Shown one piece after another: positions 1 through 64,000 of a stretch of 64,000 nucleotides of DNA. The translations under genes and the position numbers were made by a program. Origin of the DNA: Blepharisma stoltei ATCC 30299 (Eukaryota > Protista > Ciliophora); contig CBFDEM010000004.1 of assembly GCA_965603825.1 (NCBI GenBank), forward strand, positions 620,001 through 684,000, given 5' to 3'. Below the pieces are notes generated by a model. The model searched no databases. It worked only from the letters and a program-made list of their open reading frames with translations, and was not told where the DNA came from. Each line of letters opens with the position of its first letter. The stretch's first letter is position 1.

Positions 1-525
1 AAGGTCTCTATGTATTATTCCTGCACTATGCATGTATTTGAGACCCATAAGGATTTGATATAAGAAGAATTGACAATGCTCGTCTGAAAATACTTGCGGA
101 GATTTTATTATAGCACTTAAATCAGTTTCCATAAGCTCACTTATGACATAAATTTCATCAAATTCTTCTCGAGAAGTTGGCAGCTGTATGGAAATTATTC
201 TCATAATATTATCGTGCTCCAAGAGTCTTAAAATTTTAAGCTCTCTTAAAGTTCGCTTTGTAAACGTTGAATGCTCAAATGCTTTTTCGATTTTTTTTAT
301 AGCTACACGTTCGCCTGTAAGAGTGTCTCTTGCAGAGACTACTACTCCATAGGCACCACTGCCTACAGTTCCAATAATTTCATATCTTGCATCAATTAGG
401 AAAGTGGCTCCTATTACATTAACTTGTTTTTTGTTCACCATGGACGGGCCGCCAACATGAGAAAGTGCGTAGGGGTTTCTAGTAGGAGGTGATGAATTAG
501 AATTAGTTCTACTTTCAGACTCCAT
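1..525 (-). CDS. MAP kinase (5' part; truncated by window edge)
   Basis: Not in ORF track. ATG at 525 reads MESESRTN...VGSGAYGVVVSA...VAIKKIEKAFEHSTFTKRTLRELKILRLLEHDNI...ELMETDL...FFLYQILMGLKYMHSAGIIHRDL, which are MAPK subdomains I-VIb. Confidence 0.93.
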   Translation of the reverse strand, partial: MESESRTNSNSSPPTRNPYALSHVGGPSMVNKKQVNVIGATFLIDARYEIIGTVGSGAYGVVVSARDTLTGERVAIKKIEKAFEHSTFTKRTLRELKILRLLEHDNIMRIISIQLPTSREEFDEIYVISELMETDLSAIIKSPQVFSDEHCQFFLYQILMGLKYMHSAGIIHRDL

Positions 526-717
526 TTTTGTCACTTTTATATTTGAAACATATGAGTGAAATTCTTTTATTTGCACCTGATAATTATTCAGAAAGTTTCA
601 CATATAAATGAGATACTTTTGTGTTTGCAATAATAAATTTAGCATAAATGAAAGACAAAAAGAGAAAAATAATTCTTGTAAGAAGCTAAAAATTAAGAAA
701 ACTGAAATTTAATTATA

Positions 718-2478
718 ATGAGATCACTTGTATTTAGCATCTCCTTTTTATTAGGAGTGGCTTACACTGCTTTATTTTTTTATCTGCTGAAGAAATCTTA
801 CAATTTTATACAGTTCAATGCTCAATGGATGTTCGCAAAAATTTTTTATGTGGTTTTGATGTTTTTCTCACTTTTTAGGCTGATCTCGTTTTGAGCAATT
901 TGCTTTTTTACATCTTACATTCTAGATCGAGCTCGGCTTTCATATGTGCTGCTTTCAATACCTGAATCTCTCTTCCTTTCAAGCTTTTTGGTGCTTTTTT
1001 GAATTTTGGCAAGCGTCTATTATTACACACATCTTATGTCTTATAATCCCATAGAAGGACAAATCCGATACCCTAAAAGACTGAAGAAACTTGGCGCAGT
1101 TGGGCTAATTATTAGTGCACTATGAGTTATCGGAGAAATTATCTTATATGCGTTATTCGCTGGACGCTTAATTAGCGTTTCTTCAATGGAATTTCAATTG
1201 ATGATTTCAAATGTTGCCGCTTTTGTGCTTATCGTGATTTTCTATTGCTATCTTATGTTTGAGTACCGAAACAGCTATTGCAAATCAAGCGATGCCAAAA
1301 AACTGTCAATACAGGTGCTAAGAGTTACTCTTATTTGAGGGTTAGGCCGTGTTCTTCACATCTTATTTTACTACACAGAAGCATTAGATTTCAGCTCAAA
1401 TGACGTTCATCCTCCATTTGATACCATGAGTGAGAACATTCCAGCTGCAATTTTGCTATTGGATTACTTGGTAAACGAAATATTTTGCATTTATTTAGTA
1501 TTGAGGAAACAATTTTTTTATATTTACTCGTGTGATATAAATTCGCTTCCTACCACAAATTCGTTTCTTCCTAATAAAACAAACGAGGATTTTATTGACC
1601 CTTCGATGATAGAAGATCCCAATGATTTTAGCTGGATAAATAGTTATGATGATCCGATAATAAAAGAAGAAAATATACAAATCCATATAAAAGTGCCTAG
1701 TAAAAAGCAGCTTTTGGGGATAATTTATCGAGGGGTTTATAATGGGCATCATGTATTAATCAAAAGAGTCAAATTCACTAAAATCAGCAAATATATGATA
1801 GACCAGCTTATACAAGAAGTGGTCATCACTAAAAGACTTGAAGGAACCCATCTATTACCTTTAATAGGCATCAGCACTGGCAGCTCTCACATTGATTTTG
1901 TCAGTCCCTATATGACAAATGGCTCTTTATTTTCAGCAATTCATCAAAGGAATTCTTTTTTCTCTTATAAAGATAAGCTAAGAATTGCAAGGGAGTTAGC
2001 ATTTTCTCTCAGAAATTTGCATTATCAACGTCAGATTCATGGCCACTTGACTTCCCATAACGTGCTATTCAATAAAGACTGAAAAGTTTTGGTAAGTGAT
2101 GCAGGAATCGAATATTTCAGAAAGTATGCAGGATTGGTACTTAAATATTCTAATAAATCTGCATGAAGCAGTCCAGAGCAGCTAAAGGATGAAACTGAAG
2201 TTGTAGCCACTTTTCATCCAAGCGACGATAGCTATAGTTATGGGATGATTTTATGAGAATTATTCACAAATCAAGAACCCTTCCCAAATATGCATTGAAC
2301 AAAATTTAAAAACATGGTAAAAAGAGGCTATAGACCTAGTGTGCCCAAATCTGTCGGAGATGGGATTAAAGAACTTATATTAAGCTGTTGGAATGTTGAG
2401 CCGAAACTAAGACCAGGATTTTCTAAAATTTATATGACTGTGTGCATGATTGAGGCACAAGACCCAGCTGTTCAATAA
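718..2478 (+). CDS. 7-TM (THH1/TOM1/GPR137-like) domain fused to TKL-type pseudokinase, 586 aa
   Basis: One frame from ATG718 to TAA2478 if TGA=Trp (TGA at 892, 1000, 1123, 1336, 2080, 2164, 2254, 2296). Seven hydrophobic segments, then a kinase fold with VLIK, HGHLTSHN, DAG, SYGMIL[W]ELFT, CWNVEPKLRP. Confidence 0.85.
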
Positions 2479-2542
2479 AAGTGTAAAAATAAAGATTAAC
2501 TAATATGATATGGTGCCATTAATGTGGTGAACTAATATTAAT

Positions 2543-3649
2543 ATGAAAGCTATATTGGTTTCATTGATCCTAGTCTCTGTCTTGGCAACAGTTGACATTC
2601 CTTTAAAGCCAATCCACGAGACTGCAGATGAGCAATTTGCTTACTTCCACTTCGTCAAGCTCCGAAGACTTCTCAGAGGCAACAGTGTTCCACTCACCAA
2701 CTACGTGGATGCCCAATACTACGGCCCAATTTCAATTGGAACTCCTCCTCAGTCTTTCCAAGTCGTTTTTGACTCAGGATCTTCAAACTTATGGGTCCCA
2801 TCCGTGAAATGCACATCAATTGCTTGCAAAATCCACAATACCTATAACTCAGCAGCTTCATCAACTTATGTTAAAAACGGCACAGCAATTTCAATTCAAT
2901 ACGGGAAAGGCGCTGTTTCTGGCTTCATCTCACAAGACACTGTTACTTGGGGAGGCTATCAGGTCAAGAATGTTTTGTTCGGAGAAATGACAAGCCTTCC
3001 TGGGACAACCTGGATTTCCAGCAAATCTGATGGAATTTTGGGAATGGCATGGGTTGGTATTTCTGAGGACTCTACCCCACCTGTTTTTACCTTATTATAT
3101 GGGCAAGGACTTGTAAGCAGCAATAGCTTTGCATTTTATTTGACTAAGACTGCAGGACAAACTGGAAGCACCCTGACACTTGGAGGATTTAATGCGAACT
3201 TATCGAAAGGGGATTGGAACTACGTTCCCCTTTATCAACAGCTTTGGTGGCTCATTAACATGGACGGTATCAACGTTGCTGGAACTGCTATTACAGGCAC
3301 TAACATGCGTGCAATTGTAGATACAGGCACCACCCTTATTGTTGGAGACAGCAAATTGGTCAACCAAATTATCGCTAAAATCCCAACAGTTGCTGAAGAT
3401 TGCTCCAATCTCTCCAAGCTTCCAATAGTCAACTTTATCCTTGGAGGAGTCACTTATGCATTACCACCTACAGCTTACGTTTGGCAAGTTCCTAATGGCT
3501 CTGCTAATGAATGTCTCCTTGGATTTGAAGCAGCAGACCTTGGTGAAGAGCTTAAGAACACCATTATTCTTGGAGATCTCTTTATCAGCACTTATTATAC
3601 TCTTTTCGATATGGGCAATAAGAGAGTTGGATTTTCAACAGCAGTCTAA
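2543..3649 (+). CDS. Secreted/lysosomal pepsin-family aspartic protease (cathepsin D-like)
   Basis: Signal peptide, YYGPISIGTPPQ, FDSGSSNLWV and IVDTGT catalytic motifs, ILGDLF. Confidence 0.96.
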   Translation: MKAILVSLILVSVLATVDIPLKPIHETADEQFAYFHFVKLRRLLRGNSVPLTNYVDAQYYGPISIGTPPQSFQVVFDSGSSNLWVPSVKCTSIACKIHNTYNSAASSTYVKNGTAISIQYGKGAVSGFISQDTVTWGGYQVKNVLFGEMTSLPGTTWISSKSDGILGMAWVGISEDSTPPVFTLLYGQGLVSSNSFAFYLTKTAGQTGSTLTLGGFNANLSKGDWNYVPLYQQLWWLINMDGINVAGTAITGTNMRAIVDTGTTLIVGDSKLVNQIIAKIPTVAEDCSNLSKLPIVNFILGGVTYALPPTAYVWQVPNGSANECLLGFEAADLGEELKNTIILGDLFISTYYTLFDMGNKRVGFSTAV

Positions 3650-4652
3650 GTAAACATTGATTTAAAAATAGAATGTTTTAATAATTTTCTTGCTTATAAA
3701 ATGAGCAAGATAGTAAGTTCGCTTTTAGTTTCAAATAATCTAAATACTAAAATGGAAGAATTAAAATCTATATCAGTGCTCGATAAATTTAATTAGACAG
3801 CTCTTAGTATTTTATATTGTAATTTATCTTTAAATTTGAAACCTTTTCCAGCACATTTCTGATTTATTGCACATCATGCTAGTATGATTTTTAGTTTATT
3901 TTAAAATAAAAATCTAATAAGCAAATAATGCCGTTATGCTTAAGCCATTGTTTATATCTTCTACCATAAATCATCGTTTCTAAAATGCTTTTTGAAAATA
4001 ATAAATCATTATAAGATTATCATTTTATTTGATGATATGGTAAATTATCAAAACTAAAACAAGTACAAATTGCTAGAGAAAGATTCTTACTTAAAAATAG
4101 GATAAAAATTGGAAGAGTTAAAAATTTATTTTAAATCGCAATACAATAATATATATTAGCTCTAGGATTGCACTAATATATTACTCTGCACATTTTTGCT
4201 AAAAAAATTCAGTTCTAAGACAAATAGCAGGTTTATCTGATGAATTTGATTTCATCATTTATAGAGCGATATGCTATATTGAGACTTAAAAATACAATTT
4301 ATCTCATAATTAATAACTGGCACTTTTAACCAAATTTAATTGCTATAAAGCATGCCTTTTTTCATGAACTATAATCTGGGATATAAAATATTAATTTAAT
4401 TGCATAGCCAATAAAATCGTGATATTGTATAAATATTTTTCTAAGTTATCTATCTGCTCTAATTTCCCTTCAAAATGTTAAGCTACCCATCAACGCTTCA
4501 GTTCAAGATAAAATTACCTATGCAGCCTTCATAGCGTTCTTTTCTAGTAAATTAAATTTTACAATATTTTAATCAGTTTAATCATTATCTCATAAGTTGG
4601 TATTTTCTTGCATATTTCTTATAATTATTCCCCAAATGACTTATAAATTAAA

Positions 4653-5435
4653 ATGCAAATAGAAGAAGAAAAAGGAAAGGAAAATGAACTGAGTATAATG
4701 CCTCAGCCCAATAATCAAGGAATTGATAATCGTCTTAAGCTGGGCGAGTATATATGTAAAAATAAAGCAACTTTTCCTTATGAATTAAGCAAAATTAGTG
4801 AGGATAAAGAAACCATAGTAATTTATCTCAAGCATTTAAGGCTAGGCACAATTGGTGCAGTCCATCTCTCTGTTCTTTTAAACTTCTACCCAAGGCTTCA
4901 AAGACTTAACTTAGCAGATAACATGCTTTGTGCATCAGGAATGAACTCTTTAGCTTCAGCATTATCAAATCTTGTAAACCTCATAGATTTACACTTAGAA
5001 ATGAATTTCATGAAGGATGGGGCAAAATCGCTTGGAATTGCTTTAAAAAGTTTATCTAAACTAGAAATTTTGAACTTGTCGGACAATGACATCGATTCTG
5101 AATCTATAGTAGAACTTTCTAGAGGGCTATCACATTTAAAAAAATTAAAAGTGTTGAAAATGAATTTTAATTCATTTAAAACTAATGGGACTATTGCTTT
5201 CGCTAATGCTTTGGTTCAGATGCAACAGCTAGAAATTCTTCAGCTTTTTTGCTGCGAAATTGAGACTCAAGGAGCTTTAGCACTTTTTCAAAATTTCAAA
5301 GAATGCAGGTCTTTAAAAAATGTAACAATGGGGAAAAATGATGATATTGCTTCAAGTTTGAGAGGTAAAATGAAGAGAAAATATAAGTTTGTCCATACTG
5401 GAGTAGATGAACCAGTAAGGTGCGAAATATTTTAA
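4653..5435 (+). CDS. Leucine-rich repeat protein (RI/NLRC3-like repeats) with C-terminal CaaX (CEIF)
   Basis: Repeated LxxLxLxxNxxxxxG units of about 28 aa; ends CEIF-TAA. Confidence 0.85.
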   Translation: MQIEEEKGKENELSIMPQPNNQGIDNRLKLGEYICKNKATFPYELSKISEDKETIVIYLKHLRLGTIGAVHLSVLLNFYPRLQRLNLADNMLCASGMNSLASALSNLVNLIDLHLEMNFMKDGAKSLGIALKSLSKLEILNLSDNDIDSESIVELSRGLSHLKKLKVLKMNFNSFKTNGTIAFANALVQMQQLEILQLFCCEIETQGALALFQNFKECRSLKNVTMGKNDDIASSLRGKMKRKYKFVHTGVDEPVRCEIF

Positions 5436-5804
5436 CTTAAACGGAAGTTTAGACTTATAAATCGCCTCATTAATCCGGTATCTCTTAAAATGTTTTACAC
5501 AAAATAATTCATTTAAAAATATTTTTAACTTTCTTCTCGAAAAGTCATAACTCAGATTTTTAAAATAATAGTTTATTTGATATGCTCCCACTTTACTATT
5601 CCATATGCAAAATTATTAATTTTTATTATGGTGATTAAAATCGCATTTTTATTATGGTTTTTTTATCTAATATCCATCAGAAACTTCAATTTTGACAAGA
5701 TTTATTTTTATTTAGGGCTTTAAGAGGAGCAATTGTATTTGTTTGTTACTCATTCCATTAGATTTTTAAACATTACAATAGAGAAAATACAAAATTTTAA
5801 GAAT

Positions 5805-6500
5805 CTATTCATAATCTTTATTTTTGCTAAATTGAACACAAGCAACTTGCTTTGCCTTGACATTAAAATTGTCAATAACCAGTGGTTTGATATCAAAACT
5901 GGCATTATTTTCAGGCATAATAACTAAGAAAAACCACCCATTCCTATAATGCGAAGAAACCTCGTTTGCTTTAAGCTTGAAATTTGCAGAAAAACAATTT
6001 TTCTTTTGGTTCCAGCAGAGGACAGTTTTGGTATTTCCAATGAGTGGTGGCTTACCTGCTTTGCTTACTGTAAGCTTTACAGGTGGATTTTCAGCAAGAT
6101 AAAGTGCGGCTTCAAGCTCAATCTTAAACGATTTGTCTAAATGCACATCAGTATTAATTTTTAAGTCAACGCTAACGACGAAAGTCTTTTTCTTACAGAC
6201 CGGAATTGTTACACCCGAAGCTAATTTTAGCGAAAATTGGAAATTTCTAGTTGAAGTAAGTTGCCATATCAGCTCTTCCTTAGTAGGAGGACGACTAGAA
6301 GGATCCTTTCAGTTATAGCAGTGGTTTTTAAGCATCTCGAAATGGGTTAATAGCCCAGTCATGTCCTCATTAAGACTTTTAGAATAGAGACACATCGCCA
6401 GTAAATGTTTATTATTGTTCTCCAAAGCATTTATCATCGATTCATTAGTAAAGTCAGGTTGAGACTCTTGAAGGTAAGGAGTAAAAAGGTAAGTTTGCAT
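5805..6500 (-). CDS. Uncharacterised protein, tandem paralog A (231 aa); possible Ig-fold DNA-binding domain
   Basis: ORFs 6309-6500 and 5805-6146 are in one frame, joined across TGA6309; TAG stop. Clearly similar to the gene at 7515-8219. Confidence 0.8.
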
Positions 6501-7514
6501 ATTTTATCAATAATTATTTTAATATTTTTTTTTAATTTAATAAAAGAGAACCAAAATTAAGGAATTATTAAGCGAATGAAAGTCTATCTTATTAAGATCA
6601 ATCTATTACTAGCATCTTCGATCTGCCTCAAAAATTTTTTACCATATTGAAATGTACAGTAAGTAAGTAAATAGTTGGAATTTAAAATATTTTAGGCAAC
6701 AGTAAAAATTATATTTATCTAAATTGTAACGGAGTGACAGAAAAGAATAGAAATAACAATAAGTTCATAAGCAAAGTTAATTGTGCTTAGGTAATTGCAT
6801 TATAATGCAAATATTTTTTAAATAGTAACTTATAGCAAAAAGAGTAAAAAACTAAAAAATATAATAATTATAATTAATTATTCAACCTCATTATCTCTCA
6901 AACGAATTTTATCATCTGTGTGTAAATCTTCTATAGATTTCTTATAATTATGCAAAAAAATTTTTTGATAAATTATAGCATTGGCTCTTTAATTAAACCT
7001 TCTTTATTCTCTTAGCTATTATTTATAAGCTCTCTTTAAACATATAATTAAAATTTAATGAATTGAATATATGATTATACAGCTTTTTATTAAATATAAG
7101 TTAATCATTGACAATTATTATTTGTTTAAATCACCTCTAAAATCCTGGGTAAATGAAATTCTAGATTTTTTGAAAGAATTCCATATTTATGCATAAAGGA
7201 AACCATTTCTAAACTTAGATTTTACATTTATTTTAATATTGCAAAATGCTCATTTGACGAGTTTAATTATTTTTTACTTATTTTTATGATTTTCTTAATT
7301 TTAAAATATTTTATTTTTTACCAGAATCTTGACTTTACAATTCTCGTATATTTGCTATAGCCTCTGCGTTTTCAATATGAGATTTCTATAAGTTAAATCT
7401 CTTAAGAATGTGCTAGACATAGATCCTGAAGCTCTAAAAGGAGCAATCTAAAAAGAAATAGAAGTAAAAAATCATAAAAAATTAAATCTATGCAAATCGA
7501 ATTTTCGTTAGAAA

Positions 7515-8219
7515 TTAATTCACCTTATAAAGATCTATTAAGGGATAATACTGCTTTGCTTTAACGTTAAAATTGTCAATAATAAGGGGCTTAATATCCA
7601 GCCCATAATCCTTACCAGCTGTAATTACCAAAAAGAATCACCCATTTCTATAATGCGAAGAAACCTCATTAGCTCTTAGCTTAAAATGAGCAGAATGGCA
7701 GTTTTTCCTTTGATTTCAACTCAATTCTGCTTTTGTATTCCCAGCCAAAGGTTTTTTACCAGCTTTTCCTTCTGTAAGCCTCTTTGGTGGATTTTCAGAT
7801 GTATAAAGTTCACAAAGCAAGTCAAGTTTGAAGGAAGAATCAAGCACAGCCCCTGAGTGAGATATCAAATCAACACTCATTCCAAAGGTTTTTTTCTTGC
7901 AAATAGGCATCTGAAGCTCTGAAGTTAACTTTAAGGAAAACTCAAAATTTCTGTTTGAAGTCAATTGCCATATAAATTCTTCTATGGTTGGGATACGGCT
8001 TGATGGATCCTTTCAGTTGTAGCAGTGATTTTTTAGTAGTTCAAAATCGGTGATTAATCCAGACATCTCATTTATTAGATTTCTTGAATGTAGGCACATA
8101 TTCATGATATGATTGTTATTATTTTCTAATGCATTTATTAACATTTCGTGAGTAAACTCAATATTGTGACTGGAATTTTTCATGAAAAATTCTTCTTTGG
8201 CATAATGAATCTCTTTCAT
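7515..8219 (-). CDS. Uncharacterised protein, tandem paralog B (234 aa)
   Basis: Frame runs through TGA8013, TGA7716 and the TGA in NG[W]FFLVI. At the latter two positions paralog A has TGG. Shared blocks MINALENN, LKNHCYNWKDPS, ANEVSSHYRNGWFFLVI, IKPLxIDNFNVKAKQ. Confidence 0.8.
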
Positions 8220-9229
8220 ATTTTTATTTATGAATGGGTAACATTTTTTGTTTAAATAATTAGTCTAAAAATTCCATAATCTGAATTTATTGGTAAATAA
8301 ATCCAAACGATATAAAAAACTTAAGCTTTTATATATTACAATTAACTTAAATAAATAAGGCACTATCATATTAATATATGATAAGAGTCAAATTTGTAAA
8401 ATAATAGTGATACTTTCTAACTTATTCAATTAAATTCAGCTTTCCTTGCCAAGAATAATAATATTACCCATCAAAAATTTAAAATAAAATAAGTAAAATC
8501 TATTTTATTTAAGAATAGAACGCATGGCAACAGCTATAGTCAGAAAAACTTTTGTACTCAGGTGTTATACATAATACTATTTATAAAATTAGAGGCATTA
8601 ATGTATAATAGGCAAAAATTTCGAGAACTTTCAAGGTACATAAAGCTTGAAGCTCAATGAGATGATGTCGAAATTCTTTCATCTTTATGACTGCTATACC
8701 CGAATTTCATGCAATTTTCCAAAAAAGCCTTTCTACACATAGCTATAATTATTCTCTTTAGTAGTTGGCGTAGACTTAAATTAGTTGAGTTTATTAAGTA
8801 ACAATAAATAAACTCGCGAAGTATCTTAAAGCATTACTGAAAAGTTCATGCTTTAATATCGGTTACTCGGTCTAAGAGTGGACTTATTATTTACTGTGAG
8901 TAAAGTCAAATGATTTAGAAATTCGAAGAGCTATTATATTAGATCGCGGTATTTCGAGATATTTAGATAGAGAAAATATGCTAAATGAAGCAATAAGTAT
9001 TTAATACAAACTCAATAGTTCGAACTCAAAATCATAATTGCTAGTGCTAGGACCTCTAAAGTTATATATTTTCATTTGTTTTAAGCAGTTCAAAAGCAGA
9101 GGGTAAAATACTAGAAACAAACTGTGATATATGAATAATTTGGTAATGTTTCAATACCTCATTATCCTTTTGATAATTATGATTTTACAATATTATAAGA
9201 ATTAAAATTATTTGATCATTATTGAAGCC

Positions 9230-10832
9230 TTAAAAACTAACTGGATGTGGAGTATGCCTGATTCTGGGACTACTATCATTTTTCACCATTTGGAGTGAAA
9301 TAAATTCACATAACTGCTCAGAGTAACTTTGTTTTTTCTCTTTAAGCTCTTCAACTCGAGTTTGAGCGTCTCGATAAATAGAATATTTTTCTTTTTGCTG
9401 CATATACAGTTCTTTTAATTCTTGTTCGATATAATTCAATTTTTGTTGGCAATCTGCTATGTCTTCTTGTTTAATTTCGGTTATATTTAATTTATTTCCA
9501 GTTTTGGAGGACAAAATCTTTTTCATTTTACCTGGAACTAATTTTTTAAAAAAAGATTTGGACTGTTTGAACTTTGTTTCCATATCTTTTAATATCCTAA
9601 AATAATTTCTTTTTTTCTCTGCTAATGACTCTATTTCTTTTTGTACATGTAAGAGTTCCATGCTTACTGATAAATGATGTTTATGCAAAGTCTCTAGATC
9701 AATATCTAGCTTTTCCAACTTTTTTTGAAACTCCTTTATATCTTTCCTGGTAGGTGGGTCGATGCTTGACAGCTGTGACTTCGCCCATCGTAGCATGATC
9801 ATTTCTTGGTCTGTCAAAGTATGCGTATGCTCTGCTGCTTGCATTTTCAAATTAGCTTGATCCTTATAAAAATTTTCTTCTATATTTTTCAGCTCCTTTG
9901 AACTAACCACAATCCCAAATCCTTTTTCTAATAAACTTTTATAATCTAAATGTAACTCTTTCTGTGTATCCCTCAATACAAATGAAATTTCTTCCACATC
10001 CATTTGAAGAAACATCGGTTTTAGCTCTTTCAATATCGCAATGCTGACCTTTATTATAACTTTCCACCCTTCCAAGAAAAAGCAGTCCCAAACTTTTACA
10101 AGAGTGCTAAAAGGCAAATAAGTAGAAAATAATGTCATAAACCACCGCGTAATAAAAAAGCTGCTAGTAATTCCTGCTCTTCTAAAATGAGAATAGAGGT
10201 CTGGGAGCAAAATCATAAAATAATGGTTCATTTGATGCTCTCTCAAAGAGAGATCAGGGACTCCAGGCACAAACATGTTCTCCATATCCCACTTTTTGAT
10301 TACCCCTAGAAGCAGCCAAAAGGCGACTTCTTCGTTTCTTACGACTTTCAAAATGACCGAGGCCAGAAAGTTAATTCCTTGGCAGTACCCAATACTTGGC
10401 TTTACATAGGCTAAGGCTAGCAAAATTCTAAAAAGCTTTTCTTGTTCTCGCTTAGAGTTAGCGACAAGAAGGGTTCGTGGGATATCTTTGGCGATATCAT
10501 TTTTAACAGTGTCAATGTTTAATCCTATTTCTTCTAAGCCTTCACCTAGCTCAATGCGCAACTGAATAAGCTCATAAGTATTAGCGGTTGGATCTGAAAT
10601 TCTAAGAAGTTTTCGAGAATCTTCCTGAACTCCTAATTGTATTTTACGTGTAAAGTGGACACTGATAAATTCAGTACTTGGCTCTGACTTCATCTGGGAG
10701 GTCACCTCTTCATATACTAGACTTTATTGCTCGATCAGCTTTCAAACTTTTATTATGGCTCTTATTTAAGACGTATAAGCTCGCTATTTCACATGTATTG
10801 AGAAACTGAAGAATCTCGCTTCTGGCAAGCAT
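9230..10832 (-). CDS. TBC-domain Rab GTPase-activating protein with C-terminal coiled coil (~528 aa; one 16-nt intron required)
   Basis: ATG10832 frame gives ...I[W]RGDLPDEVRAKY[W] (TBC IPxxxRxxxW motif). The downstream frame has IAKDIPRT (Arg finger), GYCQGINF (Gln finger) and WFMTLF. The two frames differ by 1 nt. Confidence 0.88.
10632..10647 (-). other. Putative 16-nt GT-GG tiny intron (GTAAAATACAATTAGG)
   Basis: Removal restores the TBC frame (PLYT|VQEDSRK); A at -6. The nested 15-nt GT-AG form does not restore the frame. Confidence 0.5.
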
Positions 10833-11001
10833 ATATTTTTTTTAATAAACATTAAAAAATTCAAATAATTTGGTGATGAGTATTCGCATTATACGGAAAC
10901 AGCCATTATAAAAATATTCATATAAGTATAATGTTTATTATAGCATTGAAATTATCTTTTTCCCAAACATTATAAGGTAGATCATAATATTTTTATTATC
11001 A

Positions 11002-12945
11002 TTATCCTTTTTTCTTTAATTTCTGCGTCATATGGTTTGAGAACTCCTCTTCTTCGTTCAAATGTGCTTTAAAACTCATAACCTTCTGATACAAATTCTG
11101 ATAAACTGTCAATTTATGCTTAACCAAAATTTCCATCCTTTGCACATAAGAATCAATGTCATAATCTGTATCTCCTTGGGCCATAGAAATCAATTCCCCC
11201 TCTTCTGTCAATATTTGTGCATCTTCTTTTATAGCATGAACATGAGTTTCTAATAACTCTTCTTCCTCTTCCAGTATTGTCTCCACTTTTTCATGCAAAT
11301 CAAGCATTTCTAGACTCATTTTGTCTTCTTCTTGTTTTTGTATATATTCCATATCCCTGAAGCTTTTTCTGAATTTGTCGGCAACTTCTGGCTTTTCATC
11401 CTTTTTTTTAGGTAGATTTTGCTGAACTTGAGGCTGAAGGTTTTTCTTAGATGGCTGAGGCTTTGCTGGCTCTGGCTGTGGTTTTTGCTGTTCTTGGTGA
11501 GGCTTTAATGGCTCTGGCTTTGGCTGAAATTGGTTTACTTGATTAGCTACAACTTGCTCTTTTAATCTATCAGCGTATCTAAGTGAATTTATAGTATGGT
11601 CAGAGCTTGAATGCCCAGGACACACACAAGTGATCATAATAACCTTTTTTTCATCAGACCCTCCTTCAAAAGAATCCCTCAGCACCAAAGTCAGTTTTGA
11701 GCCTCTATAAGGTACATGTGCCCCAGGGCCTCCTCTTAGTGCTCTAATACATTCTTTTAGTGCCAATAAGCTTTTGTTTATTTCTGCACCTTCAATACGT
11801 CTTTGCCTGTTATTGCTAACACAGTCTTGTGCCCTTTCACTGCCAGCCAAATCAACTAATCTTAGTCTTCCAAACTCTCTTTGACCGCTTTTTAATAAAA
11901 TCTGGCAAATTGCGTGGGATCGTGAAGAATCTTCATTTGAGGTGGTTGCGTGGGTTGTTCTGACTGAGTTTCCATATTCAATCAGCTGTAAGACTTCATC
12001 TTTATTACCAACTGGATGCTCAACTAAGCCTTGGATTTGAATATTCCCGTTACCATCTTCAAGAATTGTAAGTTTGGCTCTATTATTAAGCAGATCAAAG
12101 CAGCGGCCACCGTAAATTTCGTAGAAGCTTATATGGAATGTAAGCTGACCTCGGCCAAATTTATCAAGATCACAAATTACCATTTCCTGGAGGCCCCGCA
12201 TTGTATAAGTTTTGCCTGAACCTGTTTGGCCATATGCAAAACAAGTTACAGTGCCTCCTTGCAGTATAAATGGACAGAGAGGCCGAATAGAGGACTCGTA
12301 AACGGTCTTTGTGTCTTCGTTTTCTCCATATGTATTGTCGAATTGGAAGGTGTGATTTTCTAGGTATTTAGTAATGCCATCTACTTTAAACTTAGGCTCG
12401 TGAATCATAATTACTGGGTTCGAACAGCTCAGAGCATCAATTTCGCCATTTTTCTCTTCCTTAGAGAAAATTGGTCTTTTTCTTACACACACACAAATTT
12501 TTAATTCTGATGAAGGGACATGGGGCTTCTGAGGAGGAACTTGCTGTTTAAACTGATCAACCATTTTTTGAAAATCTACATCTACTAATTTCCCTAGGGC
12601 TTCATTTTCAGCTTTTCTTTCTTCCTTGTTGATTCTTTCTTCTTCCATCCTCCTTCTTCTTTCCTCTCTTTTTTTTTGAATTTGCTCAATATTGTTTAAG
12701 ACACTATTTGAACCTTTTGATCCATTGTCTTGAATTGGTATTCCTAGTGCTTTTTTAAGTCGCTCAACTCTTTCTTTATTTGTCCCAAACACTGGCAATT
12801 TTTTATTTTTCAACTCAACCAAAATATCTTCAGGTGTCATCGCGTCAATTTGTTGGGCTTTGCCAAATAATTGGTTGTCTCGCTGATTTTTCAGTCTTTC
12901 TCTGTTTTTCTCAGCTTGAGTTGCAGGTCCTTTTTTAGGTTCCAT
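11002..12945 (-). CDS. Kinesin-13 family microtubule depolymerase
   Basis: Central motor with KFKVDG (KVD finger), CFAYGQTGSGKTYT, SSRSHA, LVDLAGSER, HVPYRGSKLTLVLRDSF. Likely start MEPKK at 12945. Confidence 0.95.
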   Translation of the reverse strand: MEPKKGPATQAEKNRERLKNQRDNQLFGKAQQIDAMTPEDILVELKNKKLPVFGTNKERVERLKKALGIPIQDNGSKGSNSVLNNIEQIQKKREERRRRMEEERINKEERKAENEALGKLVDVDFQKMVDQFKQQVPPQKPHVPSSELKICVCVRKRPIFSKEEKNGEIDALSCSNPVIMIHEPKFKVDGITKYLENHTFQFDNTYGENEDTKTVYESSIRPLCPFILQGGTVTCFAYGQTGSGKTYTMRGLQEMVICDLDKFGRGQLTFHISFYEIYGGRCFDLLNNRAKLTILEDGNGNIQIQGLVEHPVGNKDEVLQLIEYGNSVRTTHATTSNEDSSRSHAICQILLKSGQREFGRLRLVDLAGSERAQDCVSNNRQRRIEGAEINKSLLALKECIRALRGGPGAHVPYRGSKLTLVLRDSFEGGSDEKKVIMITCVCPGHSSSDHTINSLRYADRLKEQVVANQVNQFQPKPEPLKPHQEQQKPQPEPAKPQPSKKNLQPQVQQNLPKKKDEKPEVADKFRKSFRDMEYIQKQEEDKMSLEMLDLHEKVETILEEEEELLETHVHAIKEDAQILTEEGELISMAQGDTDYDIDSYVQRMEILVKHKLTVYQNLYQKVMSFKAHLNEEEEFSNHMTQKLKKKG

Positions 12946-13246
12946 TTTGTAAGAATTATTTAAGTTTAAAAATAGGTTCAAAATCGGATTTAAATTTGTA
13001 TAGAAAAATGATTTGCTAGGGCTAAATATATAAATATATAAGCCTAAATAAACTAGGAATTTTTAAAAAAGCAAATAAAATATTGAAAATTTATAGATTA
13101 ATCATTCAATAATTTCTTATTTTGTTAACAAGCAAAATTGACTTAACTTTGATATTTTGACTTTTATTTATAGTGATATCTAATAAAAAATCCATATCAT
13201 TTAAAGAATAGCTTTAAAGAAATTAGGATCAATAAAAATACTGAAA

Positions 13247-13447
13247 ATGGTAAGACGATATCCTCAAAGCGACCCATGGCCCTACCACTTAGGTGTATCT
13301 GTATTAATGGGAGGAATATTTTATGTTGGTTTTACAGGGCTGCTGAGAACTAATAAGAAACTAGCTATATTTGCAGTGCCATTGGGCCTGTTTGCCCTTC
13401 AAAATCTAGATATTGCTCAAGATGGATTCAGGCATAGAAAAGAGTAA
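13247..13447 (+). CDS. Small membrane protein (66 aa), unknown function
   Basis: AAAATG start, higher GC than flanks, two hydrophobic stretches, TAA stop. Confidence 0.6.
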   Translation: MVRRYPQSDPWPYHLGVSVLMGGIFYVGFTGLLRTNKKLAIFAVPLGLFALQNLDIAQDGFRHRKE

Positions 13448-13611
13448 GAAGAATCATAATTGTTCTAGCTTAATTTAGAGCATTCTAATAAGCTAATTTA
13501 AGAGATCTAAAATATAAGTAAGCCTTTAACAAATTACTAGCAAGCATTGACTGGACTATTTCAATATTCGATTAGAATTATTTAAGTATTTTTATAATTT
13601 TCTAATAAACC

Positions 13612-14457
13612 ATGGGCCACACTGTCTCGAAGCTTTGCTCAAAATGCTTTAAATCAGAAGAAGAAAACCCGATTTATCAAGAACAAGAAATGAAAGAAAC
13701 GCTAATTTCAGAGTCTTTCTCTATAAATAGCAGTATCTCTATACCAAAAAATATCTCAGCCTCTTATGAGCTTTCAGAAACCACCAGCAGTTCTAGTGAA
13801 AATCTAAACCAGGAGCACATTTTGCGTTTACTAATAGAAAAAGCGACCCAGGAATTTTTAGATCACTTATATGCACCTTTACAAGAAGAAGGATGCCAAG
13901 AATTAGTAAATAAAGATGGATTTCTGGTATATGGGAAAGAGTTGCCTGATGCAGTATTAATTAAAGCGTCATGGCTAACCCCTTATACAGTAGATCAATA
14001 TAAAATCGTAATGGAAGACATCAACAATAGAACGACTTGAGATCGCAGCTTAGAAAGTGTTGAATTTGTGTCTACGATACCTCCTGATATATATATTACT
14101 TATTCAAAATTCAAAAAAATGCCTATGATATCATCTAGGGATATGGTTTTAGTTTCCAGGCTAATAAAGCTTCAGAAAGGAGTTTTGCTTATTGATACAT
14201 CATGTGAACACCCTGATTATCCTCCTACTGATAAATTTGTAAGAGCGACACTGCCTGTTAATGGCTATTACATAGAGCCGATTGATAAAGATGATCAAGG
14301 AAATATAAATAAAGTGATAAATATCACAATAGTCAATTTCGGAGGAAAATTGCCAAAATCGTTAATAAAAACGAAATATGGAAAACATGTGCCAAGCTTA
14401 ATTAAAAGAATGCATGGAGAAATCATGAAGATCACAGAGAAGTCTCCTTACAACTAA
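13612..14457 (+). CDS. START-domain lipid-transfer protein with N-terminal MG..C acylation motif
   Basis: ORFs joined through TGA14038 giving NNRTT[W]DRSL (START RxxWD). Also SSRDMV, HPDYPP..FVRA, NFGGKLP. Confidence 0.88.
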
Positions 14458-14674
14458 TATTAATCATATATAGATTTCTAACTCTCAATAAAAAACTAAA
14501 TCTAAGATCAAGTTATGGGTCTTATCGGCTATCATTTACTACTTCCCTAATTAAATCTGCTGTTTTTATCATTATAATGCAATAAATAATTTAATTTTTC
14601 AATTCTGTAAGATTTTATGAAATAATTATAGCAATAAGCCAAAGTTTTTAATAAAGTTTAATCTAATTCTTATT

Positions 14675-15118
14675 TTAGCGAGCATATTGATTGACCCATT
14701 GCCTTGCAGTTGCCACATATGCTTCATGACTGTTCATCATTTGCTGGGCTATCTCAGGCTCAACAGCGTGCTCTGGGCTTGGGGTAATTAAAGTGCTCAA
14801 CAACAGCTCGATGACATGTCTGATATTTTTGGTAGGGCTCCAATCAGATTGGTATAGTTCAGTGCAGATTGCTCCGTCGTCAGATTTTACATTAGGATGG
14901 TAAATTCTAGTAACAAACCTCACATCTGGGGCTCTGAAAGGATAATTGGCCGGAACTGTCAAAGCGAGCTCAAAGTTTCCACCTTCATAAGCTGAGCCTT
15001 CAGGTCCTACCAAGTTTACTCTCCAATGAGTAATGTCGTCTCCGACAAGTGACACTGCACAATTCTCTGGAGGGTTTGTGCTGAGTTCTTGGAGTTCTTT
15101 ATTGATGCGACTCTGCAT
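14675..15118 (-). CDS. Ubiquitin-conjugating enzyme E2
   Basis: RINKEL, GPEGSAYEGG, YPFRAP..F.TRIYHPNV...GAIC (catalytic Cys), WSP. Confidence 0.96.
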   Translation of the reverse strand: MQSRINKELQELSTNPPENCAVSLVGDDITHWRVNLVGPEGSAYEGGNFELALTVPANYPFRAPDVRFVTRIYHPNVKSDDGAICTELYQSDWSPTKNIRHVIELLLSTLITPSPEHAVEPEIAQQMMNSHEAYVATARQWVNQYAR

Positions 15119-15380
15119 TTTATTAATAACCACCGAAATTTATTGGAAATATGGGTTTATATTTTATTAGCAGAATATCTAGAAACCATGACTAAGTAGC
15201 TCTGCGTCGAATTTATTTAAAATATTTTTGCAATGATTTTCAAGCCATCCTCATAATTTTGCAGCTAAGTTATTATCGAATAAAAAAAACTTTATTCAGA
15301 TGTTTACAATTATTTATGTGATATTTTCAAGATAAATACATGAAATTTTAATTATATTAAATATCATTACCAAAATTTTT

Positions 15381-16808
15381 TTACTCTCCCCTAAGCTTTT
15401 TTGTCACAAATTTTATTGCTTCGGGATAGTGTGTCTGGTAGCCCAAAAACTCTTCATAATGACTCTCAATTTTCCTTTTCCCTTTAGCCTTCACTACAAT
15501 TGGAAACTCGTAAAGAGCTTCAATTTCAAGATAAGGATGGAAAAATGTCATTGAATGATAGATCTCTTCAACACTATGCATATCTAACGCTGAAGAAATA
15601 AATCCAGCGTAAAGGTCTTGGACGATAGAAGCACTTTCAATATGGGAATCACTTGAAAATTCTTCAATATCAAAAGACCCTTCTGCTAGCCACTGAGAAC
15701 TATCTTCATATGAAGGAGTATCTTGGGAAACTGGCCCATCGTAATAAAGCAAATTGTAATTTGTTTCGAAAAAAAATTTGCTTATCATTAAATAAAGCAA
15801 GCCACTTGCTTGAATTCTTGGGGATAATTTCATTATTTCGGAGTCTAATGAAGCAGTATCCAGAATTTGGAAAGTTTCTCTAAAGCGCTTATAGGCTTGT
15901 CTATTTTTTTGTTTGAAAATAATAAATCTTTTCTCATACAGCTTTTTTTGTATCTTTTTTTCTTGGGTTGGCAAGTGATCGAAGTCTTTCAAAGAGTTAT
16001 AAGGAACACAGGAAAAATGATACTCAATAAAATCGTCCCATTGGGACATAAGCCAATTAAGCCAATTATAGCTTGTAGCTGGATAAGTCAGCCAAGTTAA
16101 TTGTTGAAGTACAAACTTCTCTGTCATTTTTATAGCTTTGCTTGAATACCCGCTGTTGCAAGAGCTAACCCAATCGCTTAATTTCGGTGGATAAATCTCT
16201 TCAATCTTTGCTGCAATATTTAAACACGCCACCCCAAGCAGCTGAAACTCCTCCTTCTTTATATTTTTCAACTTCGACAAAATCCTATCCACATATGACA
16301 GCGCCATATAAAAAGTTTCCCTTTTCAGCATAAACTCATGAGAAACCTCCATCATTCAGTCAAATAAAACTGCTCTCATGACAGGGGTCACATAGGCTTG
16401 CAATGATTCAAAACACCCAGCATTTGGCAAATAAATTGTTTCTTTTTCTAACATATCATACATATAGCCAATACTCTGTGGTTTTCATAGTGTATATGGA
16501 ACTAAATTGGGATTTTCTATAAGGACTTGCTGATAATCCAAGGATTGATTTCCGTAGATGTCAGATGTGAATGAGTTTTCTGTATGAGGGAAGGTTTGGA
16601 TGGGAAAATTGAGGGTTTCTTCACACTCAAGCCGAGGGTGAGGAGAAGAGTTGCCGCTTGTCGTGGAGTTTGAAAAGGTATTTTCTTCGGTAGCTTTGGG
16701 GCTGTATAGAGTAGATAGTTGGGACAGTTGGTATTCTTTTAAAAATGAAGATGTTGCATGCGATATGTGACGCTTGTGATGGATTTTTTGACTGGTCTGG
16801 GCTTGCAT
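15381..16808 (-). CDS. Cyclin (A/E-like cyclin box), ~475 aa
   Basis: Frame continuous through TGA16485 and TGA16356. Contains MRAVLFD[W]MMEVS, ETFYMALSYVDR and QLLGVACLNIAAKIEEIYPP. Confidence 0.92.
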
Positions 16809-16909
16809 TTGTAATTTTTTAATTATATGCGACGCAAATGACCCGCCATTCTTTAAAGAGCACTGTAACATGCGACACCTCCATTTTATTATAATTCTAA
16901 TAGATTAAG

Positions 16910-18430
16910 CTACATTAGGTAGTTACTAGTTTTATACTTCCAGTTATAAATTGTCCTCATTTCTTCAGCAGAAAACGAGTCAATGTTTTGCAGCTTCTCT
17001 ATGCATTGCACAGGAAACTCTAAAGCAATTCTTCCGAGCAAATGGAACTTTTCCATGAGGATATTGATGACGTCAACGCCTAAATTTTCTTTATGGCCAG
17101 GTGGGTAGAGAACAAATCCGCTTTCGTATTTTCCAAATTTATGCTTAATGGAGATCGATGAAGGAATCCCTTTTGGGTAAAATTTATCATATTCTGCACA
17201 ATGCTCAAATTTTATTTTTTGCATAATTGTTCTGGTTTGCTGGTGGAAGATAGACTCTTCAGAATAATCATAAGGGGTGAGCATTAATTGTTTCCATAAG
17301 GTCTCAATGCTTGAAATGTCAAGGTTTCGCTTTATTTCGAAGGCTTTTCTGATAATCGTAGAAATTATATAAACCATTGAGTGATCTGCAGACTGCCGAT
17401 TTGTAGGGTTATTTTTGTCCTTATCGCCTATTATTGCGTAAGCATCTTTATAGCATAAAATTTTTATTTCATTTATATCATCAAGTGAGCTTAGAATTTC
17501 TGTAAAATTTCTGATTAATGAAATTATTGAAAAAATTGCTCCAGCTGACTGATGTTCATATAATCCCAATTTAAAATGCATATCCATCACTGAAAAATCG
17601 TCTCCTTCCATTGACAAGTATATATCAAAAGGGCTTTCATTTTGATTAGCATTAGCGAAAACTCCAAAAATGCTATCCGGGTTCCTAAATATATCTTTAG
17701 GCCCTTCAAACCCATTCATCGCTCTCCGAACTGCTATGACTGCAAGTTCCGCTGCAAACGCTGCAGATGAACCTTTACTATCCGACAGCTCTTTTCCTTT
17801 CCTTATCGCTCTAAACGGTATAAAATGGGCAAGTATAAGTCCAAGAGCACTTTCAATTTGCTCCGCATTTGCACCCATTAAAGCTCCATATGTGACAGTA
17901 GCAGCCACAGCTCCATGGACAACATGATCAATTTTATGTTTTCTTAACGAAAAAACTTCACAAAGTCTTCCTCTTATTTCATCTAAGAGCAGCATACCGA
18001 ATAATGACTGTTTGCCATTCAACTTATTTTGTTGAGCAGCTGCTACTACAACAGGATAATAATCATTGTGACCATATTCGCCTTTATCATGCCCTTGTAA
18101 TTTCGGGTTATACCCAAAGACTGTCCCATTAGCATCCCATTCACGAACGGCTGCACAGTTAGCTAGAATTGCTTTCTCAGGGGAAACTTCAACTTCAGAG
18201 CCAAAACAAAAGGCGCCAGGAATCCTTGGGTAGAGGTGAGCTTCATTTCTGAGAATTGTAGGAGCATTTGTATTTAAGGCTAAAGAAGAGAGTCCACAGA
18301 GGACGGAATCAGTGTGAAATAAAGTTAAGCGCTGGATAACAGCTCTCATTGGCTTGGCTGATTTTAAAAAGTTTATCCCGAACTCAGCTAAACCTCGAGC
18401 TTGATTAGAGTTTCGCAGTAAAGTAACCAT
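16910..18430 (-). CDS. prpD: 2-methylcitrate dehydratase (MmgE/PrpD family)
   Basis: AVREWDANG, GHNDYY, KIDHVVHG, LSDSKG, FKLGLYEHQS, ADHSMVY, PPGH motifs. Confidence 0.88.
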   Translation of the reverse strand: MVTLLRNSNQARGLAEFGINFLKSAKPMRAVIQRLTLFHTDSVLCGLSSLALNTNAPTILRNEAHLYPRIPGAFCFGSEVEVSPEKAILANCAAVREWDANGTVFGYNPKLQGHDKGEYGHNDYYPVVVAAAQQNKLNGKQSLFGMLLLDEIRGRLCEVFSLRKHKIDHVVHGAVAATVTYGALMGANAEQIESALGLILAHFIPFRAIRKGKELSDSKGSSAAFAAELAVIAVRRAMNGFEGPKDIFRNPDSIFGVFANANQNESPFDIYLSMEGDDFSVMDMHFKLGLYEHQSAGAIFSIISLIRNFTEILSSLDDINEIKILCYKDAYAIIGDKDKNNPTNRQSADHSMVYIISTIIRKAFEIKRNLDISSIETLWKQLMLTPYDYSEESIFHQQTRTIMQKIKFEHCAEYDKFYPKGIPSSISIKHKFGKYESGFVLYPPGHKENLGVDVINILMEKFHLLGRIALEFPVQCIEKLQNIDSFSAEEMRTIYNWKYKTSNYLM

Positions 18431-18534
18431 TTATGATAAATAAAATTTTGTGCATGATAATAGTTTTTATTACATTGGATTTGGATTTCAATTAATAAAA
18501 TAAAAAATATTAATCAAAAAATAGGTCAGTTTAA

Positions 18535-19308
18535 TTAATTTTTGAAGAATCCTGATAGGCCAGCTCCAGTAGATGAGGAACGTTTTTCTCTTTTTGGCTC
18601 AAATTCGTTATCTTTATCAGATGCAAAAGCTCCTGTAGAAGACTCAGGAGGAATAGGGAACATATCTTCTACCATTAAGCTCCATTCTTTATATTGTGGG
18701 TTCCTAACGTCAGGTAAGTTTTCATCTTCAGGTGGATATTCGACCCAAGGTCCATATTTTCCTCTTTCATCGTGATTTCTATCATGATACTGTTCAGTGA
18801 GAACAAAATATTCCATTCCCATGTTGTCCATGGTGTGCCTTTGAATTTCTCCTTTTTCGTTGAAATTTCCTATTGACCATTTAAGAAGATATGGTCGGCC
18901 ATAGTCAAATGGAACATCGTAAATATCGCCTGTAAGAAGTTTTCTGTTAAGAGTAAAAACTGTATATCCATCAATATCGAATTTTTCAGAAGTAATATCT
19001 TGTGTACCTCCATATACTTCATCTAACGGTGGGAGTCCGTTAGCTTCAGAATATCTATCAGTAAATCCACCTTCTTTATAGAAAGCAATGAAATAATCGC
19101 ACTTGAAATTGTCTCTAGGATCTCTAACGTCTTGAATTGCTATTCCTTGCCAATCAAAACCTTGGTGAGTTTCATGAGGAATCCATAGTTCAAAATTAAC
19201 AACATCTGGAGTTGGGAAATACCACTTCCATTTCATCCCTCTAGGGAGATATTCTATGCCTGCATTGACAAAAATGATCAATCCTAGGAAGACCAAATTT
19301 AGTTTCAT
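18535..19308 (-). CDS. Secreted DOMON-like domain protein
   Basis: Signal peptide; WQGIAI, DRYS, GGTQD, FTLNRKLLTGDIYD, WSIG...H pattern typical of DOMON. Confidence 0.7.
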   Translation of the reverse strand: MKLNLVFLGLIIFVNAGIEYLPRGMKWKWYFPTPDVVNFELWIPHETHQGFDWQGIAIQDVRDPRDNFKCDYFIAFYKEGGFTDRYSEANGLPPLDEVYGGTQDITSEKFDIDGYTVFTLNRKLLTGDIYDVPFDYGRPYLLKWSIGNFNEKGEIQRHTMDNMGMEYFVLTEQYHDRNHDERGKYGPWVEYPPEDENLPDVRNPQYKEWSLMVEDMFPIPPESSTGAFASDKDNEFEPKREKRSSSTGAGLSGFFKN

Positions 19309-20076
19309 TTTTATTATAATGCCTTTAAATGTTGAAAAATAAACGTTAGAATTAATGGAGATACTGTCGAATTGATTGATTTAACGTTAAAATATGGAAG
19401 ATATGCCAGCTGAAAATCCAATGATTTAAAAATAATTTTAAAAAAATCTGGTATCTTAATGTTCCTAAATGCTCATCTTCAAAATTATATAGATTTGGTG
19501 TTAAATTTTATTAATCAATATTATAATTTTATTATTTTATGAGAAAGTCTCCTTCTTATTTTAACTTTATTTGCTATTTCACTTTATTTTAAAGGCTTTG
19601 TGAAGACCAATCTTTAATTTCTAATTAAAAATTCAATTAATATATAAATATTAGCTAGTAGTGCATCTTGCTTATTATGTATTTACAATGTTTAAGTAGT
19701 TTCTCTTATCAGCAATTAATATTTTTCACCTAATTATTATATCATTTTAAAAGTTATTTTAAATATATAATAAAAAAAGCAACTTTATTTTTTCCTTAAT
19801 GAAACAAAGCTAATAAATTATTTATAGCTTTTGGCAAATTTCTATAATTTTGCCAATATTGAAAATCTGTCCCCTATTTGCTCGAAAAACCACACTTTTA
19901 TTACAAAAAATATGAATTTCTTAGAAAGAATGAATTTTATAATCAAAATTTCCACATAAATACTACTAGTAAAGCTATTGATATTTGTTCATTTAATATA
20001 TCATATCTTAAGGACAGCAAAATACACATAATTAATTAATTAGTTTATCATTTAAAGCTTAAAAGATAATAAAATT

Positions 20077-20961
20077 ATGATGAGGAAGCATGACAGAGAT
20101 CATCCGCCTGCAGACTCAAAAGTCTATACACCTTGAGGCTATGGAGATCTTGTCGAAAGAAACGATCACAAAGCAATTGTGAAGTTTACATGGGGCGGAA
20201 TAGGATATATCGAATCTTGCAGTATAAGTTATAGCATCTCATTTCAAGTAAAGATTTTCTCACGAGACCGAAAACTCCTAACCTTCGATTGAAATATCTC
20301 CCAGGATTTCTCCAATCTCTTTTCACAATTAAAAAAGCAGCTTTCCCTATCTGCAGGCACTTTCATAAAACTTCTCTACCCAATGGGCTCGCTCCGAGAG
20401 ATCTCAGCATCAGATACACCATATTCCCTTAAGCTCAAAAGAAATGCTAAATTCATTGCACTACTAAGGCAAAACTTTTTCTGAAATGAGAGCAAAAAAG
20501 CAGCAAACATCGAAATTTCTAATAATGGCTTAACAGCTTTAAAGAAAACAGAAGACGAATTTGAAACTGTATTGGCAAATATCTGCTTAAGTACTGGCTC
20601 TTATTTTTGGGAAATAAAAATCGATATGCTTGTAGATGACGATGATATTTTTATTGGAGTTGTCGACGAAAATGCTCCTTTAGTTGGCCACCCTCCTGAC
20701 TTAGGGCTGTTCTGGGGATTTCGATGCAGCGGAGGGAAAAAATTTAGACCAGACTCAGGGATTGAAGATTATGCAGAAACAGTCGGAACTGGAGATGTTG
20801 TTGGAATTCGACTGGAATATAACGGGGATAACGGGTCTCTTAGTTTTTCGAGAAACGGGAAAGAGTTTGGAATTGCTTATACGAATGTTCCAATCAATGT
20901 TTTTCCCGCAGTTTCTTTGTTTTATCAAAGGACACAAATCACATTAATTTGCAAAAATTAA
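20077..20961 (+). CDS. SPRY/B30.2-domain protein with possible ubiquitin-like middle domain (294 aa)
   Basis: Open from ATG20077 through three TGA. C-terminal GSYFWEIKI, IFIGVV, GDVVGIRL, LSFSRNG, FPAVSL. Confidence 0.85.
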
Positions 20962-21103
20962 ACCAAATTTTACATTCAAATTAAGAGTAGCTCGTTTTCT
21001 GAAATGAGCTTGGAAAATCTTATAGCAATTTAGATAATAAAGCAATAAACATTTTATAAAAATCATTTCTAAATTTTCGAAAAATAAGTAACCTAATAAA
21101 ATA

Positions 21104-22177
21104 CTAAAATACTATGCATTTCGACTTCTTTTTTTTTTCAGTTTTCACTGGGACGTTTTTAATGTTTCTTTCTTCTTCGTCTTTTCCAGGCTCCCTAGTA
21201 GGGCTTGTGTCTCTTTTTGCTGGCTCTTTTGTTTCTTCTTCTACCTTTTTACGCTTTCTCATGCCATTAAAATTGACTAAAGTCCAATCGAAAAGATAAT
21301 CATATTCATATGATTCTCTTATGAATAAATCTTTGAATATTCTCCTTAAGTAGCCATAATCTGGTCTGTCTTCAAATTTTAATCCTCGGCAATAATTTAT
21401 ATACGCGACGAACTCTGGAGGAAAGCTGCGACATAAAGTTTCAACGGGAGTATTCATTTTTCTTTCCATAATCCTTCTATATTTTTCTTGCTTCGAATTT
21501 GCAGCAATGCCTTGCCATGGAAGAGATCCTCTCAAAAAGTATGCAAGGACGTATCCTATTCCTTCCATATCGTCTCTTCTGCTTTGTTCAATCCCCATAT
21601 GTGTGTTGATAGATGTATATCTTGCTGTTCCAGTCAAGGATTTCCCTTCAATATAAGGGATGTGCTTATGCGTTTTAGGGTCTCTATATTTCTTCCCGAG
21701 TCCAAAATCAATGATATGTATTAGTGTGCTTCTTTTCCCTGTTCCAATTAAGAAGTTTTCTGGCTTAATATCTCGATGCAAAAAATTTTTAGAATGAACA
21801 TATTCAACTCTACATATTAATTGCTCAGCGACCATCAATACTGTTTTCAATGTTAGTTTTCTATTGCAGCAATTAAACAGATCTTCAAGACTAGGACCTA
21901 ATAAATCCATCACCATCACATTAAAGCCGTCTTCTATGCCATATCAATGGACTCGAGGAAGGCCTGGCCCTCCTTGCAAAATTCTGATAATTTTAGATTC
22001 ATAGAGAAGCTGGGGATGCCGAGAATTTACATTTTCAATTTTTATTGCAACTTCTTCATTTGTTTGGAGATTGCAGCCAAGGAAAATTTCGCCAAATGAG
22101 CCACTTCCAATTTTTTTCTTGATTTGAAATTTATTATCGATTTGAAAATCGCCCTGAACCCCGATTTTCTTTGACAT
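21104..22177 (-). CDS. Casein kinase 1 with polybasic CaaX tail ([11 protein letters not shown])
   Basis: [19 protein letters not shown][W at TGA21944][33 protein letters not shown]. Confidence 0.97.
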
Positions 22178-22995
22178 TTTAATTTTAGATCATGTTCAGC
22201 AAATTTCTTTGAATATGGTTTGTGAGTTATATTAGCTTAAAAATCACTAGAATTATTTTCGTTAATTACTTTTGAAATAGGATATAAATTTAGACTAATG
22301 GAATTATGGCCTCTTTATAAAAAATTAATGGCATAGGTCTTTAAGCTGTCAATGCTGTTGTTGACGGCAATATTCTGTGCTAAAACAATTGAGGTTAAGT
22401 TACTTTATTGCTCTGTAGCAATTAGTCGGTTAGGCTTCTCACAATTACTAGTTGAAATATCTAAAAAATAATTAAGCGTAAAGCTTTGCTAAAAATCATT
22501 CTAAGTTAGTGAAACTCGAGATAGGATGAAATAATCATTATTCAATGCTAAGTTCTAATTAATTAGTAAAGCTCTCATGATTTTTCTCTCAGCATTTCAA
22601 TAGCAAATAGCCTAAGATTATTATCTGAGTCATGCAAGATCCCTACTATAAAATTAGAATCGGAGTTCTTAATAGACTTCTAGATATCAGTCTTGTACAG
22701 AATCATGAGACATAAAATACTTCAAAGATTATGATTTAGGATAAACCTTTTTATTTTTAAGGCTGAAGCTGCCATAAGAAGACTCCATAAAGTCAGTCAG
22801 TATTATTTTCTTATCTATATAGTGCTTAATGATAAATAGAAATCAGCATCAGAAAACAGAGCTTATGATTAAGGACTTGCAAAGATATATAATATTAACA
22901 ATGATTTTTTATTTATAATTCTTAATCTAAAAAACTAGATCCCATATCTAATTTATTTGCGAATATTAGTCCAATTAGTAATATTTAACCTTAAT

Positions 22996-24345
22996 ATGGA
23001 TCAAACCTCACTAACCAGGCTATTGCAACTAAAAACTGAATATAGTTTTGAAGAGATATCTAAAAAACCTATTTTTCGTATTTTTTCTACCAGAAATGAG
23101 CCTTATTTATACCAATCCATGTCAAGAAGTGAATCACTTTCTTTTATTGACAACACAAAAATTCTAGAATTGATTGGTACTGGTTATGGACAAAAAGTCG
23201 GGTTTAATGATAACAGCAAAACCTGGTTTGTTGAGCTTTGGATCAATAAAATTGTAGTTAAAATCTGGAAAAGCCCTGATCGTGAATGAGGAGAATTGAT
23301 ACAGCCAGTAGATAATGGATCAACGACTGAAAGATGGAATTATTTACCATATGAGCAGGAATATGAAATGTTTCATTTGAGTCCTGAAAATGATTATGGA
23401 TTTAAGTGTGGGAAAAATAATGACTGTGAATGAAAAGAAATATGGCATACCAGGCCAACAAGTAAATTTTTAGAAAAATATTGGATTTCTCCAAATAGTA
23501 AATGGGGAGAAAAAGAAGGAAAAGAAGATGACAGGACTTGGGGTGAGAAATGGTACGAAAACTATGACTCCAGAGAATCTTCATCCTGGAATGAGCAAAA
23601 TGAAAGAAAATGGGGCAGAGTGGAAGGAAAGCAAGGAAACACTACCTGAAATGAAGAGTGGTCTATTGAACCTGAAAGAAAATTCAATAACAAATGATGG
23701 GCAGATGGAATAAAAAAATGGGGTATAAAATCAATAATAGAAGGAATATCAGAAACTCATGAAGAATGGGAAGAAATAGGGACTTCTAGGAAGTTTAAGA
23801 TTACAAAAGATGATGGATTTGGACATAAATCAATAATTACCGAGGGATATGGAGATGAGTATAAGTTTAAAGATGAATTCACAGAAGATGTTAGCACTGG
23901 TGAAATGATGACACAAAAGCAAGGGTATAGCAACAAAAGAACATGAAGCAGCATAATAAAACAGTCTCGGGGGAAGTTTTATGTTCATCATATAGGCCAA
24001 GACGCGAACTCTTCTTGGGAAGAAACCTGAAATGAAGAACCAGGATTCAAATGGGCCAGGAAAAAAGGAAGTAGTCCAGAATGAGGATCATGAGAAGAAT
24101 ACTGAAAAGAAACCTCAGACACCAAAGAATGCAAGAAATGGGGCAAAAATGGTGAAGAATGATTTGAAGAGTGAAAAGAAGACTCAACCAACAAATATTG
24201 CAGAAAAGAACAAAGAAAGCATGGCAAAATTTATATCCAAGAATGAAAAGAAATCTATAAAGATGAAAAAATGATCACAAAGGGCTGCTTCCTTGAAGAT
24301 GGAATTCCAGTAAAAGAGTGGGACGACATCGTTATCCTTTCATAA
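22996..24345 (+). CDS. Tryptophan-rich repeat protein (449 aa), ESV1/LESV-like
   Basis: Continuous frame ATG22996-TAA24345 with 12 TGA and 19 TGG codons. Periodic WxExW and KWG motifs, in which TGA and TGG alternate at equivalent positions. Confidence 0.85.
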
Positions 24346-24408
24346 TTTTAAATTCCTCTAAACCAATAAGGCTTAAGGAGGCTAAGCTATTTTTATTATA
24401 AAAATTAT

Positions 24409-25221
24409 ATGAATGGAAAATTTGAGATGAATTTAGGAAAATCCCAAAAGAAGTATGGGCTAATAAAAACAAAAAATGTGTTTAAAGTTGAAGAAAACGA
24501 TGAAGAAGATGCAATAAAGGCAGCAAATTTAGATATTGTTAAAGAAAGTCTTATGAGACAGCAAAAATCTGATGAAGCTTTATATAGGGCTTTGGCTGAA
24601 GATCCAACGATAATTTCATATGATAAGTTTTACGAGAGTTTTAAAGACAAGCCAGAGCAAAAAGATGTAGAAAAAAAGCCTAAATATTTAGATGCTATTA
24701 AGGCAGCTAATGAATTCAGAAAAAAAGAAAAAAATTTGATAAAAGAAAGAGTTGAAGCTAAAAAAAGAGAAAAAGAAGCCAAAGAACTAGGCGAAACTGA
24801 GACTTTTATTACTCCAAGCTACATAAAGTTTTTGCAGGAAAATAATCAATGGGCAGCAGATCTTGAGAAAAAAGATGAGAGATCAGAAATGCATAGCGTC
24901 AGCAATTCAAATGGAGATATCCGCAACTTTTATGCAAATTTACTTACTAAAAATTCTGCAATGGGGAATAAAAGTGAGCCAGAGCCCCGAAAAATACAAA
25001 AAATTGAAGAAGTTGAGAAAAGCTCGAGTGAGTCAGAAGAGGTTGAAATGCCTGAAGAACCTCCTAAAGCAGCAGAAGAGGATACAGAAAATAATATCAA
25101 TCAAGAATCAACTCCAGAGCCTCTACCAGAGAAAAAAGGTGAAAAAGATATACAGTCTGCACGAGAGCGGTTCCTTCTACGAAAAGCCCAATCTAATAAT
25201 AGCTCTAATATGCTAAAATAA
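24409..25221 (+). CDS. Nuclear speckle splicing regulator NSRP1/CCDC55-like (DUF2040)
   Basis: KKYGL, ALAEDPTIISYDKFY, KPKYLDAI, ETFITPSYIK, SARERFLLRK. Confidence 0.85.
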   Translation: MNGKFEMNLGKSQKKYGLIKTKNVFKVEENDEEDAIKAANLDIVKESLMRQQKSDEALYRALAEDPTIISYDKFYESFKDKPEQKDVEKKPKYLDAIKAANEFRKKEKNLIKERVEAKKREKEAKELGETETFITPSYIKFLQENNQWAADLEKKDERSEMHSVSNSNGDIRNFYANLLTKNSAMGNKSEPEPRKIQKIEEVEKSSSESEEVEMPEEPPKAAEEDTENNINQESTPEPLPEKKGEKDIQSARERFLLRKAQSNNSSNMLK

Positions 25222-25222
25222 A

Positions 25223-25765
25223 ATGGAAATCACTCCAGAATATGTAGTTCAGCTGACTGAAGCAACCCCGAATTTTTTGTGCCCACTTTCAGCTAATACA
25301 TACGGCATTGAGTTTGTTTATTTTAAAGTGAGGGACTTGGAGTCAGGCATGGTCCTTTTTGAAGTCCAAAGCGAAGGAGAAACTGCATCAACTGAGCCAG
25401 CAATCGATGATGACCAAGTAAGGACTGTAAAATATCATCTTGGACCTGATTTCTTGAAGCTGAGAGCACTTGGAAGTACTATTGAATTTACAGTGGGTCC
25501 TAAAGAAGTGAGGAACTTCCGAATGATAGAAAGGCATTATTTCAGAAATACACTTCTTAAAAACTTTGATTTTACTTTAGATTTTTGCATCCCAAATACA
25601 AGGAACTCTTGGGAAGTTATTTATGAAATTCCAGAACTGCCAGAAGACTTGCTCCAGCAAATGATTGATAACCCTTGGGAAACTAAATCAGATAGCTTTT
25701 ACTTTGTGCAAGACCAACTTATTATGCACAACAAGGCAGAATATAATTACTCCCCATTAATTTAA
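25223..25765 (+). CDS. UNC119: UNC119 myristoyl-cargo carrier
   Basis: FLCPLSANTYGIEF, FRMIERHYF, FCIPNTRNSWE, SDSFYFV..LIMHNKAEY. Confidence 0.95.
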   Translation: MEITPEYVVQLTEATPNFLCPLSANTYGIEFVYFKVRDLESGMVLFEVQSEGETASTEPAIDDDQVRTVKYHLGPDFLKLRALGSTIEFTVGPKEVRNFRMIERHYFRNTLLKNFDFTLDFCIPNTRNSWEVIYEIPELPEDLLQQMIDNPWETKSDSFYFVQDQLIMHNKAEYNYSPLI

Positions 25766-25858
25766 GCAAGCTTTGAATAATAGAATTGTAATAAACAGAT
25801 TGAAAATATTGATATTTAATTGATTTATGCATTAAAGGCAAAATACTGATTTTCGTTA

Positions 25859-26483
25859 TTAAATAAACCATGAGCTTAATAGCGTTTTAAACATCCATGC
25901 AAATGAGATAAAAATTTCTGCTTTTATTGTGTGTACCTCTAAGCACTCCCTAATTGCAATCATGTTGTTTAAGTAAATAAATAGCGCCATAAATGTGCTA
26001 GGAAGAGAAGAATATTTCCTTTATTAAAAATTACCATGTGATTATCATAAAATTCCCAAGTTTCCCAAAGCTTGAAAATAAAATTGCTCTCAGTAAAAAC
26101 ATTTTACTACATTTTATCCCAGAAGAATAAGCAGCTATATAAACTCCAGTAAAAAATAGAATAATTACAGCACAATTTTTTATGATCTGAAGCAGTCAGC
26201 AGGGTAAGCTTTCACAGCTTGCTAATGAAGAATCAAGAATGCTTGAGAAGAAGAGGATCTTCAGAATATCATAAGTCGACGTTGATCAGTCAATATTGAA
26301 AATAATGTGCCTATACACTTGAGATTTGCAAAGAATTAAATTCAGAAACACCAAGGTAAACTCATACTCCACATATTTATCGGCGACTTTTCCACAGGCT
26401 TCGCATTGAAACAGAGCGATATTTCCTTTTACAAGCTCTTCATAAAGCTTAGGGACTTCTTTTCCGCACTCCACACATTTCAT
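25859..26483 (-). CDS. ARV1: ARV1 sterol/GPI homeostasis protein (202 aa, one 16-nt intron)
   Basis: CVECG...CEACGKVADKYVEYE...LILCKSQVYRHIIFN. Reads through two TGA, and continues SSFGKL...TW|KYSS after intron removal. Confidence 0.88.
26019..26034 (-). other. 16-nt spliceosomal intron GTAATTTTTAATAAAG
   Basis: Contains an in-frame TAA. Removal restores a ~50-aa hydrophobic ARV1 C-terminus; GT..AG with A at -6. Confidence 0.85.
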
Positions 26484-27011
26484 TGTGATATTTTTATTTT
26501 CATTTTAATTAGAAAATCTTGGTTGCTTGCAAAAATAATCAATCTTTGCTATTATTTTAGAGATAGAATGCTTATGTCCTTGCGAAAGTAGCTATAATTT
26601 CTTTGGATGCTTTTGATTATAGTAGTAGAAATATAAGAATACATTGTATTTTTGCTACTAGACGCATATTGGATTGCTTGCTTGATTTTTTATCTAATAG
26701 CAGAGAAGAGATTAAAATCTGAAAATAAATAATTGCAAAAAAGTGAAGCAAATGGGTGTCACGCAAATCCATCATTAATGATATTTACTAATAAAGTATC
26801 AAATAGGCCATAATCAACATTTATGAATAGATCGCACTTGCTTTATAGAGCTCAATTTTATTACAAATTACTATGAGTCTCTTTCATTTCAAACTAAATT
26901 TTGTTTAATTCAATAAGTTTCTCTTAATAATAGCTTAATTTCGCTGCTTTAATATAAATATTAACTTAAAATTTTCCATTTTTATTATATTTTTGATAAA
27001 AATAATTGACC

Positions 27012-28835
27012 ATGTCATTAAGCCCTATCTTAACATTAGACGTTGGAGGGAAAGTTTTTCGCGTTGCCAGAGAAACAATCATGAAATTCCCAACTAGCAC
27101 TATATCATTAGTGATCACAGGCAAAGATGTACAGAACATGATCATAGTTGAAGGTGCTTATTTTTTTGATAGAAATCCTGATTATTTTACAATTTTGCTC
27201 GATTTTTTAAGGCATGGCAAGCTGTTTTGGAACCCAAATCTAAATAGAGATCAGCTACTAGAAGAAGCCAAGTTTTGGAGGATCCAACTTCCAAATGATG
27301 TCTTTAAGGGAGAAAATGGTGTTAGAAATGAACAGAAAAATATACCTCCAGCGCAAGAGCCAATAGTAGAGCTTCCAAAACAAGTGATAGTGGAAGAGAG
27401 ATTCGAGCCAACCTTAGTTATGAATGACAGAATTGAACCTACTTTAATGATGCCACAAGACTATGAGCCTACACTGATACTTCACAATGAGCCTGGTCCT
27501 AAGAAATTGGAATATGAGCCTACATTGCTCATGAACACAGAAACAATAGAAAGCACTTTAATTTTTCCTCAAAATATGCCAGAGCCTACGCTTTTAATCC
27601 AAGATCAAATGCCGGAGCCAACCCTAATAATGCAAAACCAATTGCCGGAGCCCACTCTTCTAATGGACAACAACGTTCAGCCTACACTAGTCTTAACAGA
27701 GCCTCCAAAAATATCTAAAGAAAACCCAATCCCCCCATTAAAGACCTCAGCTTCTATAAAATCTGGGAGTTCTTCTTCACTCCCTACAGCATCATTGCCA
27801 ATAAGCAACTCAGACGACATTTTATCGTCTTTAATGAATGAAGAAGAAGAAAAAAAAGTCCCAGCCAGAGCTCTCCCATGGGGAAATAATAAAGGCAAAG
27901 CTTCTCAGCCTGCTAAAAAAGCTGCCCCGAAAATTCAAAAAAAATCGAAAGCTGAAATTGAAGAAGAATTATATGGGAGCCATAATCTAGAAGAAGACTA
28001 TGAATCAAGCTTTATTGATGATTCAGATGAGGAAGAAAATTTGGATTTTTCAGATGAAGATGTGGCACCAAAAAAAAGAAAAAGGACACCAGCTAAGAAA
28101 AAGCCAGCTAAAAAAGATTCGGCTGCCAACAAATGCAAAAAAACAAAAATATTGAGCGCTGCTGATCTTTCAAAAGCGATGGAAGAGGAAGAAGAAGAAG
28201 GAACTGGCAGAAAAACCAGACAAACTGTAGCAAAAACGCTACCTTCTATACTGATTTCTGGAATTAATGCACAAGAAAAGAAGAAACTTGAAACGATGGT
28301 GAAAACCTTAGGAGGAAAAATTGTTAATCAGTTCTCAGAAAATCCAACACATCTTGTAATGGAAAAATTCTTGAGAACGCTAAAACTTCTTGAAGCCTTA
28401 AATCGAGGAATAGATATAATTTCTATAGAATGAATAAAAGAGTCAGCTCTGTTAGGAGAATGGGATCAACATGAAAAATATTTATTATGCACTCCTGAAG
28501 TTGAGGCTGAACATAAATTCAATTATAAAGAATCTTTAAGAAGAAGCCAAGAGCAGAAAGTATTAGATGGCTGGGACGTATGGATCAGCCCAAATATTCA
28601 GCCTAGTAAAAACGATATACAAGAGCTTGTTGAATCAGCTGGAGGAAGGGTGCTTAAGAAAGAGCCTGATGCGCCGAGGGGAAATGTTTTAATATTGTCA
28701 TCAGCTGAAAATAAAGATAAAAGGTCAAATCAAATAATGAAGCAGCAAGGATTCAAAATATACACAAAAGAGCTGTTGCTGGAATCGGTACTTAAGCAAG
28801 AACTCGCTTTCAAAGATGAATTCTTAATAAAATAA
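27012..28835 (+). CDS. BTB/POZ + EPTL-repeat + tandem BRCT protein (MDC1/PTIP-like C-terminus), 607 aa
   Basis: LDVGGKVF...FFDRNPDYF..LLDFLR (KCTD-type BTB). THLVM...RTLKLL.AL...SIE[W at TGA28431]IKES and ELVESAGG (BRCT pair). Confidence 0.88.
27405..27695 (+). repeat. About nine [E/Q]-[P/S]-T-L-phi peptide repeats, mostly ~11-aa spacing
   Basis: EPTLV, EPTLM, EPTLI, EPTLL, ESTLI, EPTLL, EPTLI, EPTLL, QPTLV in the translation. Confidence 0.9.
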
Positions 28836-29328
28836 TAATGATTCATCATGGTAATCAAAAGAATTTATTATATTTAGTTTTGAATTAACTTTATGATACA
28901 CAATGATTTATATGAAAAAATGATTTATTTATTAAAATTTAGCTGGTTTTAATTGATTCTCAATGCTTGTTTATAGAATCTATTTTCTGTTGCTAAATTT
29001 GCTGAAAATAATTAAATTGATTTTATTAAATTTTTTCATAAAACTATTGTAATCTTTAAATTAATCTGCTTATAATTAGTATTCAATTATCGATTTGCCA
29101 TATGCATCTGAAACTGTCCTAATAATTTAAAAGAAAGTTTTTCATTTTTTTATTTGCAATTGCAAAGTAACGCTTATTATACTTCCTTACCTATAAAAGT
29201 TAAGTATAGATAAGATTTTTCTGCATAATTTTACAATTGAATTTTAGCTCACTAAATAAATACATTTAAAAACTGTTTCCACCCTATTTATCATCATAAA
29301 CATATTTTAGCAATATAAAAGTTCAGAA

Positions 29329-31527
29329 ATGGTAAGTTTTATGTAGAGCCTTCTCAAAATTCTAAAAGAACGAGAAAGTAAAAAAGTATTTCCAACTGCA
29401 CTTGATACACTTGTGACAAGTACCCCTGACGATTTGGCATCAACTAATAGAAGTCCTCGCGTATTTTTAAAAACTATTTCATCTGAACATAGCATTGATT
29501 ATTCTCTTTCAGCAACCAAAATTTCTAAATATAACGATATTTGAAAACGAGCGAAGAGGAAAATTATTATGAGTATAAGGCTCAAAAAATGTATTAAAGG
29601 GTCTAGTCATAAGCCTGATTTAAATAGATCAGTTTTGGCTTCAAACCAAGACCTTGAGCAATATTTCAAAAAAAAAGCAAATTCAATGATGAGATCAAGC
29701 ATCTATTTTGTCGAAAAATTGCCTTGAGGTATGTCTCATCCTGATAAAGGATTGAGAATTTGGTACGGATTTTTTATTGGGATTTTAATTTTATATAACT
29801 CAATTGTAGATCCTTTTGTGATTTCTTTTATGGAAACATCTGTAGGGGATGGATGATTTGTGGTTGATTTAATTTTTGATGCGTTTTTTGTTATAGATAT
29901 TATATGAATACTTAATACTGCTTATTATGATATTAATGGGGTGCTGGTAACTGACAGAAAGCTGATATTTCGAGAGTATTTGAAATCTTGATTGGTAATT
30001 GACGCGATTGCTTGCATTCCTATAGGGGTTATACTTGGATTTTCTGAAGATAACTATATTGGATATAATAGATTCCTCAGAATCTTAAGATTGAACTCTT
30101 TACAGAACCTTTTTCGAGTTTCCCGTCTAATCGGAGAATTTAAGAGCGATAATCCAAAATCTGTTTTAAGCCGAATGCAGTCTTATTTTAATATTAATCA
30201 TAGCTCAACAAGATTTTTCAGTACAATAACAAGAATATTTGTATGAATTCATGCAATGGCTTGCTTTTGGCATTTAAGTGCAAAATTATCAAATTATCAC
30301 TATGATACATGGGTAGTGAGATGTGGATACAGAGATAGCAGCACTTCAACAGTTTATGCAACTTCACTTTACTGAGCCTTAACGACTTTAACAACAATAG
30401 GATATGGAGATATTTATGCAAAGACAAATACTGAAAAAATACTTGCTATGTTTTGGATGATAATCGCTCTTTATTTTGTTTCTTTTAATATCAGTAGTCT
30501 TTCTTCTATGCTTTCTCAAATCGACATTAAAAAGAATCAAATAGATCAAAAGCTAGCCCTTGTTGATGAATTTTCAAAGGAAACTTCTCTTAATAGAAAA
30601 ATAAAAAGAAAAATGCAGAAAAGTATTCGAATTAAAACTGAACGCTTGGCGTTTAAGGTTGAAGAAATCGAATCTCTAATGGACGAACTGCCTAAACAGC
30701 TTAAATATGAAGTTGCAACACAGATGCATAATGGCGCATTGACTCTTTTTACTCTTTTCCAGAATAAAGACCAAAGATTCATCTATTCAATTTTTCCTTT
30801 TCTCCAGCCATCGTACAGCTCAACTTCAGAAATGGTATATTCAGAAGGAGAACCATCAAACGACATTTTCTTTATAGTAAAAGGCCGAGTAAATTTCATA
30901 TTCGGAGAAGAAAATACAACGTTTACCGTTAAACAGAAAGGCCACTATTTCGGAGATACCGAAATATTCCAAAAAATAAAAAGAATCCATAGCGTTATAG
31001 CAGCATGTGAATGCAGCTTGCTTGTTATGATAAAATCAGTTATTGAGAAGGTAAGAGACGATTTTCCTTCTATCTGACAAGAAATGGAAACTCATGCAAA
31101 GGAAAAAGACCAAAAAACAAAGCATTCAATTGCAGAAATGAAAATACTTATGAAAGCCAACAAAGATGGGAATATTAAAAAAATGACAGCAAAAGAATTT
31201 AAGGCAATGATTGAAAAGGAATTAAAAATTTTCGAAGAAATAAGGGATAAAGATGAGCGTTCTCCTGAAGAAATGAAAAAAAAATTAGAAGAAAGGACAG
31301 ATGCACTTGAGTCTCAAATCAAAAAAAATGTAGAAAATATTTGTCAAATTGAAGAAATAATGAATGAATTATTTGGGACAACATACAAAGAAAATGAAAT
31401 TTTAAGGCTAACGTCACTGCCAGATGCAAAGCCATCAAGCTTGCCAGCGATTTCTAAAAGGATAATTAACGTTCAAGAACTAGCTAGTAATATGAACATT
31501 CCAGATACTTTGCTTACGGGAAAGTAA
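29329..31527 (+). CDS. Voltage-gated K+ channel with cyclic-nucleotide-binding domain (EAG/HCN/CNG superfamily), 727 aa
   Basis: ATG, a 15-nt intron, then one frame through 8 TGA. YLKS[W]LVID, S4 RFLRILRL, LY[W]ALTTLTTIGYGD pore, CNBD IFFIVKGRV...GHYFGD. Confidence 0.93.
29332..29346 (+). other. 15-nt spliceosomal intron GTAAGTTTTATGTAG immediately after the start codon
   Basis: GTAAG..TAG with A at -6; carries an in-frame TAG. Removal joins ATG to the open channel frame. Confidence 0.85.
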
Positions 31528-31566
31528 ATGTATATTTATAAGTAATTAATCACAAATATTTTATAA

Positions 31567-32022
31567 ATGGATTTACAAGAAATATATGAAAAGAGTAAAG
31601 CTCAAGGAAATTCATTTTCTCAAAGACTTTTATCTCGCTTTAGACGATCTAGATACGCCTATTGGTCAGTTCTTACTGGCAAAAATCCTGTCATCGGAAC
31701 ATCAACCCATGAATACAAAAAATTGAAGGCATTTCTAATATATGTTGGAGGATTTTCTCCACTGGTATTTAAATCGCTTTTTATTCAAAAAGCAGTCGAG
31801 CTCACCAGAAGTAACAAAAAGTTAATCATAATTCCTACTTTAATTGCAATGTACTCAATCGCAATACCATCAGGTGCTCTAATAATGTATTTTTTGATCC
31901 AGGCATGAAGCGGGCTTAGAAGCATGTATTTCGCCAGCTATTTAGGCACTCTAGCTTTTATAATTGACGATCCAAATCACAGAATTTACAAAGAATCTAA
32001 AATAATGAGAAATGCCTTATAA
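31567..32022 (+). CDS. Uncharacterised membrane protein (151 aa)
   Basis: ORF extends through TGA31906 to TAA32020; hydrophobic segments. Confidence 0.7.
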
Positions 32023-32124
32023 GCATAATTACAAATATTTTAAATAATGCTTGCAATAAGATCTTTATTTCATTACTTCTAAGTCCATGCTTAATCTTCT
32101 CCTCTTACGTTTTCTATATGAAAA

Positions 32125-32910
32125 TTACTCTTCAAAAATTCTAACTCTGTCGCAAGGCGCTGGGAAAAGAAGGGCAATCAAAGGCGATCTTGCTGTTAAC
32201 GCTCTATAAGGAGAGAGTTTTACATACCCAGGCCTCATATCGCATGAGCTGCTTTTTTCTTTTTTTAGTCTTTCTCTTGTAACTTTATTGCGGTATTCAA
32301 TATGTCTTATAATGGTTTCTTGGTCTTTACTTTTGCACACATTTAATTTAGGAAAACGCTTGAATCTGTCTTCTTGCTGATGCTTTCTTTTAGAAATATT
32401 AAAAGCGGTTGACCTGAATAATCTATTTAATTCTTCTTCAAGAATTCTTATCTCATTTTTGCTATAAGCAGGCTTGAGGACTCTTACTACAAAATATATC
32501 AAAGTTTCAAAAAAATTTTGTTCACTTTGGTAATTTTGTCTGAAATTTCATTGGTTGAGGATTAATTTCCCATAGCTTTGAGCTACTTCTTGTGCAGCTG
32601 ATTCAAGCAAAAATCCATCATTTCTCGTATAACTGAATTTTTTGGAAAGTTTTCCTTTGCTTTCAGATTTTTGTTGCTCAATCCTATTTTCAATAGAAAA
32701 TAAAGCTGCTGAGTAATTGTAAGTGCAAGCGATAAATCCGAGCATTTCTTTGGAGTTATAGCATTCTAAAAATTTGTCAGGAATGATAAGTTCTGGATTT
32801 TCATCTTTTGCCTTGATCATTTCTTGGATTACGTCTTCAATGGAGGCTCTTAAATCAAAATCTGGCTTTGAAACTGTGCTTTCAATCATCTTCTTTGTTT
32901 CTACCATCAT
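32125..32910 (-). CDS. PPP1R36-like protein (261 aa)
   Basis: ORFs joined via TGA32548. AQSYGKLIL...FFETLIYFV...LEEELNRLFRSTAFN resembles the PPP1R36 family motif as recalled. Confidence 0.6.
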
Positions 32911-33201
32911 TTTAGCGAGTTTTTTATATTAATTTTTGGAAAACATCAATTTCAAAATTTTAATTAAATTTATTTGCTTTTTACAAATAAAAATCTCAAT
33001 TTCAACAGCTGATGCATAAATTCTCAGTTATCAAAAATCTGATAAACTTAGAAAGAGCTTAATGGGAAAATGATTTTCAAATTCATAATGAATTTTCAAT
33101 TAAAACGTAAGCATTTTTAAACCTATCCACAGAATCAATAAAATATTCTATTTTGTCGTTAAGAAATGATGAAGACTATAGATTGAAAGAATTGTTTAGC
33201 T

Positions 33202-33540
33202 TTACCATTCATCACCTCCGAACAGATCCATAGCTCCTTCAATATCCTCTTCTTTCTCTTCTTTTTCTTCTTCCTTCTTAGTGTCCTCTTTAGGTTTAGC
33301 GGCTTCTGTGGTAGATGCAGTTGTTGCTGCTGCACCAGATAGAGAAACAGAGCCAAGTTTAGATGTGCCTTGAGCCACAACTTCTTCTAGAGATTTGTCC
33401 TTAAGGTCTTCGATTAATTTTTCAGCTCTACTTTTGTCGAAATCTCCGCCAGCTGCTTCTATGATTGCTTGAAGTTTTTCAACTGTTGGGTGTGTGGTTC
33501 CACTTAGCCAAGCAAGAGCGTAAGCTGCCAAATATTTCAT
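33202..33540 (-). CDS. RPLP2: 60S acidic ribosomal protein P2
   Basis: MKYLAAYAL, Ala-rich hinge, acidic tail ending MDLFGGDEW. Confidence 0.95.
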   Translation of the reverse strand: MKYLAAYALAWLSGTTHPTVEKLQAIIEAAGGDFDKSRAEKLIEDLKDKSLEEVVAQGTSKLGSVSLSGAAATTASTTEAAKPKEDTKKEEEKEEKEEDIEGAMDLFGGDEW

Positions 33541-33715
33541 TATCAAATTTATGCCATTAATGCCTTAATATTTTCCTTATATTTAGATAATCCTGATTTA
33601 TGCTGTAATTAGTTAATAATTCTTCTAAGACCTATGTCTTTCTTATAATAAATAGAAATCAGCAATTTTTGGATTTAGAAAAACTATCACTTAAATTTAG
33701 TTAAGAAGATTTCTA

Positions 33716-34261
33716 TTAATCATTTTTTCTGCATGATCTTGCTCTAGGAATAAAGTTCAAATAGTGAGAAAATTGGTCACTTAATGGGCAATTTGATGTG
33801 CAACACATTTCTTTCAAGTCAATTCCAGCGAACTTTTTGGCTGCTTTAATAGCTGAGCATGCATTAATCAGAATCCAAGACAAGCAAAATAAGTTTGTTG
33901 GAATTATGGTAAGCACTAAAAGTCCGGCAATAAGTCCATATATCTTTTTGCCTTGAGTTTGCTTTCTAATATGACCTAATGCTTTGTTGACTGCTTCATA
34001 GCTGATTTCCAATGCTTTTTCAAGGCATTCTTTATTGCAGCAGTCTTTGCAGCACTCGTCTTCTCCGGCAATTGTCCTGTAAGCATGGAAGCCAATAATG
34101 CTAAAAATCAATGCATATAAGGACAATTGTAGAAAAGAAACATCGTAAAGCCAAATTGTGAAGAAGAAAATATTCGCAGCAGCTAGAAAAGCACCTGATT
34201 TAATTGGGTTTTCCCACCCAAAGCATTCTTTACAGCATCCACTGCACTCTCCGCACTCCAT
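33716..34261 (-). CDS. Reticulon-like ER-shaping protein, Cys-rich
   Basis: WENPIKSG followed by two long hydrophobic hairpins; ends IPRA..KND. Confidence 0.7.
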   Translation of the reverse strand: MECGECSGCCKECFGWENPIKSGAFLAAANIFFFTIWLYDVSFLQLSLYALIFSIIGFHAYRTIAGEDECCKDCCNKECLEKALEISYEAVNKALGHIRKQTQGKKIYGLIAGLLVLTIIPTNLFCLSWILINACSAIKAAKKFAGIDLKEMCCTSNCPLSDQFSHYLNFIPRARSCRKND

Positions 34262-34307
34262 AATTATTATAAATGCCCTTTTCTAATCTAAATAATCTTA
34301 ATATTGA

Positions 34308-35693
34308 TTACTCTGTCTTAAGTTTTTTCAGCGTCTTGTCTAGTGCCAGGTCGAATCTGTAGTAAAAAATCAATAACAGCATCGCGCACAGGACTATTCC
34401 GCTGATCATCAATGGTTCTCTCATCATCTGTACCGACGAAAACTTGTAGATCACTTGGAATGGCTTTCTGTGATAGTCTACAGCGTTCTTTTTAGTCAAA
34501 ACTAATACAGGTCTTCCAGTGGTGTCCAAATATGAATGTAAAGTCTCAAAGTGTTTATGGTCGATTTCGAATGGTAAAGCGACATCAATATCAGTGGCGC
34601 CTTCTGGGAGGATGACCTTGACTATAAGTTCTTCTGCAATAATCTCTTTGAATGGGAACCCGAATGTTGTGTTCAGCATATACTGATCTCCTTTATTTTT
34701 TACGAAATATTTCATAGGAAGGTTGTAGCCGATATTCCAGTTGCTTTTCCAGCCTCCAAGCATTGGAAATCTTGGCATGACTTCTAAATGGACATAGCTG
34801 GGGTGTTGCCTGGCTCTTGAAGTTGACACATTTCCTAGCTCGTCTCTATAAGATAATCCCCAAGATGTTTTAGGCAAAATTGCTTGTAGAGATTCTAAGG
34901 CATTTTGTGCAGCAGATTTATAACGGTGGGAAAGGTCGACTCTAGAAAATTCTCCTTTAAGCTCTGCACCTCTATTAATGATATTATAGAACTCAGATAT
35001 AGCAATATTCCCCCAATGGGATACTTCAATTTGTCTTTCTACTCTTGTGAAGTATGGCAAAGGATTGGAGTTCTCGAAGTGGAGCTGGAGTGGAAGATTG
35101 GCGAAGGCAGGGAGATCTGAATATTGGCCATAGGTTAATTCTTTTCCTTTAAGGTCATAAAGCATGTCTTCAGGCTGGGTATAACTTTCAATGTTTTGGG
35201 TTGGGAATGATACCCTGGTTCTTGAAGATTTGGTTTTGTAAGGACTTAATAGATGAATATTGTCTTCAAACCACAGGAGTTGAGGGTCAAAAATGCCGAT
35301 TTTTGATGGGTAAGGCTCGAGTTTTTGGGCCAAGATTTCTTCAACTATCAAATCCGTCTCAGCTTTAGAAGCAATGCCTCTAGGGATAGTGATTTTCAAG
35401 AGCTCGTATTGGGAAGTTGACTCTTCGGGAACGTGGTCAATTTTGAATAGGTTGTGAGGCTCATCTTTGAAATAAGCTCGGATATGGGCCAGCTTTTCAT
35501 AATTGTCTTTCGAGATAGCGTAATAATACTTGGATACTGATGAGGAAGCGTGGTTAAGTACTGTTATCGTGTTAATTGAGTGTGAGTATCTGCCTGTAAG
35601 ATCAATCACCCTGTCTACATAGGTGTTGGTAAATCCAGATGTATCGAGTGCCATCACAGCCACTCCTAAGAGGATAAAGAGTGCCATGTTCAT
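34308..35693 (-). CDS. RPN1: Oligosaccharyltransferase subunit ribophorin I
   Basis: IEVSHWGN, FSRVD, YRDELGNVSTS, PRFPMLGGWK, YLDTTGRP, C-terminal TM and dilysine-like tail. Confidence 0.95.
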   Translation of the reverse strand: MNMALFILLGVAVMALDTSGFTNTYVDRVIDLTGRYSHSINTITVLNHASSSVSKYYYAISKDNYEKLAHIRAYFKDEPHNLFKIDHVPEESTSQYELLKITIPRGIASKAETDLIVEEILAQKLEPYPSKIGIFDPQLLWFEDNIHLLSPYKTKSSRTRVSFPTQNIESYTQPEDMLYDLKGKELTYGQYSDLPAFANLPLQLHFENSNPLPYFTRVERQIEVSHWGNIAISEFYNIINRGAELKGEFSRVDLSHRYKSAAQNALESLQAILPKTSWGLSYRDELGNVSTSRARQHPSYVHLEVMPRFPMLGGWKSNWNIGYNLPMKYFVKNKGDQYMLNTTFGFPFKEIIAEELIVKVILPEGATDIDVALPFEIDHKHFETLHSYLDTTGRPVLVLTKKNAVDYHRKPFQVIYKFSSVQMMREPLMISGIVLCAMLLLIFYYRFDLALDKTLKKLKTE

Positions 35694-35825
35694 TTTATTA
35701 TCCAAATATTATAATCTCATTCTCCTTTATCTGTCTGACTATTTTTCGTTTTATTTTGCATAAACTATCGGATATATTATATTTAAGAGAGTTTTAAATA
35801 GTTTAAATGTCTATAATATTTATAA

Positions 35826-36923
35826 TTATTTATTTCTTTGTCCAAGGTACGCTTTGACTCCTAAGATTTCATTGTTAACAAGCTCTACTACTTTATAAAT
35901 TGACTCAATTTCCATTTCTCTTTCAGCATCTTCTCTTAAATAAATTTCTTTCCATTGTTCACATAGCTTTTCTTGGTCATCCAACATTTGTTTGTAATTT
36001 AGGATTTTTTCTCGGGAATTTGCAATATCGCTTTCAGCAGCCTCTACACTAGCTTCTAGTCTTTCTTTTTTAGATCTCAAGCTATCAATATCTTGCTGGC
36101 TAGAACTAATCGTGCTGCTTATAGTCGCTGCGTATTGTTCATATACTTTTTGGGCTTGTTCTTCCACTTTCATATCTTCCCCTTTAGAAGCAATTAAATC
36201 AATTTTCAAATTTTCAAGAATCCTTATAATTTCGTCAACAGTTTCTAAATTTGCTGACCTCGCGATCTGAGCCAATGATGCAATCACAGGCTTGTACATG
36301 ATTTTATCAGTTTTTTCAATTTCTTTTTCAATTCTTCCTTTAAGTGCTGTGAGTTCTTGTTGGATCAGCACCACATTTGCGTCTTCATATTTAAGCTGAG
36401 TGGTAAGTTTAATGCCTCCCATCACAGCTTCAATTCCTTCAACCGACTCTTTGTCTTTTGAAGTCCAATCATTATGGTCTGCTTCTCGTTGGTTTTCAGC
36501 TTTTTTAAGCTCTTCTTCAAACCCTGTGATTTCTTTGGTTTTTTGTGCGATTTGGCCTATTACATTTTCTAGTTCAGGCTCATCTCGATTTAAAATTTGT
36601 TGGCTTGATTCAATGTTAGATTGAGTATTTTGAATTTGAAGAGAATAAGCAGCAACGCTTTCGTCGCAGATTTTTTGCTGGGTTGCGTTTAAGGCTGAGC
36701 TAGTCATTTGCTGCTTTTTTAAGTCTCCTGCTACTTTTTCTAGGACTGAAATGATTTTTCCTTCATCATGGCCGGATGCAAGTTGGAGAGTGATGGTTGA
36801 GAGGATGGCGTTGCCCATTGGATCTAAGTCAACCTCAGCGAGTAAGTCTGATGCAGTTAGCTCTGTTTCTAGAGAAAAGACAGTTAAGAGTGTGAAGAGA
36901 CTGAAAAGAATCTTTGTGCTCAT
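35826..36923 (-). CDS. Extrusome lattice protein (trichocyst matrix / granule lattice-like)
   Basis: Signal peptide, acidic coiled coils, N- and C-terminal Cys (QKIC, KLCEQW), GNAILSTITLQL; ciliate TMP/GRL architecture. Confidence 0.7.
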   Translation of the reverse strand: MSTKILFSLFTLLTVFSLETELTASDLLAEVDLDPMGNAILSTITLQLASGHDEGKIISVLEKVAGDLKKQQMTSSALNATQQKICDESVAAYSLQIQNTQSNIESSQQILNRDEPELENVIGQIAQKTKEITGFEEELKKAENQREADHNDWTSKDKESVEGIEAVMGGIKLTTQLKYEDANVVLIQQELTALKGRIEKEIEKTDKIMYKPVIASLAQIARSANLETVDEIIRILENLKIDLIASKGEDMKVEEQAQKVYEQYAATISSTISSSQQDIDSLRSKKERLEASVEAAESDIANSREKILNYKQMLDDQEKLCEQWKEIYLREDAEREMEIESIYKVVELVNNEILGVKAYLGQRNK

Positions 36924-37404
36924 ATTTGAATTTATAACTTCAAAAAATTAACGTTAAATTTCTGCATGCATTTTTAAGTTTGAGAGGATATCCTGAAGTA
37001 ATAATAATTTGTAGATAATCCAAGTAGAGAAAGGTTTAAATTTGAGACTTTAATGTTTAAAAATTATCGAATTTTTTAGTCACTCAAATGAGATCAATAA
37101 AAGAAAGAAATATTTTTCTAATAGCAAGAAGATTGTTTAAGTTTCGTATTTACCCTTTAGGAAGTCGTGCTATTAAGATAAAAATTGAAAAAAATTAAAT
37201 ATATGAATCAGCAATGACTATTCAGCAGTAATAAGCCTGACGTGTTCATTTCATCATTAAATAAATATATAGTTAGGTATTGCAATAATCAAAGTTCATT
37301 TTCACACGCAGGTATCATCACATAATAATTTTATAATAAAATGTATTTTTGTTCTTGATTAAATATTAAATTCCAAAATATTAAATAACTTAATAAAACA
37401 TATT

Positions 37405-38418
37405 TTATGCAAAATATCCCATAATCCCAAGAACTTGTGTATTTATAAAAACTCCTCTAATGGCTACAATTTCCAAACCTTCAGAATGAATACTAAACTG
37501 CTCTCCTTTCTGTTTCCCATAATAAAATCTTTTATCATTCTGTGTTACAAAACACAACGAAGAAATCCCTTTGCTATCTTTAGTCCCTATGACTTCTACT
37601 AAAAAGTCCTGCTCTTCTATTTGAAAAGCATCCCTCACTCCTTTCTTTATATTAACTGCATTGCCCATATTATAATTTGACATAACTATTCTCTGATTCA
37701 TGCTATATACAACTTCCATCCCATAAATTTTGGCTCCAGATATCAAATTGATCCCAATTATTTTCGAAGTTTTATTCTTGACGTGATCATGCAAATTTAA
37801 TGCAAAAAAGTCATCAACAATAATCGCAGTGGATTTTTCAACTCCAAAATACTGCGATTTAATAATTATTGTAGGAGATCTGTTAGAAGTAGGTGATAAT
37901 TGCGATATCGATTGCTCGACAGGTGCTGCTTCTATTGGGATAGGCTGAACTGATAAATATTGCAACGTTTGACCAATTCCTACAATTAGCGAAAGAATAG
38001 CATGGTTTCTTGGAAGCTTGTATCGAAATTGGCCAACTGCTCATGGGTTTCCAAATTCTGCATATTTTCCTTTATTTGTCCTAAAATGGATAAAATCAAT
38101 GCTTGTTTTGGCTCTTCCACTTAACTCTATCACAAATTCATCAAGGTCAAGCAGCAGCTCTGCTGAAGTCACTTTGGTATCATCAAGCGCATAGCCAATA
38201 TGTGGGCCTGGACTTAATAGTTCTCCAGTTGAATGATTAATAAAAGTCAACTCTGTCCCCACAACTACAACACCTGGAATATGCCAGCATTTCACTTTAT
38301 GCAATTTATATCGAGTAAAAAAGTGTTCTTTTGTTGCGAGGATTTCAAGGTCATTATGAAGTTCTATATCTTCAGTGTATTTTCCTACAGATGCTTTTAT
38401 ATCAATTTCTTCTTCCAT
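37405..38418 (-). CDS. Tandem jacalin-like lectin domain protein (337 aa)
   Basis: Joined via TGA38041. Two repeats: EFVIELSGR...IHFRTNKGKYAEFG and DFLVEVIG...LCFVTQNDKRFYYG. Confidence 0.75.
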
Positions 38419-38466
38419 TATATATATAACTCAAGGCTCAATTTAGTTAATTATGACCTAATTAAA

Positions 38467-40032
38467 TTAGCTTGATCCTCTATCAAGGTATAATTTATAG
38501 ACAACTGAAAGCTGTTGCCCTTGATTTTCTACTTGCTCTGATAGCATCAAATTAACACAGTCAGAGAAATTAACTTGCCCAGTTTCTTGAGGGTCACAGA
38601 CAGCAAGCATCCTTTCTGACTCATCAAATAATCCAATCATTGCAAGAAATTCACAAAACTCTTTATGAGAAAGGATCCCATTTTTGTCTTCGTCAAACAT
38701 TCTGAATTTTTCTCTGAAAGCTTCTAATAGTTGATCATGCCCAGTCACTTGGAACTCTAATAGCAGCCTTACGAATTCTTGGTAAGACATTGCTGGCTTG
38801 GCTCCTTTGACTTTTAGGCCGCTTCTTTCGACGTGCTCTTTAAGCATGTTTAAAAGATATTCTGAGTCTTGGGCATTATACATGTATGTAACAATTGCTT
38901 GCCATTCATCTTCATCGAGATCTCCGCTTTGTTTTTCAGCTACGACATCTTTGAGCTCTTTTTCTCTCATATACGGGAATTTGTTTTTGAATTGTAATTT
39001 TAATAGCTGCTGGGTGGTTTGTTTAACGTCTATAAATACTTTTTGGTAGCTCTCTTCCAGTTCATGCCTTAATATTTTTGCAAATAGCAGGATCTCAGGA
39101 TCTGCGTCTTGATATTTATCCAGGGCTTTTTGTATTGCAAAATATCAGTCATTGATTAAAGGCTTTAAACCATATTTTTTGTTTAAATAATTTCATAAGA
39201 ACTGCTCCATTGTTTCTTTAGGCTGCCGAGTCTCGATGCATTTTTGATCATATTTTTCCTTTGCTACATAAAATTCGTCAATAACTTCTTTAAGCTGCCT
39301 TTGGCTGAGTTCTCGAACTTGTGATACTGATGGCGTAGGCCTCGGAGTTGTTTTTGGTTTTTCTTTTACTACTTCTTTTGCAGGAGAAGTGCTGCTTGGT
39401 CTTTGGGTGATTGAGTTTTCGGCCTTTTCTTTTGAAAGCTTAATTATTTTTTGTAGATATCTTTCGTTTTCTTCTTGGAGCTGTGCTATTTGCATGTTCA
39501 GTTCTTCAAACTCATCGCCATTATCAACTTTGGTTGCTTGAACATTCCTTAAATTTTCATTCTCCTCCTTTGCTTCTTTCAAACTTTGTTCCAAATTTTC
39601 GGCTGCGATCAAGATATCTTCGGTCTGTTTTTTATTACTTTCAAGCTCTGCAAGCACTTTTTTTGTTTTTTCTCTTTCAGCTGTTGCATAAGTCACTGAT
39701 TGTCTAATCAGGTTTGCTTGTTGAGAAAATATTTCCACTAAAATTTTGCTTGCTCCAATATCAAGTGTTTTTATAAACGCACAGATTTTATCTCCGCACA
39801 TTTGTCATAGCTTGTACTTGGCAAGCAAAATATCATATATAAAATCTTCAGAACTTACTGCTTGAGACGCTTTTGGATTCAGGTCAGAAATTATTTGGGA
39901 AACTGTCTTTTCAAAAGCTTGAGCCAGAACTGCGTCAGCTTCTGGGTATTTTTTTTTGAAAATGGTGCGGATTTGATCGTAGAGGTTAGCGATGTCTTCT
40001 ATGTCTTCTGCTTTTAATCCTAAATCAGACAT
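38467..40032 (-). CDS. Coiled-coil protein with C-terminal EF-hands (521 aa)
   Basis: Three ORFs in one frame joined by TGA. ETMEQFL[W]NYLNKKYGLK; EF-hands DEDKNGILSHKEF and DPQETGQVNFSD. Confidence 0.85.
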
Positions 40033-40060
40033 TTTGTAAATTTGCTCGTAAGAAATATAA

Positions 40061-40825
40061 ATGAAAGGGAAAGCATTGATAGCGATAAGGCTGCAGAAGC
40101 CAAGGCAGAGTTTTAACTTTAAACAGAATCCATTTGGCATTATAAGAGGGAGAAGTGAAGAATTAAGAAGTGCTTCGCCGAGGGAAAGAAGGTTGGAAAA
40201 TAAAATTTATTTGAAAAGTGTTACTCCGAATATCCCATTGATTCACCGCCCTGAAAGCCAGCTTGAAACTAGCCAGAGCTTGCTAAATGAGTCGTATCCT
40301 GAACTAAAGGAGTATTCTCAGAAAAGAGCACGACATACTCCAAATAAATTATCTGAGCCCGTTAAATTTGAAAATTTTGTGGAAGAAAACCAGACAAAAT
40401 TTGTTGAGTATTGCTGCAAAATGGAAACTGGGAAATTAAGTGAGCTAGATGTAGAGCTGTTTCCTGAAGAACTAAGAGAGAAAAATGTGTATATCACTGA
40501 ATGTAGGCCAACAAGGCTGATTTCAAGCTCATTTGCCGGCCAAATGGCATATAAATTAGAGAAAAAGAAAAAACACAAAAAGCGGAGAGTAAATACAAGC
40601 TTGCTTTCAAGCATGCTAGAGAGCTTTTATGAGAAAAAAGCGACAATTAATTATGAAAATATAAAAGAGAACAAATATATGCCTTTCATAAACTCTCATG
40701 AGCCTAGCATTAACCTTGATAAAGATAAATTTCATAAGAGAAAAAGTGTTTCTCTTGCAATAAATTCGAGCCAAAGACGTGATAAAATTAGAATCCTAAC
40801 CAGAAGTCTCTTGCCTGACATGTAA
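40061..40825 (+). CDS. Uncharacterised basic protein
   Basis: 254-aa ORF, ATAAATG start, TAA stop. Confidence 0.7.
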   Translation: MKGKALIAIRLQKPRQSFNFKQNPFGIIRGRSEELRSASPRERRLENKIYLKSVTPNIPLIHRPESQLETSQSLLNESYPELKEYSQKRARHTPNKLSEPVKFENFVEENQTKFVEYCCKMETGKLSELDVELFPEELREKNVYITECRPTRLISSSFAGQMAYKLEKKKKHKKRRVNTSLLSSMLESFYEKKATINYENIKENKYMPFINSHEPSINLDKDKFHKRKSVSLAINSSQRRDKIRILTRSLLPDM

Positions 40826-40883
40826 ACTTAATTTATTTAATACCTTCGTTAATATTTATCAAAATTGTTTTAATACCTAATAA

Positions 40884-41567
40884 ATGGCATTGAGAACCGC
40901 ATTGCGACGAATTAACTCTAGCGCCCCTCTGCGCTACAAAGCCTGGACCAAAATGCTAAACGACAAAGTAAAAACGTCAGATGATGCTTCTGCAGTCTCA
41001 GCTTTATCAGCAGTCTGTGACTATTATGGCTCAAGTGTCCCAAAAGATGAACTTCAAAGCAAAAATAATTTCGAAATTAACTGGGACGAATGGAGCCACT
41101 TGGTTACTCCTAATATAGTCTCAAAGCTTAGAGAAAAGGTTGAAGCTATAAATAAAGAAGAATATGACTCCTCCGTCCTCGCAAACCAAGCTGTAGAAGA
41201 GACTGAAGAGCTTAAATCCTTAAAAAGCTATGTTTATTGGAATGGAGCACTGCATTTGAGCTTTGTAGCTGAGCAAGACAATCTTATTGAGAACATTAGT
41301 CATGCAAGACCTTTGAATGACATTGATTTGTGGCAATACAGGACCATGTATAAGTATGTGGACTGCCCTACAAGATGGGATCATGATTTAGGCTGGTATT
41401 TGTCAAATAATGACCAAGTTATGGAAGACGCTGATATGACCAATGTGTTCCAGTTCCAGAAGGACCTTGGAAAGGTAGCCTTGATGAGATATTACTATGA
41501 CTGGGTCGGAAGACATCAAATCCTTTGCACAGTTGGCAAGCTTTCTCAAACTGAACGTGAAGAATAA
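40884..41567 (+). CDS. Mitochondrial ATP synthase subunit d (ciliate type)
   Basis: Arg-rich presequence; INWDEW...TPNIVSKLREK; C-terminal QF..GK...YY pattern resembling alveolate subunit d. Confidence 0.75.
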   Translation: MALRTALRRINSSAPLRYKAWTKMLNDKVKTSDDASAVSALSAVCDYYGSSVPKDELQSKNNFEINWDEWSHLVTPNIVSKLREKVEAINKEEYDSSVLANQAVEETEELKSLKSYVYWNGALHLSFVAEQDNLIENISHARPLNDIDLWQYRTMYKYVDCPTRWDHDLGWYLSNNDQVMEDADMTNVFQFQKDLGKVALMRYYYDWVGRHQILCTVGKLSQTEREE

Positions 41568-41631
41568 ATAGATAAGATTCACGGTTAATTTAGTTCTGAG
41601 TTATCTATTAATTACCATATACTTAATAAAA

Positions 41632-41994
41632 ATGAGGCTAATCACATTGAATTTACTTATGTGCAATTCAGTGGAGTGCTCTGGAAGAAACCAGCCATTA
41701 TTTCTTAACCCAGGAGAAATCACACAAGGAACAACACAATTTAATCACAATTTAGCTGTAAGAATGCTTGGGAAATTAGATTGGCCGTCCTTTACAAATA
41801 ATGCTTTAAGTCTTGGACATGAGCTCCCAGATGCAATTACAGAAGCGGACCATCAAAATCAAGAGCTAATGCAAAGGATTTTTGATATAATGTTCAATAT
41901 TGAAATACAAGCAGGCACCCTATTATGTCAAAACTGCAATAGGGATTATCCAATTGAAAAAGGAATCCCCAATATGCTGCCTCGAGATCAATAA
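41632..41994 (+). CDS. TRM112: TRM112 methyltransferase activator
   Basis: MRLITLNLLMC...KLDW...GTLLCQNCNRDYPIEKGIPNML. Confidence 0.95.
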   Translation: MRLITLNLLMCNSVECSGRNQPLFLNPGEITQGTTQFNHNLAVRMLGKLDWPSFTNNALSLGHELPDAITEADHQNQELMQRIFDIMFNIEIQAGTLLCQNCNRDYPIEKGIPNMLPRDQ

Positions 41995-42092
41995 ATATTA
42001 TATTAATAGTATATTCAAAATAATAGTCGCAATTATAGCAATTTGGCAATAAGCAACTTGGAAAAAGTTGAAATTTGTATATTATTTCATAA

Positions 42093-43238
42093 ATGGTGGA
42101 ACCCTTCTACGACGTGATATTCAAGCAAGCTTTAGTAATAGACAACGGTTCTGGCTTAATAAAGGCAGGTCTAGCAGGCGAAGAACGTCCATCATTGGTA
42201 TTCCCTTCATATGTAGGCCGTCCAAAGTACAAAAAAGTGTTACCAGGCTCAATGCACGAGCCTGAATATTTCGTAGGCTCAGAAGCAGAACAAAATCGAG
42301 GCCTTTTAAAGCTGAGATACCCATTGGAGCACGGAATTGTTGAGAATTGGACTGATATGGAGAATATTTGGCGTTATATCTACAACCAATTAGGCACAAT
42401 GCCTCAAGATCACCCAGTTTTGCTGACAGAAGCTCCTTTGAACCCTTATCAAAATCGTGAAAGAGCTGCAGAAATTTTTTTTGAAACCTTTAGCGTCCCT
42501 GGAATTTTTATTGCTGCGCAAGCTGTTCTAAGTTTATATGCAAGTGCAGCAACCACTGGAGTAGTTTTAGACTGTGGGGATGGCGTAACCCATGTAGTTC
42601 CTGTCTACGATGGCTTTTCTCTCTCCCACGCTACAACTCGCATTGATTTGGCAGGCCGCGATGTCACAGAGCATTTACAACTGCTCCTCCGAAGGTCTGG
42701 CTACATTTTCAACACTTCTTCAGAGTTTGAGCTCGTAAAGCAAATTAAAGAAAAGAATTGCTATGTCGCCACAATTTATAGCAGCGAGGACAAATTTATG
42801 GACGACTCCAACAAAAATCCTAGCACTTATTTATTGCCAGACGGCAGGCCGATTAACTTAGGAGCTGAAAAATACAGAGCCGCAGAAATCCTATTTTCCC
42901 CTGACAAGGTAGGCCTAGAATATGCAGGCGTCCAAGAGTGCTTGATAAATTCTATCCAGAAAGCTGACATAGACCTCAGAAAAACACTATATTCCTCTAT
43001 ATACCTAGCAGGCGGTACCACAATGATGCCAGGATTTGGTGAAAGACTGATGAGTGACCTGAGAAGGCTAAGTCCCAAAGAAGTAAAAATAAAGATCACA
43101 ATTCCTCCAGAAAGGAAACTAACGTGCTGGCTTGGCGGTTCCATCCTCTCCTCATTAGCAGCCTTCAAGAACATGTGGATTAAAAAGCAGCAGTACGAAG
43201 AAGAAGGCAAGAGAATTCTTCACTCTCGTTCATTTTAA
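42093..43238 (+). CDS. ARP1: Actin-related protein 1 (centractin, dynactin)
   Basis: IDNGSG, RGLLKLRYPLEHGIV, IDLAGRDVT, WLGGSILSSLAAFKNMWI; centractin-like rather than conventional actin. Confidence 0.85.
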   Translation: MVEPFYDVIFKQALVIDNGSGLIKAGLAGEERPSLVFPSYVGRPKYKKVLPGSMHEPEYFVGSEAEQNRGLLKLRYPLEHGIVENWTDMENIWRYIYNQLGTMPQDHPVLLTEAPLNPYQNRERAAEIFFETFSVPGIFIAAQAVLSLYASAATTGVVLDCGDGVTHVVPVYDGFSLSHATTRIDLAGRDVTEHLQLLLRRSGYIFNTSSEFELVKQIKEKNCYVATIYSSEDKFMDDSNKNPSTYLLPDGRPINLGAEKYRAAEILFSPDKVGLEYAGVQECLINSIQKADIDLRKTLYSSIYLAGGTTMMPGFGERLMSDLRRLSPKEVKIKITIPPERKLTCWLGGSILSSLAAFKNMWIKKQQYEEEGKRILHSRSF

Positions 43239-43272
43239 TAATAAGCCTTGGTAATTATTAGTAGGAAATAAT

Positions 43273-45018
43273 ATGGAAAATCACTTTGCTACTTGTAGAT
43301 GTCCTTGCGGACAAGACCTCCAACAGCTGGGCGCAGTTGACCACTTATTGGTTTGTCCTGAATGGAAAAATTCTTCTTTATTGTATGGATATGCTATAGA
43401 ACAGTCAAGAAGTCCAGCAGGCCGCAGCATGTTGATATATGAATGTGAAGCTTTATTAAGGTTAGCCTCGCCGAAGCCAGAAATAGAAGAGGAGTTCAAA
43501 GTGCCTGCCAAAAAACTCCCTCAAATGCAAAAGCAGCCTAGCTATGACAAATATGTGCGCGAAGAAGAAGTAGTTTCGTGTGAACTCTGTCATAGGAAAC
43601 AGCCAGATATGACCAATATGTTTTTCCCTGAGTGCTGCCATATGATGTGCAAATCCCATGCAATTGACGCTATAAGGAGCCAATATCCGATACAAAATTA
43701 TGCAAAATGTCCGATGGATTGTGGGTATACGTTCAGTGTTGAAGAGATCATTGATTTAATAGGAGCTGACGAGTTCGAAAAATTAAAGGAAAAAAGCTTC
43801 CAAGAGTTTATTAGTCAGACTGGAGGAATTGTAGTCAATTGCGATTGTGGGGTCATGTCAATTTTAGAGCCTGGGGTTCCTGATTATGCTTATAAAGACG
43901 AGCAAGGGCAGCCAATCTCTAGAAGAGCTGCTGAGAACATGGCACAGTTTAGATTCAGGTGTGGGAATTGCCATAAAATATTTTGTGCAAGTTGCAAAGC
44001 AGATCCTTATCATTTGGGAAAGACATGCCAAGAGCACCAGGATTTTAAGGTTGCCAAGCATTGCAGGTATTGTGGAAAAGTTATACAGTCAGTTAGGCCT
44101 GTGTGCTCTGAAGCTGCATGCTTAGAGCTATATGAGAACTCTTGCAAAAAAATACTGCCTTGTGGCCACCAATGTTTTGGGACAAATGGAGAAACTGAAT
44201 GCTTTCCATGTTTAGAAGAAGAATGTGCACAGGGAGGCCCGACTATTTATGATTATTGTGCAATATGCTATATTGATGGATTAGGAGCTGCACCTTGTGT
44301 CAAATTAATTTGCGGCCACCTGCTTCATTATCATTGCTTAAACACATACCTTGAAAAAAGATGGGTTGGGCCAAGAATCACATTTAACTTCGCAAAATGT
44401 CCAAATTGTAAAGAGTGGGCACAAGTCCCAGACAATCCAGCACTAACCCAAAAAATGGATAAGATCTTAGAGCTTTACGATGATATTCGGCAAAAAGGTC
44501 TCAAGCGGTTGAAATTTGAAGGCATGGAAAATGATCCCAGACTAAATGACCCTAATGATCACTATTACCAAAAGCCTGATATTTACGCATTAGACCGATT
44601 TGCATATTATGAATGTTTTAAATGTAAGCAGCCTTATTTCGGAGGGAAAAAGGAATGTGAAGAAAATAGAGACAGGGCAGGCTACAACCCTCAAGAACTA
44701 GTTTGCCCAGGATGCTCAGCAATATGCATGGATGGAGCAGACTGCAAAACTCATGGGAAAGAATTCATTGAATTCAAATGCAAATTCTGCTGTGGGATTT
44801 CTGCTTGGTTTTGCTGGGGGACCACTCATTTCTGTGACCCGTGCCATACTAAACAAAATAATGGAGACTATGTGTCACAAAAGAAAAAAGAAGACCTACC
44901 TCAGTGTCCAGGACCTGACTTATGTCCGTTGAAGGTAAGACACCCACCTAACGGAGAAGAATTTTCTTTAGGCTGTGCTATTTGTAGAAACCTTGCTTCC
45001 AATTCAAGAGAGTTTTAA
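43273..45018 (+). CDS. Zn-rich E3 ligase: RING1-IBR-like module + MYCBP2/PHR-type RING and tandem-cysteine (RCR) domain
   Basis: CAICY...PCVKLICGHLLHYHC...RWVGPRITFNFAKCPNC; AYYECFKCKQPYFGG..EC; KCKFCC...WFCWGTTHFCDPCH; HPPNGEEFSLGCAICRN. Confidence 0.9.
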   Translation: MENHFATCRCPCGQDLQQLGAVDHLLVCPEWKNSSLLYGYAIEQSRSPAGRSMLIYECEALLRLASPKPEIEEEFKVPAKKLPQMQKQPSYDKYVREEEVVSCELCHRKQPDMTNMFFPECCHMMCKSHAIDAIRSQYPIQNYAKCPMDCGYTFSVEEIIDLIGADEFEKLKEKSFQEFISQTGGIVVNCDCGVMSILEPGVPDYAYKDEQGQPISRRAAENMAQFRFRCGNCHKIFCASCKADPYHLGKTCQEHQDFKVAKHCRYCGKVIQSVRPVCSEAACLELYENSCKKILPCGHQCFGTNGETECFPCLEEECAQGGPTIYDYCAICYIDGLGAAPCVKLICGHLLHYHCLNTYLEKRWVGPRITFNFAKCPNCKEWAQVPDNPALTQKMDKILELYDDIRQKGLKRLKFEGMENDPRLNDPNDHYYQKPDIYALDRFAYYECFKCKQPYFGGKKECEENRDRAGYNPQELVCPGCSAICMDGADCKTHGKEFIEFKCKFCCGISAWFCWGTTHFCDPCHTKQNNGDYVSQKKKEDLPQCPGPDLCPLKVRHPPNGEEFSLGCAICRNLASNSREF

Positions 45019-45128
45019 GTAGATAAGGCATTAGTCGATAATTATAACAGAATTATATTAATTGTGTTTTGAGATGTATTTAATGTGAGATAATTTTATA
45101 ACCTAATAATTGTATGTAATGATTCTCT

Positions 45129-45794
45129 TTAAATTACTAACGCTATATCGATCAATACTTTTGTGGCGAGTGCTAGGACACCTGAATACACTCCTTCAAA
45201 TGCTAGTGATGACCACTCAGCTAATAGCCCCTTCTGTAAAAGTAAGCCTTTTATTATCGGGAACCCCACAATTTTAACGCCTAGCAGCACAAATGATGGG
45301 ATCTTCAAAGATGCGCTAAAAAGTTTAAAAGCCCCGACTATGCAAACAAAAGAAATTAGCTGAGCGATTTCACAGTTGGCATGAATAGCTCTTTGTAAGT
45401 ATTCCCATGTGAATTCTCCCCCACCTGCATTAAATAAGAATATAAGCAAATGTGATAAAATCATTTCCCCTAAAGCCCAGCCTAAGCCGATTCCAAGGAT
45501 TCTTGACCTTGAGTCGCCAACTTTTGATAATTTCCAGTCAAGTACCCAGATAAGAATGTAGACATCGATTACTCCGATAGCTTCTTTTATTACTTCTGCA
45601 TAGAGAGTCCATGTTTCATAAGCTGGGACAAAGGTTGCGTATACCAGTAATTTGATCGCGGCAGAGATTATATAACCAATTACACCTGATATGCAAATCT
45701 TGAAGCCATGCTCGTGAAGAGAGGTGGTGTTGAAGATCAGGAATATTGGTGCAAAGGTCAGGATTACACAATTAACCAAGTGCAAAAAGGCCAT
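45129..45794 (-). CDS. TMEM147: TMEM147 (BOS complex subunit)
   Basis: HLVNCVILTFAP, KLLVYATF, GLGWA, EFTWEYLQ. Confidence 0.85.
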   Translation of the reverse strand: MAFLHLVNCVILTFAPIFLIFNTTSLHEHGFKICISGVIGYIISAAIKLLVYATFVPAYETWTLYAEVIKEAIGVIDVYILIWVLDWKLSKVGDSRSRILGIGLGWALGEMILSHLLIFLFNAGGGEFTWEYLQRAIHANCEIAQLISFVCIVGAFKLFSASLKIPSFVLLGVKIVGFPIIKGLLLQKGLLAEWSSLAFEGVYSGVLALATKVLIDIALVI

Positions 45795-46070
45795 TTACAA
45801 GGGTGGATTTCGCGAAAAGGGTATTAAAATAAGCTTAATTAAAGATAATATGAGAATCTATATGAGCTTAAAGCTCTCCTTTTACTCAATTATATGCATT
45901 TGTGGATAAGTTTTTTATTAATTAAGAAATTTAAAACTTAGGAAGATGCTTAATGCAAAGAATTCTATGAGCATCTCATTATTATGAGCCCTTATTTAAG
46001 AAATTTCATCTATTTAATAGTCAAATTTATAATCTTGAAGACTTTATATATTTAAGACGAGATCTATAAT

Positions 46071-46460
46071 TTAAGCCTCATTATTGTTCAATCTTTCTAT
46101 CAATTGCTTCTGTTCTTCTTCTACCTTCAGCAAGCTTTCATACTGGTATGTATAGCGTTCAAGTTCAGCTATTTTTTCATTGATTAAAAATACAAGCTCT
46201 TGCTGCTTCTTTTTGCGTGCTTCTGCTTCATTGTCAACTTGGTTTCTTAAGCCAACTGATCTCAGCTTCTCGTTTTCTATTTTTCCAGCTTGTTCATCTA
46301 GAACCTCTACAAGAGATCCCACTGTTTCTTGAAAACGTTTCATGTCATTAATAAACTCGTAGGAAGCAGTCTGAAGTCCCAAACTATCATTGTAAAGGCT
46401 TGATTCCAAAACCCTGATTTGATTATTTTCATCGAAAGTGATTGATACTTTTTCCGCCAT
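46071..46460 (-). CDS. IFT20: Intraflagellar transport protein 20
   Basis: FDENNQIRVL, IENEKLRSVGLRN, ELERY..QYESLLKVE.EQ. Confidence 0.95.
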   Translation of the reverse strand: MAEKVSITFDENNQIRVLESSLYNDSLGLQTASYEFINDMKRFQETVGSLVEVLDEQAGKIENEKLRSVGLRNQVDNEAEARKKKQQELVFLINEKIAELERYTYQYESLLKVEEEQKQLIERLNNNEA

Positions 46461-46622
46461 GGTCTTTCAAATTATTATCTATTTCATATATAGGCTCATT
46501 AAATTTGGCCAATTGAAACACCTGAAGGATTTGGGTATTTAGAAAATGAATTAAATTAATAATTTTTGATTTTATAATTGATGCTCAGCTACATATACAC
46601 ATAATGTAAACTTTATTATGAA

Positions 46623-48212
46623 TTAAATCATGAATTTCCATCCCACTATATTTCCTTCTCTATCTCCGCTCAGCAATATATCATTATCTTCCCAGTTTTG
46701 AACGCATTTTATATTTTCCCCGACGTTTTCATTAACTTTTCCTCACGAAATCATGCTTTTGCCTCCACTGATAAGTTTTCCTTTGACACAAACCAAAGAA
46801 GTGACTTCGCTCCCATTATCCATTTCTTTTCAGTTTTTTCAATTTTTCATATCCCAAAACCTAATAAATCCACTACTTGAGCCGCTAACAATGGAGCCGT
46901 CTACTCATTTGCATAGAGTTCTTATATTTTCACAGTCTCCTTCAATAGTTGCAATTGATTTAGCTAACCTTAAATCCCAAACTTTAATAAGCCCATCAGT
47001 TCCTCCACTGCAAAAAGTTTGAAAATTGTTCAATAATAAGACTTTTACTGGCTTATTGTGCTCTGTATATTGGCTAAATTGTTGAGAAGTTATTGAATCT
47101 GTAATAGAAATATTATGATCTTCTCCTGATGAAACTATTAGATTTGGTCTTATAGAAATTAAAGAATGGACTGGGCCTGTATGTGCATTAATTCTTGACT
47201 TCAAAGAAATATCAGGAAAAACCCTTCAAATCCGAATGGATGAGTCAGCACTTGAAGAAATTAATGTATTTTCGTCTAATAAGGCTAAACCTGTAACAGG
47301 CTTTGAATGAGCTTTTAAGGTTTGGGAAGGACATGAAAAAATAGGAGCTTTGTGGATCCTTGAATTCGATATTTGGGTTGGCTTATGCCATATACAAATA
47401 TTATAATCCGAAGATCCACTATATATATATTTCTCGTCAGTAATGATAGTATTCACTGCATTTTTGTGGCTTTGAAATCGATACTTTTCAATTAATAAAC
47501 TATTTTCAATTGTACTGGATGATAAAGATTCTAAGCGATTCTCTTTTTGAGTCAGATACCTTATATGTAGCTTTGAATTTGAATTTTGCAAAAGTGGAGA
47601 AGGAGACCTGCTGGGAGATTTAGGCGATCTTTGTTTGGAATTTTTTTTGTTAATTGCTTGTATTCTTACAGAATAAGGACTCCTCTCTCTGCTTGTATCT
47701 CGCTTAATTGATCTTTCAACTGAAGTTTTCATGGATCTTAAAGGAGATTTTGATTTTCTTTGAGAAATTTCTTCAGGAGGTAGAACTAAAAAGTTTTTCG
47801 GGATAGTAGATTTACTGTGTCTTAAAGGAGATGAATTTATGTTTCCCCAAGAACTATAGGGAATTGATTTCCTAATTGCGTTTTCATTTCTTCTATTTGG
47901 AGACTGGTTTTGCTGCCCAGAAGTTTTATATCTCTTGTGATTATTAGTTTTTGTTAAAATTGGCTTTGTTGGGTGAATTAGTGCTTGAATAACTGCTGAA
48001 TTGTAGATTTTATCTGCTTCAGCTTTTTGATTTGATCGATCAGTTGGCATTTTAAAGTGGGGAGAAGGAGTCCTTGAGGTTCGGTTTTCGTCTTTTAATT
48101 CTGCAGATTTCATAGAGATTTGTATGTTATGAGAAATGAGAGGATGCAAAGGAAATGATTTTTGTAATCTATGAGTTGACATATTTATGAAAACTTGATT
48201 AGAAAGTTTCAT
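46623..48212 (-). CDS. WD40-repeat protein with basic Ser/Pro-rich N-terminus (start could be 48182 or 48113)
   Basis: One frame through TGA47226, TGA46905 and three more TGA. SGSSDYNICIW, SSSADSSIRI[W], SGGTDGLIKVWD, GDREGNIVGW. Confidence 0.85.
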
Positions 48213-48316
48213 TTTAGAGGAAAAACTGCTTGTGAATTATTTTTTCTAATTTCTAATTTATGAATTATTTCAAGACAGACAAATTGGAGCTAATATATCA
48301 GTTATCTTATGATTAT

Positions 48317-49363
48317 TTATAGGTTTCGCACCTCATTGATAAACGATACAGTCAAACCTTCTGTAAAGGTTATTTGACTTGGCATGCTGAGAAGGTCATC
48401 ATCCATCTCGCATTTCTTCAAGTCAAAGAAAAGCCCATCTAGCTTTTTATCATCTTTTGGTCACCTGATTTCATATTTCTTTTCAATCTCGCTTTTGCTT
48501 GCATTGATGCCGACATCTTTGAGTTTTTTCTCAACATAATTACGAAGCGAATAACTTTGTATGTGAAGCAAAGTTTCTTCATAATTGTATTTCAAGTCCA
48601 CCCCAATTTTTTCGACTAAGAACTTGATACATGCTAAGTAATCTCCATCACCAGTAGTGCTTCCTAGAGCGGCGATTTGGATGGCATTCTCATAGCTATT
48701 GTTGAGAACTTTAAAGTCAGCTTTGCACCGCTCATAAAGGAACTTCATCATTGGGTAATTTCCTGTTCTGGCTGCGATGAGGGCACAGTTTTCCCCGGTG
48801 AGGGAGTCCTGCATGTGAATGTCGAGTTCTTCTGGGGGTTTGGTGTCCTTGAAATGCAGGAAAACATAATCTAAAATACACATGTGCCCTAACTCACAGG
48901 CAGTTTGTATAGGTGTATATGTATAGAAAATTTTATTGTCGAACGAGTTATCGAAGTCTAATGAAATATTTTCATCAATTTTAGGATTTGAATATGTGCT
49001 CATATAGAGAGGAAGATAATATTGAAGAATATCTAAATGCCCTCTCTGGCAAATTAATCCTAAAATGCTCGTTCTTTGGCTCCTAAGGAGATCCTCCAGA
49101 ACAGAAAGGCTGGCACCTAAGGTTTCATACATATATCTGAAAAGATAAGCCCTGCCCAGCCAAAGAGCGTAGCCTAAAGAATTTAGGCGCAGCCCCTCGA
49201 CCTCTGCTATTGGATCATTTAACAGCAGTCGACCATGGAGTCGGCTCTGTTGAGATATTATTAAGGAATGAAGAACTTTGGAGTTATTTCGTTCAATGCA
49301 TTGTTTCACTCTTTGCAACAGTTCGGATTGGGAATTGGTTTGTATGGAAGAATTACAACCCAT
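48317..49363 (-). CDS. Ankyrin-repeat protein with MGC N-terminal acylation motif
   Basis: TPIQTACELGH, GENCALIAARTGN; extends via TGA48461 to TAA48317. Confidence 0.82.
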
Positions 49364-49983
49364 AATTTAATTATTATATCCCATTAAATTTTCAGAAATT
49401 TATGATATCTATTAAATATGCTTAAATTAGGCCTTAAAAGATGTGGACGGTTCTAGATCGATAATTTGTGAGCTTTAAACCATTTAAACTATTAGGATCC
49501 TCTGGTAAGAAATTATTAAAAAAATGGATGAGGTATCAGAAAAAATATTGAAGTGAAATTTACAGAGGAAAATTTTAGTCCTTGATTTTATTGTTGGCAA
49601 TTAAGTGTTTAAAGCTCGATGAAATAAACAAATTTACATATTTAGTCATTGTCAGATCCAAATTTATTTACTTTTATTTTTGAATTATAATTATAAAATA
49701 AAGACTAATTTTGTATTCTATTTTTATAGCAGAAAAATTTTATAAATCATTGCAAAGGAATTTCCGAAGAAAAATGTTCAGTTTAAATTACTAAAGTTTC
49801 AAATTATTCAGCATTTTTATAATTATTATTCATCAATAAAAATAAATTAAAAAGCAAGCGTGCTTGTCTATCAAGTGATTATATCTCATATGCATTAAAT
49901 ATACATTCCCCATGGCTTTAATGTTTCAATATTTACAATATAAATAAAACCTCCTCAAGAAATAGAGAAAAACTGATAATAAA

Positions 49984-51294
49984 ATGGCGAGAAACTTCAA
50001 TCCGCTTCTGTTCGAAACCTTAAACGTAGGAAAACATATAAAAAGCTCCAAAAAGCGTTTCATGTGGAAATTTGAGCTTGACGGCAAAGAGCACGTAATC
50101 GACTTATTTTTAAGTAAGATTTCTGGGAAAAGAAAGATTCTCTTAAATGGAGACATCAAAATAGAAGCCAAAAGATCATCATCTTCATATGGCAGTTACC
50201 CTCTCCGAATAGGGAGTCACAGTTTATTACTATTTGAATTAGAGGGCAACATTTTTGACCTTCGTTGCGACAATATTTCATTTGAGGCTGCTCTGATGAG
50301 AAACCGATCAAAATCTGATTTTACAGGCGGATATCGGGATAGAGAACCGAGGGGTGATACCTATTCTGGAGGAAATTGGGATGAGCAGTATCGATCAAGA
50401 GGTGAGGCTAGTGAACTGTATGGAGGTAGGACTGATTATAATATAGATACTTATAAAACATCTTCCAGATGGGAAAAAGCTGAAGAGCCTGAAGATTATA
50501 GATCTTCCAGAATTGATCAGTTTAAAGCTGAATGGGAAGAAAATAAAAGATGGGAGAGAAAAGAAAGAGAAGAAGAAGAGGAATACCGTAATTACCCCAA
50601 ATATCAGTCAAAAAGAAGGCAGTCACCAGATCCATTGCCAAGAGCATCAGTTCCTCAAAGAAATGAGCGAGTTTCAGTTCCATCTCCGCCTAAGCAGCAA
50701 ATTTCTAAATCAGAACCCAAGGTGGAGTCTCCACCACCTAAGCCTCTTGATTTACTTGATGCCCCTCCAGTTCAAAGCTCCCTTCCTGACGATTTATTCA
50801 CAAAACCTTTGCAATCTTCAGCAAACCAAAACCCTTTAGGAAACCCTTATTCAATGTCTAGCAATCCTTTTGAATCTGATCCTTCTACTGAAGAAAGTCC
50901 TTTTGGATTACAGCAGAGCTCTTCTCAAGAGCAGACATCGCAGCCACCATTGATACAACCTCAGCCAGAACAGAAGCCAGATTTTGACCATTTTATTGAT
51001 CTTGATAACTTGCATTTAGGTGATGGATACTCTCCTGCTGTTGCCCGAAAAATCCAAGAAGCGAATAAGCCTATCACAATTAATAATCCAAATGTGCCTA
51101 ATGTACCTTTAAACCAATTATTAACAAACAGGCCTCAACAAAACCCAGCGATGAATACTATGGCTGGGATGAATCCGATGAACCCTATGAATCCGATGAA
51201 TAACCCCATGGCTGCAATGATGGCATATAACCAATTTATGACTGGAATGATGATGAACCCTTATATGAATCCTCAGCAGCCATGCCCAAAATAA
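49984..51294 (+). CDS. FAIM-like N-terminal domain + disordered tail with DLL/DLF/NPF motifs and Met-rich end
   Basis: WKFELDGKEHVIDL..SKISGKRKILLNG; LDLLD, DDLF, NPF, FIDLD; MNP repeats. Confidence 0.75.
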   Translation: MARNFNPLLFETLNVGKHIKSSKKRFMWKFELDGKEHVIDLFLSKISGKRKILLNGDIKIEAKRSSSSYGSYPLRIGSHSLLLFELEGNIFDLRCDNISFEAALMRNRSKSDFTGGYRDREPRGDTYSGGNWDEQYRSRGEASELYGGRTDYNIDTYKTSSRWEKAEEPEDYRSSRIDQFKAEWEENKRWERKEREEEEEYRNYPKYQSKRRQSPDPLPRASVPQRNERVSVPSPPKQQISKSEPKVESPPPKPLDLLDAPPVQSSLPDDLFTKPLQSSANQNPLGNPYSMSSNPFESDPSTEESPFGLQQSSSQEQTSQPPLIQPQPEQKPDFDHFIDLDNLHLGDGYSPAVARKIQEANKPITINNPNVPNVPLNQLLTNRPQQNPAMNTMAGMNPMNPMNPMNNPMAAMMAYNQFMTGMMMNPYMNPQQPCPK

Positions 51295-51487
51295 TACTAA
51301 TCAATTAAAATAAGCTTATTTATAGTAAATTTATGATTTATTCATATTTAATACATCAAAAGCCGTTTCCTATAACGTCGCTATTTTTATTTTGCCAATA
51401 ATTGCTTACCCTATTTTTGACCCTGGCTACTCTTACCACCAATTAGTAAATCCCCGATTTAAACTCTCTATCTTCCTTTTATAAATA

Positions 51488-51790
51488 ATGGCTGAAAATT
51501 TGCGCAAGTTCTCTGTGAGAGCCAAATTACTATATACCAACGCTAGAGGCAGAACTATTACCTCCTTGATTGGAACTCTTGGACTAGCATACTTTTACTA
51601 TTCTCGGGAAAGAAAGGCCCAGATTTCTCATGACGCCGATCTCGCAAAAGAATTTTGTCCTGATTTTGTACGTGCTTTTATTAAATGTGATCAGAAACAC
51701 CACAGCGACTGCAGAAATGAAATGCTGAGACTTCACGATTGCGTACATCGCTTCAAGACAGACAACCAAATGGACTTTGGTAGACTTTAA
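51488..51790 (+). CDS. Mitochondrial twin-CX9C (CHCH) protein with TM helix
   Basis: CPDFVRAFIKC and CRNEMLRLHDC, preceded by a hydrophobic helix. Confidence 0.75.
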   Translation: MAENLRKFSVRAKLLYTNARGRTITSLIGTLGLAYFYYSRERKAQISHDADLAKEFCPDFVRAFIKCDQKHHSDCRNEMLRLHDCVHRFKTDNQMDFGRL

Positions 51791-51820
51791 TATCTAAGTT
51801 AAGATATTCAAATAAAAATA

Positions 51821-52756
51821 TTAAATGTTCATCTCATAATCTACATGAAGAACTCCAGACCTTACGAGCACCTCTCCACTTGTCTTCTGTACAGGAGGAA
51901 CCACTATAATGCATTGGTCGCCTGGCCTTATAAACCCATCTAACGCATCATGAAGCAGTGAGCTGAATTCGACTTGTTTCCCGACTGTGTCCCATCCACA
52001 CTTAACTGGAGGGTCATGAATCCAAAAAGTAAATAATAACTCACTTAACTTCTGCATGAAATTGAAAATCTGTGTGTTCGTTGACTGCGAATTGTCCCCG
52101 AGCCTCAGCACTCTTTGGATGTCTTCTACGATTTTTTGGAGCGAGCTGGTAACTACGCATTGTTGGTAAATTTTCTTTCAAGAAACTTGGTAGCTTTTTC
52201 TCAAGACGTTCATGATTGGCCCTTCAAGGGTCTCAATGCCAATAACACGCTTGAGTGTCTCTTCAGCTGGAGTAAAATAAGCTTTTATAAGGTCATTTAC
52301 TCGGGAAAAAGAAGTCCTGAAGTAGTAGACAATACCTTCCATTGATAATTCAGGGCCTAAAACTTCGAAAAATACATCTTGGCAGTCGCATTTATAAAAT
52401 TGAGAGCAGATGTCTGTGATTTCATTGAGCATCGGAAATGAGGCTGAAATGTTGTGGTAGCCAGGAACCATCTGCCGCATGTTAGATTGAAGCTCCAGAA
52501 TTTCGCTTTGCAAGGAACGGTTTTCTTTCTTAAGCGTGTCCCGCTCTTTTCGTACATTTGCAAATTTTGTTGTTATGATGCGGAGTTTGGCTTTGGTGTC
52601 TTTGAGCTCACTTTCTGAGTCTTCTGAGGCTTTTTCCTGCTGGATGCGGTCCAGTGCTTCGTGGGCCTGCCTTAGTTCTTCTTCAAGTTCAGAAATCCTG
52701 GATTTTGAGGATCCTGCGTCCCTATTCTGCTCTTTGATTTGAAACAAATGTTTCAT
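51821..52756 (-). CDS. Coiled-coil protein (311 aa), C-terminus weakly MIEAP-like
   Basis: ORFs joined through TGA52178; heptad-rich N-terminus; FWIHDPP...IVVPP. Confidence 0.7.
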
Positions 52757-52954
52757 ATTTAAATAATTAGAATAACGTTAGAAGAGATTTTGGAAATTTG
52801 GTTTTCAATAGAATAATTATTGCCGAGCCAGAGTCAATTAAACTCTATGGTAAAAATAAATATCATTTAAAAAGTCTAAGGAATGAGGATTTTATAAAAC
52901 AATTAATGAAAAATTAATATCAAGTTATTATAAAATATTAGGATATGTAGTTTA

Positions 52955-54331
52955 TTAGTTCAAATGATCATTATTTGAAAAAGATCTCAAATGATTCGCT
53001 ATGTTGTTGAAGCTTGCTCTTTGGATTCGAGATTTCGACTTTGAATCAATCTCTGCTTCAAGTTTCTTTTTTAAGTTATTCAATGCACCCAAATTACTTT
53101 GCTCTTCAGATGCTCTTGACTTTATTTGAGAATTCCGTCCAGAAGATTTCCCACCTTGATTGCTCTGGAAAAATCTTGGCTGCTCCCCAGATTTTCCATT
53201 CGCAGGGCTATAAAATGGAGCAACTTTTCCTACTTCAGAAGGCAATTTCAAGTTATTTGGAGTGCTGATTGGCTGGCTTTGTACTTTATAACCAGCAAGA
53301 GGATCAATTGCAAGATTTGTTTTCGTTGGAAATTTAGATTTTTCTGGCTGCTTTGTAGTAACTTTGAAGCGTTGAGTTGCGATAACTCTCGATTTGCTTA
53401 TCATATCAGGTGCAGAATTAAAAGAAATATTATGGACTGATCGATCCTCTCCTGTTTGGCTCATGCTTTCATCTAGCTCACTATTTGCATTAGAAAATTT
53501 TATATCATTTTCAGCTTCCTTTTCTTCAATCTCATGCATAGTAGCATCTAAGCCACTTGCAAGGATGTTTGAAATGCTCATATCACACAGCATAGAGTCT
53601 TCATTTAGTCCTTTCAAATTTTCTTGTTCTGCAAATTCCAGTCTATCAAAATTTTTTACATTTTCTTTCTTAATATCATCTAAATTTTCGTTCGTCATTT
53701 TTCGCTCATTTTCTATTTTTTTTGCCTTTTCAGCTGTTTCGTCTTTATCTGCTGTTTTATTGTTGCTCATGAGCAGTTTATTTACCTTTCCACTTATCAT
53801 TGTGAATCTCTTATTCAGCATATTAATTGACGAATCAATCTCAACTAATTCTTCCAGAACTAGAAACAGGTCATTGCTCTTTTTATCTTTCCCCTCTTCA
53901 TGGCTGTTTTCTACAAGAGGAGCTTCAAAAACGCTGGAATTTAATAAATTTCTAGGAGACTTTGAAAGGTTCTCTATCAAATCATCTAGACCTTCAGCTT
54001 TTTTTAAAAGCCTTTTCAGATAAGTTTTGACATCTTGCGTTTTCTTTCGAAAATGGTCTAAGCCATGTGCTTTGGATGATTTTTCTGGGCTGTCGCTTTC
54101 GCTTTCTGACTTCAAGCTCAAAAGTGTTTTTCGGTTGACTTTATCAGCTTTCGTTGTGAATGAAGGTGCACAATTTACTTTTACATTGTTTTGAGGAATC
54201 ACAAAAGAATGTGAGCCTGCTGGTGCACGGTCTAAATTGGATTTAAAATTGTTGGGTGGTTTAGATGTTAGTGCATCTATTGTTCTTTCGGATTTTCGTG
54301 GGTTTTCTGCACTGCTTGAGCTACAACCCAT
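52955..54331 (-). CDS. Low-complexity/coiled-coil protein with MGCSSS acylation motif
   Basis: 458-aa ORF, TAA stop. Confidence 0.75.
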   Translation of the reverse strand: MGCSSSSAENPRKSERTIDALTSKPPNNFKSNLDRAPAGSHSFVIPQNNVKVNCAPSFTTKADKVNRKTLLSLKSESESDSPEKSSKAHGLDHFRKKTQDVKTYLKRLLKKAEGLDDLIENLSKSPRNLLNSSVFEAPLVENSHEEGKDKKSNDLFLVLEELVEIDSSINMLNKRFTMISGKVNKLLMSNNKTADKDETAEKAKKIENERKMTNENLDDIKKENVKNFDRLEFAEQENLKGLNEDSMLCDMSISNILASGLDATMHEIEEKEAENDIKFSNANSELDESMSQTGEDRSVHNISFNSAPDMISKSRVIATQRFKVTTKQPEKSKFPTKTNLAIDPLAGYKVQSQPISTPNNLKLPSEVGKVAPFYSPANGKSGEQPRFFQSNQGGKSSGRNSQIKSRASEEQSNLGALNNLKKKLEAEIDSKSKSRIQRASFNNIANHLRSFSNNDHLN

Positions 54332-54628
54332 ATTTTAAATTAACGAGTTTGATCACACTAATTTATTCAAAGAATTGGAAAAAAACTTTTATTTTTTGTT
54401 ATTATTATCCTGCAGCCATTATATTTGTGAAGGAATTTTGAGTTTAAATATATTTAAAATTAAATTATCTGAAGAAAGTATATCATTAATTTGTGATTTG
54501 AAATTTTTAATCAATTTAATTTATTTTGCTTTAATAAGCTTTAAAATGATGAATAAAGCCAGGCTGTCTCATTAATTAATTTTATAATTTTTTTAACTAA
54601 TAATTAAAAATTTAATTCAACTGGCAAG

Positions 54629-54940
54629 ATGGATAGTGACCCATTAACGAGGCTGAAAAATAAATTGGATTCAATGAGAAGAGAAAGAGATTCTCTAAAT
54701 GGAGTGATACTTCAAGAAAGGGCGAGAAATAGTCAGCTAGAAGCTGAACTTGCAAGATTAAGAAATGAGTTTCTCAGATCAAAGGCTGAATTAGACGAAA
54801 AAGAAGCAACACTCCAGCGATTTAACGAAACTATTAGGGAAAGTGAAAATGCTTATGCAAAGCTATTAACAAATACTGATAAACTTCTTACCGCACTAGA
54901 GCATGAGTCCAGCAATTTATCAAGGAAATTTAAACAATAA
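54629..54940 (+). CDS. SSNA1/DIP13/NA14-like microtubule coiled-coil protein
   Basis: 103-aa coiled coil with ETIRESENAYAKLL...LL.AL. Confidence 0.75.
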   Translation: MDSDPLTRLKNKLDSMRRERDSLNGVILQERARNSQLEAELARLRNEFLRSKAELDEKEATLQRFNETIRESENAYAKLLTNTDKLLTALEHESSNLSRKFKQ

Positions 54941-55285
54941 ACAGCTAAATTATAAATGTTTGTCTTATTAGTTTGAGCAGAATTACTTAGTTCATCACAA
55001 ATATTTTACTTTTACAATGTATTATTACAAGCTAATTATACTTAAAGAACTGATTTCTCAAAATCAAATCTTCATAGCCACAGTCTTTCAGCATTAAGTT
55101 ATGCATGATTTCTAACTTTTTATAAATGATAAATAATAAATTTATCTTACTGAAGCGTTTCTACCATTGCTCTGCTACTTCTCAGCTGCAAAATCAAAAA
55201 TTTTAACTTTAAAAATCTTTAACTCTTCGATAATCTGAAAGACCTGCATAATTTATTATCGCTTAATAACTAAGTTTTATCTAAT

Positions 55286-55843
55286 TTAGCTTGGGAAACT
55301 GTTATTTCCTATCTGAATAATCCCCACAATCACACCAAACAGCCCAATAGCCGAACCAAAAATTTCCACAATTAGAATCTTGACAAAGGTTTCTGGAGTC
55401 ATTGCATCAGCTAAAGCACAGCCACTACCAGTGATTCCTACACAAATTCCACAAACCAGGTTGCTTAATCCTACAGACAAGCCAGCTCCAAACACTGCGA
55501 ATGCTGCATAAAGCGCATCATTGAGGGTCTCTGTTTCAGTCCAATGGGATTCTCCTACCTTGGAGACCTTCCCTTCAAGTATAATAGCAATAATTACACC
55601 ATAGATTGCGACGGCTTCACAGAAAATGATTGAAATCAAGTTCTTGGACTTTATTCTTGGAGCCTTAACAGCAGCTCCTACCAAAGAGGATCCAGTGATA
55701 AAAATGCCCCAAGCTGCTCCTACAATAGATAAGCCTAAGCCAAGGCCGAGACCTACATAGGCCCAAGAATATGGACTGATATATGAAAGGAGATCTGCCC
55801 AGGTTTGGTAGGTACTGAAATTGTAAACGTCTTCAGCCGACAT
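55286..55843 (-). CDS. VMA16: V-ATPase proteolipid subunit c'' (VMA16/ATP6V0B)
   Basis: [44 protein letters not shown]. Confidence 0.95.
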
Positions 55844-56112
55844 TATTTTTATAATAGAATATTTATAAGAATGCTCAATTTTACCATAAAAGTGGCTTAT
55901 TCAACAGCATATTTAGTTCATAATAATAGCAAAACTAAGGTAAAATATTGCTCTTTTTAATAGCTTTCATATTTATCTTTATTTGGCTTTTATTTGCAAT
56001 AAAAGTTATGCGAAATAATTGAAAAAATGATCCTATTTTATAAGACTCGATCTTCTAAATCAATTATGGCTTAAATTTTTTAGCTTTTTTAATCCAAAAT
56101 TATTTGCAAATG

Positions 56113-56118
56113 AAAAAA
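56113..56118 (-). terminator. Pol III oligo-T terminator of tRNA-Gly
   Basis: T6 run directly 3' of the tRNA on the minus strand. Confidence 0.8.
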
Positions 56119-56189
56119 TGCATCAGCCGGGATTCGAACCCGGGTCGTAACGATGGCAACGTCACATTCTACCCCTAAACTACTAATGC
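56119..56189 (-). tRNA. tRNA-Gly(GCC)
   Basis: GCATTAG/CTGATGC acceptor stem, anticodon loop TTGCCAT, T-loop GGTTCGAATCC, discriminator A. Confidence 0.96.
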
Positions 56190-56286
56190 TTGCTAGCACT
56201 CCTCTTATTTGCATCTATTTATACTTTACCTAATTTTAATAAAAAGCATAAAGGTATGGCCATTTCAATATTAAAATAATTAAGGA

Positions 56287-59220
56287 ATGGAGGAATCAAT
56301 TATCATTGAAGCCTTCAGAGTTAGTTTACAGCCAGACAATGAAGCCAGAAAGCAAGCTCAAACCTTACTAGCCTCTTTTCAAACATCCCCAGGCCTCATC
56401 CCTACACTAATGAAGATTGCATTGAGCGAGCACCCCATCGAGATAAAACAGCTGGCTGTAATCTTTCTCAAAAACCTTACAAAAATATGGAAAGACTCAA
56501 AAAGAGAATTTGCGTTGCCCCCAAATGATAAAATCTTTTTACGAACAAATATTATTGAGTGCTTGAGGTTTTCTATACCTGAAAAGATCAGATCTCAGTT
56601 TGAGGAAATTGCTCATAACATAGCCAAGGTGGATTTCCCATGGGAAGAAATTCTTGTTCAGGTTGATGCAGCATTGAACTCTGATGTTGACCACATTTAT
56701 GCTGCCCTTACTATGATATATCAGATTGCTAAAGTATATGAGTTTGCAATGGACGAAAAAAGAAAAAACTTGAAGCTGCTTATTGACAGGTGTTTTGGAA
56801 AACTTGACCAGCTACTAGGAACCTTCTTGGGTGAAGGTAATGCAGATGCCTTTAGATACATGGCATTAGTCCTTCAAATATTCTGGGTTAGCTTCTATAT
56901 TGAGCTTCCACAAAGCCAGACATCAACTCAGCAATTGGACTCTTGGCTTACAAAATTCAAAACAATTCTACTCATTGATTTAGGGAACTTGGAAACACCA
57001 ATTACAAATGATGATGAAAAGAAGCTGAGGGATTCGAACCCTCATTGGGCGTGCAAAAAATGGGCTGCCCAAATAGTGCATCGATTTTTCAACAGATATT
57101 TCAATTTAGCGTATCTAAAAGACCATAACCAAATAATCGGCCAACATTTCCAAAGCCAATGGGCACTTCCATTATTCGCAGTTGTGTTGCCGTTACTTTA
57201 TAAGAGAGCATCATGCTACATTCCAGATATAGTCACAAATTACTTATTAAAATATGTATCTCAGGGGATAAAATTCGAAAATGTTGCCGAGCAGATGAAA
57301 ACAGCAGCAGCTCCTAATGGAAAATTAGCAATTCCAGCGTTGATCACTGACATAATTATTCCGATTATTTATAGAAACCCTTCTGATGAAGAGCTATGGC
57401 AAGAAAATCCTATAGAGTTTGTAAGAAAAGAAAGTGATTTAGGAAGAGCTTATTATTCTGCCAAAAGCTCTGCTATTGATTTATTAATAGTGATTTGTGA
57501 AAAAGGGTACTTGCCTACCTTTTTAGATTATGTTAGCACAGAGCTGCAGTCAAGTCCTCAACTTTTACATAAAGAAGCCATTTTACTTGCCCTTGGGTCA
57601 ATTTATCAAATTTTAAAGGAAAATGTGGAACTAGCACAAAACATTCAAAATATTCTTAGTGTGTATGTGCTCCCAGAATTCGAAAACCCTGTTGGGTTTT
57701 TAAGAGCCCGTGCATGTTGGATGTATGCCCAGTTCGCTTCATTTCCTTTTACAAACGCAGAGCACCAAGGCTTAGCTTTACAAAAAATATGCCAAATGAT
57801 GCTCGACCCTGATCTTCCAGTCAGAACAGAAGCTGCAACTGCATTGCCTAGGCTCCTATTATGGAATATTTCCAAAGACAAAGTATCAAGTGAAATCAAA
57901 GAAATCCTCCAAGTCTACCTAAAGCTGATGAGTGAAATTGATAGCGAAGACGTTGTGGACGCTTTAGAAGAAATTGTAGGACGATTTTCTACTGAAATCA
58001 TTCCTTATGCGCTTGAATTTACACAGCATTTGATCGCAACTTTCTTTAGAATGTCAAGCAATGAAGGAGCACAAGACGAAGGTGAAAGTGCAATGGCGGC
58101 TGTATCCATTTTAAACACAATTGCAAAGCTTGTAGACTCTTTTGAAGAAAGACCACAGGATTTGTTAAATATGTCCTATTTGCTGGTGCCTGTTTTTGAT
58201 TATTGTCTAAATGAGAAAGGTTGCGAATTTTTTGAAGAAGCTGTCCATTTATTGACAAGCTTGCTTTATTATGCACCAAAGGACTTTTTGCCACATCTAT
58301 TTCCGTTTACTAGATGCTTAAGGGCTTCTTTATTAGGGGAAGGAAATGTGAAAGCATATGCATTAGAGCATACACTTGAAGTATTTTCTCCTATAGCCAA
58401 TTTCATTGCAAAATATTTACAACTTACAACTGAAAACCTTGGGATAATTCTTTCAATGGGCCTTGATCTATTAAAAGGTGAAGCTCCAGAAGACCCTGAC
58501 TTAATAACAGGCTGTAAAATCCTTATTGCGCTTTTAGAGAATCTTAAAGGTCCATTAGATCAATTCATTCCAGAAATAGTTAAGCAAGTTTCTACTTTAT
58601 TTAAGCTTAAAGTAAAAAAAAAGGTCAAAGTCCATGCTGCTGAAGTAATTTGTATTTCTTTGTGAAATAACCCAATAGTCACTTTACAAGCCCTGCAAGA
58701 GCTCGGTGTGCTGACTGAGGTCTTTAGAGGCTGCTTTGAAAATCCTGAGCAGTATAACGACTATTTGCCTAGAAATTATGCAATCTTAGGACTATCATCG
58801 CTAGTCTCTATCTGCGAAAATCTGCCTCCAGTTTTATCTGAAGGAATGCCATTTGCCTTGAAAACACTTTTGAAATTATGGAATGATTTAGATGAAGGCG
58901 ATGAAGAAGAAGGAGGAGAAGGAGGAGAAAATGGCCCAGCCGTCATGATTGAGAGCACTAAATTCGATGCTGAGTACCAAAAGTTATTGGAAAAATTAAA
59001 AAATGCAAAAGACATGGAAGAAGAAGATGATGATGAAGATGATCCATTTGACGGGACACCTGAAGATCTCTATGATTCACCATTTGAAAACTTTGGGTTA
59101 AAAGAATATCTCAAAAATATTTTAGTGAATTTCTCTCAAAGATGCCCAGATATTCACTCAAAAGCATATGCAGGATTAACAGAAGAAGAGATATCAGCAT
59201 TAAACGAAATTAATAGCTAA
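56287..59220 (+). CDS. Importin-7/8 (importin-beta family), 977 aa
   Basis: IBN_N (QLAVIFLKN), WACKKWA, DEELWQENPIEFVRK, FLRARACW, acidic tail; joined via TGA58663. Confidence 0.93.
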
Positions 59221-59285
59221 TCCATCATTATTAAAATATAATTTTTCGCTAGGATTCTTATGAGTTCTTGAGTATTGATACTTAT

Positions 59286-59963
59286 TTAAATCATAATATT
59301 TTTATCATAAGAATAATACGCAATGAGAAATTTTGATATTCTTGTTAAGCAGGGACAAGGCAAAATTCCTCTTGCTCATGCATATACTCCAATTTGAAGC
59401 AAACAAAATATGATTCCTACAGAATTAGGTATAATAATAAAGCGATTATTGATAAAATATCCATACAGTAGCCAAACTGCCCCACAAAAAAGGCATGAAA
59501 CCATAATATTGATATCAATATACTTGTGATCCATTTCCAGTAAGGCATAAGGAACTTGCTGAAGCGGTGCAAATATTCCACCAAAACTGATAATAACAGC
59601 GGCCAATCCTAAATTATTCGCAGTCAAACAATTCAAAAAAATGATAGATGAAGAAAATATGGACAAAAGATACCAGAACATAAAAATAATTGAATTTTTA
59701 CTGATGATGTGATATCATGCTATTCACGCAAGACTGGTAAAAAATGTTAATTGAGCTGGGATGTAAATCAACCAAATCTTGCTTTTTAGTCCATAAAGCG
59801 ATCAGATCAAAGGAATCAAATTAGAGAGAATAAGATATAAATGAGAAATTTCTTCTAAATTTTTGCTTTTGGAAGCTTTTAATAGAGATGGAAGTGGTGA
59901 TAGGTTAACTCCAATAGAAAGCAAAGTTCCGAGTCCACTGAGAACAATAGGCACAAATTCCAT
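59286..59963 (-). CDS. SWEET (MtN3/saliva) sugar transporter, 225 aa
   Basis: LSPLPSL, LI[W]SLYG, FAPL, WLLYG...IIIPNSVG...Q; four TGA=Trp. Confidence 0.88.
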
Positions 59964-60328
59964 TTTTCTTTTGATTTAGTTTTAAGATCATTTCTGGATA
60001 TTATCTAAATCGAATTGAAAATATTATTATTTAATGGTAAAGAAGATTAACCGTATTTTCATTTCAGAGGTAATAAATTTTTTACTTCAGATCATTTTAA
60101 TTTACTTTTAAAAATAGCAAACTCTTACAACATTGTGCTAAAAGATTATAGAAAACTATTGTGTTAAATTTAATAAAATTTTGTATGTTTGGCTATAAAA
60201 TTACTGTTTAAATTTCAACCTCATCATCAGATTATAAGTGGATTAAAATTTTTTGCTTTGACCAAATTTGAGTAAAATGTCCTTACTGGGATTTGATGGT
60301 TATTGCCACATAACCATATAATCAAGTT

Positions 60329-60910
60329 ATGAGATCATTGATAATCGCATGCCTGATTATTGCAGTTCTTGGAAGGATTCATGACGCTGAAATTACCAAT
60401 AAAGTATTTTTTGACATTACAATCGATGATAAGTACGAAGGGAGAATAATTTTTGGATTATATGGAAAAGTTGTCCCAAAGACAGTCGAGAACTTCAGAG
60501 CCCTCTGCACAGGTGAAAACGGAGTGAATGGAGAAGGAATTCCGCTACATTACAAAGGTTCAACTTTCCATATGATCGTCCCAGGTCTGATGATCCAAGG
60601 AGGAGACTTTACTAGAGGAGACGGCAGTGGAGGAGAAAGTATCTATGCTAGAAGATTTGACGATGAAAACTTTGCCTTGTCACACAAAGCCGCTGGAATT
60701 TTATCCATGGGCAACTTAGGACCCAATTGCAATAGCTCGCTTTTTATTGTTACAACAAAGCCTGCTCCTTTGCTGGATGGCCGAAATGTTGTTTTTGGGG
60801 AGGTAATAGAAGGATATGACGTAGTGAAAAAGATAGAATCGAAAGGATCTTTAGATGGAACGCAATCAGCTAAGGTAGTCATAAGCGACTCTGGGGAGCT
60901 CCCACTCTAA
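60329..60910 (+). CDS. Secretory-pathway cyclophilin with degenerate active site
   Basis: Signal peptide, VPKTVENFRALCTGE, QGGDFTRGDGSGGESIY, VVFG.V. Confidence 0.92.
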   Translation: MRSLIIACLIIAVLGRIHDAEITNKVFFDITIDDKYEGRIIFGLYGKVVPKTVENFRALCTGENGVNGEGIPLHYKGSTFHMIVPGLMIQGGDFTRGDGSGGESIYARRFDDENFALSHKAAGILSMGNLGPNCNSSLFIVTTKPAPLLDGRNVVFGEVIEGYDVVKKIESKGSLDGTQSAKVVISDSGELPL

Positions 60911-61020
60911 TAATAATAGGATATGACTTAGAGAATTTTGTTGGAAAAGAAATTACCTAATTATTATGAATTTCGATGCTAATTTATATTAATGCAACTA
61001 TATATAATTAAAAGTTTAGA

Positions 61021-61443
61021 TTATTTTTGAGTTTTAACTAAAAGTTGCTGATTAGATTGAAATGTTTCAGAATTAGTAAAAGTCCCCATACTGCTTTCAG
61101 TCATATTCCTAAAAACTTTTTTATTTTGGTTACTTAATTTTCCGGGCGCTAACTCGATTTTCCTAAATTCAGTTTTTTGAAATTTATTTTTAGGAGCAAA
61201 TAACTTTTTTTCGAATGTTGCAGGGTTGTAAGTTCGGCCTTTGTCTGAGAGCTGAAATTGTGCATCACGATAATCATAACTATCTTTTGAAAAATCCCTG
61301 CATGTCATTGTTGATAGATGAAGCCATCTTCCTGGAGATCTTTTTCTCCTGAGTCTCCTTTCATATCCTGTCGGTTCTTTTGGTAATTCATCAGGCTTAT
61401 CAGTATAAAACGTAGTACAAAAAGCAACTTTTCGATTTGCCAT
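61021..61443 (-). CDS. Uncharacterised basic protein
   Basis: 140-aa ORF, TAAATG start, TAA stop. Confidence 0.65.
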   Translation of the reverse strand: MANRKVAFCTTFYTDKPDELPKEPTGYERRLRRKRSPGRWLHLSTMTCRDFSKDSYDYRDAQFQLSDKGRTYNPATFEKKLFAPKNKFQKTEFRKIELAPGKLSNQNKKVFRNMTESSMGTFTNSETFQSNQQLLVKTQK

Positions 61444-61527
61444 TTAATTTTATCTATTCTTATGCAAGTCTCAATCATAAACGAATTTTGTATTTTCTTA
61501 AATAATTTAATTAATAATTTACAGCGA

Positions 61528-62232
61528 TTATTGATTTTCAGTCAGCTGAAGTAGCATTTGTCGATAATCTCTTTCTCTAATCCTCAAGTCTTCAGTCTTA
61601 ACAAAATCATTTGACCCTATCAAATTAATTAATTCATCTGGAAAATTTTCAGGCAATTCTTCAGACCTAAAACAATGCAAGTCTAATCTTGATAATAAAT
61701 GAGTATCATTGGCTATAGTAAATCCAATTGGAGAAGTAAGTCTTACAGAGTCTTCTTGAATGTCTATATTTGCATCTCCGCCTCCAACAATTAAACATGG
61801 AAGCTCAACAAGTTTTTTCTTTCGTTGTTCCTTATTTCTTTGCATTAACTTGTGTATGGCGATATATTGGAAAATATTTTCTGCTAAAGCTTTTTTCTTT
61901 TGCATATTTCTTTTCCTATTTTGTTCCACTGATAATTTCATTCGTTCCAATTGTTCATTATTAATAATACCTTTATACCTAATTTCATTTCTTATTTTCG
62001 AAATAACATCAATGGCTTGCAACACATTTAAAGCATCATACACTCTGCGCTGGATATTTTTGAACTCAGCCTCATATGTGCTTTCTGGGAAATCCTTTAA
62101 AATAGCTTTTGCAATTTGATTGCCTGTTGTCACTTCTGAATTTTTTACTTTTTCAAGAACCTGCTTACTGAGGTTAATAAGCTTCTTATTCTTATCAGGA
62201 ACAGGAAGATCTAAAGGCGGGCAGCTAGCCAT
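61528..62232 (-). CDS. DP/E2F-family transcription factor (DP-like)
   Basis: LSKQVLEKVK...TTGNQIA; KNIQRRVYDALNVL; LMQRN. Confidence 0.88.
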   Translation of the reverse strand: MASCPPLDLPVPDKNKKLINLSKQVLEKVKNSEVTTGNQIAKAILKDFPESTYEAEFKNIQRRVYDALNVLQAIDVISKIRNEIRYKGIINNEQLERMKLSVEQNRKRNMQKKKALAENIFQYIAIHKLMQRNKEQRKKKLVELPCLIVGGGDANIDIQEDSVRLTSPIGFTIANDTHLLSRLDLHCFRSEELPENFPDELINLIGSNDFVKTEDLRIRERDYRQMLLQLTENQ

Positions 62233-62282
62233 TTTTATAACCCGCCGAGACCAGATCTATAATACGCTATTAATCTTTTTTA

Positions 62283-63164
62283 TTACTTATCTGTTTTAAT
62301 TTCTACTTCGCTTGTGAATTCGTCATTTCCTTCGAGAAGTTCATATTCGTGATCGCTCTGAGATAAAGGAGAAACTGGGCGATTTATCGTTTGGATACCC
62401 AAGAAAGGTTCATTTCCTATCGGGAGTTCTTGAACTGACTGATAAGAAATAAAAGTAGAGAAGGATTTCAGGTATCTGAACACACTAGAGTTTTCGAGCT
62501 CTTCAACCTTTGCATCTGATAGCTCCATGCAGCTCAAATGTTTCCTTATATCTAAATAATGATTACATAAATACCCTAAAATAAGCCCTGCAATCAGCCT
62601 GAGCAAGACTGGGAAAAGCAAAGATAATACAACAAAGATAATCCAAGGAATAATAAAGTTTTTTATTTCCCACGATAAGTGTGGAATCTTGTGTATATAA
62701 TAAGGATTTTTATTGAATGTAATTGTAATTTCCATCATTAAAACAGACCATAAACTAGGGTATAAAATATAAAAGAATCCTGAATTAATTCATATTGGGG
62801 CCAATGAAAATGTAAGTACGAGTATCAAATACATAAACTGTAGTAATGTGGAATTTATAATAAAGAAAATTGAATATCTGACAGTTCCTATTCTTCTTTC
62901 AGTTATTGATGCAATGATTCAATAGATAGCCAATTCAAATATAAAATACGCTCATAGAAATGGAGTGAGGTAATATTGCCATATCTGAAAATAGCTAATC
63001 AATGCTGTTGCTTGAATATTGCTAGAAAGAATGATTGCTCTTATTAGAGTTAGAATATATAAAAGTGTAGAAATGATCAGTACGAATTTTGTAAACACTG
63101 GAGTCTTGAGAATAAAATTCTTTATATCAGCTATCAGATTTCCTGAATGTTCTCCCGTATTCAT
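62283..63164 (-). CDS. Rhomboid-superfamily pseudoprotease (Derlin/RHBDD-like)
   Basis: TPVFTK, FQIWQYYLTPF, ERRIGTVRY, IPWIIF, LIAGLILGY; three TGA=Trp; no GxSG catalytic motif. Confidence 0.7.
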
Positions 63165-64000
63165 TATAAACATGGCAAATAATTTACAAGACAAACTTCT
63201 TGTGACTTTTTCAAAGTTTAAATATTTTATTAAATAGAGAATACTTAAACACTTGCAGGCGCAAATCTTTCAAAATCTAATATGAGCTGTAGAAAATTTT
63301 CGAAACAGTTGGACTAATTAGTTAAAATATTTACTATTACGAAGAGAATTTTAGAAAATTAAATTCAGCGATAAAGATCTAATTCAAAAAAAATAATAAT
63401 CGCTTTGGGTAAAATTATTTAAAAGCTTAAATGAAATTTTTAAGTAAAGTAGAAAAATAAAGGATTAACTAGAGTATATGACTTAGCCTGAAAATTTCTT
63501 AACTGACTACCATTGCTGATATTTTTTTTTAGTTTTCTTATCCTGTAATTTGTAGACTTAGAATAAGTGAAATCTTAACTGATTGTCTAAAACAATTATT
63601 ATAATGCTAATGGATTATAGTTGACATAGTTTTCATCTTTATTTAATTATTTTATTTTGTTTTATCTAAAATAATTTTAGATAGAATAATAATGGAGATG
63701 CAATAAAGTATAAAATTTTGAGACTGATTTTCAATGGTGCTAATAGCATATCATATCGAGAACAAATTAAACAGAAATTGAATTTTCCTTTTTTTCCTAA
63801 GGAAAATGCTAAATAATTTGTTTGAATTATTATAATCTTTCTCCAACATTCAAAAAAAAACTCTTACATTATAATCATATATTCTTCAAGCAATCATATA
63901 ATTAAGCTTTCATTCTTCTATAACTCATCAAATCCTTAAAAATAATTTCACACAATCATAAAAACGACTACATCCACTTCAGTAATAATTTTATTATGGA

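Follow-up and report, generated by a model that had tools for sequence, protein, structure and literature searches.

To our knowledge, no non-enzymatic proteins other than ESV1 and LESV are known to drive and stabilise the transition of amylopectin from the soluble to the crystalline state, and these two have been studied in plants only. The ESV1/LESV domain is described in the literature as approximately 250 aa forming 16 twisted antiparallel strands, with stripes of aromatic and acidic residues approximately 14 Å apart on both faces that are proposed to bind amylopectin double helices, and motifs in the published alignment include WWETW, WYEKWWEKYD, WTEKGAHKYG, WWEKWGEHYD, WTDKW, and WGDKW. 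Glucan-water dikinase (GWD) is considered to mark the metabolism of semi-crystalline alpha-glucan. Paraglycogen granules have been described in Blepharisma (PMC2107414), and a 2026 preprint, in the part of its text available, reports GWD together with ESV/LESV in ciliates storing paraglycogen (amylopectin), and the loss of both from Paramecium and Tetrahymena (10.64898/2026.09.25.754361).

The window analysed here is a stretch of 64,000 nucleotides from Blepharisma stoltei ATCC 30299 (source assembly of 41.46 Mb in 64 contigs). At 22996–24345 on the plus strand it contains a complete coding sequence of 449 codons and a TAA stop, in one frame and without intron, identical to the public protein P0039. 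Read with UGA as Trp, the product is 449 aa long and contains 31 Trp (19 TGG and 12 TGA codons), 61 Glu, 53 Lys, and 34 Gly, with 15 Leu, 10 Val, and 3 Ala as scarce residues. The annotation of this protein and the ordered glucan of heterotrichs are already known, and the occurrence of ESV/LESV in ciliates is already claimed in the available part of the preprint (10.64898/2026.09.25.754361); in the literature examined, there is no description of an architecture of 35 strands, of its division into two domains, of the fusions to giant proteins, or of direct tests against genuine ESV/LESV domains.

Repeats and predicted fold

Motifs in the N-terminal half are spaced by exactly 36 aa (TTERW 23323, WKEIW 23431, WGEKW 23539, WNEEW 23647, THEEW 23755), and those in the C-terminal half (WEETW 24016, WEEYW 24091, WFEEW 24160, YIQEW 24232) are 25, 23, and 24 aa apart; a preliminary description of the locus had given the same nine coordinates and the same spacings, and all were reproduced exactly. 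Autocorrelation of Trp positions at lag 36 gave z = 6.9 (residues 71–262, against 2000 shuffles), and periodicity in the C-terminal half was weaker (lag 25, z = 2.7).

Structure prediction with AlphaFold2 (36-row alignment headed by P0039) produced a model with a mean pLDDT of 94.9 and a pTM of 0.75, in which DSSP assigned helices at residues 3–32 alone, followed by 35 consecutive beta-strands to residue 447. The strands are approximately 10 residues long and joined mostly by 2-residue turns; one strand with its turn occupies 12 residues, so that the 36-aa period corresponds to three strands and the period of approximately 24 aa to two. The N-terminal helical segment (residues 3–32; 23002–23091, plus strand) consists of three short helices by DSSP on the model, and the giant paralogs described below have conserved it at their N termini. 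The first sheet part (residues 37–261; 23104–23778, plus strand), delimited from the model and the family alignment, comprises strands 1–20 and carries the 36-aa WxExW / W / KWG repeat. The second (residues 262–447; 23779–24336, plus strand), delimited from the model, hhalign, and ESM-Atlas features, comprises strands 21–35, and from approximately residue 340 onwards WxExW strands and K/G-rich strands follow each other in turn, with a period of approximately 24 aa.

Side-chain positions were mapped by placing the strands side by side in ideal hairpin pairing, giving an idealised map rather than one taken from coordinates. On this map, columns −2 and +2 (one face) hold 12 and 8 Trp, respectively, columns −1 and +3 (the other face) hold 5 and 4 Trp plus other aromatics, and column 0, between the −2/+2 pair, holds 12 acidic residues and as many basic ones. 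A distance of four residues within a strand corresponds to approximately 13–14 Å. The protein is thus predicted with high confidence to form what is in effect a single-layer sheet, approximately 35 strands long and with almost no hydrophobic core, each face of which would carry two Trp/aromatic stripes roughly 13–14 Å apart, separated by a stripe of Glu and Lys. The preliminary description had named a Trp-striped, extended antiparallel sheet as the structure to look for; the sheet is now predicted by AlphaFold2, and the stripes appear on the idealised map.

Comparison with ESV1 and LESV

For comparison with authentic domains, genuine ESV1/LESV genes were drawn from metagenomes using a degenerate DNA pattern of 24 bases that encodes K[W/Y]TDKWAE, which returned 118 stretches. 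Of these, 76 are Trp-rich open frames of at least 80 aa resembling ESV1/LESV genes; green-algal genes free of introns and plant transcripts are among them. A profile of 16–23 genuine domains was produced (alignment A7), and set against alignments of the window family (A6), of a 508-aa ciliate family described below (A8), and of pooled ciliate C-domains (A9).

The window protein and ESV1/LESV are alike in being rich in Trp, Glu/Asp, Lys, and Gly with no further recognisable domain, in alternating W-x-E/D-x-W strands with G/K-rich strands, and in the prediction of a single extended beta-meander of antiparallel strands. On the idealised map of the window protein, Trp and other aromatics concentrate in columns −2/+2 and −1/+3, in agreement with the published description of stripes approximately 14 Å apart on both faces. 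Six Trp-rich aromatic-acidic motifs of the window protein (WKEIW, WGEKW, WNEEW, WEETW, WEEYW, and WFEEW) are of the types seen in the published alignments, and the extended antiparallel sheet is present in its model (pLDDT 94.9, 35 strands). When a genuine ESV1 domain was modelled with AlphaFold2 (pLDDT 93.8), 14 strands were predicted, each of 5–12 residues and most of 10–12, and W...W strands tended to alternate with G/K-rich ones, as in the C-terminal half of the window protein. The PDB neighbours of this model fall into the same generic classes (OspA, porins, LptD, and ApoB); structure searches with Atlas, PDB, and Foldseek/VIA gave only long sheets and barrels of a generic kind, with LESV not listed among them.

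The two differ in that the window protein has approximately 35 strands (410 aa) against 14–16 (approximately 250 aa), tighter 2-residue turns, a strand period of strictly 12 aa, a repeat of three strands in its first half, and more Lys/Ile and less Gly/Trp. Its helices are N-terminal, whereas those of ESV1/LESV are C-terminal, and DSSP assigned no C-terminal helices covering one face of the sheet. It also lacks the plastid transit peptide of ESV1/LESV, and would therefore be cytosolic; the family alignment begins at Met1 without an N-terminal extension, in keeping with the earlier statement that no signal or transit peptide is seen.

Only slightly short of an even chance, in our assessment, is descent proper, in which the protein would be a highly diverged true member of ESV1/LESV whose sheet was lengthened through strand-triplet duplication, and would correspond to the 'ciliate ESV/LESV' of the preprint. 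This possibility overlaps the explanation favoured below, since it concerns ancestry and not function. On its side, profiles can be chained from the window family through the 508-aa family to the genuine domains (hhalign probability of 97.6% for A6 against A8, and 27.7% for A8 against A7), and pooled ciliate C-domains reached 40.8–47.9% against A7, the upper value with A9, over 47–94 columns only. The pooled hhalign score of 33.6 exceeded all column shuffles (13.1 ± 2.3, 0/150) and all 12-column block shuffles (20.4 ± 3.7, 0/150), while one of 40 earlier column shuffles, at 34.1, was level with the real score. With HMMER, the ESV/LESV profile scored 18.4 bits against P0050, a member of the 508-aa family, with null2 on, which none of 500 shuffles reached, and the alignment was collinear over approximately 145 model positions. 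LESV (PF28232) clusters also ranked first by ESM-Atlas language-model features, both for the whole protein (0.88, 183/256 shared) and for residues 262–449 (0.90, 187/256 shared), scores below 0.9 being a lead only by the Atlas's own rating. Further in favour, the available text of the preprint reports ESV/LESV in paraglycogen-storing ciliates, although it gives neither species nor accessions (10.64898/2026.09.25.754361), and a search of the genome with the A7 profile returned no canonical ESV/LESV, a weak result since the A8 profile, related by hhalign, likewise found nothing.

Against common descent, no link to ESV/LESV was obtained at accepted thresholds, and collinear alignments come easily with periodic repeats. 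Comparison of A6 with A7 by hhalign gave a probability of 1.6%, and the HMMER ESV/LESV profile gave negative scores against the window family with null2 on; on the favourable side, the scores with null2 off were 60–75 bits, compared with 18–32 for shuffles and 41–60 for reversed sequences. Raw similarity is largely compositional, shuffles scoring 40–54 without composition correction. PDB sequence searches with the stop-free pieces, the head of the C47 protein described below, the family profile, and the ESV/LESV profile gave no match, which left no solved ESV1/LESV structure to compare with. Pfam searches with seven stop-free pieces gave nothing or chance-level non-MORN matches, and at E ≤ 10 nothing for the family members P0002, P0005, and P0040 and a chance-level, non-MORN, Tsr0524-like match for P0039 (E = 0.066); this null result is uninformative on LESV because the library did not include PF28232, and genuine ESV/LESV domains were not matched either.

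The window protein therefore shares the design of ESV1/LESV, together with an order-dependent similarity that goes beyond composition, the signal lying above shuffles and below accepted thresholds; because no significant profile match was reached, it is not filed as an ESV1/LESV member. Of the kinship put forward in the preliminary description, the WxExW motifs and the overall design withstood this comparison, and significance by profile methods did not follow. Within the protein, residues 262–447 are the part closest to ESV1/LESV.

Family members and domain architecture

For the N-terminal domain, an HMM was built from a six-row alignment (118 columns used by HMMER), and searching the whole library with this profile gave 29 proteins, among which there was no plant ESV1/LESV. 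The first 260–280 residues, approximately, form the N-terminal head of proteins of 630–2,900 aa, and seven genes in the genome carry this head. Among these are giant coiled-coil/EF-hand proteins, encoded on C47, C63, and C35 in the genome and represented by P0004, P0007, P0010, and P0015 from uncultured relatives. Their first 280 residues or so are homologous to residues 1–262 of the window protein (domain profile E down to 1e-105 in the genome), after which they run into 1,000–2,600 aa of coiled coil and C-terminal EF-hands and, unlike the window protein, have no C-terminal sheet half. The C47 open frame (L004:1427–9079, minus strand; C47 approximately 486.4–494.1 kb) encodes approximately 2,550 aa: the Trp-striped head is followed by a coiled coil of roughly 2,000 aa, and EF-hands lie at the C terminus. 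All 29 of its Trp codons are TGG, compared with 12 TGA among 31 in the window gene, which may reflect the codon bias of a highly expressed gene.

Residues 252–432 of the window protein are homologous to a family of 508–564 aa (P0050 and P0051–P0058; hhalign E = 3.7e-12 for the A6–A8 comparison above). This family shares the WEExW and CKKWG motifs, but has an unrelated N-terminal half without the head domain and more Cys, and it outscores the window family against the ESV/LESV profile. It is encoded on contigs of 1.8–2.1 kb with 21% GC, possibly of rumen origin as their record names suggest. One of them (L010:1–1846) is a complete 1.85-kb single-gene contig for the 508-aa relative P0053, with CCCCAAT repeats at one end and GGGGATT at the other (for this gene, the GC content of 21% was measured on the identical gene in L009). 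The contigs look like gene-sized ciliate chromosomes (nanochromosomes), and L010 like a telomere-capped one.

Proposed function and alternatives

The best explanation, to which we give about even weight, is that the protein is a cytosolic, non-enzymatic, ESV1/LESV-like binder or organiser of an amylopectin-type glucan, with a longer sheet and a head that has been reused on giant coiled-coil proteins. The product would fold into three short N-terminal helices followed by an uninterrupted antiparallel beta-meander of approximately 35 strands, in which WxExW strands would place Trp at positions i and i+4 and so build two stripes across the strands on each face. The same stripe design occurs in published ESV1/LESV models, and makes non-enzymatic glucan binding the most likely function. 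The stripes would bind, order, or stabilise the alpha-glucan of paraglycogen (amylopectin-type) granules, and the first 260 residues, as the head of the giant proteins, would tether or organise the same ligand. Both the glucan ligand and a common ancestry with ESV1/LESV are what we infer from these comparisons.

In addition to the stripe and motif design, the glucan context of the genome is consistent with this proposal. Three GWD-like loci with a C-terminal dikinase domain were found, L006 (C8:67353–70964), L007 (C54), and L008 (C35), all ending in a ...VVQSRPQV/I C-terminal motif; L006 contains GWD1_pHisD (E = 5e-34) and PPDK_N domains, and matches a solved plant GWD in the PDB (E = 9e-21). 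Ordered storage polysaccharide in a heterotrich, put forward earlier as an implication of this gene, is borne out by the paraglycogen of Blepharisma (PMC2107414) but is not new, and ESV/LESV with GWD is reported in the available part of the preprint (10.64898/2026.09.25.754361). Against a glucan binder, standard homology tests to ESV1/LESV fail, C-terminal helices and a transit peptide are absent, and the stripe map presumes ideal hairpin pairing; moreover, fusion of the head to coiled-coil/EF-hand proteins of 1,300–2,900 aa fits a cytoskeletal role equally well.

That last point bears on the main rival, which we regard as rather unlikely, namely that the same Trp-striped single-layer sheet serves another ligand, as a cortical or cytoskeletal adaptor or as a module for membrane or lipid surfaces. 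Its likeness to ESV1/LESV would then be convergent, imposed by the Trp ladders and Glu/Lys pairs that would stabilise a beta-sheet without a core. However, the stripe geometry (on the idealised map) and the motif repertoire match ESV1/LESV specifically, the similarity exceeds block-shuffled controls, LESV ranks top by language-model features, and GWD genes are present. Nor are coiled coils foreign to starch biology: the plant starch-granule proteins PTST and MFP1 also join coiled coils with glucan-binding modules. Should the ligand not be a glucan, the protein would still be among the longest predicted single-layer beta-sheets, and its head a conserved part of giant ciliate scaffold proteins. 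Binding of the pigment blepharismin was also considered, and was dropped given clear relatives in other, uncultured ciliates, some of them from the rumen by record name.

If the protein is indeed a glucan binder, a cytosolic form of more than twice the length, in a plastid-less phagotroph with GWD, would offer an independent test of helix ordering by aromatic stripes and would bear on semi-crystalline glucan in the alveolate ancestor, and the giant coiled-coil fusions would point to anchoring of storage granules. A bolder extension of the glucan-binding proposal, speculative and in our view improbable, is that amylopectin-storing alveolates use the Trp-striped sheet as a modular head for binding granules, the free 450-aa form templating or stabilising glucan double helices and the giant fusions tethering paraglycogen granules to a Ca2+-responsive scaffold. 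Were this true, storage granules would be organised and positioned by a system that has not been described so far, and the ESV/LESV design would not be confined to plastid-bearing lineages.

A divergent array of MORN repeats is effectively excluded. The MORN repeat (PF02493) is a 23-aa unit with the pattern YxGxWxxGKxxGxG. Because MORN-like and ESV1-like proteins are both single-layer beta-hairpin meanders, the fold cannot tell them apart, and only the motifs do; a MORN-like fold had been named earlier as the outcome that would speak against ESV1/LESV, and of that comparison the extended sheet and the lack of a MORN profile match hold up, while the fold by itself proved not to discriminate. 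The motifs of the window protein are WxExW and KWG and not YxGxWxxGKxxGxG, the period of its N-terminal half is three strands and not two, and none of four family members has a MORN Pfam match at E ≤ 10. MORN arrays, the CPAP G-box/TCP10 domain, and the OspA central sheet all differ from the window protein: their motifs are different, no profile match links them to it, their sheets are far shorter, and they lack paired stripes of Trp.

Gene, genetic code, and paralogs

The frame at 22996–24345 (plus strand) has 450 codons, from ATG to a terminal TAA, with 12 in-frame TGA and no internal TAA or TAG, compared with 8–22 TAA/TAG in each of the remaining five frames of this span. The TGA codons lie within 23287–24246 (plus strand), with first bases at 23287, 23431, 23647, 23695, 23944, 24028, 24082, 24091, 24103, 24160, 24172, and 24244, and were assigned to Trp from the codon listing and from comparison with a paralog and orthologs.

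The paralog lies on C53 of the same genome (L005:1819–3174, minus strand) and encodes 451 aa, 74% identical to the window protein, the lengths differing only in the last few C-terminal residues. All 31 Trp are kept: nine TGA codons of the window gene are TGG in the paralog, three are TGA in both, and two of the paralog's five TGA are TGG in the window gene. Divergence between the two genes is high at synonymous sites (dS approximately 1.8), with a dN/dS of 0.08. For 11 of the 12 TGA codons, ten orthologs of 34–48% identity have Trp at the corresponding position, and one of these orthologs uses 35 TGG and no TGA. The preliminary description had read the locus as one 449-aa Trp-rich repeat protein with UGA as Trp, and the TGG codons at nine TGA sites of the paralog and the Trp residues of the orthologs agree with that reading. 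Its further statement that the protein is hidden and would be missed by annotation had to be abandoned, since P0039 is already in a public protein collection as the exact table-4 translation of 22996–24345.

An HMM search of the whole library, together with two word-indexed profile searches, yielded about a dozen full-length orthologs of 446–455 aa, which came without exception from metagenomes, Logan, or transcriptomes. A fragment from B. japonicum is 68% identical to the window protein. Clusters of related proteins include members named Blepharisma stoltei, and among clusters with members listed, Blepharisma is the sole name given to species.

Transcript-like contigs from four runs of one study, recorded as RNA by guess only, cover 23006–24382 on the plus strand (X1 23006–24315, X2 23062–24382, X3 23055–24315, and X4 23006–24253). 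They cover the gene without a joint across every TGA, so that a transcript-like contig crosses all 12, as expected under the earlier reading. The one difference from the window is G>A at 23547 in contigs of two of the four runs, a synonymous change in the third base of Glu184 (GAG>GAA) that probably reflects variation between alleles or strains. In their behaviour the runs resemble RNA, given that contigs end at gene borders, depth in the flanks is approximately zero, neighbouring genes differ up to 100-fold in depth, and one neighbouring contig terminates in a run of A. Absence of introns follows from the match of the four runs without joints and from alignment of the C53 paralog without internal gaps.

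The sequence at 22996–24345 is a functional nuclear gene of a heterotrich ciliate in which UGA encodes Trp. A pseudogene or non-coding sequence interrupted by stops, as the twelve TGA would suggest under the standard code, is effectively excluded, having already been refuted by the exchange of TGA and TGG at conserved Trp sites, the low dN/dS, the full-length orthologs, the transcript contigs, and the high-confidence predicted fold.

Genomic neighbourhood and minor observations

The window gene is followed downstream by a gene for an NSRP1_N-domain protein (24409–25221, plus strand), and upstream, on the opposite strand, lies a protein-kinase fragment (21104–21919, minus strand); neither is tied to glucan metabolism, and there is thus no functional clustering. 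The C53 paralog adjoins a PDE6D/UNC119-like ORF and a TBC-domain ORF (both recognised by eye only), and since these neighbours differ from those in the window, it is not a tandem copy.

The ortholog P0002 (region L012:1–13350) is encoded on a contig of 85 kb whose genes are packed extremely closely, with intergenic spacers of 5–100 bp. The P0002 gene has 48% GC and codes Trp by TGG alone, in a ciliate-like genome, and nearby genes include those for tubulin, 14-3-3, an ODAD1-like protein, and a kinase.

The X4 contig (1,641 nt) matches the gene at 23006–24253 and continues for a further 393 letters, 255 of which are unlike the window (CGCAATAGATATC...); this divergence after 24253 may represent a chimeric assembly or an alternative 3' end. 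Farther downstream, a short transcript-like contig at 25348–25780 reaches a depth of 400–600, where its neighbours have 5–80, and ends loosely at 25780 in nine A, which points to a very highly expressed small gene within the ORF at 25223–25765.
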